Positions 1-64,000 of a DNA stretch of 64,000 nucleotides are shown piece by piece (positions within the stretch are counted from its first letter, which is position 1; every line of letters begins with the position of its first letter). The notes beneath the pieces are model-generated. The model was not told where the DNA came from. It worked only from the letters and a program-made list of their open reading frames with translations, and did not search any database. Source of the stretch: Polyangiales bacterium (GTDB taxonomy: Bacteria; Myxococcota_A; Polyangia; Polyangiales; Ga0077539); NCBI GenBank assembly GCA_044229975.1, contig JBGARZ010000005.1, positions 96,001 to 160,000 on the forward strand. Reading direction: 5' to 3'. The position numbers and the translations under genes were made by a program.

Positions 1-1
1 C

Positions 2-2455
2 GCGGTAGGCCACCCGGCGGTGGCGCTGCGATGGCTCACGCGCTGGGCCGACGGGCTGGGTGTCGGGGTCGACGCCGGGCTGCGCCTGCGCTGCGCTGCG
101 CGGGTGGCGTGGACGGCGCAGCGTGACGCCGCGGTGGCACTCGCGTTTCTGCGCGACGCGGTGCTCGCCGACGCCGACGCCCACGAGGTGCTGCAAGACG
201 CCGACGTGATCGGCCTCGGGGCGCAGGCCATCGAGCCGTTGCTGGGCATCTACGACGACGCCATGGCGCGCGCGGCGGGCGAGCACGGGCGGCGGGCGTT
301 TGCGTACCGCCGGGCGACGGTGCTGGAGCGCGCGGGTCGCACGGTCGACGCCCTCGCGGCGCAGATCGAGCTCTTCAACGAGGCGCGCACCATCGGCGCG
401 TCGCTGCGGTCCATCGAGCGTCTCGCGGGCGCCACGGGGCAGTGGGAGCCGATGCTCGAAGCCTTCGAGGTGCTCGCCGCCGAGGCGCCCTCGACCGAGG
501 CCCGGGTGCAGTTTCTCATCCGCTGCGCCGAGGTGGCGCGGCTGCAGATGCGGTCGGCCGTGCGGGCCCTCGGCTTCGAGGTGCAGGCCTGGCAGGTGAG
601 CCGCTCGCGCGCCCTTTGGGATCGCGTCATCGACCGGGCCCGCGCGCTGCGCCCGACGCACCCGGACGAGGCGCGCGCCGCCGTCCACGCGCTCATCGAC
701 GGGGAGCTCGCCTCGGCGCAGCAGGCGTGGGACGACTCGGTGCGCGCGCTCCACTCGCTCCAGGCCCTCGACTGCGCCCTCACCGAAGCCCACGACGCCG
801 AGCGGGCCCACGCCGCCATCGGGCTCTATGTGAAGCAGCACGAGGCGCCGCGCGCCGCCCGCGCGACGGTGCTGGAGATGATCGGTCGACCGGGGGTTCC
901 CCCGGAGCTGCGTGACGCGCTGCTGGCGTCGCCGACGCTGGCCTCGGTGCCCCCGCCCGCGGAGCCCGCCGTCGACGTCACCACGCAGCCGCCGCGCTTC
1001 GGAACGCTCGAGCTCGTCATGGACGACGATGAGGAGCCCGCGCCCCGCCCGTCGAGGCGCTCGGTGGCGCCCAGGGCGCCGTCGAAGCCCGCGCCCGAGC
1101 AGCACGAGTGGATCTCCTTCGTGGCCGAGCCGCGGCCCGTCACGCCCGTCCCCAAGGCGATGCCCTCGCTGCCCACGGCCGATGCCATGCCGACGGTCAT
1201 CCCCACGGGTGACCTCGACGAGATCGAGGTCGACGAGATCGAGCCCGACCCCGCGTCGTTTGTCATCACGTCGCTGGCTCCTGGCGCGGCGCGGCGTCCG
1301 ACCCCGACGCCCGACCCCCGCGTCACCGACGCTCCGCCCGCCGAGTCGCTCCGTGACGCCGCCACGCGCGGAAACGACGCCGCCGCCGCCCTGCTCGCCG
1401 AGCGCCTCGCCGCCGAGCCCGACAACACCCACGAGGCCCTCGCCATCCAGCGCGCGCGCTTCGACGCCGACCCGACACGCTTCGACGCGCTCGACGCCAT
1501 CATCGAGCTCGTCAAGCGAGGCGACCGACGCGGCGAGGCGCTGGGCCTCTCGCAGGTGCGCGCCGTGCTCCGCGGCGAGCCCTCCGAGCTGCGCCCCCTT
1601 CATCCCGTCGAGCTCGAAGACCCGCCCGATGGCGTGGCGCGCGTGCTGCTCCCGGCGCGGCTCGGTCCCTTCGCCGAGCTCGGCGCGCTGCTCTGGGAGA
1701 GCGTCGGCGTCACCTGGCGCAAGGAGCTGCTGCGCGCCGCAGGGCGCGACGAGGGCGTGCGCGTGCCGCCCAACTCCTCGGTGGTGCGGCCGTTCCAGGC
1801 CGCGCTGCGGCTGCTCCAGATGCCCCGCACGACGGTGCTCGCGCTGCGCGACGGGCCCGTCGGGTCAGCGTCGGTCTCCGCGGCGGCCTCGCCCATCGCC
1901 CTCGTGATGTCCCTGGAGCAGGCGGCCGATACGCCCTCCGGGCACTTCGCCATGGGCCACCTCGTCGAGGCCGGGCGCACGGGGCACCTGCCCATCACGG
2001 CCGTCGCACCCGACGTCGCCGATCGCATGGTGCGCGCGCTGCTCTTCGCCTTCGGCGCGCCCTCGTCGGACAAGGTCGACCCCGCCGTGGCAGCGACCGC
2101 CGCGCAGCTCATGGACGCGACGCCCACCCGCCTGCACCGGCAGGTGCGCGCGTACGTCGAAGAGCTCGGTCCGTCGCTCACGCCCGCCCGCTGGCGTGCG
2201 GTCATCGATCAGGCGCGGGCGCGCGCCGGGCTGCTGGTGTCGGGTGACTTCCTCGAATCGACGCGGTGGCTGCTGTCGAGCGCGCCGCCCGAGGTTCCGC
2301 GCTCGCTCCCGTGGGCCTTCGTGGAGTGGGAACCCCTGCGTGACCTCCTGCGCTTCGCCGTGAGCGAGGAGTACCTGCTGCTGCGCTGGCCCAACACCGA
2401 CGGTCGCCGTCGGCGGGTGTCCTCGCGGCCCGCGCCGCCGACCGAGTCGCGCTAG
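2..2455 (+). CDS. Large helical/TPR-like myxobacterial protein, 5'-partial (C-terminal ~810 aa)
   Basis: The frame is open to the left window edge. Ala/Leu/Arg helical repeats, a Pro/acidic linker, and a C-terminal 'RAGLLVSGD...LRDLLRFAVSEEYLLLR' segment typical of giant myxobacterial TPR proteins. Confidence 0.65.
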   Translation, partial: AVGHPAVALRWLTRWADGLGVGVDAGLRLRCAARVAWTAQRDAAVALAFLRDAVLADADAHEVLQDADVIGLGAQAIEPLLGIYDDAMARAAGEHGRRAFAYRRATVLERAGRTVDALAAQIELFNEARTIGASLRSIERLAGATGQWEPMLEAFEVLAAEAPSTEARVQFLIRCAEVARLQMRSAVRALGFEVQAWQVSRSRALWDRVIDRARALRPTHPDEARAAVHALIDGELASAQQAWDDSVRALHSLQALDCALTEAHDAERAHAAIGLYVKQHEAPRAARATVLEMIGRPGVPPELRDALLASPTLASVPPPAEPAVDVTTQPPRFGTLELVMDDDEEPAPRPSRRSVAPRAPSKPAPEQHEWISFVAEPRPVTPVPKAMPSLPTADAMPTVIPTGDLDEIEVDEIEPDPASFVITSLAPGAARRPTPTPDPRVTDAPPAESLRDAATRGNDAAAALLAERLAAEPDNTHEALAIQRARFDADPTRFDALDAIIELVKRGDRRGEALGLSQVRAVLRGEPSELRPLHPVELEDPPDGVARVLLPARLGPFAELGALLWESVGVTWRKELLRAAGRDEGVRVPPNSSVVRPFQAALRLLQMPRTTVLALRDGPVGSASVSAAASPIALVMSLEQAADTPSGHFAMGHLVEAGRTGHLPITAVAPDVADRMVRALLFAFGAPSSDKVDPAVAATAAQLMDATPTRLHRQVRAYVEELGPSLTPARWRAVIDQARARAGLLVSGDFLESTRWLLSSAPPEVPRSLPWAFVEWEPLRDLLRFAVSEEYLLLRWPNTDGRRRRVSSRPAPPTESR

Positions 2456-2475
2456 CGATCAAACCCGACCGAGTC

Positions 2476-3426
2476 GTGCGCGCCCAGGTCGAGCTCACCG
2501 CCGAGTGCCCCGAATGCCACACCCGTGGCGTGTGGATCGAGCTCTACGACCCGGTGATACCCGCGACGGCGCTCGGCCTCCCCGCGCAGGCGCGCTGTCG
2601 ACTCTGCGCCGCCGAACACCTCGGCGAATGCACCCCCGGCTCCGACGGGCTCACCGCGCGGGTACGACCACCCGGGCGGTGCCCGTTCTGCGCGCACGCC
2701 CTCGACGAGGCCGACCTCGCGGCGCACATGTGCAGCCGCTGCAAGTCGCACGCGGCGATGGTGGCGTCGCGAGCGGGCGACGACCTGCGCGACCCGGCGG
2801 TGCTGGAGCGTTCGGTGCGCGCGCTGATGGCCGCCGAGGGCGACGACGAGCTCGGTGACTTCGTGCAGCGGTGCTTCAACGTCCCCGACCTCGCGGCCCT
2901 CGGAGAGCGCTACGCCCAGGGCGGCCCCGTGGACACCTCGCTCGATGGCGCGGTGGGCTTCCTCTCTGGCGCGGTGTCGCGAGCGCCGACGACGCCCCCT
3001 CCCCCGGCGCCCGTCGCGGTGGCCGCGCACGGTGACGATCGGCGCGCGATGCTCCTCGCGTTGGTGAGCGTGCTGATGGCCGATGGGCAGCGCGACCCGC
3101 GGGAGACGCCGTTGGTGGAGGCGTTTCTGAAGGCGGAGGGACTTGCGCCGCTGGCGACCGAGGAGATGCGGGTGCATCGGCCGGTGGAGGTGGCGGGGAA
3201 GGTTCCGCCGGCGCGGCGCGAGGGGCTGCTGTCGCTCATGGCGCAGCTCGCCTACGCCGACGGCATGGCCGACCCGAGCGAGGTGCGGGTGCTGCGCGCC
3301 TTCGCCGACGCCTGGGCCATGGACCAGTCCGAGGTCGACCGCTGGCTGGAGACCTACCGCCTCGCGCGACGATCGCGGCGGCAGCGGGTGCTCGATCGGC
3401 TGCGGTCGTTCTTCCTGGCGGGATAG
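2476..3426 (+). CDS. Zn-ribbon + TerB-like (tellurite resistance B fold) protein
   Basis: Four CxxC pairs (CPEC, CRLC, CPFC, CSRC) at the N-terminus. The C-terminal half has two TerB-type 'ADG...E' motifs (MADGQRDPRE, YADGMADPSE). Confidence 0.7.
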   Translation: MRAQVELTAECPECHTRGVWIELYDPVIPATALGLPAQARCRLCAAEHLGECTPGSDGLTARVRPPGRCPFCAHALDEADLAAHMCSRCKSHAAMVASRAGDDLRDPAVLERSVRALMAAEGDDELGDFVQRCFNVPDLAALGERYAQGGPVDTSLDGAVGFLSGAVSRAPTTPPPPAPVAVAAHGDDRRAMLLALVSVLMADGQRDPRETPLVEAFLKAEGLAPLATEEMRVHRPVEVAGKVPPARREGLLSLMAQLAYADGMADPSEVRVLRAFADAWAMDQSEVDRWLETYRLARRSRRQRVLDRLRSFFLAG

Positions 3427-3448
3427 GCGCTACCATCGCGGCATCGCG

Positions 3449-4450
3449 ATGAGTGAGACGACGACGGTGGGGGTGGGCGGAGGCGCGCAGACGGCCGAGG
3501 CGCAGCGCGACGGCGTGGCGGGCTCCATCGCGAAGGTGCAGCAGCAGTTCGACCTGGTGATGGACAACGTTCGCCGGGTCATCGTCGGCAAGGACGACGT
3601 CATCGCGCGGCTGCTGGTGGCGATGACGGCGCGCGGGCACGTGCTGTTGAGGGATGTGCCGGGCGTCGGAAAGACCATGCTCGCGCGCAGCGTGGCGGCG
3701 TCGATGGCGTGCGTGTTCAAGCGCATCCAGTTCACGCCCGACCTGCTGCCGATGGACGTCACCGGGTCCAACGTGTTCGACATGCGGCGACGGGTGTTCG
3801 AGTTTCAGCGGGGCCCGGTGTTCACCAACCTGCTGCTGGCCGACGAGGTGAATCGCGCGCCGCCGAAGACCCAGAGCGCGCTGCTCGAAGTGATGGAAGA
3901 GCGGCAGGTCACCGTCGAGGGCGAGACCCACAAGCTCGACGAGCCCTTCCAGGTCATCGCCACCATGAACCCGCTCGACCACGAAGGGACCTATCCCCTC
4001 CCCGCGGCCCAGATGGACCGCTTCATGGTCATGCTCTCCCTCGGCTACCCCGCCGAGGCCGCCGAGGTGCACATGCTCGGCGTCCACCTCCAGCCCGACG
4101 CCCCCATCACGAGCCTCCAACCCGTCATCACCCGCGACGACTTCCTCGGCTGGCAACGAACCGTCCCCATGATCTTCATGAGCGACGAGCTCAAGCGCTA
4201 CACCGTCGCCGTGGTGCAGTCCCTCCGCGGCGACCCGCGCAACCTCCAGTCCATCTCGCCGCGCTCCACGATCCAGCTCGCCCGCGCATCCCAGGCCCGC
4301 GCCATGCTCAAGGGCCGCGACTACGTCGTCGCCGAAGACATCCACGCCGTCGCGCCCGACGTCATGGGCCACCGCGTGCTGCTCGCCGACGGGCGCGCGG
4401 GCCGCGAGTTCGTCATCGAGGCCATGCACCGGGTCGCCGTCCCGCGATGA
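3449..4450 (+). CDS. moxR: MoxR-family AAA+ ATPase
   Basis: GHVLLRDVPGVGKT (Walker A), RIQFTPDLLPMD, LLADEVNRAPPKTQSALLE and ATMNP...EGTYPLP..Q.DRF signatures. Start reassigned to the ATG at 3449. Confidence 0.93.
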   Translation: MSETTTVGVGGGAQTAEAQRDGVAGSIAKVQQQFDLVMDNVRRVIVGKDDVIARLLVAMTARGHVLLRDVPGVGKTMLARSVAASMACVFKRIQFTPDLLPMDVTGSNVFDMRRRVFEFQRGPVFTNLLLADEVNRAPPKTQSALLEVMEERQVTVEGETHKLDEPFQVIATMNPLDHEGTYPLPAAQMDRFMVMLSLGYPAEAAEVHMLGVHLQPDAPITSLQPVITRDDFLGWQRTVPMIFMSDELKRYTVAVVQSLRGDPRNLQSISPRSTIQLARASQARAMLKGRDYVVAEDIHAVAPDVMGHRVLLADGRAGREFVIEAMHRVAVPR

Positions 4451-6135
4451 ACCCGCCTCCCCGCGGCCCCATCGCCTGGCTCGCCGCGCGGGTGCTCGCC
4501 AACACGCTGTTGCTCGCGTCGCTGCCCTTCATCATCGGCGGGCTCGCGGGCTTCTTCGCCGAGGTGTCGCAGGTCAGCGAGACGCTCCCGCGACTCATCG
4601 AGCGGGCCACCGTGGTGCTGCTCCCGCTCCAGGTGGTGCAGGGGGTCTGCGTCTTCGTGAAGGTGCGGCGGGAGCTCTCGCTCACCGACGCCACACCCAC
4701 GGCGCGCGCGGTGCTGGAGAGCGCGCTGCGGCACGTGCGGGTGATGACCGACAAGGGCTTCGGGCTCTTCGTCGGCGCGCTCGTCGCGGTGGTGCTCTCG
4801 CTCACGCTCAAGTTCGCCGAGCTCGGGGTCATCGCCGTGCTCGGGCTCAGCACCCTCTACGCCGTCGTCACCGCGGGCGTGCTGCTCAGCACCGTGGTGG
4901 CGCAGCGCTTCGAAGAGCGCCTCGCCGCGAGGGGCGGCGTCATCGGGAGGGAGTTTGCCCCGGTGGTGGTGGAGTCCGGCGAGAGCGTCGAGGAGCACTT
5001 CCATTTCGAGGGCGTTCCGGTGCCGCCGGGCTTCGTGGTGGAGGTGTTTCAGCGGTTGCCGGCGCGGCTCGCCACCGAGAGCCGTCACGTGGTCGGCGCC
5101 GACGTCTCCATGCGCCGCGTGACGCTGTCGCGCCCCCTCCACCGAACGCCCCGTGGCGACTACCGCATCCCCCCGGCGAGCGTGGCGTTTACCGACCTCT
5201 TCGGGCTCACGCGGGTAGCGATCGCGCAGGCGGCCGAGGCCCGGCTGAGGGTGCTGCCGCGGCTCTACCCGGTGGCGCTCACGGCGGCGCCGCGCTCGCA
5301 CGCCCGGCAGGAGGGCGCCCTCTCGGTGCTGCGGCGCGCGCCGACCGAAGACTGGTTTCGCGTTCGCGAGTACCAGTCGGGCGACGACACCCGGCGCATG
5401 CACTGGAAGCTCAGCGTGAAGCTCGGGCACCTCCAGGTGCGGCAGCCCGAGACGGTCCCGGTGGTGCGGCGACGCGTGCGGCTGGTGCTCGACACGTACC
5501 TCCCCGAGTCCATCGCCAAGGGCGAGGAGGTCGACCTGGTGCTGGGGGACGTTCTCGACCGGCTCGTGGAGCTGTGGATCTCCCTGGCGCGCACCCTGGT
5601 CGAGCGCGGCGAATCGGTGCAGCTCACGGTGGCGACGGGCGAGGCCGAGCGGCCGACCGAGACCATGGAGCTCACCCGCGGCGCGCAGGCACGACTGCTG
5701 GAGCTGGGCTCGCGGGTGCAGTGGCAGTCGCAGACGGACTTCACCCAGGTGGGCGACGCACCCGAGCGGGGGCAGTTCATGGTGGTGGTGACGGCGAGGT
5801 TTCTGCCGCTGCCCCAACTGCCAGCACCGGCGGGGGCGGCGGTGACCTGGGTGTTTCTGCCGGTGGCGGACGAGATTCCGACGGCGCTCCCGAAGCGGAC
5901 GTTGGAGAGCGTGCTGTCGTTCTTCACGCAGCCCTTCGCACCGGGCGCCGAGGAGAACTCGCTCGTCGCGTCGCTGCGCCGGGGCAACGCACGGCGATCG
6001 CTGGAGACCGTTCGCGCCCACACGGCGCACCTCACGGCCGAAGGGTCGGCCATCGCCGAGGCGACGCTGCGAGCGCGGGGCGAGGTGTTCTATCGGGTGT
6101 CGCGCAGCGGCGTGGCGTACATGCTGGGCGGCTGA
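4447..6135 (+). CDS. DUF58 domain membrane protein (MoxR partner)
   Basis: ATGA overlap with moxR. N-terminal TM helices, then 'RGDY...TDLFGL' and 'VREYQSGDDTRRMHWKLS' DUF58 motifs. Confidence 0.85.
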   Translation: MNPPPRGPIAWLAARVLANTLLLASLPFIIGGLAGFFAEVSQVSETLPRLIERATVVLLPLQVVQGVCVFVKVRRELSLTDATPTARAVLESALRHVRVMTDKGFGLFVGALVAVVLSLTLKFAELGVIAVLGLSTLYAVVTAGVLLSTVVAQRFEERLAARGGVIGREFAPVVVESGESVEEHFHFEGVPVPPGFVVEVFQRLPARLATESRHVVGADVSMRRVTLSRPLHRTPRGDYRIPPASVAFTDLFGLTRVAIAQAAEARLRVLPRLYPVALTAAPRSHARQEGALSVLRRAPTEDWFRVREYQSGDDTRRMHWKLSVKLGHLQVRQPETVPVVRRRVRLVLDTYLPESIAKGEEVDLVLGDVLDRLVELWISLARTLVERGESVQLTVATGEAERPTETMELTRGAQARLLELGSRVQWQSQTDFTQVGDAPERGQFMVVVTARFLPLPQLPAPAGAAVTWVFLPVADEIPTALPKRTLESVLSFFTQPFAPGAEENSLVASLRRGNARRSLETVRAHTAHLTAEGSAIAEATLRARGEVFYRVSRSGVAYMLGG

Positions 6136-6189
6136 GGTCACCATCATCGTCCCCTATGGCCGCACGCGCCTTCCGGTATCCTCCGCCGC

Positions 6190-7161
6190 GTGCGGACCTC
6201 GGGTGTCCTCCTCGCGCTCGCCTTGAGTCTGCCGCGCGTCGCGTGGGCCCAGGACGCCCTCGACCTCACGTGGACGTCCCCGGCGGGCTGCCCCACCCGC
6301 GGCGACGTGGTCGCCCTCGCCACCCGACTGCGGCCCGCGCTCGATCGCGATCACTCCGACCTGCATGTCGAAGCCACCGTCACCACGGCGCCCCGTTCTC
6401 GTTGGCGCGTGCGCGTCCGCACGGAGGCGGGCGGCGAGGTCGGGGTGCGGGTCCTCGAAGCCCGCACCTGCGCCCAGCTCGGCGAGGCGACCGCCGTGGT
6501 GCTGGCCCTCGCCTTCGACACGCTGCCTGACGCGCCGCCACCGCGTACCCGACCGACGCTCCCCGACTCGGTCGAGCAGATCGACGACCCCGAGGCCGCG
6601 CCCTTCCGTCGGCCCGTGATGCCTCTACCGCTCCCACCCCGCGGGCGAACGCGCTTCGACCTCGGTCTCCACGCAACCGTCGACCCTCTCACCTTCAGCG
6701 CGCTCGCGGTGCACGTCGGCCTGCACGGCGCTCTCTCGCGGGGAATGCTGCGCGCCGAGCTCGGCCTCGCGTGGCAGCTCCCGACCACCGCCGACGGGAC
6801 GCGCGCGGGCACCGGCGCGGAGGTGATGGCGGCCACCGTGACGGCGCGTGGGTGCTTGATGCGCGCCCGCGAGGTGGTGTCCGTGGGGCTCTGCGCGACC
6901 TTCGTGGGCGGGACGATGTGGGCGACGGCCTTCGGTCTCCAGCGCAATGACACCGCCCTCGTGCCGTGGGCGTCGGCGGGCGGCGGCGCGGTGCTGCGGG
7001 TGGCCGTGGCGCGGGGCCGCGTCGCGGGGCTGTTGCATGTCGACGGGGTGGCGCACCTGACGAGGCCGACCTTCGTGGTGCAGGGGCGAACGGATGACGC
7101 GGGAGCGATCCCGGCGCTCGGGCTCCTCGCGGGCCTCGGCGTCGAAGTGCGATGGCCGTGA
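6190..7161 (+). CDS. Secreted hypothetical protein with C-terminal beta-barrel-like region; first gene of the ECF operon
   Basis: Signal peptide (..VAWA-QD), 'W..PAGCP', 'R...C..L..A.A...ALA', Pro linker and amphipathic beta strands ending 'GLGVEVRWP'. Confidence 0.6.
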   Translation: MRTSGVLLALALSLPRVAWAQDALDLTWTSPAGCPTRGDVVALATRLRPALDRDHSDLHVEATVTTAPRSRWRVRVRTEAGGEVGVRVLEARTCAQLGEATAVVLALAFDTLPDAPPPRTRPTLPDSVEQIDDPEAAPFRRPVMPLPLPPRGRTRFDLGLHATVDPLTFSALAVHVGLHGALSRGMLRAELGLAWQLPTTADGTRAGTGAEVMAATVTARGCLMRAREVVSVGLCATFVGGTMWATAFGLQRNDTALVPWASAGGGAVLRVAVARGRVAGLLHVDGVAHLTRPTFVVQGRTDDAGAIPALGLLAGLGVEVRWP

Positions 7162-7748
7162 CGGAACCCTCCGTCCCCGGCCACTCCCCCGGCACGATGG
7201 AGCCTGCGACCGCGACGACGGAGCCGGTTGCCCGTGATTTCGATGCGATCTACCGCGAACACTTCCCTTTCGTCTGGCGCAACCTCCGGCGGCTCGGGGT
7301 CGCCGAGGCCCACGTCGAGGACGCCGCGCAGGAGGTCTGGGTCGTGGTTCACCGTCGCTTGAAGGACTTCGAGGGGCGGTCGTCGGTGCGGACGTGGCTC
7401 TTCGGCATCGCCATGCGCACCGCCAGCGACCACCGCCGATGGCGCCGCCGGAAGGACCCGCGTGACCGCGACGACGACGTGGACGCCGTGGCTTCGCACA
7501 CCCCATCGCCCGAGGAGCTCACCGAGCGAGCGCAGGCCGCGCGGGCGCTCGACCGACTGCTCGACGCCATCCCCGAGGAGCGGCGGGCGGTTTTCGTACT
7601 GGCCGAGCTCGAACAGATGTCGGCGCCCGAGATCGCCTTGTCGGTGGGCGTTCCGCTCAACACCGTCTACTCGCGGCTGCGGGTCGCCCGCGCTGAGTTC
7701 GAGGCCGCCGCCCAACGCTATCGCTCCACCACGGAACTACCGCGATGA
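7152..7748 (+). CDS. ECF-type RNA polymerase sigma-70 factor
   Basis: Region 2 'EDAAQEVWVVVHRRLKDFEGRSSVRTWLFGIA' and region 4 'RAVFVLAELEQMSAPEIA..VGVPLNTVYSRLRVAR'. The true start may be 7158 or 7197. Confidence 0.93.
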   Translation: MAVTEPSVPGHSPGTMEPATATTEPVARDFDAIYREHFPFVWRNLRRLGVAEAHVEDAAQEVWVVVHRRLKDFEGRSSVRTWLFGIAMRTASDHRRWRRRKDPRDRDDDVDAVASHTPSPEELTERAQAARALDRLLDAIPEERRAVFVLAELEQMSAPEIALSVGVPLNTVYSRLRVARAEFEAAAQRYRSTTELPR

Positions 7749-8383
7749 CCGACCTCTCCCCCGACACGCGAGCGCTCCTCGCCTCCCTCGCCGTGAGCCA
7801 CGACCCGCCGCCCGACGCCGCCGAGCGGGTTCGTGCACGGGTGGCCGCCCAGGCCGCCGTGGCCCCGACGGTCGGACCGCGCCCGTGGTGGCTCGCAGCG
7901 GTCGGTCTCGGTGTCGTGGCGGTGATCGCGGCGTGGTGGTCGACGCGAGCCCCCGCAGCCGTGCCCGTGGTTGCTGCTCCGCGAACGGTCGCGACGGTGG
8001 TGGAGCCGGCCGCACCGCCCGCGAGGGTGGTGGCACCTCCCGTGGTGGCAGCGGCGCCCGCGCTCGTTGCGCCGGTGGTGGTGGCTCCGAGGCCCGCGAG
8101 GGTGGCGGAGCGCGACGACCTCGCCGCGGAGCTGCGGCTGATCCAGCAGGCGCAGACCGCCCTCGCGGGAAGCGACATGGCGGGCGCGCAGGCGGCGTTG
8201 CGGAGCCACGCGCGAACCTTCCCGCACGGTCACCTGGTCGAAGAACGCGAGGCCCTCGGGGTGCAGGTGCTCTGCGCGTCGGGGCGGACGGAAGAAGCCC
8301 GGCGAGCGGGCGCGGCCTTCGTGGCGAGGCACCCGGGTTCACCGCAGGTGGGAAGGGTGAGGCGGACGTGCGCGGCTCCGTGA
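7745..8383 (+). CDS. Putative anti-sigma factor (single TM, Pro-rich linker, C-terminal TPR-like helices)
   Basis: ATGA-coupled to the sigma gene, one TM helix, and C-terminal 'LAAELRLI..A..AL...A...H...FP.G.L.EEREAL...LC..GR'. Confidence 0.7.
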   Translation: MTDLSPDTRALLASLAVSHDPPPDAAERVRARVAAQAAVAPTVGPRPWWLAAVGLGVVAVIAAWWSTRAPAAVPVVAAPRTVATVVEPAAPPARVVAPPVVAAAPALVAPVVVAPRPARVAERDDLAAELRLIQQAQTALAGSDMAGAQAALRSHARTFPHGHLVEEREALGVQVLCASGRTEEARRAGAAFVARHPGSPQVGRVRRTCAAP

Positions 8384-9657
8384 AGGGCGTACTCGCCACG
8401 CTCGCGCTCCTGTGCGGCTGCCGTTGGGACGTCGTGATTGGTTCCGATGGCCTCGCGCTGTCGACCGACGATGCCGGCGCGATGGACGCCTCGACCGGGG
8501 ACGTTGCACCCGCGGTCGATGCCGTCGACGTGGTCGCCGTCGATCGTGGGTTTGCGCCTGATCGGCCCGACGTCCCGGTGGTGGTCGATGTGCCGGAGGT
8601 ACCGATGGGGACCATCCGAGCGGTGGCGATCGGCGGCGACTTCCTGTGCATCGTGCGCTCGGAGGGCTCGGTGTGGTGCCGCGGCGACAACACCCACGGC
8701 GCGCTCGGCGACGGAACGACCGCCGCGACGAGCGAGCAGGTGCGCGTGCAGGGCATCGGCCCGGTGGCGTCGATGGTGGCGGGGCGGCGACACGCGTGCG
8801 CGATGTTGTCGGCGGGCGGCGTTCGGTGCTGGGGCGCCAACGACCGCGGGCAGCTCGGCGACGGCACCACCATCGACCGACCGACGCCGGTGGCGCCGGC
8901 GGGCATCCCGGATGTCGAAGCGGTCACCGCCGGGGCGGCGCACACCTGCGTTCGAACCGGCGTGGTGGTGCGCTGCGCAGGCGCCAACGAGCACGGCCAG
9001 CTTGGGGATGGGACCGGCACCGACCGCGCGACCTTCGTCCCGGTGAGCGGAACCTACGGGCGCGTGGAGGCGGGCGGAGCGTTCACGCTGGCGGAGACGG
9101 CCGGAGGGATGCTCGTCGCGTGGGGCGCCAATGACCACGGGCAGCTCGGCGACGGGACCACCACCGACCGCCCGATGCCGGGAGCGGTCGCGGGCGCAGC
9201 GGCGGCGGGGCGGGTGCTCGCGGTGGGTGACGCGCACGCGCTGGCGCGGGTGGCCGACGGGACGACCTACGCATGGGGAGACAACGCCCAGGGGGCATTG
9301 GGAGACGGCTCCACGACGGAGCGACGGACGCCCGTGGAGGTGGCGGCGTGGCGCGAGTCGACGTCGGTGCGGGCGGGGCGCGGGTTCACCTGCGGCGACG
9401 GCACTGCCGTGGCGATGCGATGCACCGGCGCCAACGATCTGGGTCAGGTGGGCGACGACAGCGGGATGGCGCGCAGCACGCCCGTGGTGGTGGCGGTGTC
9501 GCCACGGGGTCCCGTCGCGTTCAAGGCGGCGGGCTTCGACCGGGCGTGCGCCGCGCCATCGCCCGCGGAGCTGTGGTGCTGGGGCGACAACGCGCTCGGG
9601 CAACTGGGTCCGGCCGCGGAGACGCGACAGCTACGACCGGTGCTCGTCGGGCGCTGA
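8380..9657 (+). CDS. RCC1-repeat (beta-propeller) lipoprotein
   Basis: GTGA overlap with the previous gene, a lipobox-like LLCGC, and about seven 'CWG.N..GQLGDG' repeats. Confidence 0.88.
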   Translation: MKGVLATLALLCGCRWDVVIGSDGLALSTDDAGAMDASTGDVAPAVDAVDVVAVDRGFAPDRPDVPVVVDVPEVPMGTIRAVAIGGDFLCIVRSEGSVWCRGDNTHGALGDGTTAATSEQVRVQGIGPVASMVAGRRHACAMLSAGGVRCWGANDRGQLGDGTTIDRPTPVAPAGIPDVEAVTAGAAHTCVRTGVVVRCAGANEHGQLGDGTGTDRATFVPVSGTYGRVEAGGAFTLAETAGGMLVAWGANDHGQLGDGTTTDRPMPGAVAGAAAAGRVLAVGDAHALARVADGTTYAWGDNAQGALGDGSTTERRTPVEVAAWRESTSVRAGRGFTCGDGTAVAMRCTGANDLGQVGDDSGMARSTPVVVAVSPRGPVAFKAAGFDRACAAPSPAELWCWGDNALGQLGPAAETRQLRPVLVGR

Positions 9658-9707
9658 TCGGATCGCTGGAAGCTCCGAACCGACAAGCGGGTTCGCGACC
9701 CATCGTC

Positions 9708-10094
9708 ATGACCATGCCCTCCTGCGTTCGCTTCGTGCCGTCGCGTGTCGAGGGATGGCCCGATGTCCGCGAGGTTGTCTTCCATGGCGATCACCTCGAC
9801 GTCCTCTGCGGGGACGTCTGGCAGCGCATCGACTACGCCTCGATCGCGCGATCGCAGGAGCCGCGATGGATCGCGCTGTTGCGCCGAGCATTGGGACGTC
9901 GCCCGACGCCGCGATTGGTGGCCGACCGTGACTGGTTCAAGGCGCCACCTGATCGATCGCTGACCCTGTACACGCGGCCGCCGCTGCTCATCTGCATGCC
10001 CGACGACGAGCCCGTCGATCACGACGCGAGCTACTTCTGGCGGGTGCAGCAGGTCATCCGCGCCGGCGGGTACGTGACCTGGGACGGCGGCTGA
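9708..10094 (+). CDS. Hypothetical protein (128 aa)
   Basis: ATG at 9708. Globular, aromatic-rich composition unlike the shadow ORFs; no family recognised. Confidence 0.55.
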   Translation: MTMPSCVRFVPSRVEGWPDVREVVFHGDHLDVLCGDVWQRIDYASIARSQEPRWIALLRRALGRRPTPRLVADRDWFKAPPDRSLTLYTRPPLLICMPDDEPVDHDASYFWRVQQVIRAGGYVTWDGG

Positions 10095-10164
10095 CCAAAG
10101 ACCTGGTTGCGAAGACGGTGACTGCGGCTGCGACTCTTTTCCTGACGGTGGGAGTGGGGGGTCG

Positions 10165-10373
10165 GCGACGAGGAAGACACGAAGCCGCAAGGGCGCCAGG
10201 GTCGCAAGGAGTGAAGAGGCTTCCGACGGGCAGCAGGATGAGCCCATGGTCATCCACTTCACCAACATTGCGCTCGTCTCCGCTCCGTCTGAGTCACCCC
10301 CTCAACCTCCGTCGGAAACCTCTTCAGTCCTTGCGACCCTGGCGCCCTTGCGGCTTCGTGTCTTCCTGGTCGC
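10165..10373. repeat. Long inverted repeat, CGCAAG-core family, copy 1
   Basis: Arms 10165-10229 and 10309-10373 (65 bp, 3 mismatches) around a 79-bp spacer. Core GCCGCAAGGGCGCCAGGGTCGCAAG. Confidence 0.92.
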
Positions 10374-11142
10374 TGCGCCCCAACTCCTCACCGACCTCAG
10401 CGACCGCACCGTCGGCCGCTGCGGCACCAACGCCGGCGAGGGCGGCGGCTGCAACGGCACGACGCCCTACTGCACGTCCTCGACCCTCACATGCAGCGAC
10501 AACGACATCCCCGAGAACGGGCTCTGCCAGAACGTCCGCGCGGGTGACATGCCTTGCGGGACCGGCCTCGTGTGCTCGGGCACCGCGCTCTCCGGGGGCA
10601 TCTGCCAGACCACCGCGTCGACGGGGGGAATGTGCAACCCGCTCACGCCGACCATCCGCTGCCCGGGCACCCAGGTGTGCGGTGCCGTCGCGTTCAACCG
10701 CGGCACCTGCGCGGCCGTTACTGGTGCCGAGACGGAGCCCAACGACTCACCGGCTGCCGTGATGGGCTCGCCCGTCACCACGACCACCACGCGCCGTGGC
10801 GCGCTCACCTTCGGCGACGTCGATTGTGTCGCCGTCACCGTCGCCGCGGGGGCCTCGGTCACCGCGTTCGTCAGCGATGGCAACGGTCGCTGCCCGGCTC
10901 CCATCGTCGGCGGCATCACGCTCGACCTCTACGGCACCGACGGCACCACCTGGCGCGGCACCTCGTCCAACTCTGCGCTCGGTCGCTGCGCCATGATCGA
11001 TGGAACCCGCGCGGCGGTGTTTCCGTACGCCAACGCCCTCCCGGCCGGAACGTACTTCGTCTGCGCCCGTGGCTTCCGCGACGCCACCACGACCACGGGC
11101 CCCATCTCCGACTACGTGCTCAGCGTCTCGACCTCGCCCTGA
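10246..11142 (+). pseudogene. Probable 5'-truncated Cys-rich surface protein with C-terminal PPC-like domain
   Basis: The first ~43 codons are translated palindrome. From ~10380 there are Cys repeats and 'ETEPND...G.L..GDVD...AGTYFVC...Y.L.V'. No signal peptide. Confidence 0.55.
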
Positions 11143-12272
11143 GCGGGCCTCCGAGGCACGTACGGAAACCACCGCTTGAGCTCGTTGATGGGGCGCTCCA
11201 ACGCAAACCAGCTCGCGCTCGCGGTGGCGACCACCGTCCCCACCGCCACCGGAAACCACAGCGCCGCGTCTGGCTCGATCGTCCGCAGCCACCGCCCCAC
11301 GACCGCGAGCCCCGGCAGCGCTCCGAGTCCGAACGCCGCCGTCCGTACGAAGGTGTGCTGCACGTAGATGCCGTAGCTGATCTTGCCGAGGTACCGAGGG
11401 ACGCGCGCTGCCAGCAAGCGACCGGTCACTCCCGGCAGCCCCCTCGCCGCAGCGTCGATCACCGCGAAGAAGCACACGCCCCCCGCCGTGAGCTGGAACA
11501 TCATCGCCAACGTCTCCGCGATGCTTCCCATCGCCCACGGCCCGAGCCACGGGAGCAGCAACACCACGGGCGCGCCCACCGCGAGCCCCACCGCACGCAC
11601 GCGTCGACGCACGCCATCGAGCGCCGCGGGGTCGTGCCAGCAGCACCCGAGCAGCGCGCCCCACACGAGCTGGTCGGTGCACCCGAAGGGGAGCATGCCG
11701 ACGGCGAAGGGACCCACCTCCAGCCCACGCAGATAGACCAGGCGCATGAGGGGACAGAGCACCAGCAACGACGCGATGGCGCGCACCAGCCAGCGCGGTG
11801 GAACGCACAAGATCACCAGCGGCCAGAGCAGATAGAACTGCTCCTCGACCGCGAGGCTCCAGAAGGGCGTGACGGGTCCGTCCCACGACCCACGGCGCGC
11901 GAAGTAGAGGTTGGACAGGTAGGTCGCGTGCCACGCGAACGATCGCCGCACCGCGGGCACACCGAAGGCGGCCGCCGCGAGCAGCACCGCGTAGTACAGC
12001 GGCCAGATGCGCAGGAAGCGGCGGGCATAGAAGGCGCGCAGCCCGCCGACGAGGGTCTGTCTGCCCGCGGCGATGTGCTCGCGCAGGTCGAGCAGGATGC
12101 GCGTGATGAGGAAGCCGCTGAGGACGAAGAAGAGCCCGACGCCGAGACCACCCGGGCCGATGCGACGAACGGTGGGCCACTCGCCCAGGTAGTGCTGCAC
12201 CAGCACGAGCGCGACGGCCACCGCGCGCAGCCCGTCGAGCTGGGGCATCGGCTGGAGCGCCGCCTTCGACAC
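11112..12272 (-). CDS. Acyltransferase-3 (OafA/YrhL-like) membrane O-acyltransferase
   Basis: LDGLRAVAV, GVGLFFVLSGFLIT, FYARRFLRIWPLYY, WSLAVEEQFY, LGKISYGIY, ERP motifs. Confidence 0.93.
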   Translation of the reverse strand: MSKAALQPMPQLDGLRAVAVALVLVQHYLGEWPTVRRIGPGGLGVGLFFVLSGFLITRILLDLREHIAAGRQTLVGGLRAFYARRFLRIWPLYYAVLLAAAAFGVPAVRRSFAWHATYLSNLYFARRGSWDGPVTPFWSLAVEEQFYLLWPLVILCVPPRWLVRAIASLLVLCPLMRLVYLRGLEVGPFAVGMLPFGCTDQLVWGALLGCCWHDPAALDGVRRRVRAVGLAVGAPVVLLLPWLGPWAMGSIAETLAMMFQLTAGGVCFFAVIDAAARGLPGVTGRLLAARVPRYLGKISYGIYVQHTFVRTAAFGLGALPGLAVVGRWLRTIEPDAALWFPVAVGTVVATASASWFALERPINELKRWFPYVPRRPAQGEVETLST

Positions 12273-12276
12273 GCGA

Positions 12277-14322
12277 TCAGTCCTCGCCGACGGAGGCCGT
12301 CGAGCGCCACCACAGGCTCTCCAGGCGATCGACGGCGCGGCGCACCAGCTCTCGCGGAGTGGCAGCGCGCTCGATGGTCTCGCTCACCCAGGTCGCCCAG
12401 CGCGGGTCGTCCACCGGCGACCTCACCCGCGCGTGCGCCGCCTGCACCTTGAAGGCGAGCACCACCCGCTGCGCCGCATCGAGCGTCGGAACCTCGATGG
12501 GCTTCGCCTGGTGCAACCGCCGTCGCAGCATCGCCGCGTCCTCCGAGGGGAGCACCGTGCGCTGCTCGGCCACGTCGGCGAGCATGGCGTCGGCCTCCAC
12601 GCGCAGGCGTTCGAGCGCGTCGGGCGTGATCGCGAGCACGACGCAACTGCCGGGGAGGGTTCCGCCGGCGTAGTAGGACAGCGAGCGCAGGGCGGCGCGG
12701 CGCTGCGGGGCCGTGAAGGCGCGGAAGAGGTTCTCGGCTTCGTCCACGAGGATCACCGGCGCGAGGCATCCGTCGATGGTGGCGAGGAGTTCGAGCCAGA
12801 GCTGGAGGCGCTGCCAGGCGTCCTTGCGGTAGGCCGTCGACGCCGGCTTGTGCCGCAGGTCCGACGCGGAGAGGAAGGCTTCGAGCGCCGCGCCGGGTCG
12901 CTTCGTTCGCTTCATGCGGCCGAGGGCGCGCGAGGCGGCTGCGGCGGCGTCACCGGTTCCGTTGGAGACGGCGCCGAGCACCATGCGAACGCCATCGAGC
13001 TCGGTGGCGGTGCGGGTCCATGCGGTGAGGCGGTCGAGGGCGCTGGGCCGACCCGGTAGCGGGAGCACCGACTGATCGAGCAGGCGATGCAGGTGCCGCT
13101 GTGGGTGGCCGAGGTCGGCGTCGAGGTACTCCAGCGACAGGCGAAACACCGGGCGCTTCTCGGCGAGCGAGCGCGCCGTGAGGTGCATGAGCAGGTGCGA
13201 CTTGCCCGAGCCGTACACGCCCGACACCAGCGCGAAGACCGAGCTCTCCAGCGAGGCGTGGCGGAACAGCTCGTCGATGGTCTCGTCGATGCGCTCGTGG
13301 CCGACGCTGAGGCCGACGTCCGGGTCGAGCGGTGGCAGGCCGTGCGCCGCACGAAGGATGGCCCGCAGCCCCGACGCCTCGCCGCGCAGCGCGGGCAGCG
13401 GGATGGGGTAGGTCATCGGCTGCGTCCATCCCGGCGGCGGGGACAGGTCGACCAGCGGACGGTGGGGCGGAGGGAGCGCGGCCTCGGCCAACGGAGCGAG
13501 CACGCGAGAGGCGAGCGGTCGGCAGAGGGTGATGCCGCGGGCGCCGTCGTAGAGCAGGGCGGTGGCGCCGACCCAGAGCTGCGCCGAGACGAGGCCGCGG
13601 GCGCCGTCGGCATTGTCGACGAGCTCGCGGAGCACGGTGAAGGCGCCGTCGCGACGGGAGATGGACAGTCGGGTGAGGGCCTCGGCGCCTTCGAAGATGA
13701 GCACCAGGCCGCGGTGGCCGAGAGCGCGCACGAGGCGCGAGAACTCACCGAGCGCGCGCAGGGCGGTGGGGGCGGTGAGAGCGCCGAGGACGGTTCCGCG
13801 GGTCTCGGCGCGGGAGAGGTCGGTGCCAGAGAGCCACGCGTCGATGCGGGAGGCGGGGCGGGCCGGGCGGCTGGCGGCGTCGAGGTACTCGCGGGTGAGG
13901 ACGGCGAGGTCGCCATGGGCGCCGAGGGGAAGGGCGTCGCGATCGAAGGCAGCGAGCGCGGCAGCGGGCGCGGGGTGGCTGGCGAGGAAGGTATCGAGGA
14001 GGGCGGTCCAGCCGCGGGCGTCGGAGTGGGGCGGGCGCACGGACTGAACGAGGTTGCGCACGAGCCCATCGAGGGCATCGAAGCAGCGGTCGGACATCAC
14101 GCTGACCCGCGCCACGCAGAAGCCGCGCGACCACGCCACGGACGCGAGGGAGTCGAACCACGCGCTCGCCATCGACGCTCGCTTCGCGTTGATGAAGAGC
14201 ACCTCGGCGGCCCCGGTGACGGCGATGTCTTCCATGCCCTGCTGGGCACCACGCAGGAGCGCCGACTGCCACGCGGCCTCGGGGGACTCCGGAGGTTTGG
14301 ACGGATAGGGGGAGAGCGTCAC
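12277..14322 (-). CDS. Tandem BrxD/DUF2791-like P-loop ATPase (degenerate N-terminal copy, intact C-terminal copy)
   Basis: C-terminal copy: SGVYGSGKSHLL (Walker A) and VILVDEAENL (Walker B). N-terminal copy: 'RGFCVARVSV', 'AWLSG', 'GHRGLVLIFEGAE...LRELVD...LYDGARGI...PLASR', matching the BrxD layout. Confidence 0.8.
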   Translation of the reverse strand: MTLSPYPSKPPESPEAAWQSALLRGAQQGMEDIAVTGAAEVLFINAKRASMASAWFDSLASVAWSRGFCVARVSVMSDRCFDALDGLVRNLVQSVRPPHSDARGWTALLDTFLASHPAPAAALAAFDRDALPLGAHGDLAVLTREYLDAASRPARPASRIDAWLSGTDLSRAETRGTVLGALTAPTALRALGEFSRLVRALGHRGLVLIFEGAEALTRLSISRRDGAFTVLRELVDNADGARGLVSAQLWVGATALLYDGARGITLCRPLASRVLAPLAEAALPPPHRPLVDLSPPPGWTQPMTYPIPLPALRGEASGLRAILRAAHGLPPLDPDVGLSVGHERIDETIDELFRHASLESSVFALVSGVYGSGKSHLLMHLTARSLAEKRPVFRLSLEYLDADLGHPQRHLHRLLDQSVLPLPGRPSALDRLTAWTRTATELDGVRMVLGAVSNGTGDAAAAASRALGRMKRTKRPGAALEAFLSASDLRHKPASTAYRKDAWQRLQLWLELLATIDGCLAPVILVDEAENLFRAFTAPQRRAALRSLSYYAGGTLPGSCVVLAITPDALERLRVEADAMLADVAEQRTVLPSEDAAMLRRRLHQAKPIEVPTLDAAQRVVLAFKVQAAHARVRSPVDDPRWATWVSETIERAATPRELVRRAVDRLESLWWRSTASVGED

Positions 14323-14330
14323 CGCGGGAG

Positions 14331-14340
14331 ACTCTACGAC
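14331..14340 (-). promoter_or_regulatory. Putative -10 element of a leaderless promoter for the BrxD-like gene
   Basis: GTCGTAGAGT on the minus strand, with TAGAGT 8 nt upstream of the GTG and no SD. The identical 10-mer lies 8 nt upstream of the ATG at 14948. Confidence 0.5.
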
Positions 14341-14401
14341 GGGCAGTCAGGGAGAGCGCGAGAGCTCTGCCTCCGCTCGTCCACTGGGAACCCGAGGTTG
14401 C

Positions 14402-14664
14402 GGAGCATGTGCTCACGTCCGCCCAATGCGCCTCACCGTCGCGTGGCGACGGGGCGACGGGTGGTCGGAGATGGGCCGCAAGGGCGCAAGGATCGCAAGG
14501 GCAGGAAGAAGTGAGGGTCGGCAACGGCCCACCAACGTTTCGCCGGACCGCCTACCTGATCACTCCCTTGCGATCCTTGCGCCCTTGCGGCCCATCTCCG
14601 ACCACCCGTCGCCCCGTCGCTACGCGACGGTGAGGCGCATTGGGCAGACGTGAGCACATGCTCC
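14402..14664. repeat. Long inverted repeat, CGCAAG-core family, copy 2
   Basis: Arms 14402-14501 and 14565-14664 (100 bp, 2 mismatches) around a 63-bp spacer. Core GCCGCAAGGGCGCAAGGATCGCAAG. Confidence 0.95.
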
Positions 14665-14696
14665 CTCATCCCTCCGCTCCGCTGGTGGAAGGGGGA

Positions 14697-14948
14697 CTAC
14701 GGGATGGCGTCGTCCTCGTCGTCGGCGGCCGAGCGCGCATGGTCGACGGCCTCGCGGATGTCGTCGATGACGTCGACGAAGGGCGCGGAGAGCCACGGCG
14801 CGACGTCGTCGTCGAAGTCTTCGAGCGAGGTGGTGAAGCCCTCGCGGGCGCCGCTGATGCGGAGCACCGAGACGGCCACGCCGCGCGGGTCGACGGTGAC
14901 CGTGACGGTGTCGCCCTCGTCGGTGTCGCGGGACCAGGTGCGTGCCAT
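14697..14948 (-). CDS. Small acidic hypothetical protein (83 aa)
   Basis: GC3-rich codons, a -10-like TAGAGT 8 nt upstream, and a position that fills the gap between the palindrome and the NADAR gene. Confidence 0.55.
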   Translation of the reverse strand: MARTWSRDTDEGDTVTVTVDPRGVAVSVLRISGAREGFTTSLEDFDDDVAPWLSAPFVDVIDDIREAVDHARSAADDEDDAIP

Positions 14949-14987
14949 GCGCGCGAACTCTACGACTGCGCGGTAGGGTACCGGCCC

Positions 14988-15539
14988 ATGATCGACAACG
15001 TCGAAGCGCTACGGGCGGCCGTGAGGGACGGGCAGAGTTTCCAGTACGAGCTTTTCTGGGGCCACCGTCCCTCGGCAGACGGGCGCATCGACGGCAAGTG
15101 CCTGTCACAGTGGTGGGCGTGCTCCTTCGTGGTCGACGGGGTGACGTACACGTCGACCGAGCAGTGGATGATGGCGGGCAAGGCGCGGCTCTTCGGCGAC
15201 GCGGAGACGCTCGCGGAGATCCTGGCGGTGACCGACCCCGGCGTGGTGAAGAAGCTCGGACGGAAGGTGCGCGGCTTCGACGAGGCGACGTGGGTGGCCG
15301 CGCGCTTCGAGCTGGTCACGCGCGGCAACATCGAGAAGTTCGGGCAGGACGCGCGGCTGCGGGGCTTTCTCCTGAAGACAGGCGATGCCGTGCTGGTGGA
15401 GGCGTCGCCGTACGACAGCATCTGGGGCATCGCGCTGGGGGCCTCGGACGAGCGAGCGACCGACCCGCTGCGCTGGGAGGGTCTCAACCTGCTGGGCTTC
15501 GCGCTGATGAGGGCGAGAGCGCATCTGCGCAACGGATAG
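14988..15539 (+). CDS. NADAR family protein (YbiA/RibX-like N-glycosidase / ADP-ribose hydrolase fold)
   Basis: FWGH...CLSQW, Y.STEQWMMAGKARLFGD, KKLGRKVRGFD, KF.Q, LVEASPYDSIWGI, W.G.NLLGFALM. Confidence 0.92.
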   Translation: MIDNVEALRAAVRDGQSFQYELFWGHRPSADGRIDGKCLSQWWACSFVVDGVTYTSTEQWMMAGKARLFGDAETLAEILAVTDPGVVKKLGRKVRGFDEATWVAARFELVTRGNIEKFGQDARLRGFLLKTGDAVLVEASPYDSIWGIALGASDERATDPLRWEGLNLLGFALMRARAHLRNG

Positions 15540-15555
15540 GCGCGACGGATGGCGA

Positions 15556-16218
15556 CTACGCCCGTCGGTAGCGCGCGACCCAGCGCCGCACCGGCGGATC
15601 TTCCCCGTCGCGCACATCCTCGAAGGACACCCGCACCAGCGGCGCCTCGCCCAGCGGCGCGAGTTCCTCCGCCGTCAGGGGCCACGGCGGACCGTTGGCT
15701 GCCTCGCTCGCGTCCCTCGCCCGCGCGATGACCAGCAGCGTGCCGCCCGGCGCCACGAGCGATCGCAGCGACGCCATCGCCACGACCCTCGCGTCCGCCG
15801 GGAGCGCCTGCAACGTGTACGTCTCCGTCACGAAGTCGAAGGCACCGAGGTAGCGCGCGGGCGGCGCCAGCAGGTCGGCCACCTCGTAGCGCACCGCGCT
15901 CGTCGGGAAGCGCTCACGGGCACCTTCCACGGCGGTGGGCGCGACGTCGAAGGCCGTCACGTCGAAGCCGCGCCGGGCGAGCTCCTCCGCGTTGTCGCCG
16001 AGGCCGCAGCCCACATCGAGCGCGCGCGTGCCGGTCACCTCGTCGCGGTGCGCGTCGAGCCAGCGCACCATCATCGGGTTGGCCGTGCGGTCGTCCCACG
16101 GAACACCCGTCGTCCCCTGGCGCGCCTCGACGTAGAGCTGCTCGAACCACCCCGTCGGGTTGCCCTGCGCGATAGAGGCGTGGGCGAGCTCGCGGGCGCG
16201 GGGGCGATGGTTGGTCAT
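15556..16218 (-). CDS. Class I SAM-dependent methyltransferase (TPMT/TehB-like)
   Basis: GWFEQLY...VPW, ALDVGCGLGDNA, FDVAPTAV, GPPWPLT. Confidence 0.88.
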   Translation of the reverse strand: MTNHRPRARELAHASIAQGNPTGWFEQLYVEARQGTTGVPWDDRTANPMMVRWLDAHRDEVTGTRALDVGCGLGDNAEELARRGFDVTAFDVAPTAVEGARERFPTSAVRYEVADLLAPPARYLGAFDFVTETYTLQALPADARVVAMASLRSLVAPGGTLLVIARARDASEAANGPPWPLTAEELAPLGEAPLVRVSFEDVRDGEDPPVRRWVARYRRA

Positions 16219-16227
16219 GGGTGTGGG

Positions 16228-17028
16228 TCAGTCGTTGAGCGACGGGCGGGAGACACGCTCTTCGCGACGGGCGCGGCGGCGACGGGTGATGGTCACGGCG
16301 CTCTCGACGAGGCCGAAGACCAGGTAGCAGCCGAGCAGCCACGGCAGCGCGAAGGCCGCGCCCCAGCGCAGGCCCACGAGCGCGGTGCTGGTGACGCCCG
16401 CGGCGATGATGACCAGCGGTCGCCACCCGGTGAGCCGCACGTCCTTGAACGACCGAAACTGCACCGTGCTCACCATGAGCGCCGAGAGCGAGACCATCAG
16501 CGCGGCGACGGCGGCGGGGTGGGCGAAGAGGTTGCCGCGCACCGAGTGGTTGGCGAGCACGAGCGCGATGAGCATGCCCGCGGCGCCGGGGATGGGCAGG
16601 CCGACGATGTACTTGCCGGGCTTGGTGGCGACGGCCGTCTCGCGGGTGGCGATGACATTGAAGCGCGCGAGGCGGATGGCGCCGCAGGCGACGTAGACGA
16701 AGCACGCCGCGATGCCGAGGTCGCCGAGGGGTGACAAGGCCCAGCGCCACGCGAGCATGGCCGGGGCGAGGCCGAAGGAGATGACGTCCGCGAGCGAGTC
16801 GAACTGGAGACCGAAGGCCGACTGGGTGCGGGTGAGGCGCGCCACGCGGCCGTCGATGATGTCGAAGAACATCGCGAACACCAGCAGCAGCGCGGCGAGC
16901 TGGTAGCGCGTGGGGTCGACCGCCGGGGACTCCGCCGTGGAGAGCACCCTGATGGCGTTGAAGCCACAGAAGATGCTGGAGACGGTGAAGAGGTTGGGGA
17001 GGATGAAGAGGCTCTTGCGGAGGTCCAT
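16228..17028 (-). CDS. pssA: CDP-diacylglycerol--serine O-phosphatidyltransferase
   Basis: LPNLFT, the CDP-alcohol phosphotransferase motif 'DIIDGRVAR...S.FG.QFDSLADVISFG.AP', RLARFN, GLPIP. Start reassigned to the ATG at 17028. Confidence 0.92.
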   Translation of the reverse strand: MDLRKSLFILPNLFTVSSIFCGFNAIRVLSTAESPAVDPTRYQLAALLLVFAMFFDIIDGRVARLTRTQSAFGLQFDSLADVISFGLAPAMLAWRWALSPLGDLGIAACFVYVACGAIRLARFNVIATRETAVATKPGKYIVGLPIPGAAGMLIALVLANHSVRGNLFAHPAAVAALMVSLSALMVSTVQFRSFKDVRLTGWRPLVIIAAGVTSTALVGLRWGAAFALPWLLGCYLVFGLVESAVTITRRRRARREERVSRPSLND

Positions 17029-17032
17029 GGCT

Positions 17033-18544
17033 TCAACCGGGGTTCGTAGCACCAGACGACGCAGGGGGTGGAGTGGGGGTCGCGACCCGTGACAGTCGGT
17101 CGAGGTGCCACCGACACAACGCATCCAGTGGGAGCGACGTACCCATCCAGGCGAAGGTCGCGCGCGTTGGCGCTGGCAGGTCACCCACGCACAGACCTGT
17201 GCCCTCGAACGCCTGCTCGTTGAGCCGCCACACCGCCGCGGAGAACTCGTGCACCCGCTCCGGCGGGATGCAGCACCGCACCGACGGATCGACGTACGGC
17301 AGCGCATACGGGGCGCGCCCGATGCCACCATCGGGCAGGGCGATCACCAGGCCGCCGTCGTCGGATCCGAGGAGGAAGTCGCGACTGTCGGCCACGTCCT
17401 CACCGGGCTCCTGGGTGAGTGCGAGCCGCGTCTCCCCCACACGCACCGTCGACGGCAGCAGCGCACGCACCGCGTCGAGCGTCGCCCCGCTCACCCGATC
17501 ATCGTCGCGCAGCGCGTAGTCACCCGGAGCGAGCGCGCTCACCTGCTCGGCGAGGGACGCGTAGCCGGGGCGCGCGACGTGGCCGAGTGACTCGTACCCA
17601 CCGGGCGCGAAGAGACGACTCAGCGCGACGTTGCTCGCGGCCGGAAACATCGGGTCGAGGCTGATGACGGGGACGTCGTCGACGGGCTCTTCCCAGGGCG
17701 CGACCCGCACCGCGACCGTCGATGCGAGCAACGCGCGGAGGCTCGACTGGAAGCGCGCGAATCCCGCGAGCCCGAGCGTCCGCACCGCCCGCGCGTCCTC
17801 GACGCGGAGACAGAGACGACCCCGCGCGGGAGGAGACCACACGGGAGCACGGAGCATTCGCGATGAGGCCGGGTGGTCGCCATCTGCCCACAGCACTCGC
17901 GGATGATGGCCCAGGCGTGCGCGCCATCGGTCGAACTCCGTCGACGCACCCGGTCGGCCCACCACCACGCACCCGCCGCGCTCGGTGAACGCCAACGCGA
18001 AGCGCGCGTTGTCCCCGCCGCACACATAGAGCACCTCGACGCGCGGGTCGACGTGCGCCCGGAGGTACGTCCGTAGCCGCGCCGCGACGTCGGTGAAGTT
18101 CACGGAGACGCGGCGGTGGAGGGCTTCCCAGGGGTCGACGGAGAGCCAGTCGCTCGTCGCCACCGCCTCGGCGCACTCGCGCAGGCGCACCGACGCGGGC
18201 ACCGCGCCCGCGCCGCACTTCAGGCGGAGGTAGTCGTCGTGCCCGGGCGAGAGGTAGCCGCCGACCACGGTGTAGCCAGTGGCCTCGGCCGCGTCGCGGG
18301 CGTGCTCCATCATCGCGAGGTGGCCCGCGTGCACCGGACAGAACCCGCCCGTCGAGAGCAGCACGACGGGGCGCTCACCGGAGACGAAGCGCTTCGGTCG
18401 CGGGGTGCAGTGCCAGTCGACGTCGTCGAGCGCGGCGTCGTCGGGGTCGTCGTCGAAGAAGAAGCCGGCGTCCCACACGGCCTGCTCACCGAGCCGGGCA
18501 GCGAGCGGAGCGAGGTAGGGGTCGCGGGCGATCTTCCAGTGCAT
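17033..18544 (-). CDS. Eukaryote-type NMN/NaMN adenylyltransferase fused to a C-terminal PRTase-like domain
   Basis: TGGFCPVHAGHLAMME (HxGH), VVGGYLSPGHDDY, SDWLSVDPWE, YVCGGD. The C-terminal 'YALRDDDRVSGATLDAV' resembles the type I PRPP-binding loop. The start ATG overlaps the upstream stop (TGATG). Confidence 0.78.
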   Translation of the reverse strand: MHWKIARDPYLAPLAARLGEQAVWDAGFFFDDDPDDAALDDVDWHCTPRPKRFVSGERPVVLLSTGGFCPVHAGHLAMMEHARDAAEATGYTVVGGYLSPGHDDYLRLKCGAGAVPASVRLRECAEAVATSDWLSVDPWEALHRRVSVNFTDVAARLRTYLRAHVDPRVEVLYVCGGDNARFALAFTERGGCVVVGRPGASTEFDRWRARLGHHPRVLWADGDHPASSRMLRAPVWSPPARGRLCLRVEDARAVRTLGLAGFARFQSSLRALLASTVAVRVAPWEEPVDDVPVISLDPMFPAASNVALSRLFAPGGYESLGHVARPGYASLAEQVSALAPGDYALRDDDRVSGATLDAVRALLPSTVRVGETRLALTQEPGEDVADSRDFLLGSDDGGLVIALPDGGIGRAPYALPYVDPSVRCCIPPERVHEFSAAVWRLNEQAFEGTGLCVGDLPAPTRATFAWMGTSLPLDALCRWHLDRLSRVATPTPPPASSGATNPG

Positions 18545-20217
18545 CACGAGCGCCCGTCGGGAACCGCTTCGTACACCACGTCGGCGCGGATGATGGTGCG
18601 CTCGCCCGGTCCGTCCCAGCGGGCGACGTCGTGGCAGAGACGGTGGTCGAAGACGAGCGCGTCGCCGCACACCGGGTGCACGGCGGCGATGACCTCGTCA
18701 TCGCGGGTGTCGCGGCTCCAATCGCCGTAGTCGCGCTTGTCGGTGGGGAGGTGCTCCTGCCCGTCGCGGACGAAGCGCGTGGCCCCGCTCGCGGGCGCGT
18801 CGGTCAGATAGAACACCACCGACATCAACGTGCGCCGCCCGTCGCCGTAGTCGTAGCCCGCGTCGTAGTGGCAGAGGTGCCTGCCGCCCGGGTCGTAGCG
18901 CATGAAGCGCAGCAGCGGCGAGAGTCCCACCACGCGCCACGATCGGCGGCCCGGGGCATCCGTGTGGTCGCGCGGGCCCACGAAGCGCACCGACGGGACC
19001 ACAGGCGCCAGTCGTTGCCACAGCGCCGCCGCGAGCGCTGGGGACCAGGCCGTGGCGCGCACCGACCCGACGCCGTAGCTGTCGCGAACGCCGGTGACGC
19101 CGACGGGTTCGGCGCAGCCCGAAGCCGCCATCGCGTCTCGGAGGCGACGCGCATCGTCACGGGTGAGCGCGCCGTGGAGCACCCTTGCGATGCCGGCAAC
19201 ACCCACCACCGTCGTCCACGCGGGCAACCCGACGAGCGGGTCGAGTTCGATGGGCGGCGGGTCCCACGCGCCCGGTATGGCGCCCGGTGGTGGGCGTCGC
19301 TCGGTGCGCCCGGCGAGAGCGGTGTTGTCCCATCCGCCGGGGACGCCACGCGGCATCACGTCGAGGTGCACCGCGGGCGAACCGACGCGGTACTTGTGGG
19401 CGTTGACGGCGTGCAGTCGATCGACCGCAGCGGTCGCTTCGTGTCCCGCGAGCGTGGGGTCGCGACCGAGCTCACGGAGGCGCAGCACGGCCTCGACCAC
19501 GTCGTACGGGGCGCCGATCATGGCCTCGTCGGAGCGGCCGTCGAAGACGTCTCCCGAGGGTGTCGCGTCGACGACCTCAGCGGGGACTCCGAGGCGGAGA
19601 GCGAGCGCGCGCACCTCGGACTTGTGGAGGTCGGAGATGGGCTGGAGGTCGACCATGGCGTCCGACGCCTTCCCGAAGAAGCCGAGGTAGGCACCCTCGT
19701 CGCGGTTGGTGGTTCCGACCACGACGGCGCGGAGGCCGTGGGCCTGGAGGAGGGCCGCGGCCCCGTAGAGCGCGGGCGTGCGAACCACGCTCAAACACTG
19801 CCCCTCCGACCACGCGTCGAAGGCCATCCCCGACGCGCGCGAGAGCGACCCGACGATGGCCGCGAGCCCGTCGGTCAGCGGCGCCTCCCACGCCTCGGCA
19901 CCCAGCGCGGCAGCCACGCGACGACCCCGCTCGGTGGCCTCGGTCTGCGCGGTGGCACCACGACCTCCGACCGGCATGAGCAGCGCCACCACGCGCCGCA
20001 GGGGAGAGCCCTCCAGCGAGGCCACCGCGCGAAGGAGAGCGAGCACCAGCGCCGAATCGACCCCACCGCTGACGCCCACCACCGCCGCGTCGAGGCCCTG
20101 CTCCACGAACCAACGAGCGATCCGTCCGACCTTCGCGGCGGCGACCTCGGCGGCGTCGAATCCCCGCACCACGCGGAGCCGATCGACGACGCGCGTGGAG
20201 GTCTGCCCCTCGCTCAT
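18544..20217 (-). CDS. nadE: NH3-dependent NAD+ synthetase fused to a C-terminal 2OG-Fe(II) dioxygenase
   Basis: AVVGVSGGVDSA (PP-loop), GTTNRDE..LGFFGK..D..VDLQPISDLHKSEV, PS.D...G..DE. C-terminal RFMRY...HYD...SVVFYL...G.T.F...GDALVFDH...H......R (HxD...H...R). No glutaminase domain. Confidence 0.87.
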   Translation of the reverse strand: MSEGQTSTRVVDRLRVVRGFDAAEVAAAKVGRIARWFVEQGLDAAVVGVSGGVDSALVLALLRAVASLEGSPLRRVVALLMPVGGRGATAQTEATERGRRVAAALGAEAWEAPLTDGLAAIVGSLSRASGMAFDAWSEGQCLSVVRTPALYGAAALLQAHGLRAVVVGTTNRDEGAYLGFFGKASDAMVDLQPISDLHKSEVRALALRLGVPAEVVDATPSGDVFDGRSDEAMIGAPYDVVEAVLRLRELGRDPTLAGHEATAAVDRLHAVNAHKYRVGSPAVHLDVMPRGVPGGWDNTALAGRTERRPPPGAIPGAWDPPPIELDPLVGLPAWTTVVGVAGIARVLHGALTRDDARRLRDAMAASGCAEPVGVTGVRDSYGVGSVRATAWSPALAAALWQRLAPVVPSVRFVGPRDHTDAPGRRSWRVVGLSPLLRFMRYDPGGRHLCHYDAGYDYGDGRRTLMSVVFYLTDAPASGATRFVRDGQEHLPTDKRDYGDWSRDTRDDEVIAAVHPVCGDALVFDHRLCHDVARWDGPGERTIIRADVVYEAVPDGRS

Positions 20218-20269
20218 GACCGGACCACCGACCCAACCTGAATCCACCACCGCGCGGGCGCTCCTCAGG

Positions 20270-21844
20270 TCAGGAGCATCCCTCATCGACGATGCCGTTG
20301 CAGTTGTCATCGCAGCCGTTGCACCGCTCGCGCGTTCCCTGGCTGCACGCTCCGCACGCCGGTGTTGGCGCGACCGGGGCGTTGGCCGCGGGCTCGTCCT
20401 GGGCTCCGGGATACCCCGTTTGCCGCTGCCAGTACCTCGGGCGACGACGCCAGGGGCGCGGCCCCGCTTCGACCTGCGGCACGGGCTCCGGGGCCACGAC
20501 GGGGGGCGGCGCCGGAAGCGGCGCGGGCTCGGGCTGCACCGCGGAGTACGGCGGCGGCGAGGTCGGCGGCGGAGCGGCCGGACGCACGACCCGCGGCGGG
20601 GTCGGTCGCGCTGCCGGTCGAGCGACGGGAGCGCGCGGTGCAGGCGCCGACGGTACCTCCACCGAACTCGGCGGCACCACCGGCGCCACCACCGGGGCGG
20701 GCGCTTCCACGATGGGCCGATGTTCGGTCACCGTGGGCGCGCTCGACGCCAGCGACGCGCGCGGCGGCGCCTCGGATCGCGTCGCCCGAACCACCGCCCA
20801 CGCCCCGAAGCTCAGCGCCGGAACCAGCACCGCCGCCGCAACCACCGCCACCGACCACGCACGCCGCGGTCGCACCGAGCGCGCGACGTCGCCCAGCACC
20901 GGCCGCCACGGAACCGACGGCTCCCCCACCGCCGTCGGCGCGACCGCCGCCGCCGACGTCGACAGCGCGAGGAAGCCCGCGATGCACGGCTCGGCGCTCG
21001 GATACCGCTCGGCCGCGTCCCTCGCCACGCACTTCGCAAACCACTGGTCGAAGCCCGCGGGCAGCTTCACCGCGAGGCCCAGCTCGGCGACGCGCACGCT
21101 CGCCGTCACCAGCGGCGCGGCGAACATCTCCATCAGCACCACCTGGAGCGGCGCGTCTTCGGTCGCGCACTTCCAGTACGAGCGCCCCGCGAGCAGCGCG
21201 AACCCGATGAGCCCGAGCGCCCATACGTCCGTCGCCGGGGTGATCAGCCCGCCGTGGGTCTGCTCGGGCGCCATCCAGAGCGGCGTGCCCAATCCCCCGA
21301 GCGTCGCGCCCGTGGCCCGCGTCTCCTGCATCACCTTCGCGATGCCGAAGTCGAGGATCTTCACCGTCGACCCGATGCCCTCGCGCCGCGTCTCCGCCAG
21401 GAAGAGGTTCTCCGGCTTCAGGTCTCGATGAACGATCCCCAGCCGGTGCGCCCTCGTCAGCGCGTGCCCTGCCTGCCGCATCACGTCCTGCGCCTCGCCC
21501 AGCCCGAACGCCCCGCGCTCCAACAACTTCGCCGCGAGGTCACTCCCGTGCAGCAGCTCCATGGCCATCCACGGGATGTCCATCTGCGGGTCGACTCCAG
21601 CACCGACCACCTCCACCACGTGGTCGCTCGCGATCTTCGCGCCGAGCCTCGCCTCCTGCGTGAAGCGCTCACGCAACGACGCGTCGTGGAGCATCCGCGG
21701 GTGCATCACCTTGAGCGCCCGCTGCTTCCCCGTGGAGAGCTGCTCGGCCACGTACACCGAGCCCATGCCCCCTTCGGCCAGGCGCTTCACGATGCGGTAG
21801 TCCCCCGCAAACACCGACCCGGGCATGAGCAGCGACGGCACCAT
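20270..21844 (-). CDS. Membrane Ser/Thr protein kinase with Pro-rich ectodomain and C-terminal Cys/Asp metal-binding motif
   Basis: EGGMGSVY, ALK, HRDLKPEN, DFG, WMAPEQ; one TM helix; ends 'ERCNGCDDNCNGIVDEGC'. Confidence 0.92.
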   Translation of the reverse strand: MVPSLLMPGSVFAGDYRIVKRLAEGGMGSVYVAEQLSTGKQRALKVMHPRMLHDASLRERFTQEARLGAKIASDHVVEVVGAGVDPQMDIPWMAMELLHGSDLAAKLLERGAFGLGEAQDVMRQAGHALTRAHRLGIVHRDLKPENLFLAETRREGIGSTVKILDFGIAKVMQETRATGATLGGLGTPLWMAPEQTHGGLITPATDVWALGLIGFALLAGRSYWKCATEDAPLQVVLMEMFAAPLVTASVRVAELGLAVKLPAGFDQWFAKCVARDAAERYPSAEPCIAGFLALSTSAAAVAPTAVGEPSVPWRPVLGDVARSVRPRRAWSVAVVAAAVLVPALSFGAWAVVRATRSEAPPRASLASSAPTVTEHRPIVEAPAPVVAPVVPPSSVEVPSAPAPRAPVARPAARPTPPRVVRPAAPPPTSPPPYSAVQPEPAPLPAPPPVVAPEPVPQVEAGPRPWRRRPRYWQRQTGYPGAQDEPAANAPVAPTPACGACSQGTRERCNGCDDNCNGIVDEGCS

Positions 21845-21945
21845 CCCACCCTCCGTAGAGCCGTCTCACGCTCAGCGCCATGGCGCGCCTGACCGCGGTG
21901 CTCACCACAAACACAGCGGTGAATCGACGACCCGCGCGGAGAGTC

Positions 21946-22554
21946 TCAGCCCGACCGCAGCAGCGCCTCGGCCAGCGCCGCCCGCCGCGCCCGCTGGGTG
22001 CCCGCCGCCAACACGATGGCCTTGAGCTCCTCCACGGCGACGTAGAGGTCGTCGTTGACGATGAGGTGATCGAAGAGGCCGTAGTGCGAGACCTCGCCGC
22101 GCGCGTTGCCGAGGCGCCGCTTGATGGTCTCGGCCGAGTCGGTCTGCCGATTCGACAAGCGTCCTGCCAGCACCTCCCAGGACGGCGGCAGGACGAACAC
22201 CGCCACCGCCTCGGGGATCGCCGCCTTCACCTGCCGGGCCCCCTGCACGTCGATGACGTACACCACCCCGCGGTGCGTCCGGCGAGCGTCGCGCACCCTC
22301 GCCATGGACGTCCCGTAGCGCTGGCCGTGGACGTCGGCCCACTCGCAGAGGTCGCCGTCCGCGATCATCCGGTCGAAGGCCGCGTGGTCGACGAAGTGGT
22401 AGTCACGCCCGTCGACCTCCCCCACCCGCGGCGCCCGCGTCGTGTTGGACACGCTCTGTACCAGCCACGGAAACGCCTCCAGCAGGTGGCGCACCAGGGT
22501 CGTCTTTCCCGCCCCCGACGGCGACGTCACGATGAGGTGCAGAAACCCGTCCAT
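21946..22554 (-). CDS. gmk: Guanylate kinase
   Basis: SPSGAGKTT, SVS.TTR.PR.GEVDGRDYHFV, IDVQGA, FVLPPS, IVNDDL. Confidence 0.96.
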   Translation of the reverse strand: MDGFLHLIVTSPSGAGKTTLVRHLLEAFPWLVQSVSNTTRAPRVGEVDGRDYHFVDHAAFDRMIADGDLCEWADVHGQRYGTSMARVRDARRTHRGVVYVIDVQGARQVKAAIPEAVAVFVLPPSWEVLAGRLSNRQTDSAETIKRRLGNARGEVSHYGLFDHLIVNDDLYVAVEELKAIVLAAGTQRARRAALAEALLRSG

Positions 22555-22558
22555 CGCC

Positions 22559-23425
22559 TCACTCCACGTTCTGCGCCTGCTCTCGCATGCGCTCGAGGTC
22601 AGCCTTCAGCGCCACCACGCCCGTCGTCACCGCCGCGTCGGTGGCCTTCGCGCCCAGCGTGTTGGCCTCGCGCGCCATCTCCTGCAGCAGGAAGTCCATC
22701 CGCCGACCGATGGCGCCGCCCTCCGCGAGCAGCAAGCGCATCGCCTCGACGTGCGCCCGCAGCCGCGTGAGCTCCTCGGTCACGTCCGACCGCTCGCTCC
22801 ACAGCACCACCTCCTGCACCAGCCGCGACTCGTCGACCGACACGCCCGCCAGCGCCGCCAGCACCCGCTGCCGCGCCCGGTCGCGCAGCCGCGCCGTCAT
22901 GCCCTCCGCGCCCGCAGCCGCCGCCTCGACGCCGCGCGCCACCGAGTCCAGCAGCCCCTCCATCGCCCGCAGCAGGTGCGCCCCCTCGCCCACGCGGCTC
23001 TCCTCGAAGCGCGCCACCGCCGCCGTCAGCGACGCCTCCAGCGCCTCACGCGCCTCGCCCGGCGCAAAGGCCGACGCCCCACCAAACAGATCGGGCACCG
23101 CGCCCAGCACCGACAGCGGAACCCGCTCGGCGTACCCCAGCGCATCCGCCATCCGCTGCATCGCGTCGAGCGTCGCCCGCGCCCGCGCCTCGTCGAATCC
23201 CGCACCACCCCCCAGCGCGCCTTCGAGGTGGCCGCTCACGTCGACCCGACCGCGCGACAGGTGCGCCCGCACCCGCTGCTCGACGAAGACGCTGTGCTCG
23301 ACGAGCTCGCGCGGCAAACGAACGCGCACTTCGAGGTAGCGGTGGTTCACCGCACGGAGTTCGAGCGAGACCTTCGCGCCGCCGAGGGGAGCGCCACCCG
23401 CCCCGAAGCCGGTCATGCTCCGCAC
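22559..23425 (-). CDS. yicC: YicC/YloC family endoribonuclease
   Basis: SMTGFG, ELRAVNHRYL, DVTEELTRL, GRRMDFLLQEMAREANT, MREQAQNVE; canonical position upstream of gmk. Confidence 0.94.
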   Translation of the reverse strand: MRSMTGFGAGGAPLGGAKVSLELRAVNHRYLEVRVRLPRELVEHSVFVEQRVRAHLSRGRVDVSGHLEGALGGGAGFDEARARATLDAMQRMADALGYAERVPLSVLGAVPDLFGGASAFAPGEAREALEASLTAAVARFEESRVGEGAHLLRAMEGLLDSVARGVEAAAAGAEGMTARLRDRARQRVLAALAGVSVDESRLVQEVVLWSERSDVTEELTRLRAHVEAMRLLLAEGGAIGRRMDFLLQEMAREANTLGAKATDAAVTTGVVALKADLERMREQAQNVE

Positions 23426-23439
23426 GGGTCAGTGACCTC

Positions 23440-24378
23440 TCAGGCGCTGACGGGGTTGGCGCGGTACCAGTCGATGGCCTTCTTCAGACCAGCGCGCAGG
23501 TCGAACAAGATCTCGTACCCGATGAGCTTCTGCGCCGCCGTGATGTCGGCCAGCGAGTCGCGCACGTCGCCCACGCGGCCGGGGCCGTACTCGGGCGTGA
23601 CGTTGGTGCCGAGCTCTTCGTTGATGAGCTTGATGAGCGAGTTGAGCGACACGCGCGCGCCGCAGGCCACGTTGACCACCTCGCCCGCCGTGGTGGCCTT
23701 GGCCGCCAGGAGGTTGGCGCTCACGGTGTTTTCGATGAAGCAGAAGTCACGCGTCTGCTCGCCGTCGCCGAAGATGATCGGCCGACCGCCGTTGAGGATG
23801 GTCGTCACGAAGCGCGGGATGACCGCGGCGTACTCGCTCTTCGGATCCTGCCGCGGACCGAAGACGTTGAAGTAGCGCAGCGACACCGTCTCGAAGCCGT
23901 AGATGCGACCGAACACCGAGACGTAGTGCTCGCCCGTCAGCTTGCTGATGGCGTAGGGGCTCATCGGCCGCGGGGTCATGGTCTCGACCTTCGGCAGCGT
24001 CGGCGTGTCGCCGTAGGCGCTGGAGCTGGCGGCGTAGACCAGCTTGCGGACGCCCGCGAGCCGCGCGGCGTTGAGCACTTCGACGGTGCCGCCCACGTTG
24101 GCGCGGTTGCTCGCCACCGGGTCGGCCACGCTGCGCGCCACGCTCGGAATCGCCGCCTCGTGAAACACCAGCTCGACGCCGTCCATGGCGCGGCCGATGG
24201 CGTCGGGGTCGCAGATGTCGCCCTCGAAGAAGGTGATCTGCTTCTTCACGCGCTCGATGTTTTCGCGCTTGCCGGTCGCGAAATTGTCGATGACCCGCAC
24301 CTCGGCGCCCTGCGTGAGCAGCGCGTCGATGAGGTGACCGCCGATGAAGCCCGCCCCGCCCGTGATCAGCACCTTCAT
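23440..24378 (-). CDS. NAD-dependent nucleotide-sugar epimerase/dehydratase (extended SDR, WbpP/GalE-like)
   Basis: TGGAGFIG, ASSSAYG, YAISK (YxxxK), LRYFNVFGPRQ, GDGEQTRDF. Confidence 0.93.
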   Translation of the reverse strand: MKVLITGGAGFIGGHLIDALLTQGAEVRVIDNFATGKRENIERVKKQITFFEGDICDPDAIGRAMDGVELVFHEAAIPSVARSVADPVASNRANVGGTVEVLNAARLAGVRKLVYAASSSAYGDTPTLPKVETMTPRPMSPYAISKLTGEHYVSVFGRIYGFETVSLRYFNVFGPRQDPKSEYAAVIPRFVTTILNGGRPIIFGDGEQTRDFCFIENTVSANLLAAKATTAGEVVNVACGARVSLNSLIKLINEELGTNVTPEYGPGRVGDVRDSLADITAAQKLIGYEILFDLRAGLKKAIDWYRANPVSA

Positions 24379-24389
24379 GCGAACGCCCT

Positions 24390-24707
24390 CTACTGCTTCT
24401 TCGGGGCGAACAACGCCGCCAGCTTCGACTTCGCCTTCAGCTCGCCCTCGTTGCTGCCGGGAGAGCCGTTCTTGAACGTGAAGAACGAACAGAAGTTCGC
24501 CGCCTCACGGTCGGGGATGTACTCGGTGATCTTCTCGCGGCACTGGTTGTGGGCGCTCACGTCCCAGTACTCGCAGTTCTTGCAGCACTGGAGGTCGGCG
24601 CCGCAGTGCGTGCACTGGTCTCGGCGGCCCATCTTGACCTCGAAGACCAGCTCGTTTTTGCACTTGTGGCAGAAGTGCTTCTTCTCATCGACCTTGGGAA
24701 TCCACAT
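24390..24707 (-). CDS. Small Cys-rich (Zn/Fe-S binding) hypothetical protein
   Basis: CHKC, CTHC, CCKNC, C, NFC within 105 aa; in an operon with its neighbours. Confidence 0.75.
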   Translation of the reverse strand: MWIPKVDEKKHFCHKCKNELVFEVKMGRRDQCTHCGADLQCCKNCEYWDVSAHNQCREKITEYIPDREAANFCSFFTFKNGSPGSNEGELKAKSKLAALFAPKKQ

Positions 24708-24730
24708 GGCGGTGGTCTCAGCTCTCGTGA

Positions 24731-25243
24731 TCAGGTGAGGCCGCGACGGCGCTTCACCTGCTCCGTCACGCGCTGATATTCAACCTCCCAGGTGCGGGTG
24801 CCCTCCTGGAAGTTCTTGATCTGGTCGCGGACCTCCTTGTCGAGCTCCTCGTCCGCGGCCATGTGACGCTCCAGCACCTTCTTGCACTTGCGCCGGATGA
24901 CGTCGTCCTCGGAGAAGACCTCCTCGATGTGCGGCGACCGCATCATGAGCTCGAGGATCTGGTTGAGGATGTACGAGATCGCGTCGCCGCCGAGCCCGAT
25001 GTTGCGCTGATCGGCCAGCGTCTTCTTCACCCGCGAGATGTCCTCGCGACCGCCGCCGAGCTGCTCCACGCGGTCTTTCGCCTTCTCGGTGAGGTCGCGC
25101 TCCATGCGGAGGTACTCGCGCAGGACGGCCTCGATGTCGGCCTCGGCCTCGCGCGCGTTGGAGACCTCGACGTCCTTCTCGGCGGTCAACACCCGCACGA
25201 TGTCCATCGCGATCACCGGAACCTTGCTGGAATAGAGCTTCAT
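24731..25243 (-). CDS. DUF507 family protein
   Basis: MKLYSSKVP.IA..., 'IEEVFSEDD..R', 'ELDKEVR..IKN..EG...WEVEY' pattern. Confidence 0.75.
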   Translation of the reverse strand: MKLYSSKVPVIAMDIVRVLTAEKDVEVSNAREAEADIEAVLREYLRMERDLTEKAKDRVEQLGGGREDISRVKKTLADQRNIGLGGDAISYILNQILELMMRSPHIEEVFSEDDVIRRKCKKVLERHMAADEELDKEVRDQIKNFQEGTRTWEVEYQRVTEQVKRRRGLT

Positions 25244-25315
25244 GCAGGCGAAATCGTATGCCCCGCAGCCCCGGCGGGTGTCAACGCGCGAGTGACGTAC
25301 TTCGCACCGTCGTAG

Positions 25316-25996
25316 CTACGGCTGCACCGCCCCGGCCTGGCCCATGTTGGCGACCCGCTGCCGCAGCCGCCGCAGGAGCTCGGGGAAACCCCGATCGCGG
25401 ATGATGCGGGTGTATGCCTCGCGGTAGCTCTGCACCAGCGACGACCCGTTGGTGACGAGGTCGTGGACCACCCACCCGGTGCCCCGCGCCGACAGGCGGT
25501 ATTCGATGTTGACGGGGGTCGCGCGGGGGTTGGTGCGCGAGCGGGCCACGGTCCGAACCACCATGGTGTTGTTGGGCCCCGCCTCGGCGGGCGAGTAGTT
25601 CACGGCCCAGTCCAGGGTGGAGTCGAGGTTGTTGCGGTAGTTGCGCTCGATGAGCTGCCGCAGCAGCGAGACGAACTCCGTCTGGTCGGCGGGCGTCTGC
25701 TGCTCGAAGTGGGGCGCGAGCGCCGCGCGACCGAGGGCCTCGACGTCGAGCATGTCGTTGAGGATGCGCGCCACCTGCGCGTCCCTCGTGGCGATGGCAG
25801 CCGTGCCCGCATCGGCGCCCGTTCGTAGCAGGCGACTGACGGCGGCGTGCCGGGTCTCGACCCAGCGTCGCGCATCCCCCGCGGCCGCGGTGGGCGGCGT
25901 CGGCGGCGCGGGCTGCGCCGAGGCGGGCAGCGCGGACAAGAGCAATGCGGTCGAGAGCAGCGCGGACTTCAAGCATCGGGGAAGGATCATCGTCAT
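25316..25996 (-). CDS. MlaC/Ttg2D-family phospholipid-binding periplasmic protein
   Basis: Signal peptide; 'D...LGR.AL..HF.......Q.EF..L', 'IEYRL....W.V.D....G.SLV.SYR..Y..II...G...L'. The start codon is approximate. Confidence 0.85.
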   Translation of the reverse strand: MTMILPRCLKSALLSTALLLSALPASAQPAPPTPPTAAAGDARRWVETRHAAVSRLLRTGADAGTAAIATRDAQVARILNDMLDVEALGRAALAPHFEQQTPADQTEFVSLLRQLIERNYRNNLDSTLDWAVNYSPAEAGPNNTMVVRTVARSRTNPRATPVNIEYRLSARGTGWVVHDLVTNGSSLVQSYREAYTRIIRDRGFPELLRRLRQRVANMGQAGAVQP

Positions 25997-26079
25997 CGGG
26001 TTGTACCTCCGAACTCGCGGTGGACGTACGACGGCCATCGGTGGATTCATCGCGACTGCGGTATGGTGCTGCCGTTGCC

Positions 26080-27219
26080 ATGACACCAGCGGGAACCCCG
26101 ACGCGCGCCCTCCGCGCGATGCTCGCCTTCTCCCTCGCCGGGTGCGGCGTTGACGCCGAGCTGCCGACCACGGACGAAGCCCCGCTCGTCGACGCGGTCA
26201 CCGTCGACACCAGCACCCCCGCGGCGCGGGCCCAGTACGACGCCAACGTGTCCTTCGCGCGGCGCTACCGGGCGCGGTGTGTTGCGGGCGCGTCGCCCCG
26301 CCCGAGGGTGCTCGTCACGGGCTTCGGGCGCTTTCTCGACAACGTCACCAACGTGAGCGGCGAGGTGGTGAGCGCGCTCGTCCCGGGGACGCTCTACCCG
26401 ATGACCGAACGCCCGCCCGTGGGGACGGTCGACGACCCCGCGCCGCAGACGGCGGTGACGCAGGCGACGGTGACCCTGCCCGGCGTCGGCGCCGTCGACG
26501 TGTGCGCCATGGTGCTGCCCGTGTACTGGGACCTCGCGGCCATCCTCGCGCTCAAGGAGGCGCAGACCTTTGCGCCCGACCTCGTGGTGATGAACGGCAT
26601 CGCCGGCCCCGCGCAAGACCTCTGGCTGGAGCTCGGCTCGGTCAACCGCGCGATGGTGCTGCGCGACGGGTCGGACACGCTGGTGCCGCGCGCGCCGACG
26701 GGGCGGTCGTACGCGAGGTTGGTTCCGTCGGCGCTGGAGAGCGACAACCTGCGGGGGATGTTGCTGTCTTGGGACGACGTTCGCGCGGCGGCGGAGCAGC
26801 GCATCGCGGCGGCAGCGGAGGTGACGAGCGACGGTCGCGCGCTGCGGGATGTGCTGCCCGGCGTGAAGTTCGGCGGCTTCCCGCGCGATGGCAACACGTA
26901 CCTCTGCAACAACATCAGCTACGTCGTGAACTACGCGATGGACCACCCGGGTCGCGCGCTCACGCTGTTGCAGGCGAGCGTCACGCGCCGCGGGGTTCCC
27001 AACCGGGTGACGGTGCAGGTCGACCGCGATCTGCGGCGGGTGCCGAGGGTCTTCGTTCACTGGCCGTCGCTGCTGGCGGGCGAGCAGATCAACGCGGGGG
27101 CCGATGTCCTGCGCGCGATGATCGACGCCCAGCTCGCGGCCCTCGACGGAAGAGGCTCCGCGCCCACCCGCGGCGACAACGCGCGGGCGGAGCTGATGGC
27201 GAGCGGCGAGACGTTCTAG
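26080..27219 (+). CDS. Pyroglutamyl-peptidase I (C15)-like lipoprotein
   Basis: Lipobox SLAGC; VLVTGFGRF, LPV.W, PD.V...G, and the catalytic Glu (WLE), Cys (YLCN) and His (FVHWP). Confidence 0.78.
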   Translation: MTPAGTPTRALRAMLAFSLAGCGVDAELPTTDEAPLVDAVTVDTSTPAARAQYDANVSFARRYRARCVAGASPRPRVLVTGFGRFLDNVTNVSGEVVSALVPGTLYPMTERPPVGTVDDPAPQTAVTQATVTLPGVGAVDVCAMVLPVYWDLAAILALKEAQTFAPDLVVMNGIAGPAQDLWLELGSVNRAMVLRDGSDTLVPRAPTGRSYARLVPSALESDNLRGMLLSWDDVRAAAEQRIAAAAEVTSDGRALRDVLPGVKFGGFPRDGNTYLCNNISYVVNYAMDHPGRALTLLQASVTRRGVPNRVTVQVDRDLRRVPRVFVHWPSLLAGEQINAGADVLRAMIDAQLAALDGRGSAPTRGDNARAELMASGETF

Positions 27220-27243
27220 CGACAAGCCTGAGGGAGAGACCCG

Positions 27244-29985
27244 GTGATGATTCGACGAAGGCTCGGTCTGGGGGTGGCGCTGCTCGCGCTCGTCGGCTGT
27301 GACGACATCTCGGTGGTCGGCAGCGACTCCGGTCCCCCCGATGTCCCCTCGGTCGATGTCGCCCTCGAAGATGTCCCGGTCGCCAAGGACGCAGGCTTCG
27401 ATGTCGGCTTCGATGTGGGGTTCGACGTCGGCTTCGACCTGGGCACGCCCGACACGGGCCCGATGCTGGAGTGCCGCGCGTCCGCTGACTGCGCCACGGC
27501 GCCCGGCGGCCCGGTGTGCGACCTCGCAAGCAACCGCTGCGTGCGCTGCACCGCCACCGAAGACGTCTGCGCCGTCGGAACCTACTGCGCGTCCAACGCG
27601 TGCGTTCCTGGCTGTCGCGGCGCGGCCGACTGCTCGGGCACCTCGGTCTGCGACGTCGCCTCGCACACCTGCGTCGGCTGCACCGTCGACACCGACTGCG
27701 CGATCGGAACCATCTGCCGCGCCAACGCCTGCGTCCCCGGCTGCGGACCTGGGCGCGCGTGCGGCGCGGGCTCGACCTGTTGCGGGACGAGCTGCGTCAA
27801 CACCGACTCCGACGTCGCCCACTGCGGCGCCTGCGCGACGGCCTGCGCCGCGGGCTCGGTCTGCTGCACCGGCGCGTGCGCCAACCCGACCAGCGACGCC
27901 ACGCACTGCGGCGCCTGCGGAACGCGCTGCACCGCCGCCAACGGCACCGGCGTCTGCACGGCGGGCGCGTGCGCCGTCGGCACCTGCAACCCGGGCTTCG
28001 GCGACTGCGACGGCAACGCGGCCAACGGCTGCGAGGTGGACCTCACCACGTCCGCCGCCAACTGCGCGACCTGCGGCAACGTGTGCCCCGCGCGCGCCAA
28101 CGCGGCGGCCACCTGCGCCGGGTTGACCTGCGGCATCGCGTGCAGCGCGGGATTCGGCAACTGCGACGCCAACGCCGCTAACGGCTGCGAGGTCGCGCTC
28201 TCCACGTCGGTCTCCAACTGCGGAGCGTGCGGCAACACCTGCATCGTCCCCAACGCGACGGCCGCGTGCGTGGGCGGGGCGTGTGGGGTGGGCGCATGCA
28301 CCACGGGCTTCGGCAACTGCGACGGCTCGGTGGCCAACGGCTGCGAGGTCACCACCACGTCGAACACCGCCCACTGCGGCGCGTGCAACAACCGCTGCGC
28401 CGCGGGCGAGAGCTGCATCGCGGGCGCGTGCACGCTGGTGTGCTCGACCCCGGCCATCGCGTGCGGGGCGAGCTGCGTCGACCCGCGCACCGACCTCAAC
28501 CACTGCGGCGACTGCGGCAGGGTGTGCCCCGCGACCCCGGCCAACGGCGCCGGAACGTGCGCGGCAGGATCGTGCTCGCTCACGTGCAACCGCGGCTTCG
28601 CCGACTGCGACACGACGGTGGCCAACGGCTGCGAGATCAACCTGCTGTCGGCGGTCGACGGCTGCGGGGCCTGCGGGCGGGTGTGCTCGTTCGCCAACGC
28701 CGCACGGAGCTGCGTCAACGCGGCGTGCGAGCTGGGCGCGTGCACTGCTGGCTTCGGCAACTGCGACGGCGCACCGGCCAACGGCTGCGAGGTCGAGCTC
28801 AACACCACCGCCAACTGCGGGGCGTGCGGTCGGGCCTGCGCGCTGGCCAACGCCACGGCGGCGTGTACCGCGGGCGCTTGCGCGGTGGCGGCCTGCACGA
28901 CGGGTTACGGCAACTGCGACGGCGCGGCGGCCAACGGGTGCGAGACGGACACCCGGACGAGCTCGCTGCACTGCGGAGCGTGCGGGCGGGCATGCGCCGC
29001 GGGGCAGGCGTGCGCGGCCGGGACGTGCGTGGCGATGTGCGCGCGGCCGACGGCGTTCTGCGCGGGCGGGTGCGTGACGCTGGCGACGGACGCGGCGAAC
29101 TGCGGCGCGTGCGGGGTGCGCTGCGGCGCGGGCGAGGTCTGCGCGAGCGGTGATTGTGTGGGCGCGCCTCCGGCCAACGACACGGTGGCGACGGCCACGC
29201 CGCTCGACCTGTCGCAGCCGACGGTGACGTTTACGGCGAGCACCGAGAACGCGACGAGCGACGTGGTGACGCCGTGCCTCGGCAGCAACGCCAACCGCGG
29301 CGGCGACGTCTTCTATCGGCTCACGCTGACGCAGCGCGAGCTCGTGTACGCCGACACCTTCGGCGGCGGGACCTACGACAGCGCGCTCTTCTTCGCCAAC
29401 GCGGCGGGAGTGGCGGTGACGGCGAGCCGCACGCCGGGCGACACGGTCTGCAACGACGACGCGGATGGTCCGTGCCCGGGCGTGGGCAACAGCGCGATGG
29501 TGGTCACGGTGCTCGATCCGGGCGTCTGGTACCTCGTGGTGACGGGCTACGGGTCGAGCCGGGGGACGGCTCCGGTGCACTTCGAGCACCTGCCCGCGGG
29601 CGCTGGTGTGCTCGCGGCGCTGACGGCGGGAACGAGCGCGACCGTGACGGGCGTGCTGGCGACGACGCCACCTGTAGGCGCAGTGACCAGCGGCACGTGC
29701 GGCGGCGCGGGACTGGAGAATGCGTACTGGTGGCGGACGTGTCCCGCGGCGCTCACGGCGACGCTCACGGCGCAGACGTGCGCGGGCGCGGCCTTCGACA
29801 CGGTGCTGCACGCGGCGCACGGCGACGGGACGCGGGCGTGCAACGACAACGGCGGAGGGAGCTGCGGGGCGCAGTCGTCGCTGACGTCGACGTACCCGCG
29901 GCTGGCGCGGCTGCACGCGCTGTACGTCGACGCCTTCGCGACGGGCACGGGCGGCGCGTACACGGTGCGGTACGCGCGACCGTAG
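27244..29985 (+). CDS. Cys-rich repeat surface lipoprotein (Stig1/myxobacterial CGAC repeats) with two C-terminal beta-sandwich (PPC-like) domains
   Basis: Lipobox LVGC; about 11 '[HN]CG.CG..C' units and 7 'GF.[ND]CD...ANGCE' units; 'PANDT..A..L', 'DVFY', 'CND'. Confidence 0.88.
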   Translation: MMIRRRLGLGVALLALVGCDDISVVGSDSGPPDVPSVDVALEDVPVAKDAGFDVGFDVGFDVGFDLGTPDTGPMLECRASADCATAPGGPVCDLASNRCVRCTATEDVCAVGTYCASNACVPGCRGAADCSGTSVCDVASHTCVGCTVDTDCAIGTICRANACVPGCGPGRACGAGSTCCGTSCVNTDSDVAHCGACATACAAGSVCCTGACANPTSDATHCGACGTRCTAANGTGVCTAGACAVGTCNPGFGDCDGNAANGCEVDLTTSAANCATCGNVCPARANAAATCAGLTCGIACSAGFGNCDANAANGCEVALSTSVSNCGACGNTCIVPNATAACVGGACGVGACTTGFGNCDGSVANGCEVTTTSNTAHCGACNNRCAAGESCIAGACTLVCSTPAIACGASCVDPRTDLNHCGDCGRVCPATPANGAGTCAAGSCSLTCNRGFADCDTTVANGCEINLLSAVDGCGACGRVCSFANAARSCVNAACELGACTAGFGNCDGAPANGCEVELNTTANCGACGRACALANATAACTAGACAVAACTTGYGNCDGAAANGCETDTRTSSLHCGACGRACAAGQACAAGTCVAMCARPTAFCAGGCVTLATDAANCGACGVRCGAGEVCASGDCVGAPPANDTVATATPLDLSQPTVTFTASTENATSDVVTPCLGSNANRGGDVFYRLTLTQRELVYADTFGGGTYDSALFFANAAGVAVTASRTPGDTVCNDDADGPCPGVGNSAMVVTVLDPGVWYLVVTGYGSSRGTAPVHFEHLPAGAGVLAALTAGTSATVTGVLATTPPVGAVTSGTCGGAGLENAYWWRTCPAALTATLTAQTCAGAAFDTVLHAAHGDGTRACNDNGGGSCGAQSSLTSTYPRLARLHALYVDAFATGTGGAYTVRYARP
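27394..27441 (+). repeat. In-frame 12-bp tandem repeat x4 (GFDV)
   Basis: ggcttcgatgtc ggcttcgatgtg gggttcgacgtc ggcttcgacctg in the lipoprotein linker. Confidence 0.8.
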
Positions 29986-30118
29986 GGGCTGACCACGTCG
30001 TGGTTGCGGGCGATAGCCGTCTTGAACGGCGGTCCTGAGGATATGGAACACAGCGGAGCCCGCCGGAGCGGGCGAAGGCGCGTTGACCGGTCCGGTTTCG
30101 GCGAGCACTCTGGGCGTC

Positions 30119-30334
30119 ATGGCTGCCGCGCGCGATGACTTCTCGTGGGTGCCCCGCTACCCCGCCCCGGTGACGTTGGCGGACGTGCCAGAGCACCTGC
30201 GCGACAACCCGCTGGTGTTGGCGGTCCTCGCGATGTCGCCCGACGAAGAGGCCACGCTCGAACGCACGGCGCGCAGCGACGAGGCCGACGACCCCGAGAC
30301 GGTCGCTATGCTCCTGGCAGACGCGCGCCGGTGA
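30119..30334 (+). CDS. Small acidic protein, putative antitoxin (71 aa)
   Basis: ATG at 30119, acidic C-terminus; its stop overlaps (GTGA) the start of the Doc-like gene. Confidence 0.5.
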   Translation: MAAARDDFSWVPRYPAPVTLADVPEHLRDNPLVLAVLAMSPDEEATLERTARSDEADDPETVAMLLADARR

Positions 30335-30709
30335 TCGTCGACGCGGGGGGCGTCGTCGCCGGCTAACCCCTTCATCGCTCGGCGGTATGGCCGGGTCCCG
30401 CTCTGCGACGCGGTGGCGATTGGCCCGTGCTTCGAGCGCGCGGCCCAGCTCGCGGGCGCGGTGCTGGCGGACGAGCCCGCCGCGGTGTTCTACGCGCTCG
30501 CTTCCAAACGCCGGGCTTTCCCGTTTGCCTGGAAGCTCATGGCGCGCCTCACGGCGGGCATCCAGGCGACGACCAACGGCCTCGCGCTCGACGCGCTGCT
30601 GGAAGACCTCGACGCGCTCTGCGTGGAGGTGCTCTACCAACGCGCGACCTGGCCGGATGTGCGGGCGTGGTTCGCGGCGAGACAGCGTCCGCCGACGTCG
30701 ACTCCCTGA
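30331..30709 (+). pseudogene. Frameshifted, catalytically degenerate Fic/Doc-like protein
   Basis: The GTG at 30331 reads VIVDAGGVVAG-stop. Removing one base near 30345-30362 joins it to the 30413..30709 frame (ANPFIARRYG...AAVFYALA...TNGL.L....DL..L...V......DVRAWF), a Doc-like layout lacking HPFxDGNKR. Confidence 0.5.
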
Positions 30710-30740
30710 ACGGCGTCCGAGTTAGCGATGGAGGTCGCTG

Positions 30741-32075
30741 CTACGTCGGCCCCAACAGCGGCTGCGTCAGCCGCTCGCCCATCTCGCCCGGGATGGTCAG
30801 CCGCTCGCCCGTGCGCTGCGCCGCGATGTCGTCGAAGTACTTCTTCTCGTACTCGCCGACGAACACCGTGTAGCGCGAGGTGATCGCCAGCAGGTGATAG
30901 AAGAAGTCCATGTCCTCCTGCGAGAGGAACGCCCCGCACAGCGCATATCCGAGCCAGCTCGCCTTCACCATCACGAGCATGTAGCGAGCCTCGGTCCACT
31001 GCTTCTTGTGGATGCGCTCCATGCGCATCTCGCACCAGCTCGCGACCACCCAGCACATGATGACCAGGTAGAGCCAGATGCCGAGGCCCACCACGCCCTG
31101 CTCGCCCAGCAATTGGTAGAACGACGAGTGCGCCACGTGGATGTCGTTGGGCACCGGCGCGTACTGCCGAAACCGCACGAGGAAGTTGCCGCTGCCGATG
31201 CCCCAGAGCGGGCGGTCCTTCGCCATGTTGCGCGCGGCGGCCCACGCGTTGAGGCGGCCGATGGCGCTCGCGTCATTCTGTGATGCGCGGCCGATCGTCA
31301 TGAAGCGCGCCGTCACCTCCGTCGGGAGGTTGGCCAGACCGACGAGCGCCACCATCACACCGACCACCACCAGCCAGCGCTTGTGGTGCAGTCGGTAGAG
31401 GAGATAGCCGCCGACGGCGCCGAGCCCCAGCATGCCGCCGCGCGAGAGGCTGAGGAGGATGGTGATGGCGAGCGGGAGGATCCAGAACCACGCGAAGGCC
31501 CGCACGAACATGCGCTTGGCCGTGAGCCCCAGCATGAACAGGAAGGGCACGGTCATCACCATGGTCATCGCCATCTCGTTGCGATCACCGGTGGCCCCTT
31601 CGAAGTTGTTCTCGTTGAGGTGGAATTTCCCCCAGCAGAAGCGCACCGCCACGGTGATGCTGGCGATGGAGATGGCCCAGTACAGCTCGCGCAGGTGCGC
31701 GTCGTTGCGCATGAACGCGCAGATCAAATAGTACTGGAGCAGCATCTTGTAATAGTTGTCGATCTGCACCAGCCCCGGGCCGAAGCAGGGGGCGTGCAGC
31801 ACCGAGTTCACGACGCTCATGAACAGGAAGAAGATCGCCCAGTGGAAGCGGTCGGACGTGAGCCGATACCGCTTGTAGAAGATGAGCAGCAACCCGAGCG
31901 CCACCGCGTAGTAGGTGATGGAGAAGCGCACCGTCTCCATCCCGAACTCGATGAACTCGTCGCCCGGTCGGATGGTGTCGCAGGCGACCATCCCGAACAC
32001 CGCGAAGCGCGGGTTGCGGGTCAGCGCGATGAGCACCGTGATGAGCAGGATCGCGTAGCCAAGTCCCGTCTTCAT
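30741..32075 (-). CDS. O-antigen ligase/Wzy-like membrane protein (exosortase-associated O-glycosylation ligase type)
   Basis: Multiple TM helices; D.NE.A, SLSRGG.LGL, DASA.GRL.AW, RPL.G.G.G.F, VAHS...QLLGEQG. Confidence 0.87.
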   Translation of the reverse strand: MKTGLGYAILLITVLIALTRNPRFAVFGMVACDTIRPGDEFIEFGMETVRFSITYYAVALGLLLIFYKRYRLTSDRFHWAIFFLFMSVVNSVLHAPCFGPGLVQIDNYYKMLLQYYLICAFMRNDAHLRELYWAISIASITVAVRFCWGKFHLNENNFEGATGDRNEMAMTMVMTVPFLFMLGLTAKRMFVRAFAWFWILPLAITILLSLSRGGMLGLGAVGGYLLYRLHHKRWLVVVGVMVALVGLANLPTEVTARFMTIGRASQNDASAIGRLNAWAAARNMAKDRPLWGIGSGNFLVRFRQYAPVPNDIHVAHSSFYQLLGEQGVVGLGIWLYLVIMCWVVASWCEMRMERIHKKQWTEARYMLVMVKASWLGYALCGAFLSQEDMDFFYHLLAITSRYTVFVGEYEKKYFDDIAAQRTGERLTIPGEMGERLTQPLLGPT

Positions 32076-32085
32076 GGATGACGTC

Positions 32086-33192
32086 TCAGGTGTTGGAGAG
32101 GGTTCCGTCTTCGAGGGATTTCACGGTCTCGTAGAGCTCGCGCGCCGTGACGTAGTGGAGCACCCACCGCCGCGTGTCCGACGTCGCGCGCTCCAGCGTG
32201 GTGAGCAGCGTGTCGAAGGGCCCGCCCTCGCGCAGAAACCACTCGGGCGCGTCGCCGTTGCAGCCGTGGGCGTGCAGCTTCACGAAGCGGTGGTTGGGGG
32301 CGCCGCGCATCGCGACGCCGTGCTCCAGCCAGCTCGCCACGCGCTGCTCGAAGGGCACCGGGTTCTCGGGCTCCAGCATCGCCGCCTCGACGCGCGGAAC
32401 AAGCCCCATCGCGCGCGACTTCCAATGCAGCGCGAGCGGACCCGGGATGAGCATGAGCTCGCCCTCGCGCTCGGCCGTCCCGACGGTCACCTCGCGGCCC
32501 GTGTCGTGGCCGCGCGAGTGCCCCGGTCGACTGCGCGCGTAGTAGATCTGGTTGACCACGCGCCCCTGCGCCGGCGACGGAACGCAGGGCATCGTCATGT
32601 CGACGTAGCAGCCTGCTTCGCGCAGCGCGGTGATCTCGTCGTCGACCCCGCAAAACGTCCCGTCGGGCATCGAGTTGTCGAGCGCCCAGTTGCCGTGGAT
32701 GAAGGCCCAGACCACCTGTCCCGTGACCGGATCTTTGCGCAGCAACCCGTGCTCTTCGTGGAGGAGCGTCGCGAACTCCGAGAGCGTTCGCTTGAGGTTG
32801 TCGGCCGTGTCGTTGTCGTGGTGCAGGTGCAGCTCGACGTCGACGAGCTGCTTCGCGACCAGCTCGTTGATGGCGTGCATGTGCTCGGGCCGGTACTCCT
32901 CCTGCGGGAAGAAGAGCGTGCGCTGGTTGGGCCGCCCGAAGCTGTCGCGATGGCGAGCGGCAAGCGCCGGGAAGCCGTCGACCCAGGCGCCGACGCGACG
33001 GCGTTCTTCCTCGACGGAGGGCTTGCGCCAGCGCGGCTCGAAGTGGTCGGCGACGCAGACGTAGAGGTGGACGGGGTGGCCCTCGACGGGCGCCTCGCGG
33101 CGCAGCGCCGAAGCGGCGAGGCCGGGGGCCCAGACGTGGGCGTTGCGACGGTCGACGCGCGAGAGGGCGCGGGAGATCCACGGGGCGTTCAT
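32086..33192 (-). CDS. EPS-cluster protein with probable metal-dependent deacetylase/hydrolase-like barrel
   Basis: VADHFEP, E.HLHH, FIHGNWALDNS, FVKLHAHG, LHYVTARE; ATGA-coupled within the EPS operon. The fold is inferred. Confidence 0.65.
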   Translation of the reverse strand: MNAPWISRALSRVDRRNAHVWAPGLAASALRREAPVEGHPVHLYVCVADHFEPRWRKPSVEEERRRVGAWVDGFPALAARHRDSFGRPNQRTLFFPQEEYRPEHMHAINELVAKQLVDVELHLHHDNDTADNLKRTLSEFATLLHEEHGLLRKDPVTGQVVWAFIHGNWALDNSMPDGTFCGVDDEITALREAGCYVDMTMPCVPSPAQGRVVNQIYYARSRPGHSRGHDTGREVTVGTAEREGELMLIPGPLALHWKSRAMGLVPRVEAAMLEPENPVPFEQRVASWLEHGVAMRGAPNHRFVKLHAHGCNGDAPEWFLREGGPFDTLLTTLERATSDTRRWVLHYVTARELYETVKSLEDGTLSNT

Positions 33193-34370
33193 GCGGGGTC
33201 CTGTGAGCGGTGGGAGGCGGCGAGGCAGCGGTCGAGGAAGGTGCGGGCGCGGTCGTCCCAGGTCTCGCCCGCGAGCAGGGCGGCGCGGGCGGCGCGGCGG
33301 TCGGACGGCCCGGCGAGGGCCTCGCTCACGGCGGCGATGGTGGCGTCGGCGGTGTCGGCGAGGCGCACTTCCGGCGCGTAGCGGGCGACCTCGGGGAGCG
33401 ACGTGGCGACGATGGGTTTGCCCGACGCGAGGTACTCACGAAGCTTGAGGGGATTGATGGAGCGGGTGAGCTCGCTGCGGACATACGGGAGCAGCGCGAC
33501 GTCGAAGCTGGCCATCGCCTCGGGCAGGCGCGCGTAGGGGACGGCGCCCACGAAGCGGACGTTGTCGCCGCGCAGTCGGGGGTCGGGCGCGGTGTCGGTG
33601 GGGCCGACGAAGACCACGTCCCAGTCGGGTCGCGCGCGGGCCACGGCCATCACCAGCTCCACGTCGAGGCGCGCGTCCACGAGGCCAAGGTACCCGAGCA
33701 CGGGCTTCCCGCGGCGCACACCGTGGAGCATCGGGGTGGACGGCTCACAGGCCGAGGCGAGGTGCTCAAGATCGACGCCGTGCGGGAGCAGCGTGGCCTC
33801 GCCGTGGCGGGGGCGGCGGGTGTCGAGGAGGTTCTGGCTGGTGGCGAGGACGGCGTCGCAGCGGTCGAGCAGCTCGCGTTCGAGCAGGGTGGCCGCGGCG
33901 CGGTCGACGCCGGGCCAGTTGGTGAAGTCGTCGACGCAGTAGTAGACGAGGCACCGGGAGCCCGCGATGCCGCGACCGTCGACGCCGTTGGGGACGGTGG
34001 TGACGACGATGGGAGCGCGCAGGCCGAGGCGCTCGGCGGCGCGGCCGACGGCGAAGCGAACGCTCTCGCGGTTGGCGAGGCGCAGCGGCGCGGGGCGCAT
34101 CCACGGGAGCATCGGCGGCGAGACGACGTGGAGGTCGAGGTCGCTGTTGGCGGGGGTCGTCGCAGCGGGCTCGCCACGGGGACCGAGCATCCCGCGGAGC
34201 TTGCGGACGACGCGTTCGGCGTCGCGGCGATCGAGGCGCGGGGGGCGGAGGCCGAGGGTGTTGACCCAGAGCGTCCGGTGGGTGCGCGCGACGCGGCGGA
34301 AGAGGTGCTGCACGCTGGAGGGGTGCGCGCCCCAGTCGTCGCCGAAGACGATGAACGACGGCTCCGTCAT
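33189..34370 (-). CDS. GT-B glycosyltransferase (GT4/TuaH-like)
   Basis: FGDDW..HPSS.QH, YYCVDDF, LPHGVD, FDVALLPY, NPLKLREYLASGKPIVAT. Confidence 0.9.
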   Translation of the reverse strand: MTEPSFIVFGDDWGAHPSSVQHLFRRVARTHRTLWVNTLGLRPPRLDRRDAERVVRKLRGMLGPRGEPAATTPANSDLDLHVVSPPMLPWMRPAPLRLANRESVRFAVGRAAERLGLRAPIVVTTVPNGVDGRGIAGSRCLVYYCVDDFTNWPGVDRAAATLLERELLDRCDAVLATSQNLLDTRRPRHGEATLLPHGVDLEHLASACEPSTPMLHGVRRGKPVLGYLGLVDARLDVELVMAVARARPDWDVVFVGPTDTAPDPRLRGDNVRFVGAVPYARLPEAMASFDVALLPYVRSELTRSINPLKLREYLASGKPIVATSLPEVARYAPEVRLADTADATIAAVSEALAGPSDRRAARAALLAGETWDDRARTFLDRCLAASHRSQDPA

Positions 34371-35254
34371 GCGACGGGCGAAGCGGCGACCGCGGAGGAC
34401 TCAACCACCGGGAGGAGCTTGAGCGACTGGAGCACCGTCCTCGCCGGGGCGAGCGGGTACGCGCGCATCAGCTCCGTGAGCCGCGGAACGATCTGGTCGA
34501 TGTTGTGATAGCTGCGCGCCTCGGCGAGTCGGCTCATGGGGAAGCGCGGCTGCTGCGCGTCGATCTCCCACGGGTGCAGGTACACCATGAAGGGCGTTTG
34601 CTCGGCGACGACGCGGTCGAGCGCCCAGCGGGTGTAGGCCATCGGGAGCAGTCGCAGGTAGCCGCCGCCACCGACGGGGAGGTTGCGTCCCATGAGCTGG
34701 ATGGTGCTGCTGGGAAACTCCACGAGCCCTTCGCCGGGGCCCGACGCGATGCGATGCGGCGCGCGCGGCGCCGTGGGGATGCCGTAGCGATCGTGGCGGA
34801 TGGGGAAGATGCTCGCGTCGTAGGTGAAGCCCTCGTCGCGCAGGATGTCGAGCGCCCAGCGGGTCTCCTCGACGACCGAAAACGTAGGCGCGCGGTAGCC
34901 ATCGACGCGCACGCCGCCGAGGTCTTCGAGCGTGGACTTCGCGGCGCGGATGTCGTCGCGAAACTCATCGCGAGACATCTGGGTGATCATGCGGTGGGCG
35001 TTGCCGTGGCAGGCGAGCTCGTGGCCTTCGGCGACGATGCGGCGGATGAGCGCGGGGTGCCGGCGCGCGACCCAGCCGAGCGTGAAGAAGGTCGAGCGGA
35101 CGTTTTCGCGGGCGAAGAGGTCGAGCAGCACGGAGGTCTGCCAGGCGACGCGGGACTCCAGGCGGTCCCACTCGTCGCGGTCGATGACGCGGGCGAGGGC
35201 CTCGACCTGGAAGTACTCCTCGACGTCGACGGTGAGCGCGTTGGGGGTGGTCAT
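34367..35254 (-). CDS. Polysaccharide deacetylase, PEP-CTERM/XrtA-system type (DUF3473)
   Basis: NALTVDVEEYFQV, TFFTLGWVA, GHELACHG..H, GYRAPTFS, GGGYLRL, YLHPWEID. Confidence 0.92.
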   Translation of the reverse strand: MTTPNALTVDVEEYFQVEALARVIDRDEWDRLESRVAWQTSVLLDLFARENVRSTFFTLGWVARRHPALIRRIVAEGHELACHGNAHRMITQMSRDEFRDDIRAAKSTLEDLGGVRVDGYRAPTFSVVEETRWALDILRDEGFTYDASIFPIRHDRYGIPTAPRAPHRIASGPGEGLVEFPSSTIQLMGRNLPVGGGGYLRLLPMAYTRWALDRVVAEQTPFMVYLHPWEIDAQQPRFPMSRLAEARSYHNIDQIVPRLTELMRAYPLAPARTVLQSLKLLPVVESSAVAASPVA

Positions 35255-35291
35255 GGCGGCGGTGAGGTTAGCCCACCGCGCGGGCGCAGAG

Positions 35292-36356
35292 CTACGGGAT
35301 CCAGCGCACGATGCGCGGCCCGGCGAGTGTGGCAACGGGCACCGGGATGCGCTGCCACGCCGCGATGACCTTCGCGAACTTGGGGTTGTCGGGCTTGAGC
35401 TCGGGCAGCGCCTCTCCGTCTTTCAAGAGGTAGTGATAGGCGAGCGGGGTGGGGACGGCGCCCCAGTTCTTCTTGAAGGCGAAGGTGCCGGAGTCGAGCG
35501 ACGAGCGCCCGAAGGAGAAGGTCTTGTACCCGCGGCGAATCGCCTCGGAGAGGATGGTCCAGTAGAGGAGCATGTTGCCGCGCAGGCGCGTGAAGGCGTG
35601 CAGCGAGCCCGCGCAGGGGATCTCCAGCGTGTCGCCCATGCCCGCGAGAAAGCCGCCGCCGACGGGCCGACCCTGGTAGCGAACGACGGCGACCCAGCAG
35701 CGGTCGGGCATGCGTCGCAGCGCCTCGGCGAAGAGGTGCGCGCTGTGCCCGGGGCTGCCGAGGTCGCGCATCACCGACGAGTACGCAGCATGGTATTCGG
35801 GGATGAGCTCGACTCCGCCGATGTGCGCGGTGAGCCCCTCCTTCTCGGGGCGACGAACATCGGCGCGCACCTTCGGCCCGAGCGCCTTGAGCAGCGCGTC
35901 GGGGTCACCCGGGAGCGTGAGCTGCATCAGCACCTTGTCGCCGCGCGACGGGAGGTCGGCCGCGGCGGGGACGCTGTGGGCGTGGCGGAGCTCGACGCGA
36001 GCGGCACCCTCTTCGGGAAGCAGGGCGCGGGCGGCGTCGAAGAGCGCGCGGTAGGTCTCGTCGTCGTCGGCGATGGCGCCGCCGTGGCCGAAGTACGGGA
36101 GCGAGACGAGCTGCGTACCGAAGGGGATGGATGAGAGGCGGACGAGTGGGAGCACGCCAGAGACGCGGTTGCCGCGGACGGCAATGAGCGGGCACCAGCG
36201 GGTGCCGTAGACATCGCGGAAGAGCTCGCCCCACTCCCAGCGGTGATAGACGGAGGCGTGGGGGTGACGCTCGACGTAGCCGTTCCAGCGGGCGCGGTCG
36301 TCGAAGCGGGCGCCGCGCACGACGGGCGGGATGATGGGCGGGGTGGAGAGGTCCAT
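35292..36356 (-). CDS. FemAB-related (GNAT) protein, PEP-CTERM/XrtA-system type
   Basis: W..YV..HP....YH..EW, GVLPL, LVSLPY...GG, LG.P, NMLLYW, FSFGRS, FKKNWG, PDNPKF...IA.W.R.P. Confidence 0.9.
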   Translation of the reverse strand: MDLSTPPIIPPVVRGARFDDRARWNGYVERHPHASVYHRWEWGELFRDVYGTRWCPLIAVRGNRVSGVLPLVRLSSIPFGTQLVSLPYFGHGGAIADDDETYRALFDAARALLPEEGAARVELRHAHSVPAAADLPSRGDKVLMQLTLPGDPDALLKALGPKVRADVRRPEKEGLTAHIGGVELIPEYHAAYSSVMRDLGSPGHSAHLFAEALRRMPDRCWVAVVRYQGRPVGGGFLAGMGDTLEIPCAGSLHAFTRLRGNMLLYWTILSEAIRRGYKTFSFGRSSLDSGTFAFKKNWGAVPTPLAYHYLLKDGEALPELKPDNPKFAKVIAAWQRIPVPVATLAGPRIVRWIP

Positions 36357-36420
36357 GACGGGGCGCGAGGATGCCGGGAGGGCGACGCGGAGGGCAACCG
36401 GGGAGCGAGGTGTCGGGCGG

Positions 36421-36610
36421 CGCGGAAGACAAAGCCGCAAGGGCGCAGGGGTCGCAAGCGAATGGCGGGCTCTGGGCTGTCGTGGGCTCGTACCACTCAC
36501 GCCGCGTCGGCACCTCGCTCGCCCACGGATCTCGCGATACCGAAAGCTCTTCGCCGTAGGGGCTCCGTCTTCCTTGCGACCCTTGCGCCCTTGCGGCTTC
36601 TCGTTCCGCG
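36421..36610. repeat. Inverted repeat, CGCAAG-core family, copy 3
   Basis: Arms ~36421-36462 and ~36570-36610 (about 41 bp, imperfect). Core AAGCCGCAAGGGCGCAGGGGTCGCAAG versus CTTGCGACCCTTGCGCCCTTGCGGCTT. Confidence 0.85.
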
Positions 36611-36627
36611 GAGCGACGGCAGCGACC

Positions 36628-37431
36628 TCACGGCATCGGAGCGCAGCGCCCCATGGCGTCGCAGGTCATGCCCGTCGGGCACGCCGCGCCGCCGTCGGTG
36701 CACGCCCGGTAGCAGAAGTTGCGGCACGTCGCCCCGGCGCCGCACTCCTCCGTGCTCGCGCAAGCCCGCGTGCAGAGCAGCGCTCCCGATGCGAGCTGCG
36801 TGCACGAGTCGCCCGCCACCCCGCACATCGCTCCCGCCATCATGCACGGTCGAAACCGTTCGGCCGTCGATGTCCCGCTGTCCGTCGCGGTCGCGCCGCC
36901 GTCCGTGCCCGTGCCTGCATCCGAGCCCGGTGGACGCCGCGCCGTCATCGCCGTCGTGACCAGATCGTCGAAGGCCACTCGCGCCCAGAGCGCCTGCCCG
37001 CGCACCCCGTCGACCACGCCGCAGTTGCTCGAGGCGCCCACCGACGCGAGACCCCGTCGGCCGCCCACGTCCACGACGATCGCGTAGCCCATGGACGCGT
37101 CCACCGGACAGCCGCCCGCCGCGAACCCGCAGTTGGTCGCGCCGATCGCCGTCGCCGCGCACGACGACCGGCACGCCGCGCTGAAGATGTCCGCGGCGCA
37201 AGGCCCCCGCGGCCCGACGAACACCGTCGCCCCCGCGAAGCGCGCCGCGAGCCGCGTCACACAGCTCGCCAGCGTCTCCTCGGCGCCCCCGTCGCCGGTG
37301 CAGTTGACGTTGATGCGGTCGGGGAGCGCGCTCGTGTCACCCGCGTCGGGCGTCGGGGTCGGCATCGGGTCGTCCCCGCAGGCCGCCAGCAGGAGCACCG
37401 CCAACAATCCCTTCGATCCGCGCGTGGTCAT
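36628..37431 (-). CDS. Cys-rich lipoprotein, hypothetical
   Basis: MTTRGSKGLLAVLLLAAC lipobox; two Cys-rich modules separated by a DAG/T/G linker. Confidence 0.75.
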   Translation of the reverse strand: MTTRGSKGLLAVLLLAACGDDPMPTPTPDAGDTSALPDRINVNCTGDGGAEETLASCVTRLAARFAGATVFVGPRGPCAADIFSAACRSSCAATAIGATNCGFAAGGCPVDASMGYAIVVDVGGRRGLASVGASSNCGVVDGVRGQALWARVAFDDLVTTAMTARRPPGSDAGTGTDGGATATDSGTSTAERFRPCMMAGAMCGVAGDSCTQLASGALLCTRACASTEECGAGATCRNFCYRACTDGGAACPTGMTCDAMGRCAPMP

Positions 37432-37570
37432 GGCGCGCGACGGTAACACCCGGTGCCTCGTCTTCGGTCGGACGAGTTCTCCATCGCTTGACAACACCCC
37501 CTCTCGCGGGAACCTTCGCCCGCGTTCGTCGCGACCCCCGCGGCGCACCAACCTCGACGAGGTCCCCACG

Positions 37571-38140
37571 ATGTTCGACCAGCTCCTCGGAATGTTCGGC
37601 CAGTCCCCGCAGGGTCAGCAGGCGTACTCCGCGCTCCAGGCGCAGGGCTACTCCCCCGCGCAGTCCGCCGGCATCCTGACCACGGCGTTTCCCGCGGCCG
37701 TGCAGGCCATGCAAAACGCCATGACCTCCCAGAACGGACAGCTCGGGCTCCTCGACATCAAGAACTCCAACTACGCGATGAACTTCCTCACCGGCGCCGT
37801 CAGCGGGCTCGTCCGCGGCCAGGGGATGAAGGGCGCCGCGATCGACGGTCTCCAAGGCGTCGTCGGCGGCCACGTCGCGCAGGTCATCGCCACCCGCTGC
37901 GGCCTCCCCGAGCGCGTCGCCGGCATGCTCGGCGCCATCGTCACCCCGCTCATGATCGACTTCCTCGCCGACAAGATCCAGGGGCTCAACCTCGGCGCCA
38001 ACGCCGGCGCGGGCGGCCTCGCGGGCGCCCTCGGCACCGCCGCCTCCGCCATCGGCCTCGGTGGCGCAGCCCCCGCCGCGCCGCAGATGCAGGCCCCCGC
38101 CGGGTTCGGCGCGCAGTTCACGCCCTTCGGCAGCCGCTAA
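37571..38140 (+). CDS. Gly/Ala-rich helical hypothetical protein (189 aa)
   Basis: ATG at 37571 (MFDQLLGMFG), strong GC3 bias; weak resemblance to YidB/DUF937-like proteins. Confidence 0.65.
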   Translation: MFDQLLGMFGQSPQGQQAYSALQAQGYSPAQSAGILTTAFPAAVQAMQNAMTSQNGQLGLLDIKNSNYAMNFLTGAVSGLVRGQGMKGAAIDGLQGVVGGHVAQVIATRCGLPERVAGMLGAIVTPLMIDFLADKIQGLNLGANAGAGGLAGALGTAASAIGLGGAAPAAPQMQAPAGFGAQFTPFGSR

Positions 38141-38952
38141 GCCTTCTTCTCCGCCCTCCACGCCACCATCGCCGCCGCGATCGACACCGCGATCTCCGCG
38201 GGCGATCGCGCGCCGATGGTCACCCCGAGCGGGATCTTCACCCGCGCCCGATCACTCTCGCTGAAGCCCCGCGCCTCCAACCGCGCCGCCGTGCGCGCCG
38301 CCTTCGCGCGGCTCCCCACCGCGCCCACGTACGCGTAGCCCTCGCGCAGCGCCCACGCGACCGCGTCCTGGTCGCGCTGGTGGTCGTGCGTCATCGCCAG
38401 CACCGCCCCCCGCCGCGGAACCCACGGCCCCAGCGCCCCCGGCTCGCCACACAGCACCCGCGCGCCTGAGAAGCGCCCGCCGTCCGCGTACGCCTCACGC
38501 GCATCCACCACCGTCACCGCGAAGCCCAACCCCACCAGCAACGGAACCGTCGCCCCCGCCACATGCCCCGCCCCGACGACCCCGATCGGGCAGGCGGCAG
38601 CCATCGCTTCGATGAGCACTTCGACGGTCCCGCCGCAGCACATCCCGAGGCTCTGCCCGAGCCGAAAGGTCTCCACCCGCACGCTCGCCGCACCGCGCGC
38701 CGCCTCGTTGAAAGCGCTCTCCAACGCCCGCAGCACCGCGGCCTCCAGGGCGCCGCCGCCCACTGTTCCGAAGCACCCGTCGGGCGTGCGCGCGAGCTTC
38801 TGCCCCGGCGTCGACGGTGTGCTCCCGTGGCGCGCGATGACCGTCGCCATCGCGGCGCCGAAGCCTCCCTCCACGGCCACCGCCACGCGCCGCATCACCT
38901 CGGGCGCGTCCATCGCCTCGGGCACCGCGAGGGCCTCGTCGACCGCCTCCAC
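38137..38952 (-). CDS. xdhC: XdhC/CoxI family molybdoenzyme maturation factor
   Basis: ATVI...GSTP..PG.K, GTVGGGALE, LGMCCGG, GAGHVA, MTHDH..D, Y.G..GS..K, P.G..IGA.SP.EIAVSI.A. Confidence 0.9.
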   Translation of the reverse strand: MEAVDEALAVPEAMDAPEVMRRVAVAVEGGFGAAMATVIARHGSTPSTPGQKLARTPDGCFGTVGGGALEAAVLRALESAFNEAARGAASVRVETFRLGQSLGMCCGGTVEVLIEAMAAACPIGVVGAGHVAGATVPLLVGLGFAVTVVDAREAYADGGRFSGARVLCGEPGALGPWVPRRGAVLAMTHDHQRDQDAVAWALREGYAYVGAVGSRAKAARTAARLEARGFSESDRARVKIPLGVTIGARSPAEIAVSIAAAMVAWRAEKKA

Positions 38953-38953
38953 G

Positions 38954-39967
38954 CTATCCGCCCGTCGCTCGCATCGAGACGTCCGCCGCCGTCACCTCGG
39001 TGCAGCCCTTCCACCGCGCGTCGGGCTTCATCGCCCACGCCGTCCGCAGTGCGTCCGCGACCGCGCGCTCATCGCCCGCCTTCGCGGCGTCGCTGAGCAC
39101 CGCCCCATCGGGTCGCGCGAGGCACGACCGCAGCACGCCTTCGCTCGTCGCCCGCAGCCGATCGCAGCCCGCGCAATAGGTGTCCGTCGACCCGCTGATG
39201 AAGCCCACGCGACCGCTGCCCACGCGCGCTCGCAGGTACTTCGCGGGGCCGCGGTCGTCGTCGCGTTGGCCTTCGCCCGCCGCGAGCAAGCCGTCGAGCC
39301 GCGCCACCATCTCGTCACGCGAGACGAGACGTTCGCGCCAGACGTTGGCCCCCTCGCCCACGCCCATCACCTCGATGAAGCGCGGCGTGATGCCCCTCTG
39401 CCACGCCCACCGAACCAGCGCCGGGAGCTCGTCGTCGTTGAGCCCGCGCAGCACCACGGTGTTGGTCTTCACCTCGTCGAAGCCCGCGGCGAGTGCTGCG
39501 CCGATGCCCGCCATCACCGCGCCCAGATCGCCACCGCGTGTGATCGTCGCGAAGCGCGTGGGGTCGAGCGAGTCGAGGGACACCGTCACCCGCCGCAGGC
39601 CCGCCGCCCGCAGCGGACCAGCGAGGGCCGCGAGCCGCGAGGCGTTGGTGGTGAGGGCGAGGTCGTCCATGCCGAGCGCCGCGATGCGACGGACGACATC
39701 CACCACGTCGCGTCGCAGCAGCGGTTCGCCCCCGGTGATGCGCACCCGACGAACGCCCTCCGCCCGCAGCCCCCGCAGCACGGCCTCCCACTCGGAGGCC
39801 GAGAGCCGCGCCTCGGCCGGGAGGTACGCCTCGCTCGCGGCGGGGCGGCAGTACACGCAGGCCATGTCGCAGCGATCGGTGAGCGACACCCGCACGAGCC
39901 GCGCCGAGGCCCGCTCCAGCGCCACCGCGCTGGTCGTCTCACGGAGCATCGGCAGGGACACCGTCAT
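38954..39967 (-). CDS. moaA: GTP 3',8-cyclase (radical SAM, Moco biosynthesis)
   Basis: RVSLTDRCDMACVYC, RITGGEPL.R, TTN, SLDSL, C-terminal CAGCDRLR...G....CL, ends in GG. Confidence 0.94.
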   Translation of the reverse strand: MTVSLPMLRETTSAVALERASARLVRVSLTDRCDMACVYCRPAASEAYLPAEARLSASEWEAVLRGLRAEGVRRVRITGGEPLLRRDVVDVVRRIAALGMDDLALTTNASRLAALAGPLRAAGLRRVTVSLDSLDPTRFATITRGGDLGAVMAGIGAALAAGFDEVKTNTVVLRGLNDDELPALVRWAWQRGITPRFIEVMGVGEGANVWRERLVSRDEMVARLDGLLAAGEGQRDDDRGPAKYLRARVGSGRVGFISGSTDTYCAGCDRLRATSEGVLRSCLARPDGAVLSDAAKAGDERAVADALRTAWAMKPDARWKGCTEVTAADVSMRATGG

Positions 39968-40013
39968 GGCCGCGACGATCGTGGCCCGGTCGGCGCCGTT
40001 TGGAAAGCGCGAC

Positions 40014-42434
40014 CTACGACCGCGAGCGCCACGCCGTCGCCGCCGCGACCACGTAGCAGAGCGCCGCGAGCAGCAGCACCACCGAGAACCCTCCCCCCAT
40101 CGCGGCGATCATCGCGCCGACGGAGCCCACCACCGAGGCGTACCCGTTGAGCACCCAGGCGCGGGCGACCCACGACTCGCTCCCCTCGGCGTGCGGCGCC
40201 GACCCCAACGTCAGCCCGGTGGGGAAGGGCATGCCCATGAGGGTTCCGGGGAGGGCGATGAGCGCGACGGAGAGCGCGACGCGCGCCGCGATGGGCCACC
40301 CGAGGCCCGCGACGAAGACCGACTGCAACCCGAAGCGATAGAGCACCAGGCACCCGGCGACCGCGAGCGCGACGGCGGCGAGGCGACGTGGTCGCGAGCC
40401 GATGAGCGACGGCGCGAGGGCGCTACCGACGCCCGACGAGACGAGCAGCGCGAAGAGCACCACCGAGAGCGCATACACAGGGTTGCCGAGAAACAGCGTG
40501 TAGCGCGGGATGAACACCGTCTCGACGGCGATGTACCCGAGGCCCAGCGCGAGGAAGTACACCGTCCACGCGGCGCTCATCGGCGCAGCATCGGGGCGGC
40601 GTCGGCGGGCGATCCATGGCGGGACGAAGAGCAGCAGCGCGCCGCCGAGGAGCGACAGCAGGAAGGTGACGACGAGCAGCGTCTGCCCCGAGGCCGCGCC
40701 GAACACCATCTCGCGGCTGGAGCGCAGGCGCGAGAAGCGGTTGTACTCGAAGAAGAAGGGCGAGTCGTCGGTGCTCGCATCGATGCGGAAGTGGTAGTCG
40801 CGGATGAAGGCCGCGCGGTCGCGCGATCGGAAGTAGCGCTCGAACTGGTTGTTGGTGACGGGCGAGTCGGGCGACCACACGACGGCGAAGCCGCGGGCCT
40901 CGGCGTGCGCGCGGATGGCGCGGAGCTCGTCGCGGCCGAAGGGCGTGCGGCGGGCGAGCACGAGCGACAGGTCGGCCGACGCCCCAGGAACATTGCTCGA
41001 CAGGATCACCATGCGCTCGGCGGCGTCACCGAGCCCGAGCTCGCGGTAGGCATCGACCGCGATGGCGCAGAGCCGGAGCGTGTGGCGCGGCGGGTAGTAG
41101 AGCCAGCGCGTGAGGGTGAGCGTTCCGTTGGGCGTGAGGTGCTGGAGGTACTCCTTGAAGGCCTCGGTCGTGTAGAGGAAGTTCTCGCTGAGGGCGAAGG
41201 CGCCGGCCTGCGACGCGGCGTAGGTGTCGACGCCGGAGAGCTGGAGCAGGTCGTAGCGGTGCGGTGATCGCCGGAGGTAGTGGCGACCCTCGGCGTGGGT
41301 GATGCGCACCGAGGGATGGTGGTAGAGGCCGCCGGAGAAGCGGTCGAAGGGCCCGGCGACGGCGCCCATGATGTTGCGGTTGAGCTCGACGCCTTCGATG
41401 CGGGGGATGCCGAAGTGCACCGCCGCGCGCACGTCGACGCCGCCGCCCGCGCCGATCACCAGCATGCGCTGCGGGCGAAAGCCGCGCGCCCGATCGACGA
41501 GGTGGGGGAAGGCCGGGAGCAGCTCCTCGAAGATGGGGTGACGGAGGTCGGCGGTTCCGTCCGGGCGGCGCTGGGCTTCGAAGATGGAGGTGATGGCCCA
41601 CGCGTCGATGACCACGCCGACCTGCGTCGGGAGGGGCAGCGCGTAGTGCCGGGAGACGCCCCAGATGCCGTGGTGCCAGGGGTTGAAGAAGAGGTCGACG
41701 CAGGCCGTGGAGTCGCAGCTCCGCGAGAGGATGAACGCCTTCGGAACCCGCGGAAACAGCTTGGCGTTGGGCAGATAGAAGGGCCCATGCAGCGGGTCGC
41801 GACCCCACGCCGTCAGCGCCGCCAATACGACGAGCGAGCCCGCGGCGAGGCGGGTGCCCCCCGTGCGCCACGCAGCCGAGCGGCGCGCGAAGGCGAGCGA
41901 CGCGAGGGCCATGGCGACGGCGGCGGTCATCACACCACCGGCGCCACCGCCGAGGCGGTCGAGGGCGACGACGCTCAGCCCGCAGCCGATGCCGCTGCCG
42001 ACGAGGTCGGCGGCGTAGAGGCGCGCCGCGGTAGTGCCGTGGGCGGAGAGGACGGCGGCGACGACGGTTCCGCCGAGGACGAAGGGGATGAGCACCGCGA
42101 CGACGAGGGTGACGAAGCACGCAAACTGACCGGGGCTGGCGAGCACCGACGCCTCGAAGGGCAGCCGGGACGCGACGACGAGCGCGAGCACGATGGCGCC
42201 CGACGCGCCGAGGCAGAGCTTGGCCATGCGGCCGTCGAGGTCGCCCTCGCGCAGTGACGGTCGGAGCTGCACCGCGAGCCCGCCGCCCGTAAACCCGATG
42301 AGCGCGGCGGCCACCGCCAGGAAGGCGAAGTGGTACCAGATGAGCAGCGAGAACACGCGCGTGAGCGAGATCTGGAGCGTGAGCACCGACAGCGCGGTGA
42401 GGGCGAGCGCGAGCAGCGGGAGCCGGGGCTTCAC
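40014..42434 (-). CDS. Multi-TM membrane protein with central spermidine-synthase-like SAM-binding domain
   Basis: LYAADLVGSG, LVIGAGGGVDV, GVELN, EGRHYL, YDLLQLS.VDT, LSENFLYT.EAF, TDD.PFF, MGMPFP.G, W..NG..SV.G. Start taken at the GTG at 42434. Confidence 0.85.
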   Translation of the reverse strand: MKPRLPLLALALTALSVLTLQISLTRVFSLLIWYHFAFLAVAAALIGFTGGGLAVQLRPSLREGDLDGRMAKLCLGASGAIVLALVVASRLPFEASVLASPGQFACFVTLVVAVLIPFVLGGTVVAAVLSAHGTTAARLYAADLVGSGIGCGLSVVALDRLGGGAGGVMTAAVAMALASLAFARRSAAWRTGGTRLAAGSLVVLAALTAWGRDPLHGPFYLPNAKLFPRVPKAFILSRSCDSTACVDLFFNPWHHGIWGVSRHYALPLPTQVGVVIDAWAITSIFEAQRRPDGTADLRHPIFEELLPAFPHLVDRARGFRPQRMLVIGAGGGVDVRAAVHFGIPRIEGVELNRNIMGAVAGPFDRFSGGLYHHPSVRITHAEGRHYLRRSPHRYDLLQLSGVDTYAASQAGAFALSENFLYTTEAFKEYLQHLTPNGTLTLTRWLYYPPRHTLRLCAIAVDAYRELGLGDAAERMVILSSNVPGASADLSLVLARRTPFGRDELRAIRAHAEARGFAVVWSPDSPVTNNQFERYFRSRDRAAFIRDYHFRIDASTDDSPFFFEYNRFSRLRSSREMVFGAASGQTLLVVTFLLSLLGGALLLFVPPWIARRRRPDAAPMSAAWTVYFLALGLGYIAVETVFIPRYTLFLGNPVYALSVVLFALLVSSGVGSALAPSLIGSRPRRLAAVALAVAGCLVLYRFGLQSVFVAGLGWPIAARVALSVALIALPGTLMGMPFPTGLTLGSAPHAEGSESWVARAWVLNGYASVVGSVGAMIAAMGGGFSVVLLLAALCYVVAAATAWRSRS

Positions 42435-42506
42435 GGCGCGGGACGGTAGGGCGAACGCCCCCGCCGGTGGTAGCGGGATATGCGCGAGAGATCGGTGGGC
42501 GTCGGG

Positions 42507-43373
42507 ATGTCTGGCCAGCGCGACCCGCGCCATGCGAGCCTACGCGCCGTCGTGAGCGAGCTCCTGGCCACCCTGCGCGCCTCCGGGCGCATCGCCGCGG
42601 ACGTCGCGATCTACCGGCTGCGCAAGCGCGAGGCGGGCAACCTCGTCACCAGCCTCACCCTCGCCTTCGCCCTCGGCCTCGGCGCCCCCGACCTCGCCTC
42701 CCGCGCGGGCTTCGGGGCGCTGCTCAACCTCTTCGTCTACCTCGTCAACGACTGCTTCGACGTGGGCATCGACCTGCGCGCGCCCGGCCGCGACGGCGAG
42801 CGCACCCGCTTCCTCGCCGAGCACCTCGGGGCCGCGTGGGGCGCCGTCGCCGCGATGGCCGTCGCGCTCCTCGCGTGGGGCGCGCTCCACTCGACGGGCC
42901 TGCTCGTCACCGCGCTCGTCAACATCGTCGTCATCGTCGTGTACTCGCGCGTGCTCAAGCACCGCCCCGGCGCCGACCTCGTCGCCATGGCCGCGTGGGG
43001 CGCCTCCATGGCCATGGTGGGCTTCCCCCTCCACAGCGCGGTCGGCTGGCGCTACGCCGGTCTCCTCGCGCTGCTGTGCATGGTCACCGAGGCCGTGCAG
43101 GTGCTGCGCGACGAGCCCTCCGACCGCGCGGCCAACGTCCGCACCACCGCCGTCGTGTACGGCCCGCGCGTCACCGCCGTCATCGCCCGAGCGCTCATCG
43201 TCGTGGCCGCCGTCTACGCCGCGGTGCTGCTGCATCCCATCGGCGCGGTGCTCGCCGTCGGTGCGCTCGTCCCCTTCGACCCCGAGCGCGCCAACGCCTC
43301 GTGGGATCGCCTGCGCGCCCTCTTCGGCCTCACCTGGCTGGCGCTGCTCGCCCTGCTCCGCTGGGGGTCATGA
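42507..43373 (+). CDS. UbiA-superfamily membrane prenyltransferase
   Basis: Asp-rich motifs YLVNDCFD..ID and Q.LRD..SD....VRT.AV..G; YS..LK; about 8 TM helices. Confidence 0.8.
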   Translation: MSGQRDPRHASLRAVVSELLATLRASGRIAADVAIYRLRKREAGNLVTSLTLAFALGLGAPDLASRAGFGALLNLFVYLVNDCFDVGIDLRAPGRDGERTRFLAEHLGAAWGAVAAMAVALLAWGALHSTGLLVTALVNIVVIVVYSRVLKHRPGADLVAMAAWGASMAMVGFPLHSAVGWRYAGLLALLCMVTEAVQVLRDEPSDRAANVRTTAVVYGPRVTAVIARALIVVAAVYAAVLLHPIGAVLAVGALVPFDPERANASWDRLRALFGLTWLALLALLRWGS

Positions 43374-44548
43374 GCGCCCTCCGCCCCGCGCTGCTGGCCA
43401 ACCACCACCCGCCCCTGCACGGCCTGCGCGTGCTCGCCATCGTGGCCATCGTGCAGCTCCACGTCTCCACGGGCTTCAACCGCTGGCAGCTCATGGGCAC
43501 GGGGCACCCCATCTACCGGGTCTCCATGGCGCTCTGGTTTGCCATGGACCTCTTCTTCCTCCTCAGCGGCTTCCTCATCGGCTCGATGCTGCTGCGCGAC
43601 GACGCCGCCGTCACCCCGTCGGGCGCCGCGCGCTTCTGGGGGCGCCGCGCGTTTCGCATCATCCCCGCGTACTACGTCGTGCTCACGGCGCTGGTGCTCG
43701 TCGGGCCCCTCGATGCCGCCCGTCGCGCCGCCCTCTGGCACGAGTACGCCTACGTCACGAACTACTTCGTCACCGAGGGCCCGCCCATCATGATCTGGGC
43801 CTGGTCGCTCTGCGTCGAGGAGCACTTCTACCTCGCGGTGCCGCTGCTCGTCGGCGCCCTGTCGTGGCTCCCGACCCCGCGCTCACGAGCCGCCGCACTC
43901 ACCGCCCTCTGGGCCAGCGGCGTCGTGCTCCGCGTCGCCACCGTGCTCGTCCACCACCGCACCGAGACCTTCGAGCAGCTCTTCGTCGACGTCTATCCGC
44001 GCACCCACCTCCGCTACGACATCCTCGTCGCCGGCGTGCTGCTCGCGTGGGTCGAACGCCACCACGGCCCCCGCCTCGACGAGCTCTTCGCCCGGCCCGC
44101 CGTGCGCCGCGGCGCGCTCGCGCTCTCGGCCCTCGCCCTCGTCTTCCTCCTCGTGCACCTGCCCCTGGCGACGCCGCTGCGGTGCGCCCTGGAGTGGGGC
44201 GGGCTCACGGCCGTCTTCTATGTTCCGCTCGTGCTGTGGCTGCTGCACCACCGCGGCGGCGTCGCGCGCTTCCTCGGGCACCCGGCGTTTCGCTACGTCG
44301 CCACCTTCGGCTACGGCATCTACCTCGTGCACCTCGCCGTCATCGAACACCTGCTCCCCCCGGTGCTGCTCCCTCCCATCGTCGAGTACGCCCGCACCCA
44401 CGGCGGCCCGCCGGCTCTCGGTGTGCTGTGGCTCATCGCGCTCGCGACCGCCCTCGTGCTCTCGCTGCTCGTCAGCGCCGCGCTGCACCTCCTCGTCGAG
44501 AAGCCCGCCCTGGTGCTGCGCGACCGTCTCCTGCCTGGGGAACGCTGA
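43370..44548 (+). CDS. Acyltransferase-3 family membrane O-acyltransferase
   Basis: L.GLRVLA, MDLFFLLSGFLI, F..RRAFRI.PAYY, WSLCVEEHFY, YGIYLVH, VEKP; ATGA overlap with the UbiA gene. Confidence 0.92.
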   Translation: MSALRPALLANHHPPLHGLRVLAIVAIVQLHVSTGFNRWQLMGTGHPIYRVSMALWFAMDLFFLLSGFLIGSMLLRDDAAVTPSGAARFWGRRAFRIIPAYYVVLTALVLVGPLDAARRAALWHEYAYVTNYFVTEGPPIMIWAWSLCVEEHFYLAVPLLVGALSWLPTPRSRAAALTALWASGVVLRVATVLVHHRTETFEQLFVDVYPRTHLRYDILVAGVLLAWVERHHGPRLDELFARPAVRRGALALSALALVFLLVHLPLATPLRCALEWGGLTAVFYVPLVLWLLHHRGGVARFLGHPAFRYVATFGYGIYLVHLAVIEHLLPPVLLPPIVEYARTHGGPPALGVLWLIALATALVLSLLVSAALHLLVEKPALVLRDRLLPGER

Positions 44549-44556
44549 GGGTCCCG

Positions 44557-46269
44557 ATGCCCGGTCGCACCCGGTCGGCGCTCGCCTTCGCGGCCACCCT
44601 GCTCGGCGCGCTCGCGCTGCACCTCCCGTCGCTGCGCGTCCCGGCCGCGCTCGACGACCTCGTGCAGCACGCGATGCTCCGCGGCCGCTACCCGGTCGCC
44701 CGCGCGCCGTGGGCCCTCTACGACTTCATCCGCGACACGCCCGCCGAGCACGACGCCCTCCGCCGCGCCGGGATGCTCCCCTGGTGGCACGACCCGCACT
44801 TCCGCCTGACCATGTTTCGCCCGCTCGCGAGCCTCCTGCGCACGGCCGACGACCACCTCTTCGGCGACCGCCCCGTCGCGCTCCACATCGAGTCCCTCGG
44901 GTGGTTCGCGCTCACCCTCGGGCTCGCGTGGGCCGTCTTCCGCCGCCTGCTCGGTCCGCGCGCCGCGCTGCTCGCGGTCGCCCTCCTCGGCGCCTCGCCC
45001 CGCTTCGTGATGCCCCTCGGCTGGATCGCCAACCGCTGCGCCCTCACCGCCTTCGCCTTCGCGCTCGCCGCCGTGCTCGGATACCTCCGCTGGCGCGACG
45101 AGCCCCGTCCCGCCACCGCCGCGCTCACCGTCGCCGCTGCCGCCGCCGCGCTGCTCTCGGCCGAGTACGCGCTCGGCGTCCTCGCGATCATCCCCGTCCT
45201 CGCGCTCGTCGACCGGCGCGCCCGACGCGCCACCTTCGTCGCCTCGGCCTGCGTGCTCGCGGCCTACCTTGCCGCTCGCCTCGCGACCCACGCGGGCGTC
45301 CACGGCTCGTCGCTGTACGCCGATCCCCTCGCCGACCCCATCGCCTTCGCGCGCCAGGCCCCCGCGCGCTTCGCCGCCCTCAGCCTCGCGACGCTCACCG
45401 GCGCCGACATCGACCTCGGGCTCCCGGTGCTCCCGTCGCTCGCCGCGTACGTCTGCGTGCTCTCTCCCCTCGCCGCCCTCGCCGCCACCCGCTTCGGAAC
45501 ATCCTCCACCCGCCGCGCATCCGCGGTGCTCTCCGTGACGACGGTGCTCGCGCTCGCGTCGGTCACCGGCGGCTCCTGGGGAACCTCCCGCCTCGTCGCC
45601 GCCGCCTCGCTGTGGCTCGCCCCGCTCGTCGCCGCGCTCGCGGCCGAGGCCGTCGCCGCCGCGCGCGAACGACGCCCCTTCGCGCTCGCCCTCGCGCCCT
45701 TCGCGCTCCTCCTCGTCTACGCCCACGGCCCCCACGCGGTGGCCTCGACGGCGCGGGGCTACGCGGTGCTCGTCGATCGGTACCAGGCGAGCGTCGACGA
45801 CGGCCTCAACCTCGCGCCGCGCCACACGCCCTTCGCCGACACGCACCTCGTCGTCCTCAACGCCGCCGATCCGCAGACCCTCTACTTCGGTCGCACCACC
45901 CGCCTCGCGTGGGGTTACGCCGTGCCCACGTCCTGGAGCGTGCTGGCGTCGACCGCCGCGCCGGTCGCGTTCGAGCGCGTCGACGACCGCACCTTCGACC
46001 TCTCCTGCGACCGCGGTCTCCTGGGCGGCTTCGGCGCGCGGTGGTTCACGCCCGCTCGCGAACACGTCGCGCTCGGCGCACACACCGCCCTCGACGGCAT
46101 CGACGTCGAAGTGCTGGCGAGTGGCCCGCAGGGGCCAACCCGGATTCGCTATCGTCTGGAGGGTTCGTTGGAAGACCGCGGCTGGTGGATCACCACGCGG
46201 TTGGGTGGGCGCCTCGCGAGGCTCGGGCTCCCGAGGCCGGGCGCCGTGATGAGCCTTCCGGCACCCTGA
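44557..46269 (+). CDS. Integral membrane protein, probable GT-C fold glycosyltransferase
   Basis: 'LDD' after the first TM, 'FRPL', 'H..SL', 'WIANR', 'LLS.E'; about 11 TM helices and a C-terminal periplasmic domain. Confidence 0.62.
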   Translation: MPGRTRSALAFAATLLGALALHLPSLRVPAALDDLVQHAMLRGRYPVARAPWALYDFIRDTPAEHDALRRAGMLPWWHDPHFRLTMFRPLASLLRTADDHLFGDRPVALHIESLGWFALTLGLAWAVFRRLLGPRAALLAVALLGASPRFVMPLGWIANRCALTAFAFALAAVLGYLRWRDEPRPATAALTVAAAAAALLSAEYALGVLAIIPVLALVDRRARRATFVASACVLAAYLAARLATHAGVHGSSLYADPLADPIAFARQAPARFAALSLATLTGADIDLGLPVLPSLAAYVCVLSPLAALAATRFGTSSTRRASAVLSVTTVLALASVTGGSWGTSRLVAAASLWLAPLVAALAAEAVAAARERRPFALALAPFALLLVYAHGPHAVASTARGYAVLVDRYQASVDDGLNLAPRHTPFADTHLVVLNAADPQTLYFGRTTRLAWGYAVPTSWSVLASTAAPVAFERVDDRTFDLSCDRGLLGGFGARWFTPAREHVALGAHTALDGIDVEVLASGPQGPTRIRYRLEGSLEDRGWWITTRLGGRLARLGLPRPGAVMSLPAP

Positions 46270-46278
46270 GGAGAGCTC

Positions 46279-46812
46279 TCAGCCCGGACCGCCGCCCGCG
46301 TCGGTGCCGCCGTCGCTGCCGCCACCGCCGCCGTCGCTGCCACCGCCGTCACCACCGGCGCCGCCGCCGTCGCTGCCACCACCACCGCCCATCGAGGGGC
46401 ACACGCCGGTCATGGAGATGCAGAGCCCGCTCAGGCAGCAGTAGCGCACCGAGTCAGGATCGCTGGAGGTGCGGCAGGGATCGCAGTCGAGGTCGGCGCT
46501 GCACGACGACGGGCACATCACCGGGCCGCCGCGGTCGGTCGGGGTGACGACGCCGTTGTCGACCGGACCACCGCGATCGGTCGGGGTCACGCCGCGATCG
46601 ACCGGGGTGCCCGCGTCGAAGGAGGGATTGCCCGTGTCGACGCCCGGGATATCGAAGCTCGGGAGCGCCCCCGCGTCGGTCTCCTCACCCACGTCCGTGT
46701 CGACCTGACCGTCTTCGTCCGGAAACATCGTTGCGGGGTCTTCGGCCCCACAGCCGACGGTGAGACCCAGCAGACAAAGGGAGATGGCGCGAAGAAAGCT
46801 CGATCGGCGCAT
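46279..46812 (-). CDS. Small Cys-containing lipoprotein with DxG linker and Gly-rich tail
   Basis: Lipobox [13 protein letters not shown] x2; 8-Cys module; (GGGSD)n tail. Confidence 0.72.
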
Positions 46813-46986
46813 GGTGTCGTCACCCTGGGAGCGGAAGGGGGGTTGGCGGCTGTTTCGTGCTGACCATCGCACGAAACTGTTTCCCCCTTACCAACACGTC
46901 GTAACTTTTCCAAGCCCCGGTTGCGGCGCGTCATGGACCGGCTGGGACGGACTTCCATGCCACGCCTGCATCCCGACGCCGCTTGA

Positions 46987-48495
<1,509 letters not shown>

Positions 48496-48499
48496 CCCT

Positions 48500-51400
48500 T
48501 CAGATCACCGAGCCCAGCGAGAACTGGAAGTTCCAGATGCTCTCGTTGACCTCGGGGTAGCGATTCGGGTTGAACCCGAAGTCGATGGAGATGAGCCCGA
48601 AGGGCGAGTCGAGGCGCACGCCGACGCCGGGCGACCACCGCAGCCGGTAGAGCTGGTCGATGGGGGGAGGCTTCACCCAGAGGTTGCCCACGTCGACGAA
48701 CACCCCGAGCTGCACGCACCCGAAGCCGGTGCAGAGCGGCGTCGGAATGCGCAGGTCGGCCACGGCCACCACGAAGAACTCCCCCCCCGACGATCCGAGC
48801 AACAGCGGGTTGGAGCCCGACGGGTTGGTGAGCGCGGCGTCGATGACGTCCTGCGGGATGAGCTGGTTCTGCTGCCAACCCCGCATGGCGTCGGCGCCGC
48901 CGAGCCAGAAGCGCCGCGACGGGTGCGTGCTCTGCGCGCTCGTCGCGCCGAAGTTGCGACCGAAGCGCCCGCTCAGCATCAGCACGGTGCGCCCGAGGGG
49001 CACATAGCCCGTGACGCGCGCCGTGAGGTGCAGGGTCGTGGGCGTGAGGTTCTGGTTGTCGGCGCTCACCACCTGGAGCACCTCGGCCCGCACCGACGCG
49101 ACGAAGCCGCGCGTCGGGGAGAGCGCGCTGTTGCGGCGGTCGTACTGCAAACCCACGCGCCCGGCGGCCAGCACCGACTCGCCGTCGGAGTACCGCAGGA
49201 GCTGCTGCTGAAGCACCTGCTGGAGCGCGGTGCAGGTCTCCGGGGGATTGCCGAGCTCCTGGCAGCGCATGGGGTACGCGATCACGAGGTCGCGGATGGT
49301 CTGCGCGCCGAAGGGCTGCGTGATGACCCACTGCACCTCGCCGGTCAGGGTGACGGTGAAGTGCCGCAGCGCCGAGAAGAGCAGCGAGGCGCCAGCGCTG
49401 TGCGTGGCGATCGCATAGAACGGCGGCTGGAGCTGGCGCACCGACGAGAGGTCCACCGTGGCGCCCCACGCGGGCCCGAGCAGCGGCACCCACGGGAGCC
49501 CCAGCGACGCCGCGACGCGCCAGTTGAGCAGGTCCGAGAAGCTCGGCTGGATGCCCGCGGGGAAGGTCGGCGTCACCCCGGGGATCTGGAGCAGGTAACC
49601 GCCGCGCGCCTGGATGCCGATGGAGATCGCCCGCCCGAAGACGTTGAGGTGCGTGTACTCCATGCCGAAGCGCACGCCCTCGCCCAGCGAGAAGCCGCCG
49701 CGCACCTCGAAGCCCTGGGGTCGTCGCTCCACCACCTGCACCCGCAGCACCTTGATCGGCGCTTCGAGGTCCGAGTCCTCCAGGCCGACGTTGACGCCGC
49801 CGAAGATGCCCAGCTCGCTCAGCCGCTGCTGCGTCGCCTGCACCTCCGACGCGCGGTACCAGTCGCCCGTCGCCACGGTCATCCGCGAGCGGATCACGTG
49901 CTCCGGCGTGCGCTCGTTGCCCTCGATGCGCACCGCGCCGATGCGCACCCGCGGCCCCTCGTGCACCACCACCTTCAAGCGCGCGCGGGTGTGGTCGGGC
50001 GAGCGCTCGACCTCCAGCTCCGCCCGCACGAAGGCGTAGCCCTCCTCGCGGTACCAGGTGGTCAGGCGCACCCGCGCTTCTTCCACCGCGAGGTACGACA
50101 GCGGAACGCCCACGCGGAGATCGAGCGCGCTCGCGAGGTCGGCCGTGGCGCGATCGCGGTTGCCCTCCACCCGCAGCTCTTCGAGGTACGTGCGCGGCCC
50201 CTCGGTCACCGTGAACGTGAGGTCGACGACGTCGGGGTTGCGGTACCCCACCGGCCCGCGACGCGTGCTCCGTCGCCACAGCCGCACCGGGTTGGGCACC
50301 GCCGCGTCGAGATACCCGATGTCGCGCAGTCGCTGCATGACCCGCTCACGCGCGGCGCCGTCGACCAGCGCCTCGACGTACATCCGGCCGTGCTCTCGCG
50401 GGCCCGCGATGACGTCCGGCTCGGACGGAACGGCCTCCGACACCGCCCCCAGAAACGCCTCTCGCAGCGCGTCCTCCGAGAGCGACCGCGCGCCCTCGAA
50501 GCGCACCGTGCCGAGCAGCGCCGGGACGCCCTCGCGCACCGTCACCCGCAGCACCTTCCGCCCGCCCGGCTCGTCCACCACCTCCGCGACCACCGTCGCC
50601 TCGGCGTAGCCGCGACGCACGTAGAAGGTCCGCACCCGCGCCAGCACCGCGTCGATGCCAGCGCCGTCGAGCCCCTCCTCGGGCAGGTCGAGCGCGTCGC
50701 GCAGTGCCTCCTCGGGAAAGACCCTCACGCCCTGCCAGGCGAGCCGGTAGCGCGGCCCGGGCGTCACCGCGATGGTCACCACCGAGCGACCGCCCTCGAA
50801 GCTCAGCGCCGGGGCGGCGAGCGTCCCTTCGAGGTAGCCGAGCGCCCGCAGCGCCCGCCTCGCCGCAGGCAGATTGCCGCGCAGCCGTCCTGGCGACGCC
50901 ACGCCCCCGTCCACGACGCTCAGCGCCTCGCGCATCGGAGCGATGGCCTCGCTCGGAGCTCCGGGCCAGCGCACCTCGGACACCCGCCGCGCCGCTCCCT
51001 CTTCGACCTCCACCACGAGCACCCGCACGCTCGGGTCGTCGGTCTCCCGCCACGCGCTCGTCACGCGCACCGAGGGGTACCCCGCGTCGCGGTACGCCTC
51101 CTCGACCCGCCCGAGCGCCGCGCTCACCCGCGACTCCGTGACGGCGGCGCCCATCCGCAGCCCGAGCTCGTCGTCGACGTCCGCCTGCGCCCGCGCCGAC
51201 ACCCCGCGGATCGAATACGACTGGAGTCGGTAGCGCCGCTCGCCGCGCACCACGACCTCGATGCCGCCCGACCCGGCCCGCGCCGACACCCGCGCCTCGG
51301 CGAAGGTCCCGCTCGCGAGCGCGATGCGCAGCGCCTCCCTCGCCCGCTCGGCGTTGAACACCGTCCCCGGTGCGAGGCCGGTTCGCACCCACGGGTTCTC

Positions 51401-51571
51401 GCCGGGCAACGCGGGCTCGATGCGAACGGACACCACCGGCCCCGACAGCCCCTCGGCGACGCTGAGGGCCTCCGTCGACGGCGGCGTCTCGACCTCCTCC
51501 ACGACCGGCGTCTGCGCGCCCGCGGTCGCGCTGGCCAGCGCCAGGGCCGCGGCGAGGATCCACCGCCTCAT
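48500..51571 (-). CDS. Omp85 (BamA/TamA-family) outer-membrane protein with multiple POTRA domains
   Basis: Signal peptide from the ATG at 51571, which overlaps the tamB stop. Repeated 'Y...GY..A.V...V.EG' POTRA units; barrel 'F.LGG...MRGW', 'FVD.GN.W', 'G.G.R..SP.G...D.G'. Confidence 0.9.
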   Translation of the reverse strand: MRRWILAAALALASATAGAQTPVVEEVETPPSTEALSVAEGLSGPVVSVRIEPALPGENPWVRTGLAPGTVFNAERAREALRIALASGTFAEARVSARAGSGGIEVVVRGERRYRLQSYSIRGVSARAQADVDDELGLRMGAAVTESRVSAALGRVEEAYRDAGYPSVRVTSAWRETDDPSVRVLVVEVEEGAARRVSEVRWPGAPSEAIAPMREALSVVDGGVASPGRLRGNLPAARRALRALGYLEGTLAAPALSFEGGRSVVTIAVTPGPRYRLAWQGVRVFPEEALRDALDLPEEGLDGAGIDAVLARVRTFYVRRGYAEATVVAEVVDEPGGRKVLRVTVREGVPALLGTVRFEGARSLSEDALREAFLGAVSEAVPSEPDVIAGPREHGRMYVEALVDGAARERVMQRLRDIGYLDAAVPNPVRLWRRSTRRGPVGYRNPDVVDLTFTVTEGPRTYLEELRVEGNRDRATADLASALDLRVGVPLSYLAVEEARVRLTTWYREEGYAFVRAELEVERSPDHTRARLKVVVHEGPRVRIGAVRIEGNERTPEHVIRSRMTVATGDWYRASEVQATQQRLSELGIFGGVNVGLEDSDLEAPIKVLRVQVVERRPQGFEVRGGFSLGEGVRFGMEYTHLNVFGRAISIGIQARGGYLLQIPGVTPTFPAGIQPSFSDLLNWRVAASLGLPWVPLLGPAWGATVDLSSVRQLQPPFYAIATHSAGASLLFSALRHFTVTLTGEVQWVITQPFGAQTIRDLVIAYPMRCQELGNPPETCTALQQVLQQQLLRYSDGESVLAAGRVGLQYDRRNSALSPTRGFVASVRAEVLQVVSADNQNLTPTTLHLTARVTGYVPLGRTVLMLSGRFGRNFGATSAQSTHPSRRFWLGGADAMRGWQQNQLIPQDVIDAALTNPSGSNPLLLGSSGGEFFVVAVADLRIPTPLCTGFGCVQLGVFVDVGNLWVKPPPIDQLYRLRWSPGVGVRLDSPFGLISIDFGFNPNRYPEVNESIWNFQFSLGSVI

Positions 51572-54500
51572 TGGAAATCCATCCGCCACCGGAGGTCGGC
51601 GCCTGCGTTGGCGTTGACCGTTCCGAGCTGGTTGTTGGCGCTCTCCACCAGCGCCTGAACGCTGAGCCCGCCGCGCAACCGCAGGTCGGCGGTGAAGCGC
51701 GCGATGGGGCTCTCGCTGGCCGTGGTCGAGCCGCCGAGGCGCAGGCCATCGAGCACCTGCCGCCCGAGGTACACCTGCGGCTCGGTGCGGTTGGTGCGCG
51801 GGTTGTACGCGCTGCCGATGCGAACATCGTCGAACACCGGCAGCCAGCCCCGCAGGATGCGGTCGACGCCGAGGCCGCGAGAGGCCGCCTCCAGCGCGAG
51901 GGTCTGCGCGGCGTTGGCGGCGCCGATGCGCTCCAGCTCCAGGCGCGTCAGCCGGAAGAGCAGCATCAGCACGATGTCTTCCCGCGAGAGCGACGGCTCG
52001 GCGGAGAGGTCGACGGAGAACTGGTCGGGCGTCCCGTACGCGTGCAGCCCGACGCGCCACTGGCTGCGCGAGCTGTCGCCGGTGCGGCGCACCTCCGTCT
52101 GCGCGGCGACGTCGAAGCGGGCCGCCACCCGGTCGGGGTTGTCGAAGTCCACCACGCCACGACGAACCTCGAACTGGTTCTCGTACACGCGCAGCAGCCC
52201 GCGGGTGATGTGCATGCTGCCGACGATGCCGGGGCGTTGGAGGGTTCCGACGACGCGGAAGGGCCGCGTCTCGTCGAGGCGCAGCTCGGCGTCGACGATG
52301 TTGTTGGCGATGCGCATCGGCACGGGCGTGCGGAGCTGCACGTCGAGGCGCACGAAGTCGTTGGCCGGGTCGTACGCCGCCGGGGCGGCCTCGACGGTGC
52401 GCCCCTGCAAGCGCCCCGCGAAGTCTGCCGAGAGGGGGATGGGCCGCGTGTAGCGGGCGCGCGTGAGGTCGACCACCCCCTGGAGCAGCGGGAGCTCCTC
52501 GCCGCCCTGCCACCGCAGCCGGGCGTCCGCGTTGACCGAGAGCTCGATGCCCTCCTGCGGCGCCAGCGCGAGGTCGCGCACGAGAATGGGAACGTCCAGG
52601 CGGTCGAGGCGCGTGCCGTCGAAGCGCACCATCGCGGGCGAGTCGTCGCGCGTGAACTCCACACGCCCTTGTCCATAGCGAGCGCTCGCCCTCCGCAGGA
52701 TCGCCTCGCTGCCCTCCACGCGCAGGTCGAGCTCGATGTCCCGCAGCGGCGACGTGAGGCCCGCGAGGCCGAGGCTCGCGTCGTGGAGCTCGACGCTCCC
52801 AGACACCGACGGTCGATCGGGCGTACCGCGCGCCCGCAACTGCAACACCCCGACGCCCCGCCCGAAGGTCACCTGCGGGACCCTCGCCGACACCCGCGAC
52901 AGGTCCGCGTCGCCGCGCGCACGCACGTCGAAGCCCGTCACCGCGAAGTCCGCGCCGACGAAGGCCGAGCCCGCGATCCAGAGGCGCGTGCCGTCGGGCC
53001 CGACCAGCACCGGGCGCGCGAGGTCGAAGGGCGTCACCGGGGTCGTCGTGGTCGGCGCCAACCCGCACTCCGCCGCGTCGGGCGGCGCGAGCCACGCCAC
53101 GCCATCCCGGAAGCACAACGCCAGCGCCGCGCCCTGCCCGAGCGTGAGCGGCAGCCCCCGCACATGGACGTCGAGGGCGTTGAGGCGGGCGTGTCCGGTG
53201 GCGCGCGCGAGCTGGTCGAGGCGGGCCTCCTCGAGGGTGAGCTCGAAGCCCGCCGCCACGCGCGGGTCGGCGCCGAGGCGGGCGAGCATCGAGGGCGGCA
53301 ACCACGGGAGCAGGTCGATGGCGCTGCGCGTGGTGATGTGGGCACGCACGCCGCTGCTCCCCCAGGCGCGCTCCCAGGTCGGGTGCGACACCCCCAGCGC
53401 GTCGCGCCAGCGGCTCGCCTCCCACGGAACCATCAACGCCAGGCGCACCTGGAGCTGGTCGGCCAGCGCCCCGAAGTCCACCTCGATGCGACCCACCGGC
53501 GGGCGCTCGTCAGCGCGCGTGGGCAGCGGCCCCTCGGGGAGCTGCGAGACGTGCAGCACGAGGTCACCGAGCGGCCGATCGATGACGCGGAGGTCACGGA
53601 AGCGCGCGTCTCCGATGTACCGCGGCGCGTCGGGTGTCCCCTCGACGGTGACCAGCGCCGAGACGCTCCCGCTCACCGGCATGTGCCGCTCGCGAGCGAG
53701 GTCGAAGGCGGGCATCGGGACGTCCCTCACCTCGGCGACGAAGTGCATGGCGGCACCGAGGTCCATCGCGCCGCTCGCGCGGAGGTGGCCGCCGCCCTTG
53801 GTTCCCGTGAAGTGGTCGAGGTTGACCCGCGCGCCGCGCACGCCGTCCCGACGCCGCAGCCACACGTACGAGAGCGCCGCGTCGACGTCGCCGATTCGTT
53901 CGCCGAAGGCCGTGGCCTGGGCGCGGTGGATGGCGACGTCGGCGGTCATCACCCCGTCGCGGTCGTCGCCGGGTCGGCCGAGCACGTAGTCCACCGTGGC
54001 CTCGACCACGCCGCGCCCGTCGTACGACGCGAAGGTCGGGTCGCCCTCGAAATGAAACATGTTGTAGAAGTCGCCGAGCTCCATCGGATCGGCGTTCATT
54101 CGCGCCCCCGCCCGCAGCGAGAACTGGGTGAAGTCGAGGAAGGCGTTGTGCAGCGTGTACCGCGAGCGGCGGTGCGTGCCCTCCATCCGCACGCTGTCGA
54201 GGCGCTCGTCGCGGAGCACCCACTCGGTGCCGGGCGCCGTCCCGAGGTCGCCGAAGGGGAAGGTGTTGAAGGTGAAGTCGTCAACGTGGGCCACGCCGTG
54301 CACCCGCGGGTGGTCGAAGTCGTCGCTCACCGAGACCGTCGCGGTGGCCTCGCCCGAGATCGGGATGTCGGCGATGGAGCCGAGGTCGGCGAGGTGCATC
54401 CGCTCCACGACGAGGCCCTCGATCTTGAGGTCGGGGTCATGGCCGTCGGTGTCGTCGTTGTCGTGCGATGTCCGCGACCGGATACGGCGCACCGTCGCGC

Positions 54501-55938
54501 GCGACTGGCCGAACTGCACCACGCAGTCGTTCCAGGAGACCGCCTGGTCATCGATCTCCATGCGCAGGCTGATGTGCGCCCGCGGGATGTGCAGCACCGG
54601 CCGCTGCGGCAGCACGATGAAGAAGTCCCGCAGGATGGAGAAGTCGCGGGTCTCCATGTCGGGGAAGTTCGCGACGAGGCGCAGCGGCTTGAGCCCGCCG
54701 CTGAGGTGCGCGTCCCCCGAGAGCGTCCACAGCACCTTGGTGCGCGGCGTCATGGTGACGTCGTTCATGAGCTGGGTGAAGTCGAGCCCGCGGATGGCGA
54801 GCGTGCCCGCGATGGGCATCACGCCGGTGAGCCCGAGGCTCAACCGGTCGGAGTGCAGCGTGGCGCCGGCGTAGCCCGCCGAAAACTCCGTCGCCTCGAC
54901 GTGGGTCGGGTCGGCGGTGATGCGCGTGCGCAGCCGATCGCCGAGGTTGTACCGGAGCATCACCCCGGTGGTCTGATCGGGCGCGTGCAGCCCGACGCCG
55001 AGGCCGGTCACCACCGCGGTCGCGCGGAAGGCCCGCAGCGGCGCGGCGAGGTCGTCGACCGATCCCTGCACGTCGACGGTCACGGCGCCCTCCAGGTCGG
55101 GCGTCCCCGCCACGTTCGCAAGAACGTCCTCCAGATGCGCCTCCACCCGCGCGTCGAGGCTCAGCGCCCGCGCCGTCGGATCGAAGCGCCCCTGACGCAC
55201 CCGCACCGCCGTGCGACCCGCGAGCACCTGCGCCGAGGCGACGTCGATCACGCCGGTGCGCAGGTCGGCCGTGAGCCTCGCCTCCACGCGCGGGATGGAG
55301 CCCTTGAAGAAGGGGGTTCCGCCCGCGGAGTCCATGGCGAGCAGGCCCACCGACCAGCGCTGGCGCCCGAGGTTGAGCAGGTCGACGTCCACCGAGCCGA
55401 GGTCGAAGTTGCCCGCCACGGGATGGCGTATCCGCACCCGCACATCGCTGATCGCCACGTCGCGCAGCGGCACCTCGCCGCTCGTCCCACCGCCGCCGCT
55501 CCGTGTCACGGGCCCGCAGCGGAGCGCAACGGCTCCCCCCGCGCCGCGCTCGAAGGCGAGGTCGACGGTGCCGCCGTCCACGAGCACCCGCGACAGGCGC
55601 ACGTTGCCGCGGAGCAGGTCACCCAGCGAGGGGATCACCTCCAGCGACTCGACGGTCACCAGCGGCGCGCACCCCGGCAGCGGGCGGCGCACCTGGATGC
55701 TGCGAACCCGCACCGCGAGGTTGGTCGGCGAAAACCCCACGGAGCCGTAGGTGAGGTCGAGCCCCGTCGCGGCGAATACCTGGTCGTGTATCTCCTGCGC
55801 CACGCGGCGGGCGAAGCGGTCGCTGCGCACGACGAGCGCGGCCACCACCAGCCCGAGGAGGACGAGCGCCGACAACCAGCGAAACCGCGGGCGAAACCTT
55901 CGCGCGGCGCCGCTGGGTGAGGGTTCGGGGTCGGTCAC
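51568..55938 (-). CDS. tamB: Translocation and assembly module TamB (AsmA-like, C-terminal DUF490)
   Basis: N-terminal TM anchor, about 1450 aa of beta-taco-type repeats, C-terminal 'F....G...F...', 'L.AEP.L.REDI..LL', 'G.DLRWR..F'; adjacent to Omp85. The start is approximate. Confidence 0.87.
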   Translation of the reverse strand: MTDPEPSPSGAARRFRPRFRWLSALVLLGLVVAALVVRSDRFARRVAQEIHDQVFAATGLDLTYGSVGFSPTNLAVRVRSIQVRRPLPGCAPLVTVESLEVIPSLGDLLRGNVRLSRVLVDGGTVDLAFERGAGGAVALRCGPVTRSGGGGTSGEVPLRDVAISDVRVRIRHPVAGNFDLGSVDVDLLNLGRQRWSVGLLAMDSAGGTPFFKGSIPRVEARLTADLRTGVIDVASAQVLAGRTAVRVRQGRFDPTARALSLDARVEAHLEDVLANVAGTPDLEGAVTVDVQGSVDDLAAPLRAFRATAVVTGLGVGLHAPDQTTGVMLRYNLGDRLRTRITADPTHVEATEFSAGYAGATLHSDRLSLGLTGVMPIAGTLAIRGLDFTQLMNDVTMTPRTKVLWTLSGDAHLSGGLKPLRLVANFPDMETRDFSILRDFFIVLPQRPVLHIPRAHISLRMEIDDQAVSWNDCVVQFGQSRATVRRIRSRTSHDNDDTDGHDPDLKIEGLVVERMHLADLGSIADIPISGEATATVSVSDDFDHPRVHGVAHVDDFTFNTFPFGDLGTAPGTEWVLRDERLDSVRMEGTHRRSRYTLHNAFLDFTQFSLRAGARMNADPMELGDFYNMFHFEGDPTFASYDGRGVVEATVDYVLGRPGDDRDGVMTADVAIHRAQATAFGERIGDVDAALSYVWLRRRDGVRGARVNLDHFTGTKGGGHLRASGAMDLGAAMHFVAEVRDVPMPAFDLARERHMPVSGSVSALVTVEGTPDAPRYIGDARFRDLRVIDRPLGDLVLHVSQLPEGPLPTRADERPPVGRIEVDFGALADQLQVRLALMVPWEASRWRDALGVSHPTWERAWGSSGVRAHITTRSAIDLLPWLPPSMLARLGADPRVAAGFELTLEEARLDQLARATGHARLNALDVHVRGLPLTLGQGAALALCFRDGVAWLAPPDAAECGLAPTTTTPVTPFDLARPVLVGPDGTRLWIAGSAFVGADFAVTGFDVRARGDADLSRVSARVPQVTFGRGVGVLQLRARGTPDRPSVSGSVELHDASLGLAGLTSPLRDIELDLRVEGSEAILRRASARYGQGRVEFTRDDSPAMVRFDGTRLDRLDVPILVRDLALAPQEGIELSVNADARLRWQGGEELPLLQGVVDLTRARYTRPIPLSADFAGRLQGRTVEAAPAAYDPANDFVRLDVQLRTPVPMRIANNIVDAELRLDETRPFRVVGTLQRPGIVGSMHITRGLLRVYENQFEVRRGVVDFDNPDRVAARFDVAAQTEVRRTGDSSRSQWRVGLHAYGTPDQFSVDLSAEPSLSREDIVLMLLFRLTRLELERIGAANAAQTLALEAASRGLGVDRILRGWLPVFDDVRIGSAYNPRTNRTEPQVYLGRQVLDGLRLGGSTTASESPIARFTADLRLRGGLSVQALVESANNQLGTVNANAGADLRWRMDFQ

Positions 55939-56046
55939 GGGGGAGGGTGCCTTCCTACCCCAATGTGCCCCGCGGTCGCGAGTCGGTGGTGCGTCGACAT
56001 TTGCCGCGGCCCCTGCGGGTCGATAGAGTCTCCGCCCAGTGCACTC

Positions 56047-57480
<1,434 letters not shown>

Positions 57481-57534
57481 AGAATCCTTCCCGCGCCCAC
57501 CGGCGTGACAGGATCGTCGGGTGCGAGATCGTCC

Positions 57535-58560
57535 ATGAAGCGCCTGGTGTGTCTGTCCCTGCTGGCTGCGTTGTTGGCCCCGCTGAGCGCGGCTGCGCAG
57601 TCGCCCCATGCGGACAGCCTGACGCTCTCCGTGGAGACCCGCGCACAGGACGCCTACCAGATCGGCCGTGACCGCTTTCGCACGGGAGACTTCGCGGCGG
57701 CCCTGGATGACTTCCGCCGCTCGCTCGACCTCGTCGACAGCCCCAACACCCGGATGTACCTCGGGCGCACGCTCCTCCAGCTGGGTCGGCTGCCCGAGTC
57801 GTACGCGACGCTCGACCGCGCGGCCGGCGACGCCGACCGTCGATCGGAGTCCGAGCCGCGCTACGCCGCGACCCGCGACAGCGCCCGCGCCGAGGCCGAC
57901 GACATCCGCCGGTCCATCGCCCTCGTCACCGTGCGCGTCGTGTCCCTCCCTGTCGGGGCCACGTTGAGGGTCGGCGGCGCGGAGGTTCCACGCACGGCCG
58001 TCGGCTTCCCGCTGCCCTTCATGCCCGGCGAGGTCATCGTCGAGCTCGACGCGCCGGGCTTCGCGCCCACGCGCGAGATCGTGATCCTTACTCCGGGCGG
58101 CAACGCCGTGATCGACCTTCACCCCCGGGTCGACGCCACCGCGGTCGCCAGTCCTTCGATGGCGTCGGTTGCGTTGCAAGCTCCCGCGTCGCGCGTCCTC
58201 CCGCCGCCCCCCCCCTCCCACTGGACCGCGCCGCGGGTGGCCGGTCTCACCCTGCTCACCGCGGGCGCGGCGACGGCCATCGCGGGCGTCGTCTTCGGGG
58301 TCTTCGCGTGGTCCGACCACCAGGTGCTGAGCAACCAGGTGGAGCTCGATCAAAGCAGCCCGCTCATCGCGCAGGGCGAGTTTCACCGCGACCTCGCCAA
58401 CGTGCTCATCGGCAGCGGTTCGGCGATGGCCGTCGGCGGTCTGCTGACCTACCTGCTCAACAGCCGCAGCACCGAGGCTCCGCCCTCGCGCCCGGCCCTC
58501 CAGGTCGGCGTCGGCGTCAGCGCCGTCGGCGCGACGCTACACCTCGGGGGCGCGCTGTGA
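57535..58560 (+). CDS. Secreted TPR + PEGA-like protein with C-terminal hydrophobic hairpin
   Basis: Signal peptide; 'G...F..GDF..AL..F..S......PN....LGR....LGR..E' TPRs; PEGA-like 'P.GA...V.G...PG...ELDAPG'. Confidence 0.78.
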   Translation: MKRLVCLSLLAALLAPLSAAAQSPHADSLTLSVETRAQDAYQIGRDRFRTGDFAAALDDFRRSLDLVDSPNTRMYLGRTLLQLGRLPESYATLDRAAGDADRRSESEPRYAATRDSARAEADDIRRSIALVTVRVVSLPVGATLRVGGAEVPRTAVGFPLPFMPGEVIVELDAPGFAPTREIVILTPGGNAVIDLHPRVDATAVASPSMASVALQAPASRVLPPPPPSHWTAPRVAGLTLLTAGAATAIAGVVFGVFAWSDHQVLSNQVELDQSSPLIAQGEFHRDLANVLIGSGSAMAVGGLLTYLLNSRSTEAPPSRPALQVGVGVSAVGATLHLGGAL

Positions 58561-59723
58561 CCCGCTCGTGGCTGCCGCTCGTCGCGACGCTCGGCTCGCT
58601 CTCGGGCTGCGTCCTCGACTTCGACCAGTTTCGCTCACCGAGCGGTACGCGCGACGTCGCTCCCGTCACCGACGCGGGCTTCGATGCGGGCTTCGACGCT
58701 GGTCTCCTCCCCGACGTGGGCACCGACACATCCGACATCCCTGCCATCGACGCGCCCCCGGCGCCCGACCGCGTCAATCCGCAGTGCAGCCCGGCCGCCA
58801 ACGCCTCCATTCGGGTCGCGCACATGGCGGTAGGTCACGGCGTCGTCGACCTGTGCATGCGACGCAACGGCGGCGCCCCGTACGCGCCGGTGATCTCCAG
58901 CGACTGGCCCGACCAGGGCGTGGGCTACGGGATGGTCTCCCAGCACGTCGCGCTCAACCTCCCGGTCACCACCCCCAACGACCGCTGGCAGTTCGCGCTC
59001 GTCCCGCACGGCGCCGACTGCACCGCGGCGGGGGGCGACGCCGGCGTCGCGCTCGCGACCCACTCGGTCACCATCGACCCGCAGAGCGAGTCGACCCTGC
59101 TCTTCACCTCCGAGGTGACCAACGACGGTCGGCTCCTCGGGCTCCTCGGGCTGCTCAACGACCAGCGCTGCACCAACTGCCCGAGCAACACGCTCGACGT
59201 GCGCGCCGTCCACGCGGCCTTCGGCGCCTCCGCCGAGCGCGTCGACTTCTCCATCAACTACAGCCTCCCGCCGTCGTACCCCGAGCCCTTCGTCAACGTC
59301 TTCTTCGCCACCAACGTGTCCTATGGACAGACGGCGCCGGTGGGCGGCGCGGGCTTCGACTGCGACCCCGACTGGCGCGTCGCCGCCGCGCTGCCGCAGA
59401 CCTACACGGTGCAGTTCGCGGCGCTCAACGTCTCCAGTGACATCCTCGCCCGCAGCGATCGCGTCGCGCTCAAGACCGAGCTCCTCCTGCGCTCGCGCAT
59501 GGCGACGCTGTTCTTCTTGGGAGGCGACAGCGTACGCCCGGCGCCGCCCGAGTTCGTGCTCTGTTACGAGGGCGCGCACAACGCGGGCATGACGGTGTGT
59601 GACCGCATCCCCGGCACCGCCGAAGCCCGCCCGACGACCCCGGACGGCGGCGCCACGACGCTCATCCGCGACGCCGGAGTGAGCCCCGCCGACGCCACCG
59701 TCGACGACGACGTGCTGCTCTGA
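58557..59723 (+). CDS. Lipoprotein with two DUF4397-like beta domains
   Basis: GTGA overlap; lipobox LSGC; 'IRVAH...VDLC' and 'VRAVHAA...VD' repeats. Confidence 0.65.
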   Translation: MTRSWLPLVATLGSLSGCVLDFDQFRSPSGTRDVAPVTDAGFDAGFDAGLLPDVGTDTSDIPAIDAPPAPDRVNPQCSPAANASIRVAHMAVGHGVVDLCMRRNGGAPYAPVISSDWPDQGVGYGMVSQHVALNLPVTTPNDRWQFALVPHGADCTAAGGDAGVALATHSVTIDPQSESTLLFTSEVTNDGRLLGLLGLLNDQRCTNCPSNTLDVRAVHAAFGASAERVDFSINYSLPPSYPEPFVNVFFATNVSYGQTAPVGGAGFDCDPDWRVAAALPQTYTVQFAALNVSSDILARSDRVALKTELLLRSRMATLFFLGGDSVRPAPPEFVLCYEGAHNAGMTVCDRIPGTAEARPTTPDGGATTLIRDAGVSPADATVDDDVLL

Positions 59724-59829
59724 CCCGATACCCCTCGCCCACTCCCCGAAACCTCCAACGGGTTCGCCCGCTCCTCACCGTTGACGGAAGAGCCGACGAT
59801 TTTCCGGCGGTGGACGCACATCTGCCCCC

Positions 59830-59857
59830 GTCATGGACATGACATCTCGTCACGAGA
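59830..59857. promoter_or_regulatory. Two adjacent perfect palindromes upstream of fliA (candidate activator-binding sites)
   Basis: GTCATG-GA-CATGAC (59830-59843) and TCTCGT-C-ACGAGA (59845-59857). Confidence 0.35.
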
Positions 59858-60004
59858 CCGACCTCGCGTCTTTGGTTCTCGTGGCGACAGCGCGTTGACG
59901 CCGCCACGACCTGCATTCCACGCACGGGTCGACCTTCGCGCATCTCTCGGTCTGCGTAGCGTATTCGCGCGACACGTCGGACGCGCCCGGCGCCTCGCGG
60001 GCCC

Positions 60005-60020
60005 TGGCACCAATCTTTCA
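60005..60020 (+). promoter_or_regulatory. Possible sigma-54 (-24/-12) promoter of fliA
   Basis: TGGCAC-CAATC-TTTCA versus consensus TGGCAC-N5-TTGC[A/T]. Spacing is correct, but the conserved -12 G is replaced by T. Confidence 0.4.
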
Positions 60021-60099
60021 TTGTGTCGTCGCCGATGCCTTTCTGCCGGAGAGTCGCGCGACCCCGTTCGACCCCACCCACCAACCAACGGGTTGATCA

Positions 60100-60834
60100 A
60101 TGAACGCAGTGGAGTTTCGGGTGTCCGCTCAACCAACGTGTCCGCCGGCGGAGCCCCGAACACGTGCGCAGCTCACCGATGAGCTCGCCAAGAAGTACCT
60201 CGTGCGGGTCATCGCCCACGCGAAGCGCCTCGCCCGCCGACTCCCTCCGCACATAGCCCTCAACGAACTCATCAGCGCCGGGCTGCTCGGCGTCGTCGAG
60301 GGCTTTCTCCGCTTCGATCACGACCGGGCCGAGAGCCTCGACGTCTACCTCGATCACCGCATCCGCGGCGCCCTCCTCGATGAGCTGCGCCGCGTCGACC
60401 CCCTGACGCGCGCCCAGCGCGGCTTTGCCCGCAAGCTTGGCCGCGCCACGCGCCACGCCACCGCCGCCGGCGAGAGCACCTCCGACGAGTCCCTGGCTGG
60501 TGCGCTCGGTCTCAGCCTCACCGACCTCCGCGCCCGCGTCTCCCAGGTGAGCGTCGCGATGGCGATACAGTCCACGGGCGAGCAGGACGGCGGCGAGCAC
60601 GTCGAGGACGAGTCGCCCTCGCCCGACGACGCCGCGTCCGCGCAGCAGGAGTACTCGCTTCTCTCCGACGCGACCGACGCCCTCACGCCGCGCGAGCGCG
60701 AGGTGCTGCGCCTCTACTACGAAGAAGGCCAGACCCTCCGGGAGATCGGTGCGCAGCTCGGCGTGACCGAGTCGCGCGTCTCCCAGATCCACACCCGCGC
60801 CATCCAGAGCCTGCGCACGATGCTCTCCCCCTAA
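60100..60834 (+). CDS. fliA: FliA/WhiG-family sigma-28 factor
   Basis: RLPPH....ELISAG..G......FD......Y...RIRGALLDELR..D; L..RER.VL.LYY.E..TL.EIG..LGVTESRVSQIH..A. Confidence 0.92.
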   Translation: MNAVEFRVSAQPTCPPAEPRTRAQLTDELAKKYLVRVIAHAKRLARRLPPHIALNELISAGLLGVVEGFLRFDHDRAESLDVYLDHRIRGALLDELRRVDPLTRAQRGFARKLGRATRHATAAGESTSDESLAGALGLSLTDLRARVSQVSVAMAIQSTGEQDGGEHVEDESPSPDDAASAQQEYSLLSDATDALTPREREVLRLYYEEGQTLREIGAQLGVTESRVSQIHTRAIQSLRTMLSP

Positions 60835-60838
60835 GGCT

Positions 60839-60860
60839 CGGCGCGTCGCGACACGCGCCG
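60839..60860 (+). terminator. GC hairpin immediately after fliA
   Basis: CGGCGCGT-cgcgac-ACGCGCCG (8-bp stem) 4 nt after the stop; no clear U tract. Confidence 0.35.
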
Positions 60861-60964
60861 TCACTTCACTTCACACCACTCATCACCGATCGATCTTCTC
60901 TTGCAGTCGATTCAAAGCCACATGTGGCGCGCGTCACCCGTTGATTGAATTCGTCGCTCAAGCC

Positions 60965-60991
60965 TCAAGCTAGATCGTCCACGGTCGATAA
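60965..60991 (+). promoter_or_regulatory. Sigma-28 promoter upstream of the Ser/Thr kinase
   Basis: TCAAG-N14-GTCGATAA; one mismatch to TCAAG-N14-GCCGATAA. Confidence 0.7.
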
Positions 60992-61119
60992 TGGAAAGGG
61001 AGGGGTCACGGCGCGACGTGTTTGTGACCGCGCAGCGGCCCCGGCTGCCCCGACGGCTCCTTCCAGAGACGGCGGGTGACTTTGGGGGACGGTGAGAGCG
61101 GGAGGAGGTCCGGGCGTTG

Positions 61120-62478
61120 ATGGGAGAGATGGTGCTGTTGAAGTCGGGAACGCTGGTGGCTTCCCGATACCGGGTGAGAGAGGTTCTTGGCCGGGGCGGC
61201 ATGGGGGCGGTGTACCGGGCGGACGACACGCGCACGGGCCACGTGGTCGCTCTCAAGGCGCTGCGCGAGGACATGTACGAGCGGGAAGACCTCGTGAAGC
61301 GCTTCGAGCGCGAGGCCCGCGCGGCGGCTCGCATCGGCCACGAGGGCATCATCGCGGTGCGTGCGGTCGGTCACGACGGGGCGCGGCGCACCCGGTTCAT
61401 CGTGCACGAGTACCTGCGCGGAGCGGACGTCGCCGGCTGCCTGGGTGAGCTCCGGTGCCTGCCGGTGCGGGCCGCCATCGCGATCACGCTCCGGGTGATG
61501 GACGCCCTCATCGCCGCGCACGCCGCGGGCATCGTGCATCGCGACATCAAGCCCGAGAACGTCTTCCTCCACGAGCTCGACGACGGGCGGGTGGTGCCGA
61601 AGGTGATCGACTTCGGCATCGCGAAGGTCAGCGACGAGCTCGATCGCATGGAGCGCGCCGCGACCGGCACCGTCGTGGGGACGCCCTGGTACATGTCCCC
61701 CGAGCAGGCCCAGGGTTCGTCCCTGGTCGACGCGCGCACGGACGTCTGGAGCGTCGGGGCCATGCTCTACGAGATGGTGTGCGGCTCTCCCCCCTTCGCC
61801 GGGTCAGACCCCGACGCCGTGATGGCGCAGATCATCTTCGGGCGGCCGACCCCCCTCCGGCACCACGGGCCCACCGTACCCACCGATCTCCAGGAGGTCA
61901 TCCACCGCGCGTTGGAGCACGACCTCGACCGGCGGTACGCCACGATGGCGGAGTTTCGCGCGGCCCTCGTCCGTTGCCAGCTCTGGAGCGACGTGACGCC
62001 GGCCGACGCCCAGTCGTTTCTGCCGCGACCGAGTTCGTTCGACACCCTGGCCGACGAGTCGGCGACACAACCCGAACCCGACCTCCTCGATCGAGCGCTC
62101 GTCGAGCCCGAACCCGTCACGCCGCCGAGCGCCCCTCTGCCCGAAGCCCCGCCGGAGCTCTCGTTTCCGAGCTCCCGGCCCGGTCGCTCGATCCCCAGCG
62201 CCGACGCCCTGACGATGCGCGGGCTCCACGACCGGCCCGCGGGGCACACACCCCCTTCCGGCGATACGTCCCCGGCGCCAACGCCACGTCGGCGCAAGGT
62301 TCACCCCGGGGTGGGCGTCGCGCTCACCATGCTGTTCGGCGCTGTCCTCGTGGCGGGCGTCACCCATTGGATCCACCGCCCGCTGCTCGATCATCTCTCG
62401 GGCCGACCCCGCGCCGGGACGACGTTTGCTCCGACCGGAGCACTTTCTGACTCAACCATGCGGGGCAACAGCCGATAG
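61120..62478 (+). CDS. Ser/Thr protein kinase with C-terminal TM helix
   Basis: GRGGMGAVY, VALK, HRDIKPEN, DFG, YMSPEQ; GGAGG SD upstream. Confidence 0.94.
   Translation: MGEMVLLKSGTLVASRYRVREVLGRGGMGAVYRADDTRTGHVVALKALREDMYEREDLVKRFEREARAAARIGHEGIIAVRAVGHDGARRTRFIVHEYLRGADVAGCLGELRCLPVRAAIAITLRVMDALIAAHAAGIVHRDIKPENVFLHELDDGRVVPKVIDFGIAKVSDELDRMERAATGTVVGTPWYMSPEQAQGSSLVDARTDVWSVGAMLYEMVCGSPPFAGSDPDAVMAQIIFGRPTPLRHHGPTVPTDLQEVIHRALEHDLDRRYATMAEFRAALVRCQLWSDVTPADAQSFLPRPSSFDTLADESATQPEPDLLDRALVEPEPVTPPSAPLPEAPPELSFPSSRPGRSIPSADALTMRGLHDRPAGHTPPSGDTSPAPTPRRRKVHPGVGVALTMLFGAVLVAGVTHWIHRPLLDHLSGRPRAGTTFAPTGALSDSTMRGNSR
62452..62478 (+). promoter_or_regulatory. Sigma-28 promoter upstream of the GGDEF gene
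   Basis: TCAAC-N14-GCCGATAG overlapping the last codons of the kinase; AAGGAG SD follows. Confidence 0.68.
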
Positions 62479-62500
62479 GTACAATTCAAGGAGCCCTGCC

Positions 62501-63145
62501 ATGATTCGTCCGCGCCCCCCCACCGAAGAGACCGCCTCCCGCGCGATCAACCACCACCGCGAGCTCGCCTGCCTCCTGGGGCACGAAGCGCGAGGGCCCG
62601 GCGCAGACGACCTCGACACCCTGCGCGACCTGGGGTGCACGCTGGAGCGGGAGATCGAGCGCTTCGAGGCGTCGAGCTTCGACGCGCTGACGGGGCTCGC
62701 CAACCGCAGCGGGCTCCTCTCCCTCGGCGAGGAGATGCTCTCCATCTCGCAGTCCGCCGACGAGGGCGCGGCGGTGCTCTTCATCGACCTCGAAGACTTC
62801 AAGCCCATCAACGAGCGCTTCGGCACGATGGCCGGCGACCAGGCGCTGCGCGACCTCGCGCGCATCCTCGAAGGCAACTTCCGCGGAAGCGACCTCGTGG
62901 CGCGGCTCGGCGCGGACGAGTTCTGCGTGCTCATGGCACCGTACAACGACAAGAGCGACGACTTCGGGGTGACCTCGCGGGTGCAGGCCGCCATCGACCG
63001 CTACAACGAGACGGCCGGGGTTCCGTGGACGCTGCACGTCCATATCGGGGGCGCGCGGTGCCAGCCGGGCATGGGGCTCGACCGCCTGCTCTCCCTCGCC
63101 GACGCACGCATGACCGAGGCGCGCGAGCGCTCCGAGGGGCAGTAG
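62501..63145 (+). CDS. GGDEF-domain protein (diguanylate cyclase, GADEF variant, RxxD I-site)
   Basis: DALTGLANR, FIDLEDFK.IN..FG..AGD, RGSD-LVARL-GADEF, AD.RM. Confidence 0.9.
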   Translation: MIRPRPPTEETASRAINHHRELACLLGHEARGPGADDLDTLRDLGCTLEREIERFEASSFDALTGLANRSGLLSLGEEMLSISQSADEGAAVLFIDLEDFKPINERFGTMAGDQALRDLARILEGNFRGSDLVARLGADEFCVLMAPYNDKSDDFGVTSRVQAAIDRYNETAGVPWTLHVHIGGARCQPGMGLDRLLSLADARMTEARERSEGQ

Positions 63146-63226
63146 CGCGACGCCGTGTGGCGGCGCCTCCGCCCTTTGCGACGAACGGCGAGATGAACTA
63201 AGCAACGGCCTGAGGAGTAGCGCCGG

Positions 63227-64000
63227 ATGCACAGTTCATCGAAGGTTCCGTGGATGCTCGGGTTGATGGGTGGACTCGCCGTGGCCTGCGGCAGCAACGC
63301 CGGGACGTCCCCGACGCCGACCATGGACGCCGCGGTCGCGACGGGCGACACCGCGGTCACCCCCGACTCGGGCGCGACCCCCGACACGGGCCCCGCGGGT
63401 CTCGCGGTGCTCGGCAACGGCACCCACAGCGCCGACGCGGTCTCCATCCGCACCATCGCGACGGGCGACGACACGCTCGCCACGCCGCGCGACGTTGCGT
63501 TCAACCCCGAGACGCCGCGTGAGCTCTGGGTGCTCAACTATGCCGACAGCTCGATGACCATCATCCGCAACGCGGGCGCCGCCGATCAAAACGCCGACAA
63601 CCGCGCGGGCCCGCAGCACACGCACTTCATGTCGCACCCGTCGAGCCTGGCCTTCGGCGCGCCGGGCATGCTCGCCACCGCCCACGAGGAAGACCAGCCC
63701 ACGCAGGGCCCCGTCGAGCGCGGCGGCACCCCGGGCAACTTCATGGGCCCCACGCTCTGGCTCTCCGGCTACGACGAGTTCGACGGCGGCCACGCGTCGC
63801 ACATCGACATGCTCCACAACAGCCCCAACGCCGTGGGCATCGCGTGGGAGGTCGACAACGCCTACTGGGTCGTCGACGGCGCTCACCACTCGCTCACCCG
63901 CTACGACTTCCGCATGCCGCACGAGCCCGGCGGCACCGACCACTCAGGCGCGGTCGTGCGGCGCTTCGTCGAGAACGAGATCGGCTATGTCGAGGGCGTC
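63227..64000 (+). CDS. Lipoprotein with probable beta-propeller, 3'-partial
   Basis: Absent from the ORF track because it runs off the edge. GAGGAG SD; MHSSSKVPWMLGLMGGLAVAC lipobox; PRDVAFNP..ELWV.N, HFM..PSSLAFG, FMGPTLW, SHIDMLH.SP...GIAW. Confidence 0.75.
   Translation, partial: MHSSSKVPWMLGLMGGLAVACGSNAGTSPTPTMDAAVATGDTAVTPDSGATPDTGPAGLAVLGNGTHSADAVSIRTIATGDDTLATPRDVAFNPETPRELWVLNYADSSMTIIRNAGAADQNADNRAGPQHTHFMSHPSSLAFGAPGMLATAHEEDQPTQGPVERGGTPGNFMGPTLWLSGYDEFDGGHASHIDMLHNSPNAVGIAWEVDNAYWVVDGAHHSLTRYDFRMPHEPGGTDHSGAVVRRFVENEIGYVEGV

What the first reader, a model, noticed from the sequence alone, without database searches (positions are those of the whole stretch)
17033..20217. Candidate new system: two-gene, four-enzyme NAD-like dinucleotide cassette (NadE-2OG-Fe(II) dioxygenase + NMNAT-PRTase)
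Seen: two genes coupled by a TGATG overlap encode, with motifs present, an NH3-dependent NAD synthetase (SGGVDS), a 2OG-Fe(II) dioxygenase (HYD...H...R), an HxGH adenylyltransferase and a PRPP-loop-like domain (LRDDDRVSGATL). Known: NadD/NMNAT then NadE are the last two steps of NAD synthesis; standard NAD pathways use no 2OG oxygenase, and nicotinate/nicotinamide PRTases are type II rather than type I. Inference: the set reads as an assembly line (base + PRPP to nucleotide, then adenylylation, amidation, hydroxylation). It could make a non-canonical NAD analogue, or rebuild/repair NAD after attack by NADase or ADP-ribosylating effectors, conceptually like phage NARP1/NARP2 but with different parts. 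It lies with a kinase gene between housekeeping gmk and pssA, consistent with an accessory insertion.
Basis: partly seen in the sequence, partly recalled or inferred. Interest (0 to 1): 0.85.

Follow-up and report, generated by a model that had tools for sequence, protein, structure and literature searches.

The report
Mobile four-enzyme NAD-rebuilding module with oxygenase
Two overlapping genes encode four enzyme domains that travel together through scattered bacteria, megaplasmids and large phages, as an extra on top of the normal NAD genes, and they likely rebuild the cofactor NAD (or a close analogue) by an undescribed route that begins with an oxidation step.

Summary
Confirmed. Gene A (18544-20217, minus) fuses a NadE-like domain to a prolyl-hydroxylase-like Fe/2OG oxygenase; gene B (17033-18544) fuses a eukaryote-type NMNAT to a divergent domain with a type I PRTase loop (fold match weak). 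The host has separate nadA, pncB-like, nadD and four other nadE genes; 0 of 8 same-genus genomes carry gene B. The four domains stay together as one, two or three proteins in several phyla, megaplasmids, jumbo-phage contigs and cultured phages; 147 of 148 canonical viral nadE loci lack the partners. The NadE forms its own branch, with changed acceptor-site residues. In human-microbiome elements a radical SAM enzyme replaces the oxygenase, so the oxidation step looks integral. Some copies lie beside NAMPT, NadR/PnuC, NadM or NrtR, and some phages carry NAMPT or PncB as well. Best reading (0.45): it converts a blocked pyridine precursor back into NAD; rival (0.3): it makes an NAD analogue. No substrate is shown. 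Ten paper searches found no description; NARP1-3 use other parts. This scan noted the same module four times before on other DNA.

The parts
18544..20217 (-). Gene A, 557 aa: divergent ammonia-type NAD synthetase domain fused to an Fe(II)/2-oxoglutarate oxygenase
19330..20217 (-). NadE-like domain (residues 1-296); ATP/Mg residues kept, Q140 and V144 in place of the usual Asn and Arg, GFFGKASD in place of GF(Y/F)TKYGD
18547..19305 (-). Prolyl-4-hydroxylase-like 2OG-Fe(II) oxygenase domain (residues about 305-557; H450, D452, H529, R540)
18542..18546 (-). TGATG stop-start overlap coupling gene A to gene B
17033..18544 (-). Gene B, 503 aa: conserved N-terminal arm, NMNAT domain, PRTase-like domain; ends 4 bases before the pssA start
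17825..18418 (-). Eukaryote-type NMN/NaMN adenylyltransferase domain (residues 43-240)
   Evidence: (Z 18.5 to 9iw1, rmsd 3.0, 192 aligned)
17075..17824 (-). Divergent type I PRTase-like domain (residues 241-490), no Pfam match of its own
17477..17512 (-). PRPP-loop motif LRDDDRVSGATL (residues 345-356; D348 96%, D349 99%, G353 98%, T355 94% of 217 relatives)

Best explanation
This is a mobile, accessory four-enzyme module that likely rebuilds NAD+ from a blocked or modified pyridine precursor: the oxygenase would free a pyridine carboxylate, the PRTase-like domain would attach ribose-5-phosphate from PRPP, and the adenylyltransferase and the divergent NAD synthetase would add AMP and the amide. 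Shown: the four domains, their linkage, their accessory status, their spread through large phages and megaplasmids, and replacement of the oxygenase by a radical SAM enzyme in some elements. Inferred: every reaction and the order. My first candidate for the blocked precursor is an N-methylated nicotinate or nicotinamide (oxidative demethylation); the changed acceptor site of the synthetase may mean it amidates the mononucleotide rather than NaAD. In phages it would counter NAD-depleting defence where plain nicotinamide salvage is blocked; in this myxobacterium it would be a horizontally acquired scavenging or anti-toxin aid.
For: NMNAT domain is closest to true NMN/NaMN adenylyltransferases by sequence and fold and keeps their motifs. 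NadE domain keeps SGGxDS, R146, T169, E174, K183, D186, D190, K199, H274-K275. 23 of 25 PDB profile rows for the C-terminal domain and most top VIA-align rows are type I PRTases or PRPP synthetases. Of 150 representatives, 23 hold all four domains in one chain; 87 of 124 fetched loci (redundant) hold NadE+NMNAT+PRT plus either oxygenase (61) or radical SAM (26), none holds both and none holds the three with neither. NAD-pathway neighbours: TonB receptor-PnuC-NadR-NAMPT in a Cellvibrio operon, NadM and NAMPT in Xanthomonas phage X1, NrtR directly upstream in a Leptospira plasmid, ADP-ribosylglycohydrolase inside a phage copy, Macro domain beside the ME3 copy. A distant relative of the radical SAM sits inside pncB-nadE-(rSAM)-pncA, i.e. 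it can feed an ordinary NAD pathway. Phages G402, G404 and X1 also carry NAMPT/PncB, so the module is not simply their nicotinamide salvage.
Against: No substrate or product is shown. NAD-related neighbours occur in only 10 of 124 loci, several being the loci the queries came from; 11 of 13 distant radical SAM loci have no NadE nearby. Known nicotinate/nicotinamide PRTases are type II (established knowledge), and the type I match here is weak (Foldseek no hit under E 0.001; Z at most 5.6). The synthetase lacks an Asn and Arg that 98% of 60 canonical NadE keep, which fits a non-NAD acceptor equally well. Radical SAM demethylation of an N-methylpyridinium is chemically less easy than 2OG hydroxylation (my knowledge). 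The oxygenase's nearest solved relatives are protein prolyl hydroxylases. Phage ME3 has oxygenase, PRT and NadE but no NMNAT half was found.
Confidence: 0.45

Rival explanations
1. The module makes a non-canonical carboxamide dinucleotide (an NAD analogue with a changed base or sugar): oxygenase or radical SAM modifies a base or nucleotide, the type I PRTase-like domain accepts a non-pyridine base, NMNAT adenylylates and the altered NadE amidates. The product would be an NADase-resistant cofactor, an NADase inhibitor or a decoy signal.
For: Type I PRTases normally take purines and pyrimidines (established knowledge). The NadE is a separate branch (100/100 support, 37 versus 21 rows) with a remodelled acceptor site. 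Carriers usually keep their own nadD (19 of 25 over cut-off) and another nadE (18 of 21), and some phages keep NAMPT as well, so making more plain NAD would be redundant.
Against: NMNAT domain keeps the pyridine-pocket motifs (N149-x-T151, aromatic F186). NrtR, PnuC, NadR and NAMPT neighbours and the pncB-nadE-rSAM-pncA locus point to ordinary NAD. No exporter or tailoring gene is conserved beside the module.
Confidence: 0.3
2. It is a plain, non-orthologous Preiss-Handler pathway (nicotinate to NaMN to NaAD to NAD); the oxygenase or radical SAM enzyme acts on a protein (for example hydroxylating or activating one of the enzymes) or is a regulator rather than a pathway step.
For: Three of four domains match the three Preiss-Handler activities; the oxygenase is closest to prolyl 4-hydroxylases; phage Preiss-Handler clusters are known (PMC11662467 passages; phage G).
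Against: Canonical phage NadE loci do without any oxygenase (147 of 148; phage G); the NadE acceptor site is changed; two unrelated radical chemistries fill the same slot.
Confidence: 0.15
3. The module repairs or recycles an already formed, damaged dinucleotide or ADP-ribose adduct, or makes a nucleotide for another purpose (nucleic-acid modification, signalling), with the PRTase-like domain only binding PRPP or ribose phosphate.
For: Only about 70-80 residues of the C-terminal domain align well to PRTases and PRPP synthetase; ADP-ribose-processing neighbours (ARG, Macro, NADAR) occur at some loci.
Against: The PRPP loop and a further set of Asp/Arg residues are 90-99% conserved, as expected of a catalytic site; no DNA-modification partner is conserved.
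Confidence: 0.1

Closest known systems
Preiss-Handler pathway (PncB, NadD, NadE), including pncB-nadD-nadE clusters of jumbo phages (PMC11662467; Bacillus phage G gp275-283)
   Same: PRTase-type step, HIGH-family adenylyltransferase and NadE-family amidase in one cluster; found in large phages.
   Different: PRTase-like domain is type I-like, not PncB; NMNAT is eukaryote-type; NadE is a separate branch with a changed acceptor site; an oxygenase or radical SAM enzyme is always attached.
NARP2 (Nampt + Nmnat)
   Same: PRPP-using step followed by adenylylation; phage-borne; lies next to this module in Xanthomonas phage X1.
   Different: NARP2 has a type II NAMPT, no NadE and no oxygenase; phages can carry both.
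NARP1 (Adps + Namat) and NARP3 (PnuC + NadR)
   Same: Compact phage-borne NAD routes; Adps has a PRPP-synthetase-like (type I) fold.
   Different: No Namat, PnuC or NadR domain in the module; no NadE, oxygenase or eukaryote-type NMNAT in NARP1/3.
Francisella NMN synthetase route (NadE* then NadM)
   Same: A NadE homologue with changed acceptor specificity working with an adenylyltransferase (PMC3376133 passage).
   Different: 3fiu keeps the Asn and first Arg that this family has lost; no oxygenase or PRTase-like partner.
Eukaryotic NMNAT (Arabidopsis 9rpk, Chaetomium 9iw1, human NMNAT1/3)
   Same: Best sequence and fold matches of gene B's first domain.
   Different: Here fused to a PRTase-like domain and a conserved N-terminal arm, in bacteria and phages.

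Membership tests
NH3-dependent NAD synthetase (NadE) | N-type ATP pyrophosphatase core with SGGxDS and ATP/Mg residues | tested here: met
   PF02540 E 2e-30, TIGR00552 101 bits over cut-off 63.65; residues kept
NH3-dependent NAD synthetase (NadE) | Canonical acceptor-site Asn and Arg (N-x-x-x-R-x-R) and TKYGD motif | tested here: not met
   Q 99% and no Arg in 196 module sequences versus N 98%, R 98% in 60 canonical ones; below equivalog cut-offs PRK13980, PRK00768. That these residues bind NaAD is recalled, not from a call.
NH3-dependent NAD synthetase (NadE) | Amidates NaAD to NAD | not testable with these tools
   needs an assay
NMNAT/NadD | HxGH nucleotidyltransferase fold with pyridine-pocket and SS/ST motifs | tested here: met
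   Foldseek E 9e-11 to 9rpk; Z 18.5, rmsd 3.0, 192 aligned to 9iw1; H72 95%, H75 96%, D178 99%, S228 96%. Below the bacterial NadD cut-off.
Type I PRTase | PRPP-binding loop (acidic pair followed by TGxT) | tested here: met
Type I PRTase | Full core fold with hood and flexible loop | tested here: inconclusive
   VIA-align best Z 5.6 (1vdm rmsd 4.2, 115 aligned; 3qw4 rmsd 2.5, 72 aligned), within the range of common arrangements; Foldseek no match under E 0.001; Pfam PF00156 in 5 of 60 members, best E 0.002
2OG-Fe(II) oxygenase | HxD...H iron triad and 2OG-binding Arg/Lys | tested here: met
   invariant in 60 close relatives; triad invariant in 24 diverse ones; PF13640 over cut-off
Preiss-Handler pathway | Type II nicotinate PRTase PncB | tested here: not met
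   no PF04095 match in either gene; the host's only PF04095 match lies on another contig
NARP1 | Adps plus Namat (NAMPT-like) | tested here: not met
   no NAMPT-family domain in the module
NARP2 | Nampt plus Nmnat | tested here: not met
   NMNAT present, NAMPT absent from the module; separate NAMPT beside it in X1
NARP3 | PnuC transporter plus NadR kinase-adenylyltransferase | tested here: not met
   neither domain in the module; defined from the abstract of PMC13464706
NARP (any) | Restores NAD+ and phage growth against NADase defence | not testable with these tools
   needs infection assays

The most novel reading that the evidence does not exclude
A fourth, chemically new kind of phage-bacterium NAD countermeasure: an oxygenase (or, without oxygen, a radical SAM enzyme), a new PRTase family, a eukaryote-type NMNAT and a remodelled NAD synthetase together make an unknown NAD analogue that resists or inhibits SIR2/TIR NADases, or undo a so far undiscovered bacterial defence that chemically blocks nicotinamide.
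Probability: 0.35. Interest if true: 0.93.

Novelty: new variant of a known kind. Interest (0 to 1): 0.74.

Why it matters
NAD depletion is a main line of bacterial anti-phage defence and three phage counter-routes are described. This module is widespread (612 clusters at 50% identity with E at most 1e-30 to gene B's profile), sits in cultured phages, and uses parts that no described NAD route uses: an oxidation step and a type I-like PRTase. Finding its substrate would reveal either an unknown NAD precursor or damage product (and perhaps the defence that makes it) or a natural NAD analogue. Two soluble proteins with intact motifs make it directly testable.

Tried and rejected
Only nadD/nadE of the genome: rejected. 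Kinase gene as part of the insertion: rejected. PhyH-labelled oxygenase in Paenibacillus as a second replacement: rejected, it is the same family. Conserved fifth gene or defence-island setting: none among 18 genome loci; only the Leptospira copy lies beside TIR/Abi/HNH genes. NADAR gene 1.5 kb away as part of the module: not supported, seen at 1 of 124 loci and placed elsewhere in relatives. Foldseek on the C-terminal model against the PDB: nothing under E 0.001; ESM Atlas PRTase-named clusters scored 0.81-0.82, a lead only. tblastn of a phage gene-B homologue against cultured phages: no match; the link came through BFVD and NadE neighbours. Whole-record test for an oxygenase in the low-GC radical SAM elements could not be run (records not held); it was run on one other, G408. 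Complex prediction of oxygenase domain with protein B: tool not available. Expression: no RNA holder listed. The NMN synthetase paper was not held; two other NadE papers gave no residue map for the Asn/Arg positions. A viral scan with the oxygenase alignment was not possible.
Full report
Observation. The two ORFs are as described: gene A window 18544-20217 (-), 557 aa, and gene B 17033-18544 (-), 503 aa, joined by TGATG. Gene A matches NAD_synthase (39-255, E 2e-30) and 2OG-FeII_Oxy_3 (437-543, E 5e-6); gene B matches CTP_transf_like (66-152, E 6e-5) and nothing beyond. GC at third codon positions is 0.88 and 0.86 against 0.95-0.96 for gmk and pssA and 0.90 for the kinase, a mild sign of foreign origin.

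Accessory status. The 10 Mb genome (93% complete) has nadA, one PncB-like match, a canonical-looking nadD and four further NadE-family genes, three with a glutaminase-type N-terminal part and one short (names by motif). Gene B was found in 8 of 401 genomes of the phylum at E at most 1e-20, three of these partial matches, in 4 of 41 relatives and 0 of 8 same-genus genomes. Four of five same-genus genomes tested, and G365, keep kinase/gmk and pssA on one contig without the cassette; in the three I read, unrelated genes fill the gap. The cassette therefore sits in a variable slot and the kinase is backbone. Homologues are named from Polyangiales and other Myxococcota.

Domains. Gene B's first domain is a eukaryote-type NMNAT: best PDB matches are Arabidopsis, Chaetomium and human enzymes (E 7e-23, E 9e-11, Z 18.5). 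The C-terminal domain folds confidently (pLDDT 95.9). A profile of 60 members gives APRT at E 0.02 with 23 of 25 rows type I PRTases or PRPP synthetases; VIA-align ranks the same class on top but only at Z 5.0-5.6; Foldseek finds nothing significant in the PDB and one viral match, an uncharacterised protein of Acinetobacter phage ME3 (E 3e-7). So the PRPP loop is real and conserved (217 sequences), and the full fold assignment is likely but weak. The oxygenase keeps H450, D452, H529, R540; its nearest solved relatives are prolyl 4-hydroxylases (E 3e-6) and its nearest Atlas clusters are about half viral. The NadE domain keeps the ATP and Mg residues, but among 196 module sequences (many close kin) position 140 is Gln in 99% and position 144 is not Arg, against Asn 98% and Arg 98% in 60 canonical, mostly viral NadE; TKYGD becomes GKASD (also visible against 2e18 and 3fiu). 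That these positions contact NaAD is my recollection. In a 58-row tree the 37 module NadE and 21 canonical NadE lie on opposite sides of a 100/100 branch, with viral and cellular rows mixed (8-9 changes); the bootstrap had not fully settled, several branches are long, and four wanted rows (L003, L004, L005, L229) dropped out.

A module, not a chance pair. Both fusions have hundreds of relatives (513 and 238; 612 clusters at E at most 1e-30). Of the best 150 representatives 121 are NMNAT+PRT, 23 carry all four domains, 4 oxygenase+NMNAT+PRT, 2 NadE+NMNAT+PRT. Split forms occur in the same order in Cellvibrio, Variovorax, Leptospira, Streptomyces and Paenibacillus, the last four on 360-820 kb plasmids. 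Of 25 genome handles with a gene-B match (one duplicated), 21 have the family NadE, unlinked in two Saprospiraceae; the four without are a PRT-only hit, a degraded copy and two contig ends. Nineteen of 25 have a separate nadD over cut-off and 18 of the 21 a second NadE. The module is in jumbo-phage contigs (terminase found in 4 of 5 tested) and in cultured Xanthomonas phages X1 and BUDD, Variovorax phage V45v66 and, without an NMNAT half, ME3. Control: 147 of 148 viral loci with canonical NadE (some fetched twice) have no oxygenase, NMNAT or PRT partner; the exception, L229, has oxygenase and NMNAT and may be a divergent member. Phage G has a canonical PncA-PncB-NadD-NadE cluster without oxygenase.

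The oxidation slot. Among 124 fetched loci (redundant) 61 hold NadE, oxygenase, NMNAT and PRT, 26 hold NadE, radical SAM, NMNAT and PRT; none holds both enzymes and none the three with neither; the other 37 are mostly short contigs. The radical SAM form comes from two kinds of element (about 36% and 52% GC), whose NadE rows lie inside the module branch; a complete 420 kb record with it has no oxygenase of the family. That these come from low-oxygen human microbiomes is my inference from their gene content and contig series. Of 13 distant radical SAM loci, one lies in pncB-nadE-rSAM-pncA, one 3-6 kb from nadE, pncB and nrtR, and 11 have no NadE near.

NAD context. Ten of 124 loci have an NAD or ADP-ribose gene nearby by my phmmer screen, several being the source of the query: PnuC, NadR and NAMPT in Cellvibrio, NadR/PnuC-like genes at L048, NadM and NAMPT in X1, NrtR in Leptospira (194.6 bits, below the 400 cut-off), ARG, Macro, NADAR. 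Two of four phage records tested also encode NAMPT or PncB elsewhere. This points to pyridine chemistry but to a job that ordinary salvage does not do; it is a minority signal.

Mechanism. I commit to rebuild-from-a-blocked-precursor (0.45): oxidation, phosphoribosylation, then adenylylation and amidation in either order. All reactions are inferred. An NAD analogue (0.3) explains the type I loop, the remodelled NadE and the redundancy equally well; plain Preiss-Handler with a protein-directed oxygenase (0.15) and repair of a formed dinucleotide or another nucleotide product (0.1) remain.

Literature. Ten searches of PMC open access and bioRxiv found no description of the module. Seen: PMC7824862 passages (phage NAD systems are NAMPT, NadM, NadR); PMC9503650 passages (no occurrence of NAD synthetase or 2OG); PMC13464706 abstract and outline (NARP3); PMC13728456 passages; PMC11662467 passages (pncB-nadD-nadE clusters; no occurrence of oxygenase); PMC3376133, PMC6946656, PMC7196632, PMC12801897 and bioRxiv 10.64898/2026.01.28.702374 passages; PMC2330246 and bioRxiv 10.1101/2024.02.11.579819 as listings only. 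No supplements were read; those of the two virus surveys might list these neighbourhoods, and most subscription papers are not held.

Earlier scan notes. Four notes on other genomes describe the same module. They are not independent support; two led me to PMC11662467.

Verdict. Real, conserved, accessory and apparently undescribed; works like a phage NAD-rebuilding route but is a member of none of NARP1-3 or Preiss-Handler. Interest 0.74.

Noticed in passing
window 15003-15539 (+): NADAR-domain gene (Pfam E 9e-49) 1.5 kb from the cassette, with a TPMT-like methyltransferase (15556-16218, -) between it and pssA; relatives carry the NADAR gene at other places.
   Followed up: partly
window 12277-14322 (-): 681 aa protein with BrxC/BrxD-like ATPase domains (E 5e-23), syntenic in a same-genus genome; no other BREX gene was checked.
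   Followed up: no
G000 C20:422121, C19:263691, C29:52810, C28:104747: The host has four further NadE-family genes, two of them close long paralogues with glutaminase-type N-termini; also a NadM-like gene at C36:314039.
   Followed up: partly
L301:5086-9486; L305:2-8843: An unnamed MoaA-like radical SAM family (926 relatives) sits inside a phage pncB-nadE-pncA cluster and near nadE-pncB-nrtR; it may be an unknown NAD-pathway enzyme in its own right.
   Followed up: partly
L190 (phage ME3, NC_041884 218403-221833): Oxygenase, stand-alone PRT-like gene and very divergent NadE next to a Macro gene and the Ter cluster; no NMNAT half found in the genome.
   Followed up: partly
L183:5500-13381: Leptospira plasmid copy preceded by nrtR and followed by HNH, TIR-domain and abortive-infection genes.
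   Followed up: partly
L178 (G117 C11:494278-495084); L031:8013-8783; L029:7107-8567: A PRT-only gene in G117, a degraded copy in a Kofleriaceae genome, and a Cellvibrio gene B interrupted by a stop codon.
   Followed up: no
L309:6031-12009; L311:1969-7891; L310:1495-3351: In same-genus genomes the slot holds a conserved 620-640 aa unknown protein and, in two of three, a 1250 aa cysteine-rich secreted-type protein.
   Followed up: no
P0313, P0327, P0369: Some gene-B relatives carry extra ends: a GNAT-like tail, a 220-residue unknown tail, a J-domain-like head (labels by eye).
   Followed up: no
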